Shown: positions 1-37,525 of the stretch, piece by piece | Layout: each line of letters begins with the position of its first letter | Position numbering within the stretch: the first letter of the stretch is position 1 | Virus record (IMG/VR): IMGVR_UViG_3300002307_000121 | Location: 1-37,525 of that record | Length of the DNA stretch: 37,525 nt | Strand: one strand, 5' to 3' | Origin: a virus | Lineage: Duplodnaviria > Caudoviricetes | Made by a program: the position numbers and the translations under genes | Notes under the pieces: model-generated | Seen by the model: the letters and a program-made list of their open reading frames with translations, nothing else | Database searches by the model: none | What the model was told of the DNA's origin: nothing

Positions 1-2
1 CT

Positions 3-1415
3 ACAAGCACTGTTCCTGGACCAACCGGACCTACTGGTGCAGCGAGTACAGTCACTGGTCCTACAGGGCCAACTGGGCCGATTGGATTTACAGGGCCAAC
101 CGGGCCGATAGGTGCAGCAAGTACTGTCACTGGTCCAACCGGTCCTACGGGGCCTACTGGTGCAGCAAGTACAGTCACTGGTCCAACCGGTCCTACTGGT
201 TCAGCAAGTACTGTTACCGGACCAACCGGGCCAGCAATATTCTATCTGTCTCCAACTGTGATAGGAAACATCAGCGGATCGTTGTCAAGTTTTGTAGGCA
301 ATCTTACCCAAGTTGGAAAATATGAAATTACTGCTGTAGGAGATATACAATTTCTTAATCCCGTAGCAGTAACAGCAGGTGTACAAGTAGATGTTTATGT
401 AACTCAGGATGTAATAGGAAACAGACAAGTAACGTTTGATACAAACTTTATAGTTCCTCCTGGCTCACAATTGAGTAGCATTCCCGGCACAATTGATCTA
501 GTTACGTTGTCTGTTCTTGGAAACGGTACTATTGCAGTAAGAATTAGTAATGGTGTTATAGCAGGACCGTCAGGCATGACACAACTCATATCACCGTTTA
601 CTGTACCGGCAATTAATTCAACGGCCGTAGCAGTAGTATTAAACGGTGTAGCTTATCCCAATGGTAGTTACGTATTAATACCAAGTTCACCCCCTATGTT
701 TGGAATAGTTACATCGGGAGGCGGAACAAATAATCTTGTAATTCAAAATCTAGCATCAATATCCACTGGACAAACTGCTGCATCAGGATCTAATTTACCA
801 TTTTGCGGACCTCAAGGCATAGCTGGATCTTATTGGTATGTAGGCGCAGCACCAACTACATGTAACTTGGGTGATATCTGGCTTACTACTGCAGGAAACG
901 TGTATATTTGTACTGCATTTGATGCCGGAGATCCTATTTTCTCAAATCCTAATACTGGTCCACTGAACATTAAAGGTCCTATCGGGCCAACCGGTCCTAC
1001 TGGTGCAGCGAGTACAGTCACTGGTCCAACCGGTCCTACTGGTTCAGCGAGTACAGTCACTGGTCCTACTGGCCCAGTAGGCCCTAAATTTGGAAGTAGA
1101 GTTGTAGCTGTAGCTGATACCGGAACTGTCACACCTAATATAAACACGACAGATATTTGCTATCTTAACAGCACTGCTAGCGGAACATTGTCAATTGCTG
1201 CGCCAACTGGCACCCCGTCTGACGGGCAACTACTAATGCTTAGATTGCTGTGTACAAATTCTTTAACTTTCTCATGGAATATAGCATATAGCGGGTCAAA
1301 TGATCTTTCTCTACCTACAGTTACTACAGGTAGTTCAAAAACTGATTATATTGGCTTTATATACAATGCGTCTACATCATCTTGGAACATGTTGCTTAAA
1401 GTGTTTGGATTCTAA
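3..1415 (+). CDS. Collagen-like tail fibre / virion protein (5' partial; frame open from window start)
   Basis: The frame of ORF 258..1415 stays open back to nt 3 and encodes G-P-T triplets ([13 protein letters not shown]). The C-terminal [19 protein letters not shown]...[10 protein letters not shown] segment resembles phage fibre end domains. Confidence 0.75.
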
Positions 1416-1418
1416 TAT

Positions 1419-2897
1419 ATGGCTGTATATTATTGGGTTGGTGGAACCGGTACTTGGAACAATACAAACTCTGCAAATTGGTCATTAACTTCTGGTGGTG
1501 CCGGGGGAGCAGGTGTACCAACGTCGGCGGATACTGTTAATTTTACTTCATTAAGTGGTTCTGGTACATGTTCAGTAGATTCATCCGCGGTGTGCGGCGG
1601 TGCAACATTTAATACAGGCTCAGTTACATTAAGACTTATTGCTAGCACAACATTGATGGCATCAACTGCAACTTTTACCCATACATTTGGTACTATCAAT
1701 CTTAATAACTTCAATTTAACGGTTGGAATCTGGTCTAGCACCAATACCAACACTAGGCAAATTCAATTTGGAACTGGACAGATTAGAATATCTGGTAGCG
1801 GCGCATCAGTTCTTAATATGGGAACACTATATCCAGGATGGTCGTATACCGGGACACCAATATTCAATCTAATATACTCTGGATCAACTGGAACTAGAAC
1901 TATATCAGTGGGTGCTACTTCTGGTAGCGTTGAAAGTCAAACGCCTAGTGTGTATGTATCTGCTGGTTCTGATATTGTATCTACTGGTTCTAGTTATTTC
2001 AAAGATTTAAATTTTTCTGGATTTACAGGGACTTTAAGCACCACACCAACTAGAGTAATATATGGTAGTCTTACATTTGGTTCAGGAATGACTGTTACTC
2101 CTAGTACTACGACATTTTTCTTTTATGCAACTTCAGGAAGCTACACAATAACCAGCAATAACTGCATTGTAGGTGCTAACTTTACATTTGGACAAACTAA
2201 TGTTGCTAGCACCGCAAGTTGGGTATTATCAGATGATCTTAGTATGGGAACTACACAAAGAGTAGTTACCTTATATAATGGAACATTGAACGCAAACGGA
2301 AAAAATATTACAATAGGATCACTAGTTACGGGCAGTGGTACTAATACATTTACTTTAAATATGGGGTCTGGTACTTGGTCTCTATTCTCACCTAATATAG
2401 TTTGGGATGTCACCACTAATCCAATAACGCTAACTATAAACCCTAGCACATCAACTATAATAACAACATATTCATTAACCACTAATGTAACTCTTAATAT
2501 GGGTGCATATACATATAATAATCTAACGATTGGTGGAACAGCCGGCAATAACATTGTTACTATAAATGGTGGGCCAACTATTAATAAATTCACAAGCACC
2601 AAGACTGTTACATATACTATAAATTTTGAGGCTAGTAAGACAACAACCTTTAGTAAATTTTCAGTATTTGGCTCTTTCGGCAAAACTATTACGATTGCCG
2701 GAACTAGTGCATCACGAGCTACGCTTAAACAGCTAACTGGTATCGTAAGTGGAAACTACCTAAGTATTAGTTATATCAATGGTGATTCGTCGGCTGACTG
2801 GTATATGGGCGCCCAGAGCGCCGCGTTTAGTGGAGATAATACTAACATAAAAGTCGCTAATCCCCCCTGGGGAATGGCAATGCCGTTTTTTTCTTAA
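1419..2897 (+). CDS. Ser/Thr/Gly-rich beta-solenoid virion/fibre protein
   Basis: N-terminal YYWVGGTGTWNNTNSANWSLTSGGAGGAGVPTSADTVNF motif; repetitive beta-helix-like composition; lies in the fibre cluster. Confidence 0.6.
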   Translation: MAVYYWVGGTGTWNNTNSANWSLTSGGAGGAGVPTSADTVNFTSLSGSGTCSVDSSAVCGGATFNTGSVTLRLIASTTLMASTATFTHTFGTINLNNFNLTVGIWSSTNTNTRQIQFGTGQIRISGSGASVLNMGTLYPGWSYTGTPIFNLIYSGSTGTRTISVGATSGSVESQTPSVYVSAGSDIVSTGSSYFKDLNFSGFTGTLSTTPTRVIYGSLTFGSGMTVTPSTTTFFFYATSGSYTITSNNCIVGANFTFGQTNVASTASWVLSDDLSMGTTQRVVTLYNGTLNANGKNITIGSLVTGSGTNTFTLNMGSGTWSLFSPNIVWDVTTNPITLTINPSTSTIITTYSLTTNVTLNMGAYTYNNLTIGGTAGNNIVTINGGPTINKFTSTKTVTYTINFEASKTTTFSKFSVFGSFGKTITIAGTSASRATLKQLTGIVSGNYLSISYINGDSSADWYMGAQSAAFSGDNTNIKVANPPWGMAMPFFS

Positions 2898-2907
2898 AGA
2901 GGATTAT

Positions 2908-4902
2908 ATGAGTTATAACGTAGGTACTGGCTTTTCTTTGCCCTTTCCAAATTCATTTTTATTGCCCGAAACTATGGCATATTATAATAGATGCTACAGT
3001 CCTAAACCAAATATCATATTAGTATCTGCAATTAACATTCTTATTTCTACCTTACAGAAAACTAACATTTGGGATATTATTGATGCGTTTCATATCTATA
3101 GTCAGAACAATGTTGATAATGTTGCACTAAACTTGAAGGGTGATTATTTAACATTAACCCCTACAGTAGATCCTGCTCCATTTTTTCTTTCTAATTACGG
3201 TATTACTGGAAACGGAAGCACATTTTCCTATGCACTAGGCGATGCGTATAATTTACCTAATTACAGCAGAGACAGTGCATCAATGTTTGTTTGGAGTTTA
3301 AACTCTGTACCAAGCACGTCTTCAATTGATATTGGCGCATCATCAACCTCAGACGGCGTGTTAAGCAGAGCATCAATAAGAACGTTAGACGGCAGAGGAA
3401 TATCAGCTTCTATATACGCTAATAGTGACACTGCATTGACTTTAAGCACTACTACGCCGTATGGTTTTACTGGATGGAGTAGGACAAGCTCTACTGATGT
3501 TATAGGATTTAAGTCAGGAAATGTATTTAACTTTACACAACCGTCTACTGATTTACCATTGAACTACATTTCTATTTTACGTTTAAGTAATGGGCTGTCA
3601 TCATTTTCTAGTAATTCATTGGCATTGTCTATAGTTGGTGGAGGTCTTACTCAACCACAAATATCTATCTTGTATAATGCATGTTTAGACTTTCTAATAG
3701 ACATAGGTGTTATAAATCCTGATATTCCACCGGAACCCGAAGCACTAACGCCCGGTTGGTGGACAAAATCAACTATGGATTTAGTAAAAGCGGCAAATGG
3801 TTCTAATTTTAGAGTATATCAGCAGGCGCTGCCACCAAGAACAAATAGCATCACAAATAATACATACCTATATTTCCCGTTATCTGATACGGACAGTCAG
3901 CAGGTAGATGCTTTTCAGCCTGCGTATTCTTCACAAAACTATATAAGAAACCATCATCATATCTGGCAAATGAGAAGCGTAGTTCCGCCTAATTCAACAT
4001 ATAATGATCGCCCCTCTCTTCAGCCTCCCGGACAAATTAATGGAGTAACAGCAAATCTGGTTAAAGGAAGTCCGCCGTTGCAGTGTTGGGTTCAGTATGG
4101 CAATTTTGATAAGGCTGATGCTGCTACACAAGCACAAATTAGATTTACATTGGGATATCCTGCACACAATCCAGGCTACGAAACTGATCCTCTGTTGATG
4201 GGTTATATGGATGTTGCGAATAATGCAGGTATACCTGACAGTGATGTGTGGACTTGGCAATATGCTTATGCTAATCTTGATACATTCTGGACTCAAACAT
4301 ATACATCAAGAGCAAGAACCCAGAAATTTTATGTCGTTCAAAACAAAATCATTCTTCCTGATTCTAGACTATGTGATTCTGGCCCAATGGCAACGGGTGT
4401 TGTGTTAGACGCTGAAGCGCAAGATGGTAGAAGTCCGCAAAGACAATTGGCATTATTGCAGAATTTAGCTGCTATATGCCAGTATAAGGGCTACGAGTTT
4501 ACTGTTTACACAAACCCGCTCAACGGCACAGGTGCTCGCAACACCGGATTTACTATAGATAGCTTACCACAGATTGTGCAAACCCCTAATCTTTATTTAA
4601 CAGTAGTTGCTTGGCCTGCTAACATTGAAAAAGACATTACACAATCACTAAACAATCAACTAGATTTGTTAAAAGGTCCAAATGGCAGCCAGCCAATTGA
4701 CTATTCAAAACTAATTATGGAATTAGCGATCGGTCCTCAAAATGCATTTTTCAACGCTGCTCAGTGTGCAATCGTAAGATCGTATGTGCAAAGAGGAATG
4801 AAAGGTGTACTAGTATGGAGAGACTATGGATCACCAGGAGGAAGCATCACTAGATATTATAACCAGGTATTAGCTAATGTATTAGGGCTACCTAACACTT
4901 AA
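2908..4902 (+). CDS. Two-domain virion protein with possible C-terminal glycoside-hydrolase-like barrel
   Basis: 664 aa ORF with GAGGA RBS and Pro-rich linker NPDIPPEPE. GVVLDAE and GMKGVLVW resemble GH18-type beta4/beta8 strands (inference). Confidence 0.45.
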   Translation: MSYNVGTGFSLPFPNSFLLPETMAYYNRCYSPKPNIILVSAINILISTLQKTNIWDIIDAFHIYSQNNVDNVALNLKGDYLTLTPTVDPAPFFLSNYGITGNGSTFSYALGDAYNLPNYSRDSASMFVWSLNSVPSTSSIDIGASSTSDGVLSRASIRTLDGRGISASIYANSDTALTLSTTTPYGFTGWSRTSSTDVIGFKSGNVFNFTQPSTDLPLNYISILRLSNGLSSFSSNSLALSIVGGGLTQPQISILYNACLDFLIDIGVINPDIPPEPEALTPGWWTKSTMDLVKAANGSNFRVYQQALPPRTNSITNNTYLYFPLSDTDSQQVDAFQPAYSSQNYIRNHHHIWQMRSVVPPNSTYNDRPSLQPPGQINGVTANLVKGSPPLQCWVQYGNFDKADAATQAQIRFTLGYPAHNPGYETDPLLMGYMDVANNAGIPDSDVWTWQYAYANLDTFWTQTYTSRARTQKFYVVQNKIILPDSRLCDSGPMATGVVLDAEAQDGRSPQRQLALLQNLAAICQYKGYEFTVYTNPLNGTGARNTGFTIDSLPQIVQTPNLYLTVVAWPANIEKDITQSLNNQLDLLKGPNGSQPIDYSKLIMELAIGPQNAFFNAAQCAIVRSYVQRGMKGVLVWRDYGSPGGSITRYYNQVLANVLGLPNT

Positions 4903-4907
4903 GGTGA

Positions 4908-5963
4908 ATGATGAAAATAGCAGTATACGCATTATGTAAAAATGAAATTGACAATGTAAAAGATTGGTATGAATCTTGCAAAGATGCCGACTTAATAGTT
5001 GTAACTGATACCGGGTCTACTGACGGTTCGTTAGAAGCTCTTTCACATCTACCTGTTGAGTTAAAACAGGCGAAAATCATCCCCTGGCGATTCGATGATG
5101 CCTTCAACATTGCGTTATGTAACTTACCTGAGGATGTTGATATTTGTATCAGATTAGACTTTGATGAAAGACTGAGACCAGGTTGGAAAGAGGCGTTACT
5201 AAGTGTATGGCAGCATAACACTACGAGACTTAGATATCCGTATGTTTGGAATTGGAATAAAGATGGAACTCCGGACAGAGAATGGTACGGTGATAGAATT
5301 CATTCGCGCAAAGATTACAGATGGTCCGGAGCAACACATGAAGGGTTGTATAAAAGATCAGGAAACGAAGTTGAAGTATATACAGAATCACTTAGAATTG
5401 ATCAGTTCCACGTAGTAAAACCTAGACCAAACGATATTACTTTACTAGAAGAAGAGGTTAGAGATAATCCGACGAACAGTAGAATGCTAGGATACTTGGC
5501 TAGAGAGTATTACTTTATAAACGAATATGATAAAGCGATTGATGTTTATCATAGATTCTTAAATCTAAATCCTGATCTTCAAGAACTCATTCAGGCTTAT
5601 TGTTATTTGGCCAAATGTGACAAGCAGAATGAAATTAAGTGGTTAGACCAGGCAATTCAAACTACAGGAATCTATAGAGAACCATATATGGATCTTGCAC
5701 TCATATATTATAGAAATAGTGAGTGGGATAAGTGTCTAGCTGCATGTGAGAACGCATTGAAGATAGTTGATAAGCCAAATTCTTATATCTGTTTAGGAGA
5801 GAACTACACCTGGCTTCCCCACGATCTTCTTAGCATTAGTCATTATCATCTAGGTAACTTAAATGAAGCAGTTCATCATTCTGAATTAGCAGTAAAATAT
5901 TCACCTGAAGACAAAAGACTTACCGATAATCTTGCATTAATAAAAAATGCTAAAGGCTACTAA
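4908..5963 (+). CDS. Family 2 glycosyltransferase with C-terminal TPR repeats
   Basis: KIAVYALCKNE, VVTDTGSTDGS and DxD motif LDFDE, followed by helical TPR-like repeats (YLAREYY, EPYMDLALIYY). Confidence 0.85.
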   Translation: MMKIAVYALCKNEIDNVKDWYESCKDADLIVVTDTGSTDGSLEALSHLPVELKQAKIIPWRFDDAFNIALCNLPEDVDICIRLDFDERLRPGWKEALLSVWQHNTTRLRYPYVWNWNKDGTPDREWYGDRIHSRKDYRWSGATHEGLYKRSGNEVEVYTESLRIDQFHVVKPRPNDITLLEEEVRDNPTNSRMLGYLAREYYFINEYDKAIDVYHRFLNLNPDLQELIQAYCYLAKCDKQNEIKWLDQAIQTTGIYREPYMDLALIYYRNSEWDKCLAACENALKIVDKPNSYICLGENYTWLPHDLLSISHYHLGNLNEAVHHSELAVKYSPEDKRLTDNLALIKNAKGY

Positions 5964-5984
5964 ATAGAAGTGTAGGATAGCAAC

Positions 5985-8900
5985 ATGACAATTCAAAACA
6001 TAAAAATTTCGCAGTTAAATGATATAGGAAGTAATTTAAGTTACACCTCTACGTTCCCAGTGGATGATTTGAGTGCCAATCCAATAACGACGAAGAAGGG
6101 CAACCTTCAAATTATAGGTAATTATATCTTAAGTCAGGCAGGTGGCAGTAACTTCGTGCAAGCAGCACAAGCTACACTGGCACAAAGTGTCACAAATGCT
6201 GCACAACCAAATATCACGAGCGTAGGCACACTTACTTCGTTGGATGTGTCCGGTAACTTAAACATTTCTGTTGATAGCTTAAAGATTTCTGGTGGCAACA
6301 ATGGATATGTATTACAAACAGACGGTACTGGTAATCTAAGCTGGACTAGACAAACCGGAAACGGCAGCGGCGGAACACCGGGCGGAGCTAATACACAAAT
6401 ACAATACAATAATAATGGTTTATTCGGTGGCGCAGATGGTTTTACATTTAATGACGTAACTGGTGATATTGCAATACCTAGTAACATCTCGTTAGGCGGT
6501 GGCACGATCTATGGTGGCACGCCAACTGAAGTAGTAACTAACGCAATTATTACAGATATCCAAAAAGGTAATGTTGCTAACAATTATCCAGCGGTAATAA
6601 CATTTGATGCTGCTCCATTTGTATATCCCATTCGCGGTACCGCAGTCATTGCTAATGTAAACACCCCAACTGAAGTGAATGGCTTATGGCACTTCGAAGC
6701 ATGGTTTGTTAATCAGATTGCATTGTTTACAGATGACACCTACTCAGAGTATGTATACGGTTCAGATTGGTTAGCATTTAGTGGGCAAGGTGACATTGAT
6801 ATTACTATCAATTCTCCGGCTGCTGATATCAAGATTAATTCGGGCGGGTACGAGACAATATTCACCAATGATGGTACTGTTGTACTACCAACTAGCTCCA
6901 GTACATATAACGCCGCATTATTAAGTTCGCCGTTCGATAGCAATATAGACTTCTATGCCGGCGGAAATAGTAGATACACATTCAGTGCTAATGGTAGTAT
7001 TAACTTCCCTAATCAACCTACCAATCAACGAACAGGTAGCGGTGAGGCACTCATGTTCACTAAGAGCACCACTCAAAAAGTGATCGGTACACAACCAGGT
7101 AACGCAACCAATGGCGTAGTAGAACGATTAGTTGTTGCCGGTGGCGATGGCTTTGACGGTGGTGAAGGTGGCGACATTTATCTATGGGCTGGTAGTAGTG
7201 GTGCTAACGGTGGCTCAGGCGGTGATATCAAAGTAGACGGTGGCAGTGGATATAACGGAAGCGAAGGCGGTACTATCAAGATTCGCGGTGGTCAAAGTTA
7301 TGACAATGGCAACGGTGCTGGATATGGCGGCTTTGTTGAAATCTATGCTGGTAGCGGTAAGTATGGTGCACCAGTTGATATTCGTGCTGGTCAAGGTGAT
7401 AGCCAAGCAAACTCCGGTAACATCACATTATCAACAGCCTATGGTGGCACATGGACGTTCGGTGCAGATGGCAATTTAACTACTCCGGGCAATGCTGACT
7501 TCAACGGCAATGTCATTACGTTAGGACCCGGAGCAAGTGAGTTAGCGGCTTCATTAAACAATCCAACTCTCGTTATCAGTGATACAGGTGATGCTTATAT
7601 TCAGGCAGCGATCAATAACGTATCAGACATTGGCTCGGCTGACTGGGCTGCATATGGGCATCATGGCAATAGCGATGGTGGCTGGGTTGATATGGGATTT
7701 GCAAGTTCATTCTTTAACGATCCAAATTATACTATTACTGGACCAGGCGACGGGTATGTGATTACTCAGGCATATCCACCGGGCCAGGCTCCGGCAATAG
7801 GGGGAGGCAATCTTGTATTAGCAACCGGTGTTGAGGGTACTACCAAAGATATTATCTTTGCTACAGGTGGGTTTTTAGTAGAAAATGAGTTTGCTAGATT
7901 TGAACATAGTAGTAACGCATTTGCATTAACTCGTGCAAATTCTATATTAAAGTTTTCAGCAAATGGGTTAATAAGTAACCCAGCTAATAGTTCATTAGAT
8001 CCACAGACCCCAAATGTAAGTACATTAGTGCTTACACCTGATTCTAGATATTATAATCAAGCACTTGTGCTTGACCCAACATTACCTACTCATATTCACT
8101 TGAGGGCACCCGGTGGTATGGGAGGAATTGATGACCCGCTTGCTAACATATTCTTAGGGGGAGAATCATCTAGCTTTGAGGTTGGGGCCGGCACTGGTAC
8201 ACCTCCAAACGTGTTTATTCATAGTGGCGGAAATACTTGGACGTTTAGCACTGATGGAAATATTACACTGCCGGGCAACACATTTGCTGTTAACTACGCT
8301 AACGGGTCTCCGGTTTTGCCGGGGAATGGTGCCGGCGCAGCTGGTTATCCTTATCACCCGCCCGTTTCTTCTCAATATACACTCGATGGCACTGGGACAA
8401 CTTATGCGACGATGACCGATACCAGTATAGGCATGTCTCTGGAGCTCGTTGCTGCCTCTGGTTCAAATTATGATCGTGCTATCACTGCTACTAAATCAGC
8501 TCCGGCTGGCCCTTACACTTTCATGGCAAGAATTTTGCCCACTGCTACTTTTGACAACAGTGCCGGCGAATCTATCGGCGGCTTGTGTGTAAAAGATAGC
8601 ACCGGGGCATTAATAAATCTTTATCGCTATTCAGACGGTAATGTCTACCTTCAAAAGTGGAATAACAAGGGAAGCTTTGCTACCAGCATCTCAACAGTTG
8701 CAGGTCCTTCTTACATGACCGGTGAGGTTTGGCTCGCAATTACGCTCGATGGATCTGGCAGCATGATTGTTTGGTTCGGGAATGGATTGACTTGGGCACA
8801 AGGTCCTACAATTCTGATCACAACCTATTTGAATTCCGGACCATATGAAATCGGATTCCACGTTGCATCCCACAACGTTGCCGGTCAAATCGCAGGCATG

Positions 8901-9104
8901 CGTATTCCTTATCAGGATGAAATTGCTAGTTTGATCCCGCCCCAAGCTCTACGCACGAGTGGAAGTATACAATGGACTACTGCACCAATAAACAACACGA
9001 GCCCCGGGACACCTGGACAATCAGCATATGATACAGGAGGAAATCTCTTTGTGTGTGTATCTACGAACACTTGGGCTAAATTTACAGGAACAATAAGTTG
9101 GTGA
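5985..9104 (+). CDS. Long glycine-rich tail fibre protein
   Basis: IKISQL start, NITSVGTLTSL, GYVLQTDGTGNLSW and GGANTQIQYNNNG fibre motifs; C-terminal GTPGQSAYD...FVCVSTNTW; TAAATA late promoter at 5961. Confidence 0.8.
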   Translation: MTIQNIKISQLNDIGSNLSYTSTFPVDDLSANPITTKKGNLQIIGNYILSQAGGSNFVQAAQATLAQSVTNAAQPNITSVGTLTSLDVSGNLNISVDSLKISGGNNGYVLQTDGTGNLSWTRQTGNGSGGTPGGANTQIQYNNNGLFGGADGFTFNDVTGDIAIPSNISLGGGTIYGGTPTEVVTNAIITDIQKGNVANNYPAVITFDAAPFVYPIRGTAVIANVNTPTEVNGLWHFEAWFVNQIALFTDDTYSEYVYGSDWLAFSGQGDIDITINSPAADIKINSGGYETIFTNDGTVVLPTSSSTYNAALLSSPFDSNIDFYAGGNSRYTFSANGSINFPNQPTNQRTGSGEALMFTKSTTQKVIGTQPGNATNGVVERLVVAGGDGFDGGEGGDIYLWAGSSGANGGSGGDIKVDGGSGYNGSEGGTIKIRGGQSYDNGNGAGYGGFVEIYAGSGKYGAPVDIRAGQGDSQANSGNITLSTAYGGTWTFGADGNLTTPGNADFNGNVITLGPGASELAASLNNPTLVISDTGDAYIQAAINNVSDIGSADWAAYGHHGNSDGGWVDMGFASSFFNDPNYTITGPGDGYVITQAYPPGQAPAIGGGNLVLATGVEGTTKDIIFATGGFLVENEFARFEHSSNAFALTRANSILKFSANGLISNPANSSLDPQTPNVSTLVLTPDSRYYNQALVLDPTLPTHIHLRAPGGMGGIDDPLANIFLGGESSSFEVGAGTGTPPNVFIHSGGNTWTFSTDGNITLPGNTFAVNYANGSPVLPGNGAGAAGYPYHPPVSSQYTLDGTGTTYATMTDTSIGMSLELVAASGSNYDRAITATKSAPAGPYTFMARILPTATFDNSAGESIGGLCVKDSTGALINLYRYSDGNVYLQKWNNKGSFATSISTVAGPSYMTGEVWLAITLDGSGSMIVWFGNGLTWAQGPTILITTYLNSGPYEIGFHVASHNVAGQIAGMRIPYQDEIASLIPPQALRTSGSIQWTTAPINNTSPGTPGQSAYDTGGNLFVCVSTNTWAKFTGTISW

Positions 9105-9946
9105 TGAAACAAAACCCCAAAACTATTATTGATGTGACTCAAGATCCAGGGTTATATCGCAAACCTGTAGTTTATAACCCTCCCGAATCAAACATCAATA
9201 TTCCTAAATTTCACTGGGTTCCGGACAAACTTGATAAAAGAGATTATATATATCAACTATCTAGTAATAACCCTCCTGCTAGCGTTGATTTAAGAAATTA
9301 TGCAACACCGGTAGAAGATCAAGGTCAATTAGGAAGTTGCACCGGACATGCCATTGCCGAAGCAATTGAAATTCTCAACAAAAAGAACGGTAAATCAACC
9401 GAAGTTAGTAGAATGTTCATATACTATTATGAACGATTGCTTGAAGGAACAGTGAACTATGACAGCGGAGCGTATATAAGAGACGGCATTAAAGCTACTT
9501 ACACATACGGGGCTCCCTTAGAGACGTTTTGGCCGTATAATGTTTCAAAGTTTAGAGCTTCTCCTAGCAGTGCAGCTATCAATGACGCAGCTAGACGAAA
9601 AGTTACATTGTATGAAAGAGCAATGGATTTTAATGCATGTATCAATTCACTCGCAAACGGATATCCTGTTATAGTCGGATTCACTGTTTACAGCAGCTTT
9701 GTGAGCGGCAATTGGTATCGTACTACTGCTAACATGCCCTATCCAAACACGCGCTCAGAGAGCGTCCTAGGGGGTCACGCAGTGCTTTTAGTAGGATACA
9801 ACAACAACACTCAGCGGTTCATTGTAAAGAACAGTTGGGGACCGGGCTGGGGAGATAAGGGGTATTTCTATATGCCTTACCAAGTCATTCAAAACACAAG
9901 CATGAGTGGTGATTTCTGGGTAATTAAAAATGTCAACAACCCATAA
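9098..9946 (+). CDS. Papain-like cysteine peptidase (family C1)
   Basis: SVDLR, DQGQLGSC (oxyanion Gln, catalytic Cys), GGHAV (His) and KNSWG..WGDKGY (Asn). Confidence 0.93.
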   Translation: MVMKQNPKTIIDVTQDPGLYRKPVVYNPPESNINIPKFHWVPDKLDKRDYIYQLSSNNPPASVDLRNYATPVEDQGQLGSCTGHAIAEAIEILNKKNGKSTEVSRMFIYYYERLLEGTVNYDSGAYIRDGIKATYTYGAPLETFWPYNVSKFRASPSSAAINDAARRKVTLYERAMDFNACINSLANGYPVIVGFTVYSSFVSGNWYRTTANMPYPNTRSESVLGGHAVLLVGYNNNTQRFIVKNSWGPGWGDKGYFYMPYQVIQNTSMSGDFWVIKNVNNP

Positions 9947-9950
9947 CTAC

Positions 9951-9976
9951 GGTCCCGAGAAGTAACTCTCGGGACC
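9951..9976. terminator. Hairpin terminator at the end of the late block
   Basis: GGTCCCGAGA-agtaac-TCTCGGGACC, a perfect 10-bp stem just after the protease stop codon. Confidence 0.7.
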
Positions 9977-9997
9977 TGATTGTTTAATATCAAAAAC

Positions 9998-10168
9998 TGG
10001 GAAATATTTTATAATAAAAAATTGGGAAATTCATCTAAAAACAAAATAAAATTTGATATGCTACTGCATGATCAATCCCTTTTATAAAAAATTATATAAA
10101 GTGCTTAGCATTGGGAAATATTTTATAATAAAAAATTGGGAAATATTCATAATAAAAAATTGGGAAAT
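9998..10168. repeat. AT-rich direct repeats (TGGGAAAT core, ~25-nt unit)
   Basis: TGGGAAAT at 9998, 10023, 10112, 10137 and 10161; unit TGGGAAATATTTTATAATAAAAAAT. Confidence 0.9.
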
Positions 10169-10533
10169 TAAGTACTACTAATAGTATTTAGTACATCTTC
10201 AACTGTTACATCCTTACGAGGACGAGCAGCAATAATATCAAGACTTGGAGTCGCCTTGATCTTTACCTGACCCTTATCAAAATCACGCTCCTTATCACCG
10301 AGAGTGTCTTCAATAAGAGACTGGTCATCAGCAGACTGAAACTCCTTACGAGTGAGCATATACTTAAGAGCTTCAATCTTAGTCATTTCAGTAGGAAGCT
10401 CAATAAAGTCGCAGCGAGTAGCTCCACCCTTATTAAACTGTTTCACTCTACGGACCATGTCATCAGTAAAACGAATCTTGCTGATGCCGTCGTGTTCGGT
10501 AATACCGACTACCTTAAATATCTTATTAGTCAT
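10168..10533 (-). CDS. Conserved phage hypothetical protein
   Basis: Start MTNKIF follows a GGAG RBS; KIRFTDD...IELPTEMTK pattern recalled from large myophage hypotheticals. Confidence 0.65.
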   Translation of the reverse strand: MTNKIFKVVGITEHDGISKIRFTDDMVRRVKQFNKGGATRCDFIELPTEMTKIEALKYMLTRKEFQSADDQSLIEDTLGDKERDFDKGQVKIKATPSLDIIAARPRKDVTVEDVLNTISST

Positions 10534-10620
10534 TATTTTACTCCGATTGTGCAAAATTACACTTATGATATGTAGCATAATGGGTGCCCATAGTCAATAG
10601 ATTTGGGCACCCATTTAGCG

Positions 10621-10788
10621 TCAACCGATAATTTCCACAGCAGATTCGGTCATAAGCATACGACCAAACAGAGTCTTGGCCATCTGCGAAGCCTCGTACT
10701 GATTAGCAGCAGTGACATACTGCTTGCCATAACCTGCACCAGGCTCATCCTTATACTTAACCAAAAATCCATAACGCTTCTGCGACAT
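10621..10788 (-). CDS. Small hypothetical protein (55 aa, not in ORF track)
   Basis: MSQKRYGFLVKYKDEPGAGYGKQ...VEIIG*, preceded by AAGGA; fills the gap between neighbouring genes. Confidence 0.6.
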   Translation of the reverse strand: MSQKRYGFLVKYKDEPGAGYGKQYVTAANQYEASQMAKTLFGRMLMTESAVEIIG

Positions 10789-10798
10789 AATCTTATCC

Positions 10799-11167
10799 TT
10801 ACTTAGTTACGATGTAGGGCTTGTTCCAAGACCCCAGGTTAATGTCAATGTAGTGACTAACGTGGAAATAGTCAGTCATGGCGTCCGAGTTGTCAAAGAA
10901 CTTCGGACCCTTCATCGCAGCAATGACTTCTGCGAAAAACTTCTTAGCCTTACCACGGTATTGTGAGTCAGTGTGATAAGTGTTGACTTGATAGTAATGG
11001 GTCCCGCTTGCTGCATCCTTATCAAAATCAATCTTGCCCGACTTGATGTTGAGAACGAGCGTAGAATGATGGCGAACTGCAAGCGAACCCTTGATACCAT
11101 ACTTCTTGCAAATCGCCTTGATCGCGGGGGCCAGTTCCTGCTTGTGCTGCTGCGACATATAAGCCAT
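10799..11167 (-). CDS. Conserved phage hypothetical protein
   Basis: MAYMSQQHKQELAPAIKAICKKYGIKGSLAVRHHSTL; GGAG RBS; own promoter. Confidence 0.75.
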   Translation of the reverse strand: MAYMSQQHKQELAPAIKAICKKYGIKGSLAVRHHSTLVLNIKSGKIDFDKDAASGTHYYQVNTYHTDSQYRGKAKKFFAEVIAAMKGPKFFDNSDAMTDYFHVSHYIDINLGSWNKPYIVTK

Positions 11168-11200
11168 TTGATGCTCCATCATTTGCTCTTGATATATACT

Positions 11201-11229
11201 CTTATATCAAGAACGGGGACCTTTGTCAA
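11201..11229 (-). promoter_or_regulatory. sigma70-type early promoter (representative of ~22 on the minus strand)
   Basis: TTGACA-N17-TATAAG. Equivalent -35 boxes lie near 10592, 11955, 12905, 13760, 14811, 17802, 20274, 21366, 23090, 23951, 26045, 26958, 28801, 29646, 30482, 31159, 32788, 34294, 34648, 36088 and 37407. Confidence 0.85.
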
Positions 11230-11256
11230 CCAAAAAATCGCCTTTTGGTAAAAAAG

Positions 11257-11538
11257 TTACAGACGCCTTCCGGTCTGTAGATTGATGGTCTCACCAGGAC
11301 CAAACATCTTAGAAGTGGACCGGTCAACTACACAAGTGCGAGAAACACCGTTAACCTCAATGTTGATGTAAGTGTAATCGTAGCGAGAGCATCCGCCACG
11401 GCCACAATACTCTTGAGTGTCAGTCTGTGAGCGGACTACCTTACCCTTTTCGTTAGACGCCATACAAGGAATAGGATCGGGACCGCAGCTTGCAAGCAGA
11501 ACGAAAGTGGGAAGAATATAGATAAACTTCATAGACAT
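11257..11538 (-). CDS. Small putative lipoprotein
   Basis: Signal peptide with lipobox LASC. Confidence 0.6.
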   Translation of the reverse strand: MSMKFIYILPTFVLLASCGPDPIPCMASNEKGKVVRSQTDTQEYCGRGGCSRYDYTYINIEVNGVSRTCVVDRSTSKMFGPGETINLQTGRRL

Positions 11539-11900
11539 TATGCAACTTCCTTTTCATAAAGTTCAAAGCCAAAAGTCTTACAAATGTAGATATTACCGTT
11601 AACGACAAACAGATCACCAATCATAGAAGAACGCAGGCCCCATGCACGCCCAAAACCGTCGCGGGGAAGAGGTTCGATTACCTGAACATTCTCGCTATAA
11701 TCTTCGTTATGTTCACCGTCCTCGTAAGTGGGGCCGCGGCTCCAAGATCCAAAGATGTTCTGCGTACGGGCGAAAGCGTATTCGCAAGCATCCTTCTCGG
11801 GGTTCTTGTTGAAGCCAAGCTGATGCTCGGGAACATTGACCACTGCAACAGTTACAAACGCACTAGTTTCAGTATCAAAATGAACAACCTTGACAATCAT
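11538..11900 (-). CDS. Hypothetical protein
   Basis: 120 aa ORF with GGAG RBS and own promoter; stop/start coupled to the next gene. Confidence 0.65.
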   Translation of the reverse strand: MIVKVVHFDTETSAFVTVAVVNVPEHQLGFNKNPEKDACEYAFARTQNIFGSWSRGPTYEDGEHNEDYSENVQVIEPLPRDGFGRAWGLRSSMIGDLFVVNGNIYICKTFGFELYEKEVA

Positions 11901-12541
11901 TTTGCGTCTCCGTTTTCTCAGCTTATAATTTACACTACACTAGTTTTGGGTAAGAGTCAACCAAAAAATGATTTTTTAGAAATTAATCTCTGCGGTCTTG
12001 CGAATATCCTGACGGATTTCCATCAGTAGATTGAGGATATGACCAATCTCGTCATACGCTTCCTGATGTTTGCCTTCCTGACGAAGACGAAACATACCAG
12101 TAGCAATATACACGTAACCGTCTTCAAAAAGCCGCATAGTATCGTTCATATTCATATCCTAAAGAATAGCAGGGTTCACAAAAGAAACCTCGGCCCAGTA
12201 GTATACGCTATATTCACATGTCTTAGCTCTCCAAAAATCTGTGTATTTTTGTTCAGCTTCATCTTCGTTATCGGCTTGGACTATGCGCAAGTCTTCAAAC
12301 CTTTCAGCATCATTCATGTATTCAGTTTTTTCAACTCTACCTTTAATCAAGTACAGCATTTTAATAATCCTCTGCATCAAGTTGTTTGTTGTCAACTAGT
12401 GCTTCCATTTTTTCAGCAGCTTCGTAGGCAAGTTCTACTGCTAGATCAATCGTAAACCCCCGCGTAATCAATGCTTGCAGTGCAGCAGCACGATAGATAG
12501 TACCAGGTTGAATATGCGTGATAACAGCCATTGTTTATTCC

Positions 12542-12856
12542 TTAAGCAGAGTAGCGAGTGGGGTGACGAGTGATAGTGCCGTTCTCATAGATACGGAGAT
12601 CGTAGTTATCATCTTCCGGATCAGCGGTCTCAACGTGCCAACCACCACCGTGCTTGAACGAACGAAGCCAGCGCTTAACACCGTGCTTGGTCCAAAACCA
12701 CTGACTACGAACGGGGCCACTGTATGCATAGTCGCGCATATTGCGGGCACCTTTCTGATACCCGATGAAATTGATGATCAAAAGAATAATGAACCCGATG
12801 AACATGATAGCAGCAGCGCCGACAACAGCCTGACCAACAATCTCAAAAAACGACAT
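12542..12856 (-). CDS. Hypothetical membrane-anchored protein
   Basis: N-terminal TM helix; AAGGAG RBS; promoter at 12882-12910. Confidence 0.6.
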   Translation of the reverse strand: MSFFEIVGQAVVGAAAIMFIGFIILLIINFIGYQKGARNMRDYAYSGPVRSQWFWTKHGVKRWLRSFKHGGGWHVETADPEDDNYDLRIYENGTITRHPTRYSA

Positions 12857-13475
12857 ATCATTATCTCCTTGCTATACATTCTGTATAGCATTTTGGGTAA
12901 CAGTTGTCAACCTAAATCTTCCAAATGCTTTAAATATTTTCTAAAAGCCATAACTCGGGCAATATCACCGCGAACGATGAACGTGCTTTCAAACCAACCC
13001 TTTTCTTCATAGTAGTCAAGCATTAGTGAAAGCAATGCTCTCCTAATATGACCACGAATCAAAGCACCGGCTTCTATCGGCATACGCGCTTCACCTTTAT
13101 TAAGAGGTGCTAGTGCTTCACTACGATTCATTAGATTACTCCATTCGGGTATACAGCTTCCATATGTCTGCGATAGCTTTCCACCGATTCGGTCCTGGCA
13201 GGCAGAAAACCATACTTGCGCACCAGTTCACGCATTTCAGGCGGCAGGCTATCAAACTTGGACATTTCCAGATCGGCCCAAAACTTAAGATTCTTATCCA
13301 TGATAAAACTTCCAACCAGAGATAGGAGAAAACCAAGCGACAAGAGCACCGTCAAATAGTACGGCAGCTTCAAAACCAGCCTTCTTCACCGCTTCCATAG
13401 CATCGTGAAGCGACTTACCGAGATAAACATCGCGTCCAAAGTTGACGAGAGTAGCTTGATAGAGTTCTGGAAGCA

Positions 13476-13712
13476 TTAGTTGTTCCCTTCGTTGAAGCCT
13501 TTGTTCACCTGACCCAGAAGATGACCAGCCTGATAAGTAGTAGCATCGGGGTTAGACAGAACAGCATAGAAAGAATAACCAGTTACTGCAAAAATAGTGA
13601 TTACAATCGTAAAGATAAACAGGAACCAAATCTTGAAAAAGAGAGGCATAGAGCTAAAGAAACCATTATCGTTATTGAAGCGAAAATTACGATTACGATT
13701 ACGATTAAACAT
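13476..13712 (-). CDS. Small membrane protein
   Basis: Central hydrophobic helix; AAGGAG RBS; own promoter. Confidence 0.6.
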   Translation of the reverse strand: MFNRNRNRNFRFNNDNGFFSSMPLFFKIWFLFIFTIVITIFAVTGYSFYAVLSNPDATTYQAGHLLGQVNKGFNEGNN

Positions 13713-13799
13713 TTGCTATCTCCTTGCTATAAATTTACAATAGACAAAAAGGTACCCGAAGTCAACCAAAAAGTGACCTCGGGTACAATTTTTTAGATG

Positions 13800-14729
13800 T
13801 TATTCGCTAGCAGCAGCGAGCTTTTCCTTAGCAGCTTCAACCGCAGCAGCGCGAGCAGCCTTGATAAAGCTAGCAAGCTCCTTGTCAGCAATCACGCTAG
13901 CTTCGGCTTCTGCCTTAGCCTGAACAGCCTTTTCAAAAGCTTCGTCAGCCTTGTCCTTGTCAATCTCGTCAACGATTTCGTAACGGCAAGCACGACCCTT
14001 GCTATCGTTGTAATCGTTCGGGATGCTGACAACATCGCGCGGGTTGATCTTGAGAATGATCGTGCGCTCGCCGCCGAAGTGATTGAGATAGTCCTTAGAA
14101 CAGAAGTGCAGACCGACCGAGCAAGTGCGGTTCTGATCATCGTCAACCATGTTGCGTTCCATAGAAACAACAGTCACACCGTCAACAACTTCAACAGTAA
14201 CCTCGTTGTGCTTACCAGCGTATTCTGCCAGCTTAGCGTTGTCCTCGTCAGTCAGATAGATAGCCGGCTTGTTCAGCACAGTACCCGAATGACAGTCAAG
14301 ATAGTCACCGCGGACCTTCTTGTAAGCGAGGAAGCAACCATCCGGAGTGATCGGAAGAGTGTTCTTCTCAAGGAAGCCATACAGTTCGTTGACTGCCCGC
14401 TTGCTCGGATTCTGCATCAGATTTTCCATGAAAGCAACGAGCGGCTCGACCGGGAAGTCTTCCTGGATCATAGCGACCATGCGCTTCGTGAGGGCGTTGT
14501 GCATTTCGCGGCCCTTCCAGAAAATCTTGTCGCCCTCAATGCTGACATTGCCTTCACCGAAGTTAATGACGACCTGCTTGGGACTAACAAAATTGCGAAC
14601 CGCATCTTCGTCTCCAGACTTAATCGCGGCAATCAGCTTATTATAACCAATGTGGGAAGCAGAAACAGTATGGGGCGTATTGTCAATGACGATGGTAAGA
14701 TTCTTGCCCTGAATGATGTACGGAAACAT
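13800..14729 (-). CDS. rIIB: rIIB-like protein
   Basis: NPSKRAVNELYGFL, PITPDGCFLAYKKVR, DDDQNRTCSVGLHF and INPRDVVSIP.DY..SKGRACRY motifs; lies downstream of rIIA. Confidence 0.93.
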   Translation of the reverse strand: MFPYIIQGKNLTIVIDNTPHTVSASHIGYNKLIAAIKSGDEDAVRNFVSPKQVVINFGEGNVSIEGDKIFWKGREMHNALTKRMVAMIQEDFPVEPLVAFMENLMQNPSKRAVNELYGFLEKNTLPITPDGCFLAYKKVRGDYLDCHSGTVLNKPAIYLTDEDNAKLAEYAGKHNEVTVEVVDGVTVVSMERNMVDDDQNRTCSVGLHFCSKDYLNHFGGERTIILKINPRDVVSIPNDYNDSKGRACRYEIVDEIDKDKADEAFEKAVQAKAEAEASVIADKELASFIKAARAAAVEAAKEKLAAASE

Positions 14730-14915
14730 TTGATTTATTCTCCTAAATTAAGTGAAACGAGTAAGCATGTTCTCATTGAACTTTATCTTTATAACAAATT
14801 TCAGCGAAGGTGTCAACCTAAAAATATCAAAAAATGAAGAAACATACTAAATAAAGTTGCGGATCACGATGTTACGAGCATCTACCCGCACTAACGCTAC
14901 GAAGGAGCATCAGCT

Positions 14916-15566
14916 ATGTGTATTTATTGCGGCACTAAGAACTATCGTAAAATCTATGAGAATCATTATGGACCCGTCCCCCGAGATTCTGATGGAAGAA
15001 AACACGAAGTTCATCACGTTGATGGTAATCGAACAAATAACGACCCTACTAATCTAGTATGTGTGTCTATTAAAGAACACTATGACATTCATTATGCTCA
15101 ACAAGACTGGGGAGCCTGCCTAAGAATCGCAGAAAAAATGAAGCTGCCGCCGGAAGAACTTTCGGAACTTGCTAGAAAAAATGCAAACAAGTTAGTATCA
15201 GAAGGGACTCACCCTTTCTTAGGAGGTTCCGTTCAACGAAGGTCCAATGCTAAACGAGTCGCCGAGGGTACTCATAACTTTTTAGGTAGCGATACATCAA
15301 GTAAGGTGCAACAGGCCCGTGTTCAGAATGGAACTCATCATTTTCTAAACGGAGAACTTTCTCGGAATACGCAACAACGACGAATCAACGACGGTACTCA
15401 CCACTTTTTAGATAGTGAGTACCATAGAAGAAACGCAAAAAAGCTATTAGACGCCGGAAAGCATCCCACCCAATATAAATGGACATGTCCGCATTGCAAT
15501 AAGAGTGGTCAAGGTAAAAGCTTATATACTAGGTGGCACGGTGACAACTGTAAAGGTAAGATTTAA
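14916..15566 (+). CDS. Free-standing HNH endonuclease (paralogue 1)
   Basis: EVHHVDGNRTNNDPTNL...EH HNH motif, GTHxFL repeats, C-terminal CPHC...RWHGDNC; AAGGAG RBS; TAAATA at 14848. Confidence 0.88.
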   Translation: MCIYCGTKNYRKIYENHYGPVPRDSDGRKHEVHHVDGNRTNNDPTNLVCVSIKEHYDIHYAQQDWGACLRIAEKMKLPPEELSELARKNANKLVSEGTHPFLGGSVQRRSNAKRVAEGTHNFLGSDTSSKVQQARVQNGTHHFLNGELSRNTQQRRINDGTHHFLDSEYHRRNAKKLLDAGKHPTQYKWTCPHCNKSGQGKSLYTRWHGDNCKGKI

Positions 15567-17749
15567 TCTGTGCCTTTATATGCGTCAATTGCATTAATAT
15601 ATTCTGCCACTGCCTTGTCATCGCGGAAATAACGATCCAGTGCATTAAGGAGCGGGTAGCGAGACTTGAGGGCCTGCATTTCCTTATTGTACTTAGCAAT
15701 TTCGTCAGTGACGTTAACCTTTCCTGCGGTCACCTTGTAGATCACGCAGAGAGTTTCAAAACCACGAGGAACATTCTTGTCCGCCGACTTGACACCAGCG
15801 AACTCGTTATACAGCTTGAGGTACGGGCTGCTAGCGTTCGTAATCTCATTCTGCACATAGGCAAACTTGGAAAACTTGAAGTATTCATCAAAGTTGATAG
15901 TTTGCTTGATGATGCCCTTAACATCAAGCGCACCCTGCTGGGCAAGCTTAGCCGAAACGTATTCGTCAAGATTGACCCAGTTAGACTTACCCTTGACAGT
16001 TTCAAGGTCAGCCTTACGAACACCGTAAACCTTTTCGGTCACGATGCCCGATTCCTTAAGAGCAGTAGCGAAAGCCTTCATATCATAGCCAGCTTCGCCT
16101 GCAACACCCAGAGCAGTGAAACCGCTCATTGGGAGATAGTAGTACGTGGTAGCATCATTGAACGATGCCAGAGTACCTGCATCGCGCCAAACCATGTCGT
16201 TGCTACGCAGATGACCCTTGTTGTCACGCTTTTCAAGCTGAAGGATAGAAACGTCCTTACCCATGCCCTTCGCACGTTCCTTCTGATCAAGGGTAGAAGC
16301 ATTGCGGATCTGTTCAGCAGGGGGAGTAGAAAGAGCGTTGAAGAACGCACGAATGCGAATATCCTTCTTCTTGTCTGCCTTGTTGAGCAGATAGACAACA
16401 TCATTCTTGCCATCCTTGCCCGTGTTCTTCCAGTGATACTTTGCACGATTACCGATACCAACAGTAGTGTCATTCACTACAAACTGACTGTCTTCGGACA
16501 CCTGAATAGCCCAGTAACGGGTATAGTTGCCGGTAATGCTGTCATAGATATTCTGCATATTCACCGCAGAGCAAGTGTTATGACCATAATAGTCGCTCTT
16601 GACACGGAATGCAGTGATATAGATGTTGAACTTCTTAGCAAGCTGTTCTTCGGTGAAGTAGAACATTTTACCGTCACCATAACGATTAACGTCAACAAGA
16701 TCAAACCCAGTGTCAGATGCAAACTTACGAGTTGCATTAGCCCAAAGCTTGCTATTTAGGCGTTCACGAAGACGATATGCCTTTTCCCAAGGATTCTTGA
16801 TTCCAGCAGCTTCAACAGCAATCTTGTCAGCCAGAACACTATTCAGTGCTTCAAGCTTAACCTTGATAGCATCAATCGTTTCAGGATTGTACGACAGACC
16901 CTCACGCGAAGGCTGAATATCAAGTTCACCGATACCAAACTCAATTGTCAGACCACAGCCCAGTAGTCCATCAAGACCACCGAGGTCAGCATTTGCAGGA
17001 ACCTGCAAGGGATATTCAATGTTGCCCATAATAGCATAGCTATAGCTATGACCACGATGACTATTGTTGTTTGAGTGAATACCAGGAATGATATCAGTGT
17101 CAGTGTACGAAGGATCAATGAAAGAAAACTCACCGATACCACCACTCACTACCGGACGCAGCTTGAAGTGCTTGTAAACGTGGCGGGCTTCTTCATGAAA
17201 CTTGCGGAAGTCATAGCTGTCCTCAACTGCAAAGCGAATTTCAACGCCATTCGGCTCGTCGCTTGCTTCTTCTCCCATCGGAGCGATAGAAGGAACACCC
17301 TGCTCATTAATGAAAGCAGTATAGACACGCTTCATGCCATTCTTGATAGCAACGATAGTGAAATTGTCTGTATAACCGAAAGCACTCTTGGAACCGAGAC
17401 CCAGACCACCGATCAGTTCATCAGTGTTGTTCTTAGTAGATTCAAAATAAGTAGTGAAGATATCACGGACCTGCTTTTCATCAAGGCCCACACCATAATC
17501 ACGAACCGCGAACCAGGGCTCAAGAGAGTTCGGAAGATGAACATCAAACGGGGTGTCAATGCGGCCCGCTTCAATGTGCGAGTCAACAGCGTTGCATGAA
17601 TATTCACGAACGATTGCGCGGATCTTGTTAGAATACAGACCCGACGAAAGAATGTTAAAAGCCTTCGCACTATTGCGAATGCGGAACTCGCCAACCTGAC
17701 CGACGTTAGAGAGAATCGGTTCATTGTCAATCGTGTTCTTGATAATCAT
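15563..17749 (-). CDS. rIIA: rIIA-like protein (N-terminal GHKL/HATPase domain)
   Basis: LYSNKIRAIVREYSCNAVDSH, VRDYGVGL, YFESTK, IGGLGLGSKS and DIQPSREGLSY motifs; paired with rIIB. Confidence 0.93.
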   Translation of the reverse strand: MIIKNTIDNEPILSNVGQVGEFRIRNSAKAFNILSSGLYSNKIRAIVREYSCNAVDSHIEAGRIDTPFDVHLPNSLEPWFAVRDYGVGLDEKQVRDIFTTYFESTKNNTDELIGGLGLGSKSAFGYTDNFTIVAIKNGMKRVYTAFINEQGVPSIAPMGEEASDEPNGVEIRFAVEDSYDFRKFHEEARHVYKHFKLRPVVSGGIGEFSFIDPSYTDTDIIPGIHSNNNSHRGHSYSYAIMGNIEYPLQVPANADLGGLDGLLGCGLTIEFGIGELDIQPSREGLSYNPETIDAIKVKLEALNSVLADKIAVEAAGIKNPWEKAYRLRERLNSKLWANATRKFASDTGFDLVDVNRYGDGKMFYFTEEQLAKKFNIYITAFRVKSDYYGHNTCSAVNMQNIYDSITGNYTRYWAIQVSEDSQFVVNDTTVGIGNRAKYHWKNTGKDGKNDVVYLLNKADKKKDIRIRAFFNALSTPPAEQIRNASTLDQKERAKGMGKDVSILQLEKRDNKGHLRSNDMVWRDAGTLASFNDATTYYYLPMSGFTALGVAGEAGYDMKAFATALKESGIVTEKVYGVRKADLETVKGKSNWVNLDEYVSAKLAQQGALDVKGIIKQTINFDEYFKFSKFAYVQNEITNASSPYLKLYNEFAGVKSADKNVPRGFETLCVIYKVTAGKVNVTDEIAKYNKEMQALKSRYPLLNALDRYFRDDKAVAEYINAIDAYKGTD

Positions 17750-17826
17750 GTGTGCCTCTGTGTTGTCTTGATATATTCTGTATAGCATTTTGGGTAAGCT
17801 ATGTCAACCAAAATCGTTACATCCAC

Positions 17827-17856
17827 AAAAAAAAGGGGTAGAGAAAACTCTACCCC
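17827..17856 (-). terminator. Intrinsic terminator
   Basis: GGGGTAGAG-TTTT-CTCTACCCC followed by 8 T on the minus strand. Confidence 0.9.
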
Positions 17857-17872
17857 AAATTTTATCTACTTC

Positions 17873-18697
17873 TTAGTTTACCTTAAGAGTAGGAAGCGGC
17901 ATGCCACCACCTACATACTGCGGGTAATGACCATCCCACTTTTCAAGCATCCTCTGGGTAAGAATCTGTGGGTTAGTAGAAATAGCGTTTGCTTCAATCT
18001 GTGTAGCCTTAGCGTTACCTTCTGCTTCTGCGATCTTTGCACGAGCATTGGCTTCGGCAGTAGCTACGTTAGCCTGAGCAGCAAGTGCCTGCTGTTCGTT
18101 GGCGATACGCTGATTAATCTGGTGCATCACTGATTCAGGAACGCGAACAGGTGAAGCCCAGTATAGACGTTCAACGTCAAGACCAAACGGTGCAAAGAAC
18201 TTCTGAACATCAACTTGTGCACCTGCAATAAGCTCTGCCTTACGAGGACCATAGATTTCCTCAACAGTCATATTTGATGCTCGGTTAGTGATTGCATCAC
18301 GAATAGCAACGCGCATTGGGCCAGATACAATACCCTCCATACCCATGCGATACTTCTGGAAAAGAATTGGAGCCTTCTGAGCATCAACGTGATAGCTCAC
18401 TGCAACGTCACCGGTGAGAGTAAGACCACTCTTATCAGCAAACGAGAATTCTTCATTCTTTTCGCTACCCTCTTCCTTGTTCAACGTCCAAGTATAAGTG
18501 TTAGTAAACACGGGGTATTCATAGATTGAAGTACCAGGACCTGTAAAATAAGTACCTACTGGCAGTGCGTCATTTGATACACCTGCACTTGAACCATACT
18601 GATCTACGCGAATACCTACGTGCCCGGGCTCAACCTGACTACAAGCAGCAAGCGAGAGTGCCGAAGCTGCTACGAGAATAACATTCTTAATATTCAT
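17873..18697 (-). CDS. SPFH/band-7 (prohibitin-like) lipoprotein
   Basis: Lipobox LAAC, VEPGHVGI, Ala-rich AEANARAKIAEAEGNAKA coiled coil, EKWDG..P. Confidence 0.88.
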   Translation of the reverse strand: MNIKNVILVAASALSLAACSQVEPGHVGIRVDQYGSSAGVSNDALPVGTYFTGPGTSIYEYPVFTNTYTWTLNKEEGSEKNEEFSFADKSGLTLTGDVAVSYHVDAQKAPILFQKYRMGMEGIVSGPMRVAIRDAITNRASNMTVEEIYGPRKAELIAGAQVDVQKFFAPFGLDVERLYWASPVRVPESVMHQINQRIANEQQALAAQANVATAEANARAKIAEAEGNAKATQIEANAISTNPQILTQRMLEKWDGHYPQYVGGGMPLPTLKVN

Positions 18698-18899
18698 TTA
18701 ATCTTCCTTAATGTGTGTGCTAACAAAACTATAAATTTTGCTGGCGATAGTTCCAAAGATACCGCAAGCTAGAACTACAAGAATGGCGATCCCTGTATCT
18801 GTATGTGAGTTAACCAGTACCTGGAACAACTTAGGGATACAGAAAAAAATTAGAAACAGTAGAAGCGGGATCGCCGCAAACTTCATAAAGGTACGCATA

Positions 18900-19130
18900 T
18901 TAATTTTCCTGAGGAAGCAGCTTGAAAATGCTGTCAAGAATTTCTTGCTTGGTTTCAGTTTTTCCAGACTCGTCAAGTTGATCAAGATACTGTAGAACAC
19001 TCTTGAGGACATCTTCACGCCCTTCAAGATATTCAATATAATTCTGTGCTTCATCAATGACCTTGCCTACTGCATATACCTGAGTCTGACGCACATTGTT
19101 AAAATCTTCAAACAAACCTTCGTACTTCAT
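18900..19130 (-). CDS. Hypothetical protein
   Basis: AAGGAG RBS before MKYEG; tightly packed in the operon. Confidence 0.6.
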   Translation of the reverse strand: MKYEGLFEDFNNVRQTQVYAVGKVIDEAQNYIEYLEGREDVLKSVLQYLDQLDESGKTETKQEILDSIFKLLPQEN

Positions 19131-19141
19131 TGTATTACTCC

Positions 19142-19444
19142 TTACCAATCACCACTAGAACCGCCGCCGCCGAAGTCGCCGCCCCCACCACTGAAATCTG
19201 ACGAACCACTGTCATACGAGCTAGAGCTATCGTAAGAAGGGCTTGAATCAAATGCAGAACTGATAATTTCAGCAGCAATGATAGTGTCGATGATATCAGG
19301 ACTATCGTCACTGTGATAATCATTATTGTTGTGCGTCGAAGACGAAATCCTAGTGCTAGAGATAGTGCTAGAGACAGTGCGCTTCTTAAGGATAGCAGCG
19401 GTCGTAGTGGGACGCTTATTGATATTAAAAGGCTTAAAGCTCAT
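19142..19444 (-). CDS. Low-complexity Ser/Gly-tailed hypothetical protein
   Basis: C-terminal SSSDFSGGGGDFGGGGSSGDW tail. Confidence 0.6.
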   Translation of the reverse strand: MSFKPFNINKRPTTTAAILKKRTVSSTISSTRISSSTHNNNDYHSDDSPDIIDTIIAAEIISSAFDSSPSYDSSSSYDSGSSDFSGGGGDFGGGGSSGDW

Positions 19445-19582
19445 GTTACTTTCCTTCTGGAATATTGCGCTTACGGTTCTTGAACTTGTTCCTCAAAAAC
19501 ACGATAGTTGTCAATACGACACCTACTGCAAAACTGATAAGATTGGATTCAAAAACGCTTGAAATAGAAGTGCAAAGCATTA

Positions 19583-20227
19583 TTAACGGTTCCGAAGCAT
19601 GTCACGAACCTTACGAAAAGCCCAGACCAGACCAAAGACAATAGCAACAAGAGTGAGCAGATTAACGATACCCCAGAAAATCATGCCGAAAAAGCCGGGT
19701 CCGTTATCAACTACGGGTGCAGCCTGTGCGTAGCCGGGATCGCCGTAACCACCAGCGGGCGCGCCATTGTTCACATAGACCGGAGTTTGGTTGTGATTGC
19801 CAAACATCATGTTGCCGAGCAAGGATCCAGTAAAAGCACCACCAAACGAGCTACCGAAGCCACTGCCCATACCACCGCCACCATAGTAATGGTTATTAAC
19901 AGTAGGACGATTGTAACCGCCACCGTAGCTATTGCTAGGACGCGAAACTACGCGCGTCTGTGCCGGTCGATAATTGTATCCAGAAGAACTTGAAGTGAAG
20001 CGACTGGTAGGAGCAGCCGGACGAGAATAGCTAGGGGTAGGACGGTAGCTAGAACTAGAAAAGCTGCGCGGGGTAGAATAGCTGCGCGAGCTAAAAGAGC
20101 TAGAGCTACTAGAACGGAATCCGCCACCGCCACCAAACTTGCCAGCGAATGCGGGAGTTGTAATCATACTTGCAGCAACAAGTGCTGCGACAAACTTACT
20201 AGAAAAATTACGCATTATTTTCTCCAT
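19583..20227 (-). CDS. Gly/Ser/Arg-rich exported membrane protein
   Basis: Signal peptide ending AFA, disordered SR/G-rich region, glycine zipper and C-terminal TM helix. Confidence 0.65.
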   Translation of the reverse strand: MEKIMRNFSSKFVAALVAASMITTPAFAGKFGGGGGFRSSSSSSFSSRSYSTPRSFSSSSYRPTPSYSRPAAPTSRFTSSSSGYNYRPAQTRVVSRPSNSYGGGYNRPTVNNHYYGGGGMGSGFGSSFGGAFTGSLLGNMMFGNHNQTPVYVNNGAPAGGYGDPGYAQAAPVVDNGPGFFGMIFWGIVNLLTLVAIVFGLVWAFRKVRDMLRNR

Positions 20228-20302
20228 CAGTGAACAATCTCACTAACCTTTATATACGACATCTAGAAAAGAATGTCAACCTAAATTTGCAGAAAAATAT
20301 CC

Positions 20303-20335
20303 AAAAAAATGGGTGAGATCCTTAGACCTCACCCA
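20303..20335 (-). terminator. Intrinsic terminator
   Basis: TGGGTGAG...CTCACCCA stem followed by 7 T. Confidence 0.8.
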
Positions 20336-20342
20336 AAATTGA

Positions 20343-20984
20343 TCACACTTGATCGTAGAAAATATGTGCTCCAATTTGAGCAAGCCTGACTACATTATTC
20401 CATCTTGGATGAACATAGTTAGCGTGGTAATAGAGTGTGTTTTCCATGCCTTTGACACGAACTCCATCTTTGAGTGCGGCTGTTGCTACACGGACACTCT
20501 CGTCCCACATTTCTCCTGAAGGATGCATGTTACGCAACCTTTGATTTAATGTCCAAGAGAATTGTTTGTGTGCCATCACGACTTGGCAAATGGTTCCTTC
20601 GAAATAAGGATTTTTGGTGCGATTGATAGTAACCTGAGCTACAGCAAATTTACCTTTAGTCGGTTCTGCACCCGCTTCGTGATAAATATTCTTAGCTAGG
20701 CACATTAGGTCCCTTTGTGTATAGTCAACCGAATCGTTGGTTTTGACTATGGCTAAGAATTTTGCCTTCCTGTAACCTTGATCAACAATTTGATCAACAA
20801 TTTGATTAGTTGATACTGTCTCAACGGTTGGCGGTTTGGTTATTTGTTGTGTTGTATTATTTTTTATGTTTTGTTTACCGTTAACTTCATTAGCATAGCT
20901 AAGTCCGATAGTTAACAATAATACTAGAACTAAGCAGTTCCAAATTTTAGCTGCCTGAGCAACTGTAATTTGAGAATTATACAT
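20343..20984 (-). CDS. SleB/CwlJ-like cell wall hydrolase (Hydrolase_2)
   Basis: CLAKNIYHEAGAE, AVAQVTINR, ICQVV...QFSW, YYHANYVHPRW and IGAHIFY motifs. Confidence 0.92.
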   Translation of the reverse strand: MYNSQITVAQAAKIWNCLVLVLLLTIGLSYANEVNGKQNIKNNTTQQITKPPTVETVSTNQIVDQIVDQGYRKAKFLAIVKTNDSVDYTQRDLMCLAKNIYHEAGAEPTKGKFAVAQVTINRTKNPYFEGTICQVVMAHKQFSWTLNQRLRNMHPSGEMWDESVRVATAALKDGVRVKGMENTLYYHANYVHPRWNNVVRLAQIGAHIFYDQV

Positions 20985-21183
20985 TATACTTCCTTAATTG
21001 GGCCGCTCTGTGATACGATAGGTTTTTGTATATAATGTCCTCTGTAGGGACAACCTTATCTATCTACCAAAGTAGCTCTTCCGGCAAACTCTTGAAAGGA
21101 TAAACCGCACCATCTGATGCGGTTTTGAAACTTCCTTGCAAAAAGTTATATGGCAATTAACTGATATAATCAGTTATTTAGGA

Positions 21184-21333
21184 TTAATAATCCTTCTTAG
21201 GATGCTTTTCCTTTCGCTTATAGCGCGTCTTGTTTTCAACACGCTTAGGCTTGAAAGGAGTGCCATGAATATAGAATTCAATGGCTCGCGTCTTTTGACG
21301 CGGAAGTGTGATATGAATTGTTTCTTTTTTCAT
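21184..21333 (-). CDS. Small basic ArfA-like peptide (49 aa, not in ORF track)
   Basis: MKKETIHITLPRQKTRAIEFYIHGTPFKPKRVENKTRYKRKEKHPKKDY*; own promoter TTGACA-N17-TATAGT at 21343-21371. Confidence 0.55.
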   Translation of the reverse strand: MKKETIHITLPRQKTRAIEFYIHGTPFKPKRVENKTRYKRKEKHPKKDY

Positions 21334-21480
21334 AATGATCACACTATACAACCTAAAAAGGGATTTGTCAACCCCATTGTGTTAGAATTCTCACAACTAA
21401 CACATATACTTAGCTGGGTTATGTAGGTATAATATGCTTTTATATAATGATTTCGTCGTGTTTAATGCACAACTCGTCTA

Positions 21481-21786
21481 TCAGTCAAAATCTACAGGAA
21501 ACTCTACAGTCTTAACGCTCTTGACAGTGAAACTGCGCCAACCATTCGCTTCAACATCATATACCGACATAATAGCATCGTTCTGTTTGCGCGGTTCCTT
21601 GCCTTCAACAATTTCCTGCACAGGAAGAAGATCGGACCGAAGAGTACACTTCATAACTCGTTCTGTTCCATCCTTCTTAGTGAAAGTGATAATAGGAGTA
21701 TGGGTGATCAATACGCCCTTTACCCACTTGCTAAACACTTCCCAATCGTTATCGGTGACATTATCAACAGTATTATAGATATTCAT
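21481..21786 (-). CDS. WYL_2 (Sm-like SH3 barrel) domain protein
   Basis: FTKKDGTERVMKCTL...VYDVEANGWRSF signature; GAGGA RBS. Confidence 0.8.
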   Translation of the reverse strand: MNIYNTVDNVTDNDWEVFSKWVKGVLITHTPIITFTKKDGTERVMKCTLRSDLLPVQEIVEGKEPRKQNDAIMSVYDVEANGWRSFTVKSVKTVEFPVDFD

Positions 21787-21794
21787 ATTTCCTC

Positions 21795-22031
21795 TTAATT
21801 CTTCTTGAGCAGGTACCACATAAGGTCGGGTCCCTCTACCTTTACTAGATCAACCGGATACTTGTTAACTGCACTTCTCCGGCGATCATCATTGGTGATG
21901 CGAATCATTTTTGGATTGATCTTGTCAACTTTGCCTAGCTTTAAGTTATTAAAGTCGGGATAAGCAACCCAATCACCTAAAGCTAATACTCTACCAAGAA
22001 TATCCAAATGTTGAACAGGTTCTTTAGCCAT
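21795..22031 (-). CDS. Hypothetical small beta-barrel protein
   Basis: DILGRVLALGDWVAY...GKVDKINPKMIRI pattern; packed in the operon. Confidence 0.6.
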   Translation of the reverse strand: MAKEPVQHLDILGRVLALGDWVAYPDFNNLKLGKVDKINPKMIRITNDDRRRSAVNKYPVDLVKVEGPDLMWYLLKKN

Positions 22032-22033
22032 TG

Positions 22034-22294
22034 TTAGTTCTTTAGCTTATCCCACATTGCAGCTTTGTTCTTTTCGTTTTCACGAGCGCGAACGCCGAGC
22101 TTGTAGGGGAAATAGAAAGGACCACAAATGATGATAAGTGCTAATACAACAGGCCAAAAGATTGCCACTACAGCAGCTACAAAGAATGCACCTGGAAGAT
22201 CAGTATCATGTGATGGTTCTGATCTTCCAATCGAATACGAAAAACAACCGAAAATAGTGACAGTAATAGCTGCCCAAATCAAAGGTAACATCAT
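22034..22294 (-). CDS. Small membrane protein
   Basis: Two hydrophobic segments; ATGA overlap with the upstream gene. Confidence 0.6.
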   Translation of the reverse strand: MMLPLIWAAITVTIFGCFSYSIGRSEPSHDTDLPGAFFVAAVVAIFWPVVLALIIICGPFYFPYKLGVRARENEKNKAAMWDKLKN

Positions 22295-22632
22295 GGCTTA
22301 AGTTCCTTAGGCATAGTAGGCTTACGAAGCTTTAGAATCTTACGATCTGCTTCGCTAAGACGATCATAAGCATTCTTTTTAATTTCATAGATTCTCCAAG
22401 CTTCTCTGCGCTTCTCAACAATAACACTAGCCTGCTTTACCGTGCTAGCCCACCATTCGCGGCTTTCATCGTCACGAAGGAACAAAAACGCAGCATGACC
22501 GCTCTTAACAAGCTGAACCATGCTCTTGCGCAAGAGGCGCTCGTGAACATTGAAATAGTTCTTTTTGTCCGTGTTACGAAGTATTTCTTCGTAGATTTCC
22601 GGAGCAATCTGTAATTCAGTTTCTTCGGTCAT
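22291..22632 (-). CDS. Hypothetical protein
   Basis: 113 aa ORF with ATGA-coupled ends. Confidence 0.6.
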   Translation of the reverse strand: MTEETELQIAPEIYEEILRNTDKKNYFNVHERLLRKSMVQLVKSGHAAFLFLRDDESREWWASTVKQASVIVEKRREAWRIYEIKKNAYDRLSEADRKILKLRKPTMPKELKP

Positions 22633-23057
22633 CGCTTAGTAACCTTTTTAGCCTTCTTGAGTAGACCAAACGCCTCAAGTTCTTCTGGAGTTAGCTTCGT
22701 CATGACTTCTTCACGCTTTGCCTGCTCAATAGCTCTCTTTTCAGCAAGCTTACGAAGCCGTTCCTCTTCACGTTCACGTGCCTTTTCCTTAGCAATCTTA
22801 TCGCTAAGAACCTGGTTCCAATAATATCGTACCGTTGAGTTCTTTTTGATCAATGTTGCAAAATCAACGCCGTTTGCATATGCTTCAAGAACAATCGTAG
22901 CAACTTCGTCACCACGAGTGTCATTGTATCCTTTGTATGAATAAACCATATCTTTCTCGTTTTTAGAGTCCTTCATTAAACTATGGTAAATGTTACGATG
23001 TTCAAAATAATATGTAATATTTTGCAGGGCAGTGTCCCAATATTCATCGTCATCCAT
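22629..23057 (-). CDS. Hypothetical protein with C-terminal coiled coil
   Basis: AKREEVMTKLTPEELEAFGL tail; promoter -10 lies 9 nt upstream of the ATG. Confidence 0.65.
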   Translation of the reverse strand: MDDDEYWDTALQNITYYFEHRNIYHSLMKDSKNEKDMVYSYKGYNDTRGDEVATIVLEAYANGVDFATLIKKNSTVRYYWNQVLSDKIAKEKAREREEERLRKLAEKRAIEQAKREEVMTKLTPEELEAFGLLKKAKKVTKR

Positions 23058-23304
23058 GATAGATTCACTATAGTATAAATTGTGAATAGTGTCAACTGAT
23101 GATCTGTTCTATAAGGGTTTTTTGGCTACCTTATTCTACTTCGGAGCGCGTCATAACAAAAGTGCAATCAGAATAGTCAATGAGTTTAAGCATCTGGATT
23201 GATACTTCTGCTTTACCTTCATCATTATATACTCCTGAAATTCCTGCATAGGTACTATCAGGATAAAAATAGCTTACTACGTAAACAATCATTTTTACGT
23301 CTCC

Positions 23305-23907
23305 TTAGTCAATTGCAGGACCATTGCCCTGACGAAAACCAACTTGGCCACCCTGATCCTTGATCTTCTGAATCACTTCTTCAAACAGGATAGGACGATA
23401 ATCAGTATGCTCAACACTAACACAGAAGTAATCAGGGTCAATGTCTTCGCTATACAGGAGTTCACCAGTCTTCACGTTAACGCCACGCAGCTTACGGACA
23501 CGGTTGGCGTGCAGATGACCATGGATGTTGGCACCAAAACGAGCGATGCTGTCCTTGTGAACAGGAATGTGGCTCAGGATGCAACCATTCATAACATGAT
23601 AAGCGCGAATATCACGAAAATACTTCGTATAGTCATTTAGCTTGAAAATGTCGTGGTTGCCCTTGATCAGAACCTTATCGCCGTTCAGGCGGTCCAGAAT
23701 TTGCAGGCTCTTGCGATTGATCACAACATCACCCAGGTGATAGACTTTATCGTTGGGTCCGACAGTTTCGTTCCAACGCTTGACCATTTCCTCGTCCATC
23801 TCCTCAACGGAATCCCAAGGGCGAGTCTTTGTGCCATCATAGTTATGGAATTTGCAGATGTTGGTGTGACCGAAATGGGTATCGCTAGTCAGAAAAACGC
23901 TAGGCAT
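23305..23907 (-). CDS. Calcineurin-like metallophosphoesterase
   Basis: SDTHFGH, YHLGD, GNHD, SH.P and HGHLH motifs. Confidence 0.92.
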   Translation of the reverse strand: MPSVFLTSDTHFGHTNICKFHNYDGTKTRPWDSVEEMDEEMVKRWNETVGPNDKVYHLGDVVINRKSLQILDRLNGDKVLIKGNHDIFKLNDYTKYFRDIRAYHVMNGCILSHIPVHKDSIARFGANIHGHLHANRVRKLRGVNVKTGELLYSEDIDPDYFCVSVEHTDYRPILFEEVIQKIKDQGGQVGFRQGNGPAID

Positions 23908-23975
23908 AAATGTTCCTTTCAAGTATCTTTGTATATCATTTTGGGGGGATTGTCAAGTCTATAATAGGCTAAAAT

Positions 23976-24485
23976 TTAGAATGGAATGTTGATATCGCCG
24001 TAGAAGGGTGCACCCTCATTACGGATTCGCTTGATGAATTGTAGATAGGAGCTGCATACACCATAGTTGTATAGCCTAAGTGTGCTTAGCAATCCCATGT
24101 CAGTTACTTCGGGTAGTGCTACTACGCAGTTGTTATCGGTAGCTACGGTTCCAAATACCCAACTGCGTCCATCGCTTACGGTAACTGATTGTGGTTGAGG
24201 ATCAGGTACCTGAAAATAATGTGGATATAGTTTACTAGGTTGGGTTAGCAAATAAGCATACATGTCGCTGTTTCTAGCATTTATCCAGAATCTATTACCT
24301 TGTAAATATTGACTAGTCACTTGAGTAATAGGTTCATCATTGCCTAAGTAGAAGTTATCTCCTACTTTCCATGCATCAACCATGACGGAACACCCCTTGT
24401 TGAAAGCTTTCGCTATCTGAACAGGGGTGTTAGCATCTTGAAAGTTGGTTCCGTCGAATATTCCACGATAAGAAATGTATAGCAT
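23976..24485 (-). CDS. GDPD/PLC-like phosphodiesterase homologue, probably degenerate
   Basis: ISYRG...ANT...VMVDAW...LGND aligns by eye with the family pattern ISHRG...ENT...VEIDVW...LGHD; late promoter ATAAATA just upstream. Confidence 0.55.
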   Translation of the reverse strand: MLYISYRGIFDGTNFQDANTPVQIAKAFNKGCSVMVDAWKVGDNFYLGNDEPITQVTSQYLQGNRFWINARNSDMYAYLLTQPSKLYPHYFQVPDPQPQSVTVSDGRSWVFGTVATDNNCVVALPEVTDMGLLSTLRLYNYGVCSSYLQFIKRIRNEGAPFYGDINIPF

Positions 24486-24649
24486 AATAGTATTTATGCT
24501 ATATTTTAGACACACTAGTCCTGCAAAGCCTGGGTCCGGCATTTATCGTCTTTGACAGCAGTTCGTAGTGTATAGCCGACATATGCGCCCATATGTTTTT
24601 GCACTGATTTTTCGCTCAATTACTTGAGTATATCGGTTTGTCTAAAGTT

Positions 24650-24724
24650 TGGAGCGAACGATGGGGGTCGAACCCACGACCTTCTGGTTGGCAACCAGAT
24701 GCTCTACCACTGAGCTACGTTCGC
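24650..24724 (-). tRNA. tRNA-Gly(GCC)
   Basis: Cloverleaf; anticodon arm TCTGG-TTGCCAA-CCAGA; U73; encoded CCA. Confidence 0.95.
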
Positions 24725-24731
24725 ATTACTC

Positions 24732-24805
24732 TGGAGCGTATGAAGGGAATCGAACCCTCGTCATCTGGTTGGAAGCCAGAAGCTCTACCATTGAGCTACA
24801 TACGC
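24732..24805 (-). tRNA. tRNA-Gly(TCC)
   Basis: TCTGG-CTTCCAA-CCAGA; U73; CCA. Confidence 0.95.
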
Positions 24806-24898
24806 AATAATCTTGCTACTCATTTGCTAGACTTGCGAGTTGTGCAAGTCACCTCTGACCCGAAGCATCAGTAGGAGGTTAGTAGCTACCTAAGTAAC

Positions 24899-24977
24899 TG
24901 GTTGCGGGGGTCGGATTTGAACCGACGATTTCCGGCTTATGAGACCAGCGAGGACAACCTGACTCCTCTACCCCACG
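24899..24977 (-). tRNA. Initiator tRNA-fMet(CAT)
   Basis: CAT anticodon; C1:A72 mismatch; ...CGCAACCA end. Confidence 0.88.
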
Positions 24978-24980
24978 ATA

Positions 24981-25111
24981 TAAACTATTTAGAAGAACAC
25001 ACAAATATGAAGAATGTTGACGCATTTTCAATTGCAGTCCGTCAAAACCACCGACTCCTTGTTATCGCACAGGGTTAGCTTTTGCCGATGTGTGTTCATC
25101 AAAATAGTCTA
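24981..25111 (-). ncRNA. Candidate ~130-nt structured RNA
   Basis: ~22-bp imperfect terminal helix enclosing two hairpins; no ORF. Confidence 0.5.
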
Positions 25112-25132
25112 ATATTATTTAGTCTATTTCTT

Positions 25133-25965
25133 ACAAAGCATGAGATTACTGCTTTAAACGAGTGACTTTGGTCATTACCGAATCCCTTGCGAGGACCGTT
25201 CTACCGTTATCCACTAACGCCTTTTACGGTCAGTTAGTATCACTCAATGCTGCCTTTTTGAGAGTCTGGCGTTTGACTCGTCGCATATGTCTACTCGACC
25301 ATCTATCTTTCGCTAGCCTTGCGGGCTATTCAAGGTCGCTAAACCCTTACGCTTTCTTTCCGATCAATCAGTTCAGCCTTGCGAGCCTTCCTGAACCACA
25401 TTCCCTTGCGAGTGTGGTATTAAGCATCTTTAAACATATACCGGAGCAGTCTTTCGCTTTTGTGTGACAAACCAGGAGTTGAACCTAGATCGACAGTTCC
25501 ATAAACTGTTGCATTACCATTATGCAATTTGCGAACCTACCAAGATGTGCTGCTCCAGTTGCTCCATACCTTGTTAGATACAGAATACAACACACCCCAT
25601 GTCTTTTGCCTTGCGGGCTACTCAACCATACTTTACGATTCCGGAGCAAGTGTCCTCCTTCTTCGCTTGTATTGCTATCTTGCCTTTCCTTGCGGGTCAG
25701 ACTCGATAACTACACGTTAACATTCAGTATTCGTCAGTTTGGCTGTACATCGTGAGAGCGCCAACCCTCTTATCTACTCACCGATTCGGCTCTGTAGACT
25801 ATCCCCTTCGGGACGACATACCTGACTTACTACTTACCGCCTTCCTACAGACGGCCCTTTCGGGTAGTTCGTGCTTGCATAGATGGACTCTTACGAGCGC
25901 AAGTGCGTAGGCTTTCTTGCTTTGACAGAGATTACTCCCTGCTACCCTAATGAGGCTATGCCCCC
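25133..25965 (-). ncRNA. Large ornate RNA, GOLLD-like (boundaries approximate)
   Basis: ~830 nt with no credible ORF; six C-GCAA-G plus C-GTAA-G and C-GAAA-G capped hairpins on the minus strand; embedded tRNA-like domain; own promoter; tRNA-array context. Confidence 0.75.
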
Positions 25966-25978
25966 AATTCTTATTCAA

Positions 25979-26050
25979 TTTTCAAAGAGCTAAGACAGAT
26001 AGTTTCTGTCTTGATAAATTCATTATATATATTCTTGCTACCATTGTCAA
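25979..26050 (-). promoter_or_regulatory. Consensus sigma70 promoter + hairpin + boxA antitermination leader
   Basis: TTGACA-N17-TATAAT (26050-26022); hairpin AAGACAGA/TCTGTCTT; GCTCTTTGAAAA (25990-25979). Confidence 0.75.
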
Positions 26051-26146
26051 GAACTTTTTCATTTTTTTTTCAAAAAAGATAAATAAAAGTGTAGTTCGCG
26101 GTACAGCAATACCCAACTACTCTAACGCTTACGAGGAGCAATCAGC

Positions 26147-26674
26147 ATGTGTATTTATTGCGGTACCAAGTACTACAGAAAAATTTATGAGAACCACGTG
26201 GGTTCTATTCCCAAAGACGAAACCGGTCGATCATATGATATTCATCATAAAGACGGCGATCATTCTAATAATCACTACACTAACCTAGTCGCACTAACCA
26301 TTAAAGATCACTATGACGCACATTACGCTAATAATGATTGGGCGGCTTGTCTAATCATGTCAGCAAGAATGTCGCTTTCAGCGAAAGCTAAATCCGAACT
26401 AGCTAAACAATCAGTGGCTAGACAACTCACTAATGATAAACACGCTTGGAAGGGTGGCGATCATCAGCGAAACCTTGCTTTGAAGCGTTCACTTGATGGT
26501 TCTCATCCTTTTTTGGGAGGAGAAATACAACGAGAGCATAATTTGCGCCGAGTAGCAGATGGTTCACATCCTTTCACAAAAAAACAAACATGTGAGCATT
26601 GCGGAAAGCAAGCTAACTTAGGAATGTATGCTCGGTGGCACGGAGATAACTGCAAACACAAACATCAATCGTAA
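26147..26674 (+). CDS. Free-standing HNH endonuclease (paralogue 2)
   Basis: MCIYCGT.YYRKIYENH, DIHHKDGDHSNNHYTNL, GSHPFL repeats, CEHC...RWHGDNC. Confidence 0.88.
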   Translation: MCIYCGTKYYRKIYENHVGSIPKDETGRSYDIHHKDGDHSNNHYTNLVALTIKDHYDAHYANNDWAACLIMSARMSLSAKAKSELAKQSVARQLTNDKHAWKGGDHQRNLALKRSLDGSHPFLGGEIQREHNLRRVADGSHPFTKKQTCEHCGKQANLGMYARWHGDNCKHKHQS

Positions 26675-26901
26675 ACTTCTTCACGGGTATTGTTAGCAAA
26701 CTCAACCAGTGCAGCGGCCAGTTCCAGTGCCTGCGCCTTGTCCAGTTGCATATACCAGTAACCAAAATCGGGCTTGTTGCGCTCAGTTTCTGGCTTCTGG
26801 AAAGTCAGTTGAACGCAACTTCCTTTGTCTGCACCGCCGAAGTAGCGAACCATAGAAACTTCACCAGTCTGACCAGTGACTCCCTTGAGTTGCGTAGACA
26901 T
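26665..26901 (-). CDS. Hypothetical protein
   Basis: 78 aa; AAGGA RBS; promoter at 26935-26963. Confidence 0.65.
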   Translation of the reverse strand: MSTQLKGVTGQTGEVSMVRYFGGADKGSCVQLTFQKPETERNKPDFGYWYMQLDKAQALELAAALVEFANNTREEVYD

Positions 26902-26994
26902 TAGAAAGTTCCTTTCATCTGCTCTTGATATACTCTTATAACAAGATATCAGGCTATTGTCAAGAACTTTTTTGCCTATTTTTCAAAAAAGTTT

Positions 26995-27221
26995 GGGAGA
27001 GAAAGATTAAGTGATAGACAATGCAATTCACAGCGACTCACCCTTTCGGGCCTGTCTATAGACACTAAACACTAAACAAGCTGCAAAAATAGCTTACTTC
27101 CGAGACAAACAATTCACAAAGTTGAATAAAGTCTGGTTCATGCTATTATACGCTAAAAGCGTTGCGATCTATAATACCATCCAGGTATTAGGGTGTCTAC
27201 TCTCGTCTCTCTTTCTCTCCC
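26995..27221 (-). ncRNA. Candidate ~225-nt RNA with internal heptamer repeats
   Basis: Perfect 12-bp terminal helix GGGAGAGAAAGA/TCTTTCTCTCCC; TGTnnnn repeats inside. Confidence 0.55.
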
Positions 27222-27261
27222 TGGTAGCCCCGTTTGGGGAGCAAAATGGGCTACCAAACTG

Positions 27262-27822
27262 TTAAAGAATATCCTCAGCAGTCAATGTTGCAACTGTCTC
27301 GTCAGAGAGGGTGATGGTTGTGCGAACATTAAGTTCAAGCAACTCATCCTGCAACTTCTGCTTTTCCTTCTTAGCCTTGACGGCAAGGCGAGAAAGAGTC
27401 TTGATATCCGTTTCAGTGAACACCGAAGTCTCTACTTCTGCCTTAGCGTAGTAACTATCCTCTGTGCGATTGGCAATCTTTTCAAGCTTGCCCTGAATGA
27501 CTTCGGCAGCGAGACGCTCCCTAGTCTTGCTATGCGTAGTGAAGAAGGTAACTTCCTTCTCCAAGAAGGCAAGATCAGCTAGACGACCATCAATGTCGTT
27601 TGCTGCATTAGCAGCAGCAGTTGCCTTACGGATCTCGTAGAGACCACGGAGCAAGTTGTTGCGACGATTGATGTTATCAAAGAAAGTCTTTGATGCGCTA
27701 GCGATCACTTCTTCCGGCTTCTGGAATTCATTGATTCCAACCTCGGTCTTGAATTCAAGACCCTTGAGAGCCTCGTTGATTGCAACTTGAAGTGCATTTG
27801 CCTTACGTAGTGAAACTTGCAT
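27262..27822 (-). CDS. Helical-hairpin / coiled-coil hypothetical protein
   Basis: MQVSLRKANALQ...LQDELLELNVRTTITL; GAGGA RBS. Confidence 0.7.
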   Translation of the reverse strand: MQVSLRKANALQVAINEALKGLEFKTEVGINEFQKPEEVIASASKTFFDNINRRNNLLRGLYEIRKATAAANAANDIDGRLADLAFLEKEVTFFTTHSKTRERLAAEVIQGKLEKIANRTEDSYYAKAEVETSVFTETDIKTLSRLAVKAKKEKQKLQDELLELNVRTTITLSDETVATLTAEDIL

Positions 27823-27884
27823 GTTTTTCCTCTTTTTCAAACTTACTGTGTCTTTATATCAAAAACTCTACTATATGTAAAGTG

Positions 27885-28008
27885 TTTTGGGTAAGTAGCA
27901 CACTCCATTCTAGCCGCGCAGTGTATATTCTTGCTGCTATCCACCGGCGGAGAACTTAGTGTTTAGCCGGTGGTCGGTGTAGCGTCTAGCCTAACATACT
28001 ACTCAAAA
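27885..28008 (-). ncRNA. Candidate ~125-nt structured RNA directly after a tRNA CCA
   Basis: Terminal helix TTTTGAGTAGTA/TACTTACCCAAAA; internal CCACCGGC/GCCGGTGG stem. Confidence 0.45.
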
Positions 28009-28009
28009 T

Positions 28010-28084
28010 TGGTGACGCGAGGTGGAATTGAACCACCGACATGGAGCTTATGAGACTCCTGTTCTACCACTGAACTACCGCGCC
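28010..28084 (-). tRNA. tRNA-Met(CAT), probably elongator
   Basis: GGAGT-CTCATAA-GCTCC; G1-C72 paired; Met versus Ile2 not resolved by eye. Confidence 0.85.
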
Positions 28085-28091
28085 ATTAATA

Positions 28092-28167
28092 TGGTGCCTT
28101 TACCCTGACTCGAACAGGGGCCTCGACCTTAGGAGTGTCTTGCTCTATCCAGTTAAGCTATAAAGGC
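28092..28167 (-). tRNA. tRNA-Arg(CCT)
   Basis: Loop CTCCTAA; A20 in the D-loop; anticodon stem has two mismatches; CCA. Confidence 0.85.
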
Positions 28168-28172
28168 ATTAT

Positions 28173-28580
28173 TTAGCAAAAAGTCTTAATCGCTTTCAAA
28201 TCTTCACCGATGTTGTCTTCATTGATTGGACCAAGACCCAAACAAGTGGTCGTTGGTTCATTAAACACCGTGAAACCAGCATCCGTTACCAGACTGGTAC
28301 CACAAATGTCCTTGTACTTTTCCTGTAGAGCCTTAAGCTCATCCACGGTGTCTACGATCAGCGTGATCTTATAAGCACGTTCGCTATTTTTATAAGCATT
28401 TGCTTGGCTGCTCTTTCGAACGGATGCTTCGGCGCTGGCGGCGCTGCTGTGATCAATAATCGTAGCATCCCAAAAAGCGTGTAGATAAGCATGTCCGCTC
28501 ATTGAGGCTAGTTTCCCTCGGACACCGTTCATCTTCTTAACAGATTCGTTTGCAAATATGCAGTACATTTTAACTTTCAT
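28173..28580 (-). CDS. pth2: Peptidyl-tRNA hydrolase, Pth2 type
   Basis: GKLASMSGHA, KITL and V.DAGFT......TCLGLGP signature. Confidence 0.9.
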   Translation of the reverse strand: MKVKMYCIFANESVKKMNGVRGKLASMSGHAYLHAFWDATIIDHSSAASAEASVRKSSQANAYKNSERAYKITLIVDTVDELKALQEKYKDICGTSLVTDAGFTVFNEPTTTCLGLGPINEDNIGEDLKAIKTFC

Positions 28581-28743
28581 CTTCATCTTCACCTAGATAA
28601 TATTCTTTCAAAGCATCATAATCAATATGATATTCTCGCTTTAGAAATTCAACTACTTTCCTTGCGGTAAACATATCCAACCCACAGTTAGCGGTTAGGT
28701 CGATTACTAGTTCGTGATAAACATCAGCAGTCTTACTTTTCAT
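28570..28743 (-). CDS. Small hypothetical protein
   Basis: MKSKTAD start after AAGGA; promoter at 28778-28806. Confidence 0.5.
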   Translation of the reverse strand: MKSKTADVYHELVIDLTANCGLDMFTARKVVEFLKREYHIDYDALKEYYLGEDEDES

Positions 28744-28872
28744 ATGCATCTTCCTTAAGAGTAAGCAACTCTTTTCTTGTATAAATAGAAACATAATCAC
28801 AGTCAACACATTTTACTAAGGGAACTGTGATTTCTAAAACAGTGATGTTTCCGCACTTCTTGCATTCATATT

Positions 28873-29034
28873 TCATCGTTTTGGTTTTCTGTTACCAAAA
28901 TGATTTTTCCATGCTTCATCTGTGTAAGCTGGACCCTGTCTACTCAATAGCAGGTCCTTTTCATGTGGATCCATGTTGATCCATTCTTCATGCGTAAAAC
29001 GCTTACCTGACTTAGCTAATGTCATTGCTGGCAT
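28873..29034 (-). CDS. Small hypothetical protein
   Basis: MPAMTL start after AAGGAG; the upstream part of the track ORF overlaps tRNA-Glu and is discounted. Confidence 0.55.
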   Translation of the reverse strand: MPAMTLAKSGKRFTHEEWINMDPHEKDLLLSRQGPAYTDEAWKNHFGNRKPKR

Positions 29035-29051
29035 AACTATTCTCCTTTCTT

Positions 29052-29128
29052 TGGTAGCCCGGACGAGATTCGAACTCGCACTTTCATCCGTGAGAGGGAT
29101 GCTTCCTCGCCAATTAGAAGACTGGGCC
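29052..29128 (-). tRNA. tRNA-Glu(CTC)
   Basis: CATCC-CTCTCAC-GGATG; CCA. Confidence 0.9.
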
Positions 29129-29133
29129 GTTGT

Positions 29134-29438
29134 TGGTGGCAGGACTAATTCGTAACCGATGCAAGATGTATACAGGCTAGCTACGCCCTTCAATACAAGA
29201 TCCGAAACTTACCAACCCACTTAGTAGGCACAGACAATGTTAACTAGTATAGTCTGTGTTCCTGCCTTTGGCTCTAAAACTCGTAGCAAACTTGGGCTTC
29301 TTACCCCATCATATACTCGGCGCAGCCATGTCCGAGGCTTAGTTACTACCGTGTTTCGTATGCATCCTACGCACGGCTATGAAATTGTTCCTCAGCAGTC
29401 TGGGGGCTTTTAACTTTGTCCCACCTTTTAGTCCTACC
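29134..29438 (-). ncRNA. Candidate ~305-nt CCA-terminated stable RNA
   Basis: 5' GGTAGGACTAA pairs with 3' TTAGTCCTGCC, followed by ACCA; no T-arm; no ORF. Confidence 0.55.
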
Positions 29439-29505
29439 GTCGCTGAGGCTTAGTAGGAAGTGCTTTCTCGCTTGCAACGTTCATGACCGTCTTGGGCGAT
29501 TTAAC

Positions 29506-29591
29506 TGGAGGACGTAGTGAGGCTCGAACTCACAAGGCATTTCTGCGGCAGATTAAGAGTCTGCTGGACCAACCAATTGTCCAATACGTCC
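29506..29591 (-). tRNA. tRNA-Lys(CTT) with long variable arm
   Basis: GCAGA-CTCTTAA-TCTGC; variable region CGCAGAAATGCCTT; U73; CCA; 86 nt. Confidence 0.85.
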
Positions 29592-29737
29592 TAAAATATG
29601 TTAATCACTCTTGATATATTCTCTTATATCGCAAAGCAGGGATAATGTCAACCTTTTTTTTAATTGGAGATAAATAAAGATGTAGTTCGCGGAATGGGGA
29701 TTCCCAACTACTCTAACACGGTAAAGGAGTATCAGCT

Positions 29738-30370
29738 ATGTGTATTTATTGTGGAACCACCAAATATCGTAAGATTTATGAGAATCATATAGGTCCCATA
29801 CCAAAAGATGGTGAGGGTAGAACCTATGAGATTCATCATAAGGATGGGAACAGCAAAAACAATCACCCGGAAAACTTAATTGCATTATCTATTCAAGAAC
29901 ACTATGATGTTCATTATAAACAAGGTGATTGGGGTGCGTGTGCCTTTATTGCACAGTATAGATTAAATCACACTAAAGAAGACATTAGCGAACTTGTTAG
30001 GAGAGCCAACTTAGCAAGGGTAGCGAAAGGTACACATCCGTTTATGCGTAGAGCAGACGGAACTTCCATTGCGTCAGATAGAATGAAGGATGGTACTAAT
30101 CCATTCCTAACAATCACCGCCGAGAAAATGAAGGATGGGACACACTACTTTCTTAGTGAAGAACATTCTAAAAAATCAAGGTCGCGCCAGCTTTCTCTTA
30201 TAGAAAATGGGACACACAACTTTCTTGTTGAAAAAGAATGTCCTCATTGTCAATATAAAGGTCAATCAGTTATCATGGCTCGTTGGCACTTTGATAACTG
30301 CAAACTGTCACCTAACTATGTGCCAAAACCTAAAAGAAAATACAAGAAGCGGAAGAACCAGACCACCTAG
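29738..30370 (+). CDS. Free-standing HNH endonuclease (paralogue 3)
   Basis: MCIYCGTTKYRKIYENH, EIHHKDGNSKNNHPENL, GTHxFL repeats, CPHC...RWHFDNC. Confidence 0.88.
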   Translation: MCIYCGTTKYRKIYENHIGPIPKDGEGRTYEIHHKDGNSKNNHPENLIALSIQEHYDVHYKQGDWGACAFIAQYRLNHTKEDISELVRRANLARVAKGTHPFMRRADGTSIASDRMKDGTNPFLTITAEKMKDGTHYFLSEEHSKKSRSRQLSLIENGTHNFLVEKECPHCQYKGQSVIMARWHFDNCKLSPNYVPKPKRKYKKRKNQTT

Positions 30371-30496
30371 CAATTCAGCAATATACGACCGTCCATTCGG
30401 GATTCACCCGCTTCTTGTTGGTTTTGTGTCAAGGGACTAATCGTCACTTGATATACTAGATATACATTACTTCTCGTTGCTTGTCAACCGAAATTT

Positions 30497-30727
30497 TCAA
30501 TCTTCGTACAAAAATTCTTCGTTAAGATGCCGGCGAACACGGCGGCGAGTAATCTGCTTCACGGTGCGCTTGTCACGGCCCCAGTATTCATCCCAGGTGT
30601 CGTCAGAAGTGCCGCGACAAGAATTCTTCTTGGAAAACCAGTCATTGGTAGCGTGATGCTTCACGCCGCGATTATCGCAATCAGAACCAGTGATAGCCTT
30701 CCAACCAATGCGACGAGTACGGCTCAT
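30497..30727 (-). CDS. Small basic hypothetical protein
   Basis: AAGGAG RBS; Arg-rich. Confidence 0.6.
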   Translation of the reverse strand: MSRTRRIGWKAITGSDCDNRGVKHHATNDWFSKKNSCRGTSDDTWDEYWGRDKRTVKQITRRRVRRHLNEEFLYED

Positions 30728-30738
30728 GTTAATTCTCC

Positions 30739-30987
30739 TTAATCATTGAAGATGATTGCTTCGCAGCAACCAAGCGACTGACGATATTTTACAAATCGAA
30801 GATCGCTTTCATCACGATCAACTTTAATTGCGATGAAGGGGTTGCCGTTACCGACTCCCGGAATCATAAACTTGCGGGGAAGACCCCTACGACCTTCAAG
30901 CTGCTTGCCGTGAGCAAGCATAGAAACTTCCGCAGTGAAAGTATGCAGCGAAGTTTCGTCAAAGAATTCACGCTTTATAGTGTGCAT
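30739..30987 (-). CDS. Hypothetical protein
   Basis: Probable start MHTIK; packed in the operon. Confidence 0.5.
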   Translation of the reverse strand: MHTIKREFFDETSLHTFTAEVSMLAHGKQLEGRRGLPRKFMIPGVGNGNPFIAIKVDRDESDLRFVKYRQSLGCCEAIIFND

Positions 30988-31181
30988 GTTGCTTCTACTT
31001 GGTGTTAAGAACATAAAACCAAAGACGGGCAAGATCAGTGTCATTAGTAAAAAACAACACTAAAAATACCATCAGAAGATCGAGGCGAATGCTAACTGAA
31101 AAATTGCGCACTTGCTATCTCCTTGCTATACATTTTATATAGCAAAATGGGCAAACAATGTCAACCAAAATTATCCAAAAT

Positions 31182-31538
31182 CTACAAAAATTCTTTCCTA
31201 CAATATACATCTTCGCTATAATAGCAGTTAGATTCGCCAAGGAATCTGATAGTGACATAACCTTTAAATGTAGCGAAATTGTAAAAAGTATAGGTATAAC
31301 TTTCACTCTGGCAAGTTCCAGGATCTTCTGCGTTAGTATCTTCTCTAGCAATTAACAAAGGCCAACGCTCTAAATCTTCCAAATCACCGATGATTTCTTC
31401 TACAGACACGGTTTCACAGCAGTCCTGATCATGATAAAGGGTATAACGCACTTCGTCATTTTCAAAAGTTACAGTATCAATGTCACTGTATACTCGGGAG
31501 AAAGTCTGACCTAGCATTTCAGATACATCACATCCCAT
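31182..31538 (-). CDS. Conserved phage hypothetical protein (HxQDCCE motif)
   Basis: YHDQDCCETV...TFY..AT.KGYVTIRF.GESN.YYSE; AAGGAG RBS. Confidence 0.75.
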   Translation of the reverse strand: MGCDVSEMLGQTFSRVYSDIDTVTFENDEVRYTLYHDQDCCETVSVEEIIGDLEDLERWPLLIAREDTNAEDPGTCQSESYTYTFYNFATFKGYVTIRFLGESNCYYSEDVYCRKEFL

Positions 31539-31558
31539 AACTTTCTCCTTTCTAAAAA

Positions 31559-31634
31559 TGGTAGACCTACCCGGACTCGAACCGGGACTCCGGGATTAAA
31601 AGTCCCGTACTCTAACCCATTGAGTTATAGGTCC
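31559..31634 (-). tRNA. tRNA-Lys(TTT)
   Basis: CGGGA-CTTTTAA-TCCCG; CCA. Confidence 0.95.
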
Positions 31635-31643
31635 ACTTAACTT

Positions 31644-31717
31644 TGGTGGTTCCGGGAAGAATCGAACTTCCAATACCGGTTTATCAGACCAGCGTTATAC
31701 CGTTTAACTACAGAACC
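31644..31717 (-). tRNA. tRNA-Ile(GAT)
   Basis: CTGGT-CTGATAA-ACCGG; CCA. Confidence 0.93.
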
Positions 31718-31726
31718 AAATTCTTT

Positions 31727-32053
31727 TTATTTCTTTGCCTTTGACAGGTCCCAATGTAGTCCATCTAGACCATTAAAGTTGAAAACTTTCTCCAACTGTT
31801 TTCTATGCTCAGGATATTGTCCCCACATACGAAGTGCAAGATATCCAACTACATAAGCTGGACAATAACCATTCGTCTTGATAGCATCGTTAACTAAGTC
31901 TTCCAGCATCCCCGCTACGATTGAATAATTAAATTCAGAACCCTTATCAACTACATGGTAGTCAATGCCTTCTTGAGTTAGTCCCCAATTCAATATGTCT
32001 AGCAGACGACGGGTTTCACTAACAACTTGTTCAGGAGTAAGAGTATCTGTCAC
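31727..32053 (-). CDS. Hypothetical protein
   Basis: 108 aa ORF filling an inter-tRNA gap. Confidence 0.55.
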   Translation of the reverse strand: MTDTLTPEQVVSETRRLLDILNWGLTQEGIDYHVVDKGSEFNYSIVAGMLEDLVNDAIKTNGYCPAYVVGYLALRMWGQYPEHRKQLEKVFNFNGLDGLHWDLSKAKK

Positions 32054-32075
32054 TATACAACCCTTTATTCAAAAA

Positions 32076-32154
32076 TGGAGGGCCGGGCTGGAATCGAACC
32101 AGCCTAGTCACGCTTTGCAGGCGAGTGCATAAAGCCCTTCTCTGCCACCGACCC
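32076..32154 (-). tRNA. tRNA-Cys(GCA) copy 1
   Basis: CTCGC-CTGCAAA-GCGTG; U73; CCA. Confidence 0.9.
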
Positions 32155-32162
32155 ATTAAACT

Positions 32163-32444
32163 TTACTTCGTAACAACCGTTACATTATTCTGATCAACAG
32201 TAGTCTTGCCCTGTGGAACAGAATGTGTTTCGGTAGTAGTCACCGTATTCTTGCATTCAACATAGAAAATGCGCGACGGGCGATCTGCACTGTGATCAGC
32301 GACACGAACATCGCCGGCGTAGTTAAGGACGCAACCTTCAGGAAGTTTTGACTGTGCCACACGCATATCATAATCTTGATCTTGCGGTGTAGCATCACAT
32401 GCTGCAAGCGCAAAAATCGGTACAAGAAAAAGAACATTCTTCAT
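32163..32444 (-). CDS. Small putative lipoprotein
   Basis: Lipobox LAAC. Confidence 0.65.
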   Translation of the reverse strand: MKNVLFLVPIFALAACDATPQDQDYDMRVAQSKLPEGCVLNYAGDVRVADHSADRPSRIFYVECKNTVTTTETHSVPQGKTTVDQNNVTVVTK

Positions 32445-32458
32445 ATTTCACCTTGAAT

Positions 32459-32540
32459 TGGAGGGCCGGGTAGGAATCGAACCTACTTTACTTACGAAGC
32501 GGATTTGCAGTCCACCGCATTCCCAATCTGCCACCGGCCC
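32459..32540 (-). tRNA. tRNA-Cys(GCA) copy 2, with enlarged variable region
   Basis: GTGGA-CTGCAAA-TCCGC; 12-nt variable region; U73; CCA. Confidence 0.85.
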
Positions 32541-32548
32541 ATTAAATA

Positions 32549-32734
32549 TTACCTATTTACCACGTTGAGCAATTCTTTCATGTCATCGACTGTTTCAACA
32601 ATCTTGAAAGCCGGCTCATTACCTACTGTCTTTACATAAAGATTACCTGCACCATCGTCAACTACACCAACGAGGTGTGCAGTGTTGATGATGATCGGTG
32701 CGCCAGTGTCTTTACCGATAACAGTGATGAACAT
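32549..32734 (-). CDS. Small hypothetical protein
   Basis: 61 aa; GGAG RBS; own promoter. Confidence 0.6.
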   Translation of the reverse strand: MFITVIGKDTGAPIIINTAHLVGVVDDGAGNLYVKTVGNEPAFKIVETVDDMKELLNVVNR

Positions 32735-32822
32735 TTTTAACTCCGTTTTCTCAGCTTATATCTTGTTATAGCAGAGCTTAGAGTGAATGTCAACCGTTAT
32801 TTTCAGATTGTTTATAGAAACT

Positions 32823-32912
32823 TGGCGGAGAGTGAGGGATTCGAACCCTCGGTACAGTTACCCGTACAACACCTTAGCAGGGTGCCGCTTTCGACCACTC
32901 AGCCAACTCTCC
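32823..32912 (-). tRNA. tRNA-Ser(GCT)
   Basis: GCACC-CTGCTAA-GGTGT; long variable arm; G73; CCA. Confidence 0.95.
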
Positions 32913-32922
32913 GTAATACTAT

Positions 32923-33621
32923 TTACACGAGTATTTGATTCTCGTATAATTCTTTCTTTTTCCAAACAGTCAGCGTTTCATTGAACTGCGACCATTTGCA
33001 CCGATCAAGCGCGGTTTCATAACCTTTGACTTCTAGATACCCTCCTAATTCTTCAACAAAGAAATCAGGGGTATAGTGACTAAGTGTGCCTTTAAGGTTA
33101 ATATACGGGAAGCGCCTGGTATTTCTCTTCCACATATATCCTTTATTATCTAACCATTTAGCAACCGCTAACTCCCAAGAACCATCTACCCAAACAGTGC
33201 CGGCGATAGGAGATGTGTATTGTATCTTGGCGCATCTTCCTGCCTTCGGCATCCATCCTGATTCGTACCTAGCAATGATATTTTCTCTTGCACGAGCCGA
33301 ATGTTCTGATTTCTGCTGCGGTGTCAGCCTACTATATGAATCGTTACCTTTATTGCTACTTGACCGAACAGCGCGGTGTAATAGAGCATCGGTTCCGTAT
33401 ATGTCTTCGTAGGTTTTGCCTTTTAGCGCGGAACCGCCGCTGTTACCTTTAGGATGACCGTTTTTCCAATAAGAATCTCCCATCATTGCCCGCTTGGCTT
33501 TAACTCGTTCGCTATTCTTAGTCTTCATTGCTGGACAAGAACTTGATGAATTACTGCAACAGTGTTTACCGTTTTTTAGAGTTTTTGATGCTTTTGTACC
33601 ACAGCCATAATCACAAATCAT
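32923..33621 (-). CDS. Putative homing endonuclease, PD-(D/E)XK type with N-terminal Cys cluster
   Basis: CDYGCG...CC.....CP N-terminus; SWE, YTPDF and LEVKGY motifs; ATAAATA late promoter; abuts tRNA-Ser. Confidence 0.7.
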   Translation of the reverse strand: MICDYGCGTKASKTLKNGKHCCSNSSSSCPAMKTKNSERVKAKRAMMGDSYWKNGHPKGNSGGSALKGKTYEDIYGTDALLHRAVRSSSNKGNDSYSRLTPQQKSEHSARARENIIARYESGWMPKAGRCAKIQYTSPIAGTVWVDGSWELAVAKWLDNKGYMWKRNTRRFPYINLKGTLSHYTPDFFVEELGGYLEVKGYETALDRCKWSQFNETLTVWKKKELYENQILV

Positions 33622-33686
33622 ATACTAATTTCCTTATATGATCTATTTATCATTTGCTTGTTAATTAAGTGGTTTAAGCCGTATTC

Positions 33687-34091
33687 TTATATATTTAGAT
33701 GTTTTTTCGCATTTTCAATATAACCAATAATTCGTTCTTTCCCTGCAGGGTTCATTGAATGAACAACATACTTGGGAAACTTGCGACCTTTTTCAGCGCA
33801 ATAATCAACTAGCCACTTTGCACAATCATAACCTGTCTTTTCAGAGCCATAGTCTACGATAGTTTCAAGTTGCTTAACTGGATTGCTTTCATTTTCCTTG
33901 AGCATAGCAGCATAGTGTTCATCTGCAAGATCGTGGTCGAAACACACGAAAGCAGGAATTCCGCCCTGAGAGACTTGATTAATAAATGCCTCATAATTGC
34001 GTACAGTAAATGTTGCTTCGTATCTAGGAAATTCAGCCCAAGTTACATCATCGGGGTTTCTTACATCATCAAGAAACAATACATATGACAT
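33687..34091 (-). CDS. Cyclic-phosphate-processing receiver (REC-like) domain protein
   Basis: LFLDDVRNP, FDHDL, TGYDCAKWL and VHSMNPAG motifs; true start MSYVL lies after tRNA-Ser. Confidence 0.8.
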   Translation of the reverse strand: MSYVLFLDDVRNPDDVTWAEFPRYEATFTVRNYEAFINQVSQGGIPAFVCFDHDLADEHYAAMLKENESNPVKQLETIVDYGSEKTGYDCAKWLVDYCAEKGRKFPKYVVHSMNPAGKERIIGYIENAKKHLNI

Positions 34092-34109
34092 AATGAGCCT
34101 TTCTAATCT

Positions 34110-34199
34110 TGGCGGAAGCGGTGGGATTCGAACCCACGGTACCCTCTCAGGTACGCTGGTTTTCAAGACCAGATCAATCGGCCGCTCTGACACGCTTCC
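34110..34199 (-). tRNA. tRNA-Ser(TGA)
   Basis: CTGGT-CTTGAAA-ACCAG; long variable arm; G73; CCA. Confidence 0.95.
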
Positions 34200-34389
34200 A
34201 TGTTAATATTTATATGCGTATTGTTGCACAGCTATAAAAATCTCGAACCTATATCATATTCGTTAAATAAACTTATAGCAAAAAAAGTTTTTATGTCAAC
34301 CCCAATATGTCTAAACTGTTCGCTAGCTATCAAAGAAGTAAGAAATTTTGTAGTTCGTCATTATACTCAGGAAATTGCGTTTAACGATT

Positions 34390-34466
34390 TGGTGGACAGG
34401 GTGGGATTCGAACCCACGACCTAACCCTTATGAGGGGTCAGCTACTAACCACTGAGCTACCCGTCC
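34390..34466 (-). tRNA. tRNA with CAT anticodon (Ile2 or Met)
   Basis: GACCC-CTCATAA-GGGTT; C4-G69 hints at a lysidine-type Ile2; third CAT gene in the window. Confidence 0.85.
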
Positions 34467-34668
34467 ACACTATCGTATTTGATAAAAGAAAGGGGCGCAA
34501 GCTACCTGAGACTTATTAGTATTATGTAGCTATAGTGCTGTCATTTAAGAACTAAGCGTTTGTCTATGATCCGCGCACTTCACACAGTCGCCGTTCCCCC
34601 GTATTCGTTATCGTCTATTTTCTCAATATAAGATAGTTTTAAGTGAATGTCAACACCTATTTTATAGC

Positions 34669-34759
34669 TGGTGTGCCACCTCGGATTCGAACCGAGATCG
34701 TCCCCTAATCTGGGCTCCGGGATATAAATCCGGCCGCTCTACCGTTGAGCTAATGGCAC
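34669..34759 (-). tRNA. tRNA-Ile(TAT) with long variable arm
   Basis: CCGGA-TTTATAT-CCCGG; ~20-nt variable region; A73; CCA; 91 nt. Confidence 0.75.
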
Positions 34760-34766
34760 ATTAATC

Positions 34767-34852
34767 TGGTGCGCAGGGTTGGATTCGAACCAACGTAGCC
34801 TTTCGACGGCGGATTTACAGTCCACTGGTATTAACCACTCACCCACCTACGC
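34767..34852 (-). tRNA. tRNA-Tyr(GTA)
   Basis: GTGGA-CTGTAAA-TCCGC; class II variable arm; CCA. Confidence 0.95.
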
Positions 34853-34853
34853 A

Positions 34854-35090
34854 TTAAAGAAATTTATGCAACCAACCGTTAGCAAATTCTTGTATTTCAT
34901 TGTCGGCTGCAAAATATAGATCCATATTCTGTATTGCATCTAGTGTGTCAAGAACATCATCTTCTTCTACACCCATACAACGCAAACTATTCAAGTAAGC
35001 AGTTAGATCCGGGTCAAATCCGAATACTTCCTGTAGCAGACTTTCTCTAGCATTCACCTTACTAAAATCAACATGGATTACATTATTCAT
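34854..35090 (-). CDS. Hypothetical protein
   Basis: 78 aa; AGGA RBS; lies between tRNAs. Confidence 0.6.
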   Translation of the reverse strand: MNNVIHVDFSKVNARESLLQEVFGFDPDLTAYLNSLRCMGVEEDDVLDTLDAIQNMDLYFAADNEIQEFANGWLHKFL

Positions 35091-35105
35091 TACAATTCCT
35101 ATGTA

Positions 35106-35182
35106 TGGTAGCCCCGACGGGTTTCGAACCCGCTTCTCCGCCTTGAAAGGGCAGCGACCTTCACCGAGAAGTCCCCGGGGCC
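35106..35182 (-). tRNA. tRNA-Glu(TTC)
   Basis: CTGCC-CTTTCAA-GGCGG; atypical G8; CCA. Confidence 0.88.
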
Positions 35183-35238
35183 ATTATATTAATAAATTTT
35201 AGAAGTTTATGAGCCAACATAGCTGGCTCATATATAAC

Positions 35239-35376
35239 TTACTTTTCCTGCTGCTTGGAACCTTCTACTGGGCGACCACCGCCTCCGCCGGTGTTTGCAG
35301 GTGGATTTGTAGGTTGACTGCAAGCAGCCAAAGTAGTAAGTGCTGCAATAACAGCAATAGTAACGATCTTCTTCAT
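35239..35376 (-). CDS. Small late lipoprotein (45 aa, not in ORF track)
   Basis: MKKIVTIAVIAALTTLAACSQPT...; GAGGA RBS; TATAAATA upstream; hairpin downstream. Confidence 0.7.
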   Translation of the reverse strand: MKKIVTIAVIAALTTLAACSQPTNPPANTGGGGGRPVEGSKQQEK

Positions 35377-35449
35377 ATGTTTTCCTCTCAAAACGAGACC
35401 CTTTTAAAGAGTCAAACTATTTATAGTGATAAACACACGATGCCAATAA

Positions 35450-35587
35450 ACTTGTTACGCTAACACTGACTCGAACTGTAAAGGGATCGAACCTAAACCT
35501 GGGTCCTTGCCAAGGTCCCGTGCTACCGCTACACTACCTGTTCCTTCAATGCTTGCAATCATAGGAATCAGTGTTAGCGAAACAAGT
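35450..35587 (-). ncRNA. tRNA-like element (GGC anticodon loop) enclosed in a 20-bp helix, no CCA
   Basis: D-arm GTGT-AGCGGTA-GCAC, arm GGACC-TTGGCAA-GGACC and T-loop GGTTCGATCCC, all inside ACTTGTTTCGCTAACACTGA/TCAGTGTTAGCGTAACAAGT. Confidence 0.6.
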
Positions 35588-35711
35588 CTAAAATTAACTC
35601 CAACCAGCAGTATTATCATCCTTATCACGTATACCGTTGATGATAGCTATTGCTACTGAAATTGCAATCATGATAATTATGATCTTAATCATAAATTACT
35701 TTCATTTAGTT

Positions 35712-36002
35712 TGGTATGAGCGGCGGGACTCGAACCCGCACGTCCAAAGGACACAAGATTTTCTTACCACTATAGCTTTCGCTACCGAATCGTTTGTGGT
35801 CTGGACTATACCTTCACCATAGCCAATGCTTTAGGTGCTCGCCGTCTAGTCTCTACACGTTCAAAGGTATTTCTACCTAAGCTTCGCTCGGTATTAGCAT
35901 TTGAAAGCCTTCACCGAATTTGACGAGTTCTACTCCGAGGATTTCTCCAAGGGCACTCAAATTGTTCAAGTCTCGGGCGTCTACCTATTCCGCCACGCTC
36001 AC
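35712..36002 (-). tRNA. tRNA-Leu(TAA) interrupted by a group I intron (exons 36002-35968 and 35762-35712)
   Basis: Joining the exons gives an 86-nt cloverleaf with CGAGA-CTTAAAA-TCTTG, long variable arm, A73 and CCA. Confidence 0.92.
35763..35967 (-). mobile_element. Self-splicing group I intron (IC3-like), 205 nt, no ORF
   Basis: P1 CTT/GAG with U.G pair; P AAATTCGGTGAAG; Q AATACCGAGCGAAG; R AGAGACTAGACG; S GAAGGTATAGTCC; terminal G. Confidence 0.9.
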
Positions 36003-36025
36003 ACATTAAAAACTTAATTCAACAA

Positions 36026-36093
36026 TGTCAAAGAGCAGAGTGTGTTTCTCACTCTGTATATCTCTTTATACGACATATTAGGGGTAATGTCAA
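36026..36093 (-). promoter_or_regulatory. sigma70 promoter + hairpin + boxA leader of a tRNA operon
   Basis: TTGACA-N17-TATAAA; hairpin CAGAGTG/CACTCTG; TGCTCTTTGACA (36037-36026). Confidence 0.78.
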
Positions 36094-36100
36094 GAAGTTT

Positions 36101-36393
36101 TTTCACTGCTTACAGCCTGACTGGACTACTTGCGACTAGGGCGGGATCGCATCTCCGATTCTCTGACTCGGGGACTTCTCCCTCTGTCCTAAAATCTCGG
36201 ACCTTTCTCGTGCTGCAACCATCAGTAGTATCGCCGAAAGCAAGCGTTTTTCGCTATCGGTCGTCTACTGAACTTTCTAGTACCGTAATCTAACTTCAAA
36301 CATACTCATGGACAGTTTCGTTCAAGTTAAACGACTTGTTCCACTTTCAGAATGTTGTTATTCCGGCTGCCCAGCCCGTCTGTAAACAGTGAA
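36101..36393 (-). ncRNA. Candidate ~293-nt multibranch RNA
   Basis: 14-bp terminal helix TTCACTGTTTACAG/CTGTAAGCAGTGAA plus CTGGGC/GTCCAG; several internal hairpins; starts immediately after the tRNA-Trp CCA. Confidence 0.6.
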
Positions 36394-36482
36394 TGGCACA
36401 GGAAGTAGGATTCGAACCCACGCGGAGCTATCGCTTCAATGGTTTTGGAGACCATCACCTTCGGCCACTCGGTCATTCCTGC
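36394..36482 (-). tRNA. tRNA with Trp anticodon (CCA) and Ser-like long variable arm
   Basis: ATGGT-CTCCAAA-ACCAT; variable arm TGAAGCGATAGCTCCGC; G73; 89 nt. Confidence 0.85.
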
Positions 36483-36492
36483 ACTTAGTTTA

Positions 36493-36903
36493 TTAGAAGT
36501 GAACTACACCACTGTCAATGATCGGATGCTCGTCATCAGTACGGTCAACTACAGTATATGTAATCTTCGTCGTACCGAATTCTTTGAGCATATCAGAAAC
36601 ACTGTCTAGCGTAAAATCTTTGCAACTGTAAAGATCAAATTTATAAAAAGCGGGCTCACCGTCCCAAAAATGTATGCTACTATGACTAGTAGTAATACCC
36701 ACCATTCCAGTAACACCTTCGTTTCCTTCATCGTCACACCAGACGCAGATAGGATCAATTAATACCTTCATATCAACTGCTTCGACCAAGCGGCGAAACC
36801 AATCTTGAAGGTGAGGGACGAAATCAGGTCCAGGTGCCTTTGCTAGGTATCCTGTGACCAATACATGCTTGTTAACTTGAGCCAACTCATAAAATCCTTT
36901 CAC
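36493..36903 (-). CDS. speD: S-adenosylmethionine decarboxylase proenzyme homologue (pyruvoyl-dependent)
   Basis: GVTGMVGITTSHSSIHFW (self-cleavage Ser-His) and FDLYSC motifs; late promoter ATAAATA. Confidence 0.8.
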   Translation of the reverse strand: MKGFYELAQVNKHVLVTGYLAKAPGPDFVPHLQDWFRRLVEAVDMKVLIDPICVWCDDEGNEGVTGMVGITTSHSSIHFWDGEPAFYKFDLYSCKDFTLDSVSDMLKEFGTTKITYTVVDRTDDEHPIIDSGVVHF

Positions 36904-36983
36904 ATTGAGTTTTACTGTCAGACAGTTATATATTTATCAAAAAAGACAAAAACTACAGATATATACCTGTAGTTTTTGAGAAA

Positions 36984-37058
36984 TGGTACTCGGTGAGGGA
37001 TTTGAACCCCCGGCCCTCTGCGTGTAAAGCAGACGCGCTACCACTGCGCCAACCGAGC
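36984..37058 (-). tRNA. tRNA-Val(TAC)
   Basis: TCTGC-TTTACAC-GCAGA; CCA. Confidence 0.95.
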
Positions 37059-37068
37059 ATGTGTTATA

Positions 37069-37144
37069 TGGTCGGGAAGACAGGGATCGAACCTGCGACC
37101 TCCTGGTCCCAAACCAGGCGCTCTCCCACCTGAGCTACTCCCCG
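37069..37144 (-). tRNA. tRNA-Pro(TGG)
   Basis: C1-G72; CCTGG-TTTGGGA-CCAGG; CCA. Confidence 0.95.
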
Positions 37145-37160
37145 ACGGTGGATTTATGTT

Positions 37161-37234
37161 TGGTGGAGACGGAGGGAATCGAACCCTCAAGTGCGCCTTG
37201 CAAAGGCGCCAGTTTCCCGTTAGCTTACGTCCCC
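37161..37234 (-). tRNA. tRNA-Ala(TGC)
   Basis: G3.U70; GCGCC-TTTGCAA-GGCGC; CCA. Confidence 0.93.
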
Positions 37235-37285
37235 AAAAACTTACAAAACTATTTATATCTTATCTACATCACAAAACAAAAAGAA

Positions 37286-37362
37286 TGGTGCGCTCGGCAG
37301 GACTCGAACCTGCACTTACCCGATTAGAAGTCGGGGGCCTTATCCAGTTAGACGACGAGCGC
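37286..37362 (-). tRNA. tRNA-Arg(TCT)
   Basis: CCCGA-CTTCTAA-TCGGG; A20; CCA. Confidence 0.95.
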
Positions 37363-37426
37363 ATTAATCTCTTTACAAGTTTGTTTGTAGCAGAGATTGA
37401 ATTGTTTGTCAACCTCTTTTTAAGAA

Positions 37427-37502
37427 TGGTGCTCTGTGCGAGAATCGAACTCACTGTCTCCGGGTTACAAATCCGGCGCATCGCCAGCAATGCTTACAGA
37501 GC
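37427..37502 (-). tRNA. tRNA-Thr(TGT)
   Basis: CCGGA-TTTGTAA-CCCGG; atypical A8; CCA. Confidence 0.88.
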
Positions 37503-37508
37503 GAATTT

Positions 37509-37525
37509 TGGCTCCTGCGGTAGGA
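37509..37525 (-). tRNA. 3' end of a further tRNA (possibly Asn), cut by the window edge
   Basis: ...TCCTACCGCAGGAGCCA fits T-stem 3' strand + acceptor 3' strand + CCA. Confidence 0.55.

What the first reader, a model, noticed from the sequence alone, without database searches (positions are those of the whole stretch)
25133..25965. ~830-nt GOLLD-like giant RNA with its own rRNA-style promoter
Seen: no credible ORF; at least eight GNRA-capped hairpins with strict strand bias (six CGCAAG); GTAATCTC near both ends; the only perfect TTGACA/TATAAT promoter in the window, plus boxA. Known: GOLLD RNAs are ~800 nt, phage-associated, lie beside or contain tRNAs, form RNA-only multimeric cages and have no established function. 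Inference: this is a GOLLD member or a new ornate class in a lytic jumbo phage, expressed like an rRNA.
Basis: partly seen in the sequence, partly recalled or inferred. Interest (0 to 1): 0.85.

Follow-up and report, generated by a model that had tools for sequence, protein, structure and literature searches.

The report
Phage GOLLD RNA carrying tRNA mimic
This is a full-length member of the known GOLLD family of giant phage RNAs, with an rRNA-style leader and a built-in tRNA look-alike that has lost its amino-acid-carrying end and whose anticodon loop changes fast among relatives, likely serving as bait for host tRNA-cutting defences; lab phages of Caulobacter carry the same design, so this can be tested.

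Summary
Confirmed: an ~830-nt GOLLD RNA on the minus strand (25966-25137). Rfam RF02032 matches the whole model at 204 bits (cut-off 150); 121 of 203 consensus pairs covary across 22 full-length relatives, 5' half included. Not a new class. The promoter is an ordinary phage sigma-70 type, but a hairpin-plus-boxA leader in rrn order is real (boxA in 14 of 23 relatives' leaders). Among 88 such elements CCA is present in 10, against 175 of 220 free tRNAs; near-identical scaffolds differ in anticodon in 21 of 28 pairs, against 3 of 46. Caulobacter phages phiCbK and Magneto carry GOLLDs differing mainly in this loop. Best guess (0.4): a tethered tRNA decoy against anticodon nucleases; a passenger is the main rival. 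Embedded and pseudo-tRNAs in GOLLD are in print, and this scan saw acceptor-less and permuted forms on other DNA (e1-8236422, e1-9747122). New member of a known kind.

The parts
26022..26050 (-). sigma-70-type promoter TTGACA-17-TATAAT (activity inferred)
   Evidence: same class before other phage genes
25992..26012 (-). boxB-like leader hairpin directly before boxA
   Evidence: 8 bp here; a hairpin of differing sequence in 16 of 17 boxA-bearing leaders examined (no shuffle control)
25979..25990 (-). boxA-like element (NusB/NusE site, inferred)
   Evidence: 14 of 23 unique leaders, background 1.6%
25137..25966 (-). full-length GOLLD RNA, about 830 nt (5' end set by the first conserved hairpin, not mapped)
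25599..25966 (-). variable 5' domain of GOLLD, outside the Rfam model, with covarying helices
25137..25598 (-). Rfam RF02032 match, model positions 1-416 of 416
   Evidence: 204 bits, E 2e-56
25464..25534 (-). tRNA-like element in the variable linker: D, anticodon and T arms, 5-bp inner acceptor helix, 2-71 mismatch, no CCA
25498..25504 (-). anticodon loop UUAUGGA (nominal anticodon AUG), a rare variant; commonest loop in relatives is CUCUUAA, Lys(CUU)
24650..24977 (-). downstream tRNA-Met, tRNA-Gly(UCC), tRNA-Gly(GCC); likely co-transcribed (no minus-strand terminator-like site between)

Best explanation
The region is a full-length GOLLD RNA gene with a hairpin-boxA leader and an acceptor-less tRNA-like element in its linker; it is likely transcribed by host RNA polymerase with Nus-factor help in folding, is predicted to assemble into a multi-copy RNA cage like other GOLLDs, and likely uses the tethered tRNA mimic as bait for host tRNA-targeting (anticodon-cleaving) defences. 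Steps shown here: family membership, covariation along the whole length, leader motifs, shape of the tRNA-like element, loss of its acceptor end, fast change and whole-cassette swapping of the element among relatives. Steps inferred: promoter use, Nus binding, cage formation, and the bait role. The frayed acceptor and missing CCA would keep RNase P and 3'-end enzymes from releasing or charging the element, so it would stay tethered in 10-14 copies per cage while its loop tracks whichever tRNA the host's nuclease cuts. Membership in GOLLD is about 0.98; the confidence given is for the bait mechanism.
For: Rfam full-model hit; 121 of 203 pairs with two-sided changes. Element present in 65 of 77 unique linkers of this clade. 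In 88 unique elements acceptor pairing falls from 0.94 (7-66) to 0.35 (2-71) and 0.49 (1-72); all seven pairs in 4 of 88 vs 142 of 220 free tRNAs; CCA 10 of 88 vs 175 of 220. Elbow bases kept: C56 87 of 88, A58 88 of 88, GG in D loop 83 of 88; anticodon-stem positions show 4-5 pair types each. Loop keeps U33 (73 of 82) and a purine at 37 (74 of 82) while 24 anticodons occur. Scaffold-matched pairs: loop differs at 0.48 per site vs 0.015 in the other loops; free tRNAs 0.034. The loop CUCUUAA, identical to the window's free tRNA-Lys(CUU) loop, recurs on 9 different anticodon stems. phiCbK vs Magneto: 3 of 6 differences in 927 columns fall in the 7-nt loop; the rest of the element is invariant in five Caulobacter phages that show three loop alleles. 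Whole-cassette swaps between bodies about 3% apart, e.g. L005/L006 and L049/L115. RNA-library contigs of relatives bridge the element (X8 record 29; X3 record 12). tRNAs as targets of anti-phage nucleases: PMC12409363 (passages), PMC10264068 (abstract).
Against: No binding or infection data. Cryo-EM places the linker inside the cage (PMC12286853 section 7), which a nuclease may not reach. In the papers seen, phage tRNAs beat nucleases by resisting cleavage and replacing the cut tRNA, not as decoys. The element is dispensable: 8 of 77 linkers lack it, including L035, whose leader is near-identical to L018's, and 73 loci of the wider GOLLD set gave none. The window's own loop and phiCbK's (G33, U37) match no ordinary tRNA, as relaxed selection would also give. 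Several close pairs show no loop change (L192/L129, L022/L115, L034/L036). Pairs are not independent (6 scaffold families, 5 with more than one anticodon), stems were found by a parser that demands pairing, and loci were collected with patterns from this clade. 10 of 88 elements keep CCA.
Confidence: 0.4

Rival explanations
1. Passenger or structural filler: a tRNA caught long ago in the linker is kept only as a compact, self-folding module; its acceptor end decayed so that the cage is not cut, and the loop drifts and recombines freely.
For: Element absent from 8 of 77 linkers and from most GOLLDs of other subtypes; 24 anticodons with no single identity; odd loops here and in phiCbK; a pseudo-tRNA in mycobacterial GOLLD gave no separate signal (PMC6582537 passages).
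Against: U33, purine 37, T-loop and D-loop signatures are kept; authentic Lys, Leu and Arg loops recur on different stems; loop change far exceeds local background in phiCbK/Magneto and L075/L093.
Confidence: 0.25
2. Processing handle or tRNA store: RNase P and 3' enzymes recognise the element and split GOLLD into 5' and 3' halves, or release a tRNA that is matured later ('inhibited storage').
For: Elbow conserved; 10 of 88 elements have CCA and near-complete acceptors; five circularly permuted, near-perfect-acceptor versions exist (L004, L121, L147, L149, L170); storage idea in PMC12990946 (passages).
Against: This element has U at +1, a 2-71 mismatch and no CCA; G at +1 in only 7 of 88; RNA-library contigs span both junctions; processing would not explain selection on the anticodon loop.
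Confidence: 0.15
3. Ribosome-directed mimic: the uncharged, CCA-less element docks in a ribosomal tRNA site to stall, store or redirect host ribosomes, without triggering RelA.
For: Elbow and U-turn loop are what the ribosome reads; ribosome pull-down with GOLLD is cited in PMC12286853 (passage; the source thesis was not seen).
Against: Anticodons follow no consistent codon logic: the commonest read AAG, CUA and AGA, and this phage uses AAG more than AAA (164 vs 113); non-U33 loops occur; element is dispensable.
Confidence: 0.15
4. A new class of ornate RNA, or an antisense coding region.
For: The 5' 370 nt lie outside the Rfam model and differ from the env-38 type as read in the paper's supplement; one antisense frame is open in 14 of 22 relatives.
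Against: Full-model GOLLD hit above cut-off; a divergent 5' domain is a described GOLLD trait; no codon phase or frame conservation.
Confidence: 0.02

Closest known systems
GOLLD RNA, Rfam RF02032; env-38 14-mer (PDB 9MEE) and S. agalactiae 12-mer (9L0R) as listed in PMC12990946
   Same: About 830 nt, conserved 3' domain, divergent 5' domain, variable linker after P14, phage tRNA array, tRNA in the linker.
   Different: Belongs to a lake/alphaproteobacterial-phage subgroup with its own 5' domain; the env-38 linker is a short AU-rich stretch while this one holds an acceptor-less tRNA mimic; cage size untested.
Mycobacterial GOLLD with embedded tRNA-Phe or pseudo-tRNA (PMC6582537 passages; Morgado 2020 only as cited in PMC12990946)
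   Same: tRNA-like gene inside GOLLD in a tRNA array, called pseudo and not seen as a separate RNA.
   Different: Here the defect is shown to be systematic (acceptor end only) and the loop hypervariable across 88 elements.
GOLLD of Caulobacter phiCbK-like phages (JX163858, JX100812 and others), annotated only as tRNA-Gly or tRNA-Lys
   Same: Rfam GOLLD hit 165 bits; homologous element with compensatory D and anticodon stems, 4-bp acceptor, no CCA.
   Different: GC-rich, different 5' domain; no boxA seen in the 120 nt printed upstream.
rrn leader nut-like site (boxB-boxA-boxC; PMC8632103, PMC5725501 passages)
   Same: Hairpin then boxA just after the promoter of a long untranslated, highly structured RNA.
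   Different: Phage-borne; present in 14 of 23 leaders only; boxC not looked for; Nus binding untested.
Nuclease-resistant phage tRNAs such as T5 tRNA-Lys(UUU) against PARIS AriB (PMC12409363)
   Same: Phage tRNA-shaped RNA varying at the anticodon arm.
   Different: Those are chargeable and replace the cut tRNA; this element is predicted not to be chargeable.

Membership tests
GOLLD (RF02032) | Match to the conserved 3'-domain covariance model above the gathering score | tested here: met
   204 bits vs 150, model 1-416
GOLLD (RF02032) | About 800 nt with a structured, divergent 5' domain | tested here: met
   about 830 nt; covarying helices in columns 1-430 of A1
GOLLD (RF02032) | Variable linker between P14 and the 3' domain, sometimes holding a tRNA | tested here: met
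   element falls in the model's unpaired linker
GOLLD (RF02032) | Phage or prophage context beside tRNA genes | tested here: met
   24 other ARAGORN tRNA calls, rIIA/rIIB, tail-fibre matches
GOLLD (RF02032) | Expressed as an abundant RNA | tested here: inconclusive
   relatives in 21 runs on record as RNA, share of words 0.22-0.28; contigs only, no strand, ends or level; this phage itself not shown present
GOLLD (RF02032) | RNA-only homo-oligomeric cage | not testable with these tools
   needs mass photometry or cryo-EM
ROOL / OLE / other Rfam large RNA | Match to their models | tested here: not met
   no such hit at gathering level in the window
Functional tRNA-His | 7-bp acceptor stem, G-1, GUG anticodon, CCA encoded or addable | tested here: not met
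   2-71 mismatch, U at -1, anticodon AUG, no CCA; His identity rules recalled
rrn-type nut site | boxB hairpin followed by boxA downstream of the promoter | tested here: met
   order per PMC8632103
rrn-type nut site | NusB/NusE binding and effect on folding or termination | not testable with these tools
   needs experiment

The most novel reading that the evidence does not exclude
GOLLD cages of this subgroup are reprogrammable multivalent tRNA decoys: phages fold them with the host's rRNA Nus machinery, load each subunit with an unchargeable, unreleasable tRNA mimic and swap or mutate its anticodon loop in an arms race with host anticodon nucleases; phiCbK and Magneto are a natural allele pair.
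Probability: 0.3. Interest if true: 0.85.

Novelty: new member of a known kind. Interest (0 to 1): 0.52.

Why it matters
GOLLD function has been open since the family was described, and the cryo-EM work left the linker unresolved. Three things here make it testable. The linker payload is under shape-preserving but identity-changing selection, which points to a partner that reads anticodon arms. The leader suggests Nus-assisted folding, which can be tested by one boxA mutation. Cultured phages of Caulobacter, Ruegeria, Mesorhizobium and Sinorhizobium carry GOLLDs that GenBank annotates at most as a tRNA, with natural loop alleles in otherwise 99% identical RNAs. As a sequence, the window's RNA is one more of at least 806 known GOLLDs (count from PMC12286853).

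Tried and rejected
New ornate class: rejected. Terminal GTAATCTC repeat: 5' copy not conserved. Unique rRNA-type promoter: same class drives protein genes. Functional tRNA-His(AUG): fails acceptor and CCA tests. Antisense ORFs: no family, no codon phase. Single-sequence folding is weak evidence: z -2.4 for the whole RNA, z -0.25 for the element alone. Codon-compensation logic for the element's anticodons: none found (16 ORFs of this window only). Read depth: in RNA run X4 the two GOLLD/tRNA bins hold 596 and 2957 against under 8 in the other 28 bins, while the DNA-like runs X2 and X23 also cover rII genes; these are summed contig depths of relatives in runs picked for holding GOLLD, so they are not used as an expression measure, and uncovered flanks prove nothing. 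No raw-read run was offered, so RNA ends and cleavage could not be seen. rIIA was found in 1 of 5 GOLLD-bearing records and 0 of the 2 complete ones, so similar GOLLDs sit in unrelated phages and their genome sizes do not date this one. Weinberg 2009 and Morgado 2020 were not held. Literature searches showed no paper on boxA leaders of GOLLD, on acceptor loss with loop hypervariability, or on GOLLD in phiCbK; only listings were seen for most hits. A search of the Nature 2025 supplements for Caulobacter and five accessions found nothing, but one file was unreadable, one too large, and the alignment archive may be held only in part, so phiCbK GOLLDs may already be in that alignment.

Full report
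Identity. Rfam 15 gives a full-model GOLLD (RF02032) match at window 25598-25137 on the minus strand, 204 bits against a cut-off of 150, E 2e-56; no ROOL, OLE or other large-RNA family reaches its cut-off in the window. The model covers only the 3' 460 nt. The 5' 370 nt align with relatives from viral and metagenome contigs. I aligned the window and 21 relatives (22 of the 27 unique full-length copies; three with wrongly placed starts and two near-duplicates were left out): mean identity 74%, 203 consensus pairs, 121 with a two-sided change in at least one sequence, spread over both halves (related sequences inflate such counts, no tree-aware test was run). The first conserved hairpin starts at 25966, giving about 830 nt. 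A conserved 3' and divergent 5' domain with a variable linker is how PMC12286853 (section 7 read) describes the family. Of 20 relatives checked by Rfam all 20 match GOLLD, 18 above the cut-off; the other loci were taken as GOLLD on motif patterns only.

CGCAAG is enriched on the RNA strand (6 vs shuffle mean 0.33) but 4 of 6 sites pair better as CGCAA pentaloops, as in the Rfam consensus. The 5' GTAATCTC is incidental. The region is non-coding by every test run, with one point against: an antisense frame is stop-free in 14 of 22 relatives, which the A-rich sense strand may explain (inference).

Leader. The promoter at 26050-26022 is the only perfect consensus, but six others one base off precede other genes, so it is the phage's ordinary strong class. 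What is rRNA-like is the leader: an 8-bp hairpin (26012-25992) directly followed by boxA (25990-25979). boxA lies 16-25 nt before the anchor in 14 of 23 unique leaders against 1.6% of random 118-nt draws, and a hairpin of differing sequence precedes it in 16 of 17 boxA-bearing leaders examined, three of them from a distant GOLLD subtype (no shuffle control). boxB before boxA is the rrn order, and Nus complexes there act as folding chaperones (PMC8632103 and PMC5725501, passages). Nus use here is inferred. The window has 8 boxA-pattern hits, all on minus, one of them before an intron-bearing tRNA, so the device is not unique to GOLLD.

The linker element. ARAGORN and Rfam call a tRNA at 25534-25464, inside the model's unpaired linker. 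It has intact D, anticodon and T arms, five inner acceptor pairs, a C-C mismatch at 2-71, no CCA and the loop UUAUGGA. In this subgroup 145 of 168 loci could be parsed, giving 77 unique linkers: 65 with such an element, 4 with a circularly permuted tRNA, 8 with neither. Over all loci, 88 unique elements were compared with 220 unique free class I tRNAs from the same loci (the free set may hold false calls and missed elements). Acceptor pairing from 1-72 to 7-66 is 0.49, 0.35, 0.73, 0.83, 0.93, 0.91, 0.94 in elements and 0.75-0.91 in free tRNAs; all seven pairs 4 of 88 vs 142 of 220; CCA 10 of 88 vs 175 of 220. The high pairing of the three arms is partly built into the parser, but the 4-5 pair types per anticodon-stem position and the kept C56, A58 and D-loop GG are not. 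So the elbow and anticodon arm are conserved and the acceptor end is lost. In 73 loci, largely of other subtypes, no element was found.

The loop. 24 anticodons occur among 82 seven-base loops; Lys(CUU) 22, Leu(UAG) 11, Arg(UCU) 7; U33 is kept in 73 and a purine at 37 in 74. For scaffolds within two differences, anticodons differ in 21 of 28 pairs and loops at 0.48 per site, against 3 of 46 and 0.034 for free tRNAs; by family, 5 of 6 vs 1 of 19. The window's element belongs to a family of 8 with five different loops. Some close pairs show block changes (L001/L023, L075/L093), others none (L192/L129, L022/L115, L034/L036), and whole cassettes are exchanged between bodies about 3% apart. CUCUUAA recurs on 9 different stems and equals the loop of the window's free tRNA-Lys(CUU). 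Only a few independent pairs show change above local background, so diversifying selection is suggested, not proven.

Cultured phages. BLAST found 22 records; phiCbK (165 bits) and Roseobacter phage DSS3P8 (151 bits) pass the GOLLD cut-off, as do Mesorhizobium phage Cp1R7A-A1 and Sinorhizobium phage Phosso. 18 Caulobacter records hold a phiCbK-type copy, annotated only as tRNA-Gly or tRNA-Lys. In the five examined, the element is invariant outside the loop, which has three alleles; against phiCbK, 3 of 6, 3 of 9, 3 of 14 and 1 of 48 differences fall in the loop.

Expression. 24 runs hold part of the stretch, 21 on record as RNA, in freshwater, river, lake and estuary samples, none above 0.28 of the words. 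Laid contigs from four RNA runs cover 25092-25979 and the neighbouring tRNAs. A 519-nt contig of run X8 spans 25142-25633 and a 274-nt contig of X3 spans 25295-25568, both across the element, so uncut molecules of relatives exist if these are RNA. Contigs give no strand, ends or level, and this exact phage was not shown to be in those runs.

Context. 25 tRNA calls (one is the element), rIIA/rIIB, tail-fibre and HNH genes. The closest relative (L018/L297, 88% over the RNA, 76% in rIIA) is syntenic and rated 9% complete at 33 kb, which implies a jumbo genome. Host and lifestyle are unknown; the best rIIA matches among cultured phages are only 37% identical.

Mechanism and standing. Cage formation is inferred from family (10- to 14-mers; PMC12990946 passages). 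I commit to a tethered tRNA decoy at 0.4, with passenger (0.25), processing or storage (0.15) and ribosome-binding (0.15) as rivals. The main objections are that the linker sits inside the cage in the solved structure and that the known phage counter-measure is a resistant, working tRNA. tRNAs and a pseudo-tRNA inside GOLLD are in print. Earlier notes of this scan report the acceptor-less and the permuted forms on other genomes; I had seen both before those look-ups and count them as no independent support. Papers: PMC12286853 abstract, passages, sections 7 and 8, supplement searches; PMC12990946, PMC6582537, PMC5725501, PMC8632103, PMC12409363 passages; PMC10264068 abstract; Weinberg 2009 and Morgado 2020 not seen. 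Verdict: real, a new member of a known family, with a leader and a linker pattern that give concrete experiments in a model phage. Interest 0.52.

Noticed in passing
window 36098-36393 (-): About 290-nt stretch right after tRNA-Trp, closed by a long terminal stem, folding z -5.9; no Rfam match at E<=1, none in cultured phages or in five related records. Candidate uncatalogued RNA, homologues not found yet.
   Followed up: partly
window 36002-35712 (-): tRNA-Leu(UAA) split in the anticodon by a group I intron (RF00028 at 35784-35977), with its own promoter near 36093 and a boxA-like motif at 36035; missed by ARAGORN. Same site as the cyanobacterial tRNA-Leu intron (recalled).
   Followed up: partly
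L004, L121, L147, L149, L170 (GOLLD linker): Circularly permuted tRNA in the linker: T arm, acceptor 3' strand with CCA (ACA in L147), short spacer, acceptor 5' strand, D and anticodon arms, with the GOLLD halves attached at the variable region. Would give a chargeable tRNA end tethered to GOLLD.
   Followed up: partly
L001 2202-2520, L002 3652-4038, L174 2038-2282: tmRNA genes (permuted in phiCbK and DSS3P8) lie within about 0.2-0.5 kb of GOLLD in several phages.
   Followed up: no
window 14916-15566, 26147-26674, 29738-30370 (+): Three related HNH endonuclease genes (phrog_12324) against the strand of their neighbours, one just upstream of the GOLLD promoter; the 26147 copy has no match in the syntenic relative L297.
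   Followed up: no
window 34669-34759 (-): tRNA with the rare UAU (Ile) anticodon and a long variable arm.
   Followed up: no
window 35472-35543 (-): Weak tRNA-Ala(GGC) call (33 bits) without CCA, overlapped by an inverted repeat in its flanks; likely a pseudo-tRNA.
   Followed up: no
window 34640-34470 (-): About 170-nt non-coding stretch between a promoter at 34653 and tRNA-Met, with G-rich and C-rich ends that could pair; no Rfam match.
   Followed up: no

What the first reader, a model, noticed from the sequence alone, without database searches (positions are those of the whole stretch)
25465..25534. Non-chargeable tRNA-like domain with an AUG (His) anticodon built into the giant RNA
Seen: TCGCAAA-TT-GCAT-AATGGTA-ATGC-A-ACAGT-TTATGGA-ACTGT-CGAT-CTAGG-TTCAACT-CCTGG-TTTGTCA. 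D, anticodon and T arms are intact, the acceptor stem is weak and there is no CCA. Known: bacterial tRNA-His uses GUG, and A34 is essentially confined to Arg(ACG). Inference: a retained tRNA mimic displayed on the RNA scaffold as a nuclease/synthetase decoy or an RNase P processing signal.
Basis: partly seen in the sequence, partly recalled or inferred. Interest (0 to 1): 0.7.

Follow-up and report, generated by a model that had tools for sequence, protein, structure and literature searches.

The report
Switchable anticodon mimic inside phage GOLLD
A freshwater phage's giant GOLLD RNA carries a built-in tRNA look-alike, an arrangement already described, whose "histidine" anticodon is a one-off state of a loop that in related phages either stays lysine-like or jumps several letters at once, which likely means host tRNA-recognising proteins act on it.

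Summary
The cloverleaf at 25464-25534 (-) is real and lies in the variable linker of a GOLLD RNA (Rfam 204 bits). tRNAs or pseudo-tRNAs in this linker are already published, and this scan met one before on other DNA (e1-8345444). The His reading fails: AUG occurs in 1 of 65 distinct homologous domains and GUG in none; position -1 is U; the nearest bodies mostly carry the Lys(CUU) loop. The fold is not decaying: D, anticodon and T stems are 98-100% paired with compensatory changes. The acceptor stem is imperfect in all 65, and 61 of 65 lack CCA. The new point is the loop. It is identical (CUCUUAA) in 19 of 65 domains on 8 different stems, yet differs by 3-5 letters between near-identical phages; free-standing tRNAs keep their anticodon in 84 of 84 close pairs, against 55 of 170 here. 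Simple point drift did not reproduce this (0 of 300 simulations). Best reading: a tethered, likely unchargeable tRNA-Lys mimic whose loop is read by host proteins and is sometimes switched off. That function is inferred; relaxed constraint plus recombination remains a serious rival.

The parts
26022..26050 (-). sigma-70-type promoter-like site TTGACA-17-TATAAT upstream of the GOLLD RNA
   Evidence: 12 of 12 consensus match; function not tested
25137..25975 (-). GOLLD RNA, about 840 nt; the 5' end is approximate
   Evidence: identity among 18 close GOLLDs rises to about 0.9 from about 25970; 3' end from Rfam
25137..25598 (-). part matched by Rfam GOLLD RF02032 (last 5'-domain hairpin, linker, 3' domain)
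   Evidence: 204 bits, E 2.2e-56
25464..25534 (-). tRNA-like domain in the GOLLD linker
25528..25534 (-). 5' strand of the weak acceptor stem; the base before it (-1) is U
   Evidence: sequence
25511..25525 (-). D arm, 4 bp, loop with A14 and G18G19
   Evidence: 98.0% of cells paired, all 4 pairs with two-sided changes
25493..25509 (-). anticodon arm, 5 bp
   Evidence: 98.1% of cells paired, all 5 pairs with two-sided changes
25498..25504 (-). anticodon loop UUAUGGA (AUG at 25502-25500), private to this record
   Evidence: 1 of 65 distinct domains
25472..25488 (-). T arm, 5 bp, loop UUCAACU
   Evidence: 100% of cells paired
25461..25471 (-). 3' acceptor strand, C73, then ACA in place of CCA, continuing into the GOLLD 3' domain
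   Evidence: sequence
24650..24977 (-). free-standing tRNA-Met(CAT), tRNA-Gly(TCC) and tRNA-Gly(GCC), all with CCA, downstream on the same strand
26147..26674 (+). HNH endonuclease gene, divergent from the GOLLD promoter
   Evidence: Pfam HNH_3, E 1.7e-9; not seen beside GOLLD in 57 other loci

Best explanation
It is a tRNA-shaped domain built into the linker of a phage GOLLD RNA, likely descended from a tRNA-Lys(CUU), predicted to stay attached and uncharged, and likely serving as a bait or handle for host proteins that read tRNA anticodon arms. Shown: the D, anticodon and T arms and the elbow bases are kept by compensatory change; the outer acceptor pairs and CCA are lost; whole domains sit on mismatched GOLLD backgrounds, as expected if they are swapped as a cassette; the loop either stays CUCUUAA or CUUCUAA or changes by several letters. 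Inferred: the lysine-type loop is useful because a host tRNA-directed protein (an anticodon nuclease, a synthetase or an anticodon-modifying enzyme) binds it, 12-14 copies per cage if this RNA assembles like published GOLLDs; where that recognition is harmful (for example the loop is cut), phages replace the loop, at no cost to translation because they carry a separate tRNA-Lys(CUU). The UUAUGGA loop of this window would be one such switched state; it has nothing to do with histidine.
For: Embedded in GOLLD. Stems 98-100% paired, 298 cells with two-sided change against 87 in shuffles, 0 of 500 shuffles reach it, slid controls 32-43% paired. No domain of 65 has 7 of 7 acceptor pairs, pair 2:71 forms in 16 of 65, CCA in 4 of 65. 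CUCUUAA in 19 of 65, on 8 different stem sequences, from Caulobacter phages to freshwater contigs. Distance to the nearer of the two common loops among 59 seven-base loops: 26 at 0, 4 at 1, 5 at 2, 24 at 3 or more. phiCbK against Magneto: 5 adjacent loop bases differ, 2 differences in the 400 flanking bases, four-fold sites 5.5% apart; it is the only one of 22 such clusters in 40 kb with at most 1 difference in 100 bases on both sides. L184/L197 and L014/L149 show the same. Anticodon kept in 84 of 84 close pairs of free-standing tRNAs against 55 of 170 embedded pairs. Independent-site drift gave a commonest loop of 4.5-5.7 tips against 20-21 observed, 0 of 300 on two trees. A separate tRNA-Lys(CUU) with CCA is present in this window, G001, G002, G005, Magneto and phiCbK. 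In 3 of 4 freshwater RNA runs the majority letters at the loop spell CUCUUAA, and contigs cross both domain borders (relatives, weak).
Against: No binding partner is identified, and nothing was tested at the bench. Many changed loops match no ordinary tRNA (6- and 8-base loops, CGUCCUA), so they cannot be retargeted baits. The Caulobacter jump can come from one recombination with a BL57-like allele, whose nearest diagnostic difference lies 60 bases away. A loop held in place until a first hit and free afterwards, plus recombination, would also fail the drift simulation. The best documented nuclease targets are Lys(UUU), Thr and Asn (PMC12409363 abstract), not Lys(CUU). The domain is optional: 15 of 35 GOLLD loci found by a 3'-end motif carry it. 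Published structures put the linker inside the cage (PMC12286853), which limits access. Two of the search patterns and my parser favour tRNA-like linkers.
Confidence: 0.45

Rival explanations
1. Structural handle only: the L-shape (elbow and anticodon helix) is what matters. The loop is weakly held in its ancestral lysine state and drifts once hit, and recombination between phages shuffles the resulting alleles.
For: Elbow bases invariant (A14, G18G19, U54U55C56, A58 in 65 of 65; partly imposed by patterns and parser). 37 different loops incl. 6- and 8-base ones. Cassette exchange is visible (window against L137: differences concentrated in the domain). Conserved stems would hide short recombination tracts. 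An earlier scan note (e1-8345444) read another GOLLD this way.
Against: Fully free drift is rejected (0 of 300). CUCUUAA survives on 8 compensated stem variants. Single-step neighbours are rare (4 of 59). Three separate near-identical pairs differ mainly in the loop.
Confidence: 0.3
2. Processing signal or stored tRNA: RNase P and a 3' nuclease cut the domain out, splitting or maturing GOLLD and perhaps releasing a tRNA after CCA addition.
For: 6 of 7 acceptor pairs here; 4 of 65 relatives keep CCA at 74-76. A storage idea is raised in review PMC12990946.
Against: The acceptor is the worst-kept helix (68.5% paired; some of this is alignment shift, but the structure-based parse also finds no 7 of 7). 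The anticodon is not conserved as in working tRNAs. No separate expression of the embedded pseudo-tRNA was detected in a mycobacterial GOLLD (PMC6582537). RNA contigs of relatives cross both borders (weak).
Confidence: 0.1
3. DNA-level escape: the 7-base loop between inverted repeats is a target of a homing endonuclease or of an integrase that uses tRNA anticodon loops, and loop changes are escapes that real tRNA genes cannot afford.
For: Block changes and 1-base length changes sit at one spot. The window has three HNH genes, one beside GOLLD. Use of tRNA anticodon loops as integrase crossover sites is recalled, not checked.
Against: An HNH gene of this type lies beside GOLLD in 1 of 58 loci, the window only. 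I made no search for inserted elements at the loop. It does not explain why CUCUUAA is kept.
Confidence: 0.1
4. A histidine-specific element: a working tRNA-His(AUG) or a decoy for His-tRNA enzymes.
For: C73 is present, and the loop is one base from a GUG loop with G37 (sequence).
Against: U at -1 instead of G-1, the main His identity element (abstracts; some alphaproteobacteria lack it). AUG in 1 and GUG in 0 of 59 seven-base loops. The body is 2-7 differences from Lys-, Leu- and Ile-loop domains but 33 from the tRNA-His(GUG) of related phage G001.
Confidence: 0.03

Closest known systems
GOLLD RNA (Rfam RF02032) with a tRNA or pseudo-tRNA in the variable linker (PMC12286853 and its preprint 10.1101/2024.12.08.627333; PMC6582537; review PMC12990946; passages seen)
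   Same: Phage tRNA-array context, conserved 3' domain, tRNA-shaped insert in the linker; a pseudo-tRNA with no separate expression was reported in a mycobacterial GOLLD.
   Different: The passages seen treat the insert as a phage tRNA or pseudogene, possibly stored in the cage. They do not describe a kept fold with an eroded acceptor, cassette exchange, or a loop alternating between lysine-type stasis and multi-base jumps.
Phage tRNAs that evade anticodon nucleases by loop changes (PMC10264068, abstract and results read; PARIS AriB, PMC12409363, abstract)
   Same: [quoted passage not shown]
   Different: Those are working tRNAs that keep their anticodon; here the anticodon itself changes and the molecule is tethered and lacks CCA.
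tRNA-like domains of bacterial Y RNA and tmRNA (recalled; the Y RNA paper was seen only as a reference title)
   Same: A tRNA elbow built into a larger RNA.
   Different: As recalled, those lose or replace the anticodon arm, and tmRNA keeps a chargeable acceptor; this domain keeps the anticodon arm and loses the acceptor end.

Membership tests
GOLLD RNA (RF02032) | covariance-model score above the family cut-off over the whole model | tested here: met
   204 bits against 150, model positions 1-416
GOLLD RNA (RF02032) | phage or prophage location in a tRNA array | tested here: met
   25 ARAGORN calls; rIIA/rIIB, tail fibre and endolysin matches
GOLLD RNA (RF02032) | about 800 nt, variable 5' domain, variable linker, conserved 3' domain | tested here: met
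   about 840 nt conserved among relatives; 5' end approximate
GOLLD RNA (RF02032) | assembly into a 12- to 14-mer cage with the linker inside | not testable with these tools
   published for two other GOLLDs
bacterial tRNA-His | GUG anticodon | tested here: not met
   AUG here; GUG in 0 of 59 homologous seven-base loops
bacterial tRNA-His | G at position -1 | tested here: not met
   U precedes the acceptor stem; identity element from abstracts
bacterial tRNA-His | C73 discriminator | tested here: met
   sequence; base 73 varies freely among homologues
bacterial tRNA-His | charging with histidine | not testable with these tools
   needs an aminoacylation assay
working phage tRNA | complete acceptor stem and 3' CCA | tested here: not met
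   C2.C71 mismatch and ACA; 23 of 24 other calls in the window encode CCA; CCA could in principle be added later
working phage tRNA | anticodon conserved among homologues | tested here: not met
   55 of 170 close pairs against 84 of 84 for free-standing tRNAs
working phage tRNA | conserved D, anticodon and T arms and elbow bases | tested here: met
RNase P substrate | continuous acceptor plus T helix and 3' CCA (recalled) | tested here: inconclusive
   T arm intact, acceptor 6 of 7 with a mismatch at pair 2, no CCA; cleavage itself not testable
anticodon-nuclease decoy | binds or is cut by a host tRNA nuclease and protects host tRNA | not testable with these tools
   only the evolutionary pattern was tested

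The most novel reading that the evidence does not exclude
GOLLD cages are multivalent tRNA-Lys anticodon baits in an arms race with host tRNA-targeting defences: the tethered mimic soaks up, or is cut by, anticodon nucleases, and phages swap or scramble its loop as hosts change. This would be a first concrete function for GOLLD and a non-coding RNA form of counter-defence.
Probability: 0.25. Interest if true: 0.8.

Novelty: new member of a known kind. Interest (0 to 1): 0.4.

Why it matters
GOLLD has solved structures but no known function. If the anticodon loop of the embedded domain is under changing selection, the RNA's partner is a host factor that reads tRNA. The question is directly testable: cultured Caulobacter phages phiCbK and CcrMagneto differ at 1 of 791 GOLLD positions outside the loop, but at 5 of 7 loop bases. 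A practical point: annotation pipelines list these domains as tRNA-His, -Gly, -Lys or -Leu and so distort phage tRNA counts.

Tried and rejected
His origin: rejected. Neutral decay of the fold: rejected. Independent-site drift of the loop: rejected, 0 of 300 on each of two trees; this does not prove positive selection. Kissing partner inside GOLLD: no complement of 6 or more bases to the loop, and the phiCbK/Magneto loop change has no matching change elsewhere. Link to an adjacent HNH gene: 1 of 58 loci. The genome-contig scan was mostly ordinary tRNAs; 2 of 103 loci were GOLLD. The pattern missed most free-standing Lys tRNAs (1 found, in G002); the shorter pattern found them in 4 of 5 records, not in G004. 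A His(GUG) pattern matched 2 of 5 records, and ARAGORN showed a tRNA-His in the G001 locus; the window's own contig ends inside the tRNA array, so whether this phage has a normal tRNA-His is unknown. The RNA runs hold relatives, not this phage, as contigs only: no ends, strand, level or A-to-I editing can be read, and the uncovered flanks prove nothing. Variation of the loop within DNA populations remains unexamined. Host unknown: the best rIIA matches are about 37% identical. PMC7549688 (GOLLD in Mycobacterium) was not held. Rows dropped: L204 (the window's own record), L146 (mis-parsed; 8-base loop), L091 (cut short, left out of alignment A1, hence 64 of 65), 31 of 101 unique linkers with no parsable domain.

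Full report
Observation. ARAGORN calls it tRNA-His(atg). Rfam scores it as tRNA at 47.5 bits and places it inside a GOLLD match (25137-25598, 204 bits), in the model's unpaired linker. A 12 of 12 sigma-70 consensus lies at 26050-26022, and conservation among 18 relatives starts near 25970, so the RNA is about 840 nt. The window is a phage fragment (rIIA/rIIB, tail fibre, endolysin) with 25 ARAGORN calls; its host is unknown. The acceptor has 6 of 7 pairs with a C2.C71 mismatch, followed by C73 and ACA. Of the other 24 calls, 23 encode CCA.

[quoted passage not shown] A mycobacterial GOLLD holds a pseudo-tRNA with no separate expression detected (passages of PMC6582537). A review mentions an embedded tRNA-Phe and a storage idea (passages of PMC12990946). 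The paper it cites was not held. The original GOLLD description and the other cryo-EM papers were not seen, and I opened no supplements; any of these may discuss the inserts. Searches for GOLLD with tRNA, GOLLD RNA, GOLLD with anticodon, and tRNA mimic with decoy and anticodon nuclease showed no analysis of the insert's anticodon loop in what I read; of the three papers I saw only the GOLLD passages.

Homologues. Loci came from pattern scans and cultured phages. Of 365 sequences, 192 matched a profile of the GOLLD 3' domain; they gave 101 unique linkers, 70 with a parsable cloverleaf. After dropping one mis-parse and merging identical domains, 65 remained. Bias: two patterns required a T loop, one a D arm, and the parser required mostly paired stems. 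The 36 domains found by flanking patterns alone give the same picture (14 with CUCUUAA). In the set found by the 3'-end motif, 15 of 35 loci carry a domain, so it is optional.

The fold is maintained. On a MAFFT alignment of 64 of the 65, the D, anticodon and T helices are 98.0, 98.1 and 100% paired; 298 cells show two-sided changes against 87 in shuffles (0 of 500), and slid controls give 32-43% pairing (relatedness inflates the shuffle test). The acceptor is 68.5% paired. By the structure-based parse 25 domains have 6 of 7 pairs, 34 have 5, 6 have 4, none has 7; pair 2:71 forms in 16 of 65; 4 of 65 keep CCA. So a weak acceptor without CCA is the family state, with a few members nearer to an intact tRNA.

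The anticodon is not histidine. Among 59 seven-base loops there are 19 anticodon types: CUU 19, UCU 9, UAG 8, AUG 1, GUG 0; five loops have 8 bases and one has 6. The 15 bodies nearest to the window's differ at 2-7 positions and carry CUCUUAA in 9 cases; the tRNA-His(GUG) of a related complete phage differs at 33. Position -1 is U, whereas G-1 is the main His identity element outside some alphaproteobacteria (abstracts). tRNA-His(ATG) calls are rare in mycobacteria too.

The loop shows stasis and jumps. CUCUUAA sits on 8 different anticodon stems. Distances to the nearer of CUCUUAA and CUUCUAA are 0 for 26 loops, 1 for 4, 2 for 5, and 3 or more for 24. phiCbK and CcrMagneto differ at five adjacent loop bases (three edits if a shift is allowed), at 1 of 791 other GOLLD positions and at 214 of 3913 four-fold sites; of 22 dense mismatch clusters in 40 kb only this one has nearly clean flanks on both sides. 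L184/L197 differ by 3 loop edits and 1 of 400 flanking bases, L014/L149 by 4 edits and 12 of 400. Of the 12 closest pairs, 6 have identical loops. Free-standing tRNAs from the same loci keep their anticodon in 84 of 84 pairs with up to 8 body differences; embedded domains in 55 of 170 (pairs are not independent). Simulated independent-site drift matched to the observed steps never produced so common a modal loop or so wide a spread (0 of 300, two trees). Against over-reading: the more distant phage BL57 carries a loop one base from phiCbK's, and the stems are identical for 60 bases around it, so one recombination can explain that pair; a model in which the loop is held until a first hit would also fail this simulation. 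Whole domains also move: the window's closest flanks (L137) carry a different body, and its closest bodies (L201) have distant flanks.

Not needed for translation. A free-standing tRNA-Lys(CUU) with CCA is present in the window, G001, G002, G005, Magneto and phiCbK; none was found in G004. In four freshwater RNA runs, contigs of relatives cover the GOLLD region and several cross both borders of the domain; the majority loop letters spell CUCUUAA in three runs (134 of 157, 4287 of 4301, 126 of 139 depth) and are a minority in the fourth (24 of 59). These are contigs and cannot show single transcripts, ends or strand.

Mechanism. Shown: a tethered position, a kept L-shape including the anticodon arm, a lost amino-acid end, and a loop with a favoured lysine-type state and repeated multi-base departures. 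Inferred: a host protein that reads anticodon arms binds the domain; the lysine-type loop is favoured where this helps the phage (bait or recruitment) and replaced where it harms. Phage tRNAs are proposed to evade host nucleases through loop changes (PMC10264068, results read), and Lys, Thr and Asn tRNAs are AriB targets (PMC12409363, abstract), though Lys(UUU) rather than CUU. I put this at 0.45, a structural handle with relaxed loop and recombination at 0.3, a processing signal or stored tRNA at 0.1, DNA-level escape at 0.1, and a His-specific role at 0.03.

Verdict. The feature is real, and it is a new member of a described arrangement; the AUG anticodon is incidental. The added value is the evolutionary pattern of the loop and a ready natural pair of cultured phages to test it. 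Interest 0.4.

Noticed in passing
window 35712-36001 (-), intron about 35767-35966: A tRNA gene split in its anticodon loop by a group I intron (Rfam Intron_gpI 56.1 bits). The exons read as tRNA-Leu(UAA) ending in CCA; ARAGORN missed it. It resembles the trnL(UAA) intron of cyanobacteria (recalled).
   Followed up: partly
window 35445-35590 (-): A second odd tRNA-like element (ARAGORN Ala(ggc), 33 bits, no CCA, 35472-35543) is enclosed by a terminal helix of about 25 bp with a bulge. This looks like a bacterial Y RNA-type layout, but no Y RNA family matched at E up to 1.
   Followed up: partly
L001, L002, L358-L360, L363-L365 (Caulobacter phiCbK-like phages); L361, L362: These cultured phages carry GOLLD RNAs that the records shown do not annotate; the embedded domain is listed as tRNA-Lys, tRNA-Gly or tRNA-Leu, or not at all.
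   Followed up: yes
window 14916-15566, 26147-26674, 29738-30370 (+): Three related HNH endonuclease genes, each on the strand opposite to its neighbours.
   Followed up: partly
window 28173-28592, 33687-34193, 36493-36903 (-): Peptidyl-tRNA hydrolase PTH2, a cyclic-phosphate-processing receiver domain protein and an S-adenosylmethionine decarboxylase lie within the tRNA array.
   Followed up: no
window 29506-29591, 34669-34759, 36394-36482 (-): tRNA-Lys(CUU), tRNA-Ile(UAU) and tRNA-Trp have long variable arms, unusual for these types; the Lys(CUU) of phiCbK and Magneto does too.
   Followed up: no
window about 24985-25060 and 26130-26400: Other structured intergenic stretches exist, e.g. an inverted repeat between GOLLD and tRNA-Met, and hairpin-rich non-coding DNA near 26980-27260 and 36050-36390 with its own promoter-like motif; these may be further non-coding RNAs (seen by eye).
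   Followed up: no
L372:467-541: Related phage G001 encodes a free-standing tRNA-Thr(AGT) with CCA, a real A34 candidate.
   Followed up: no
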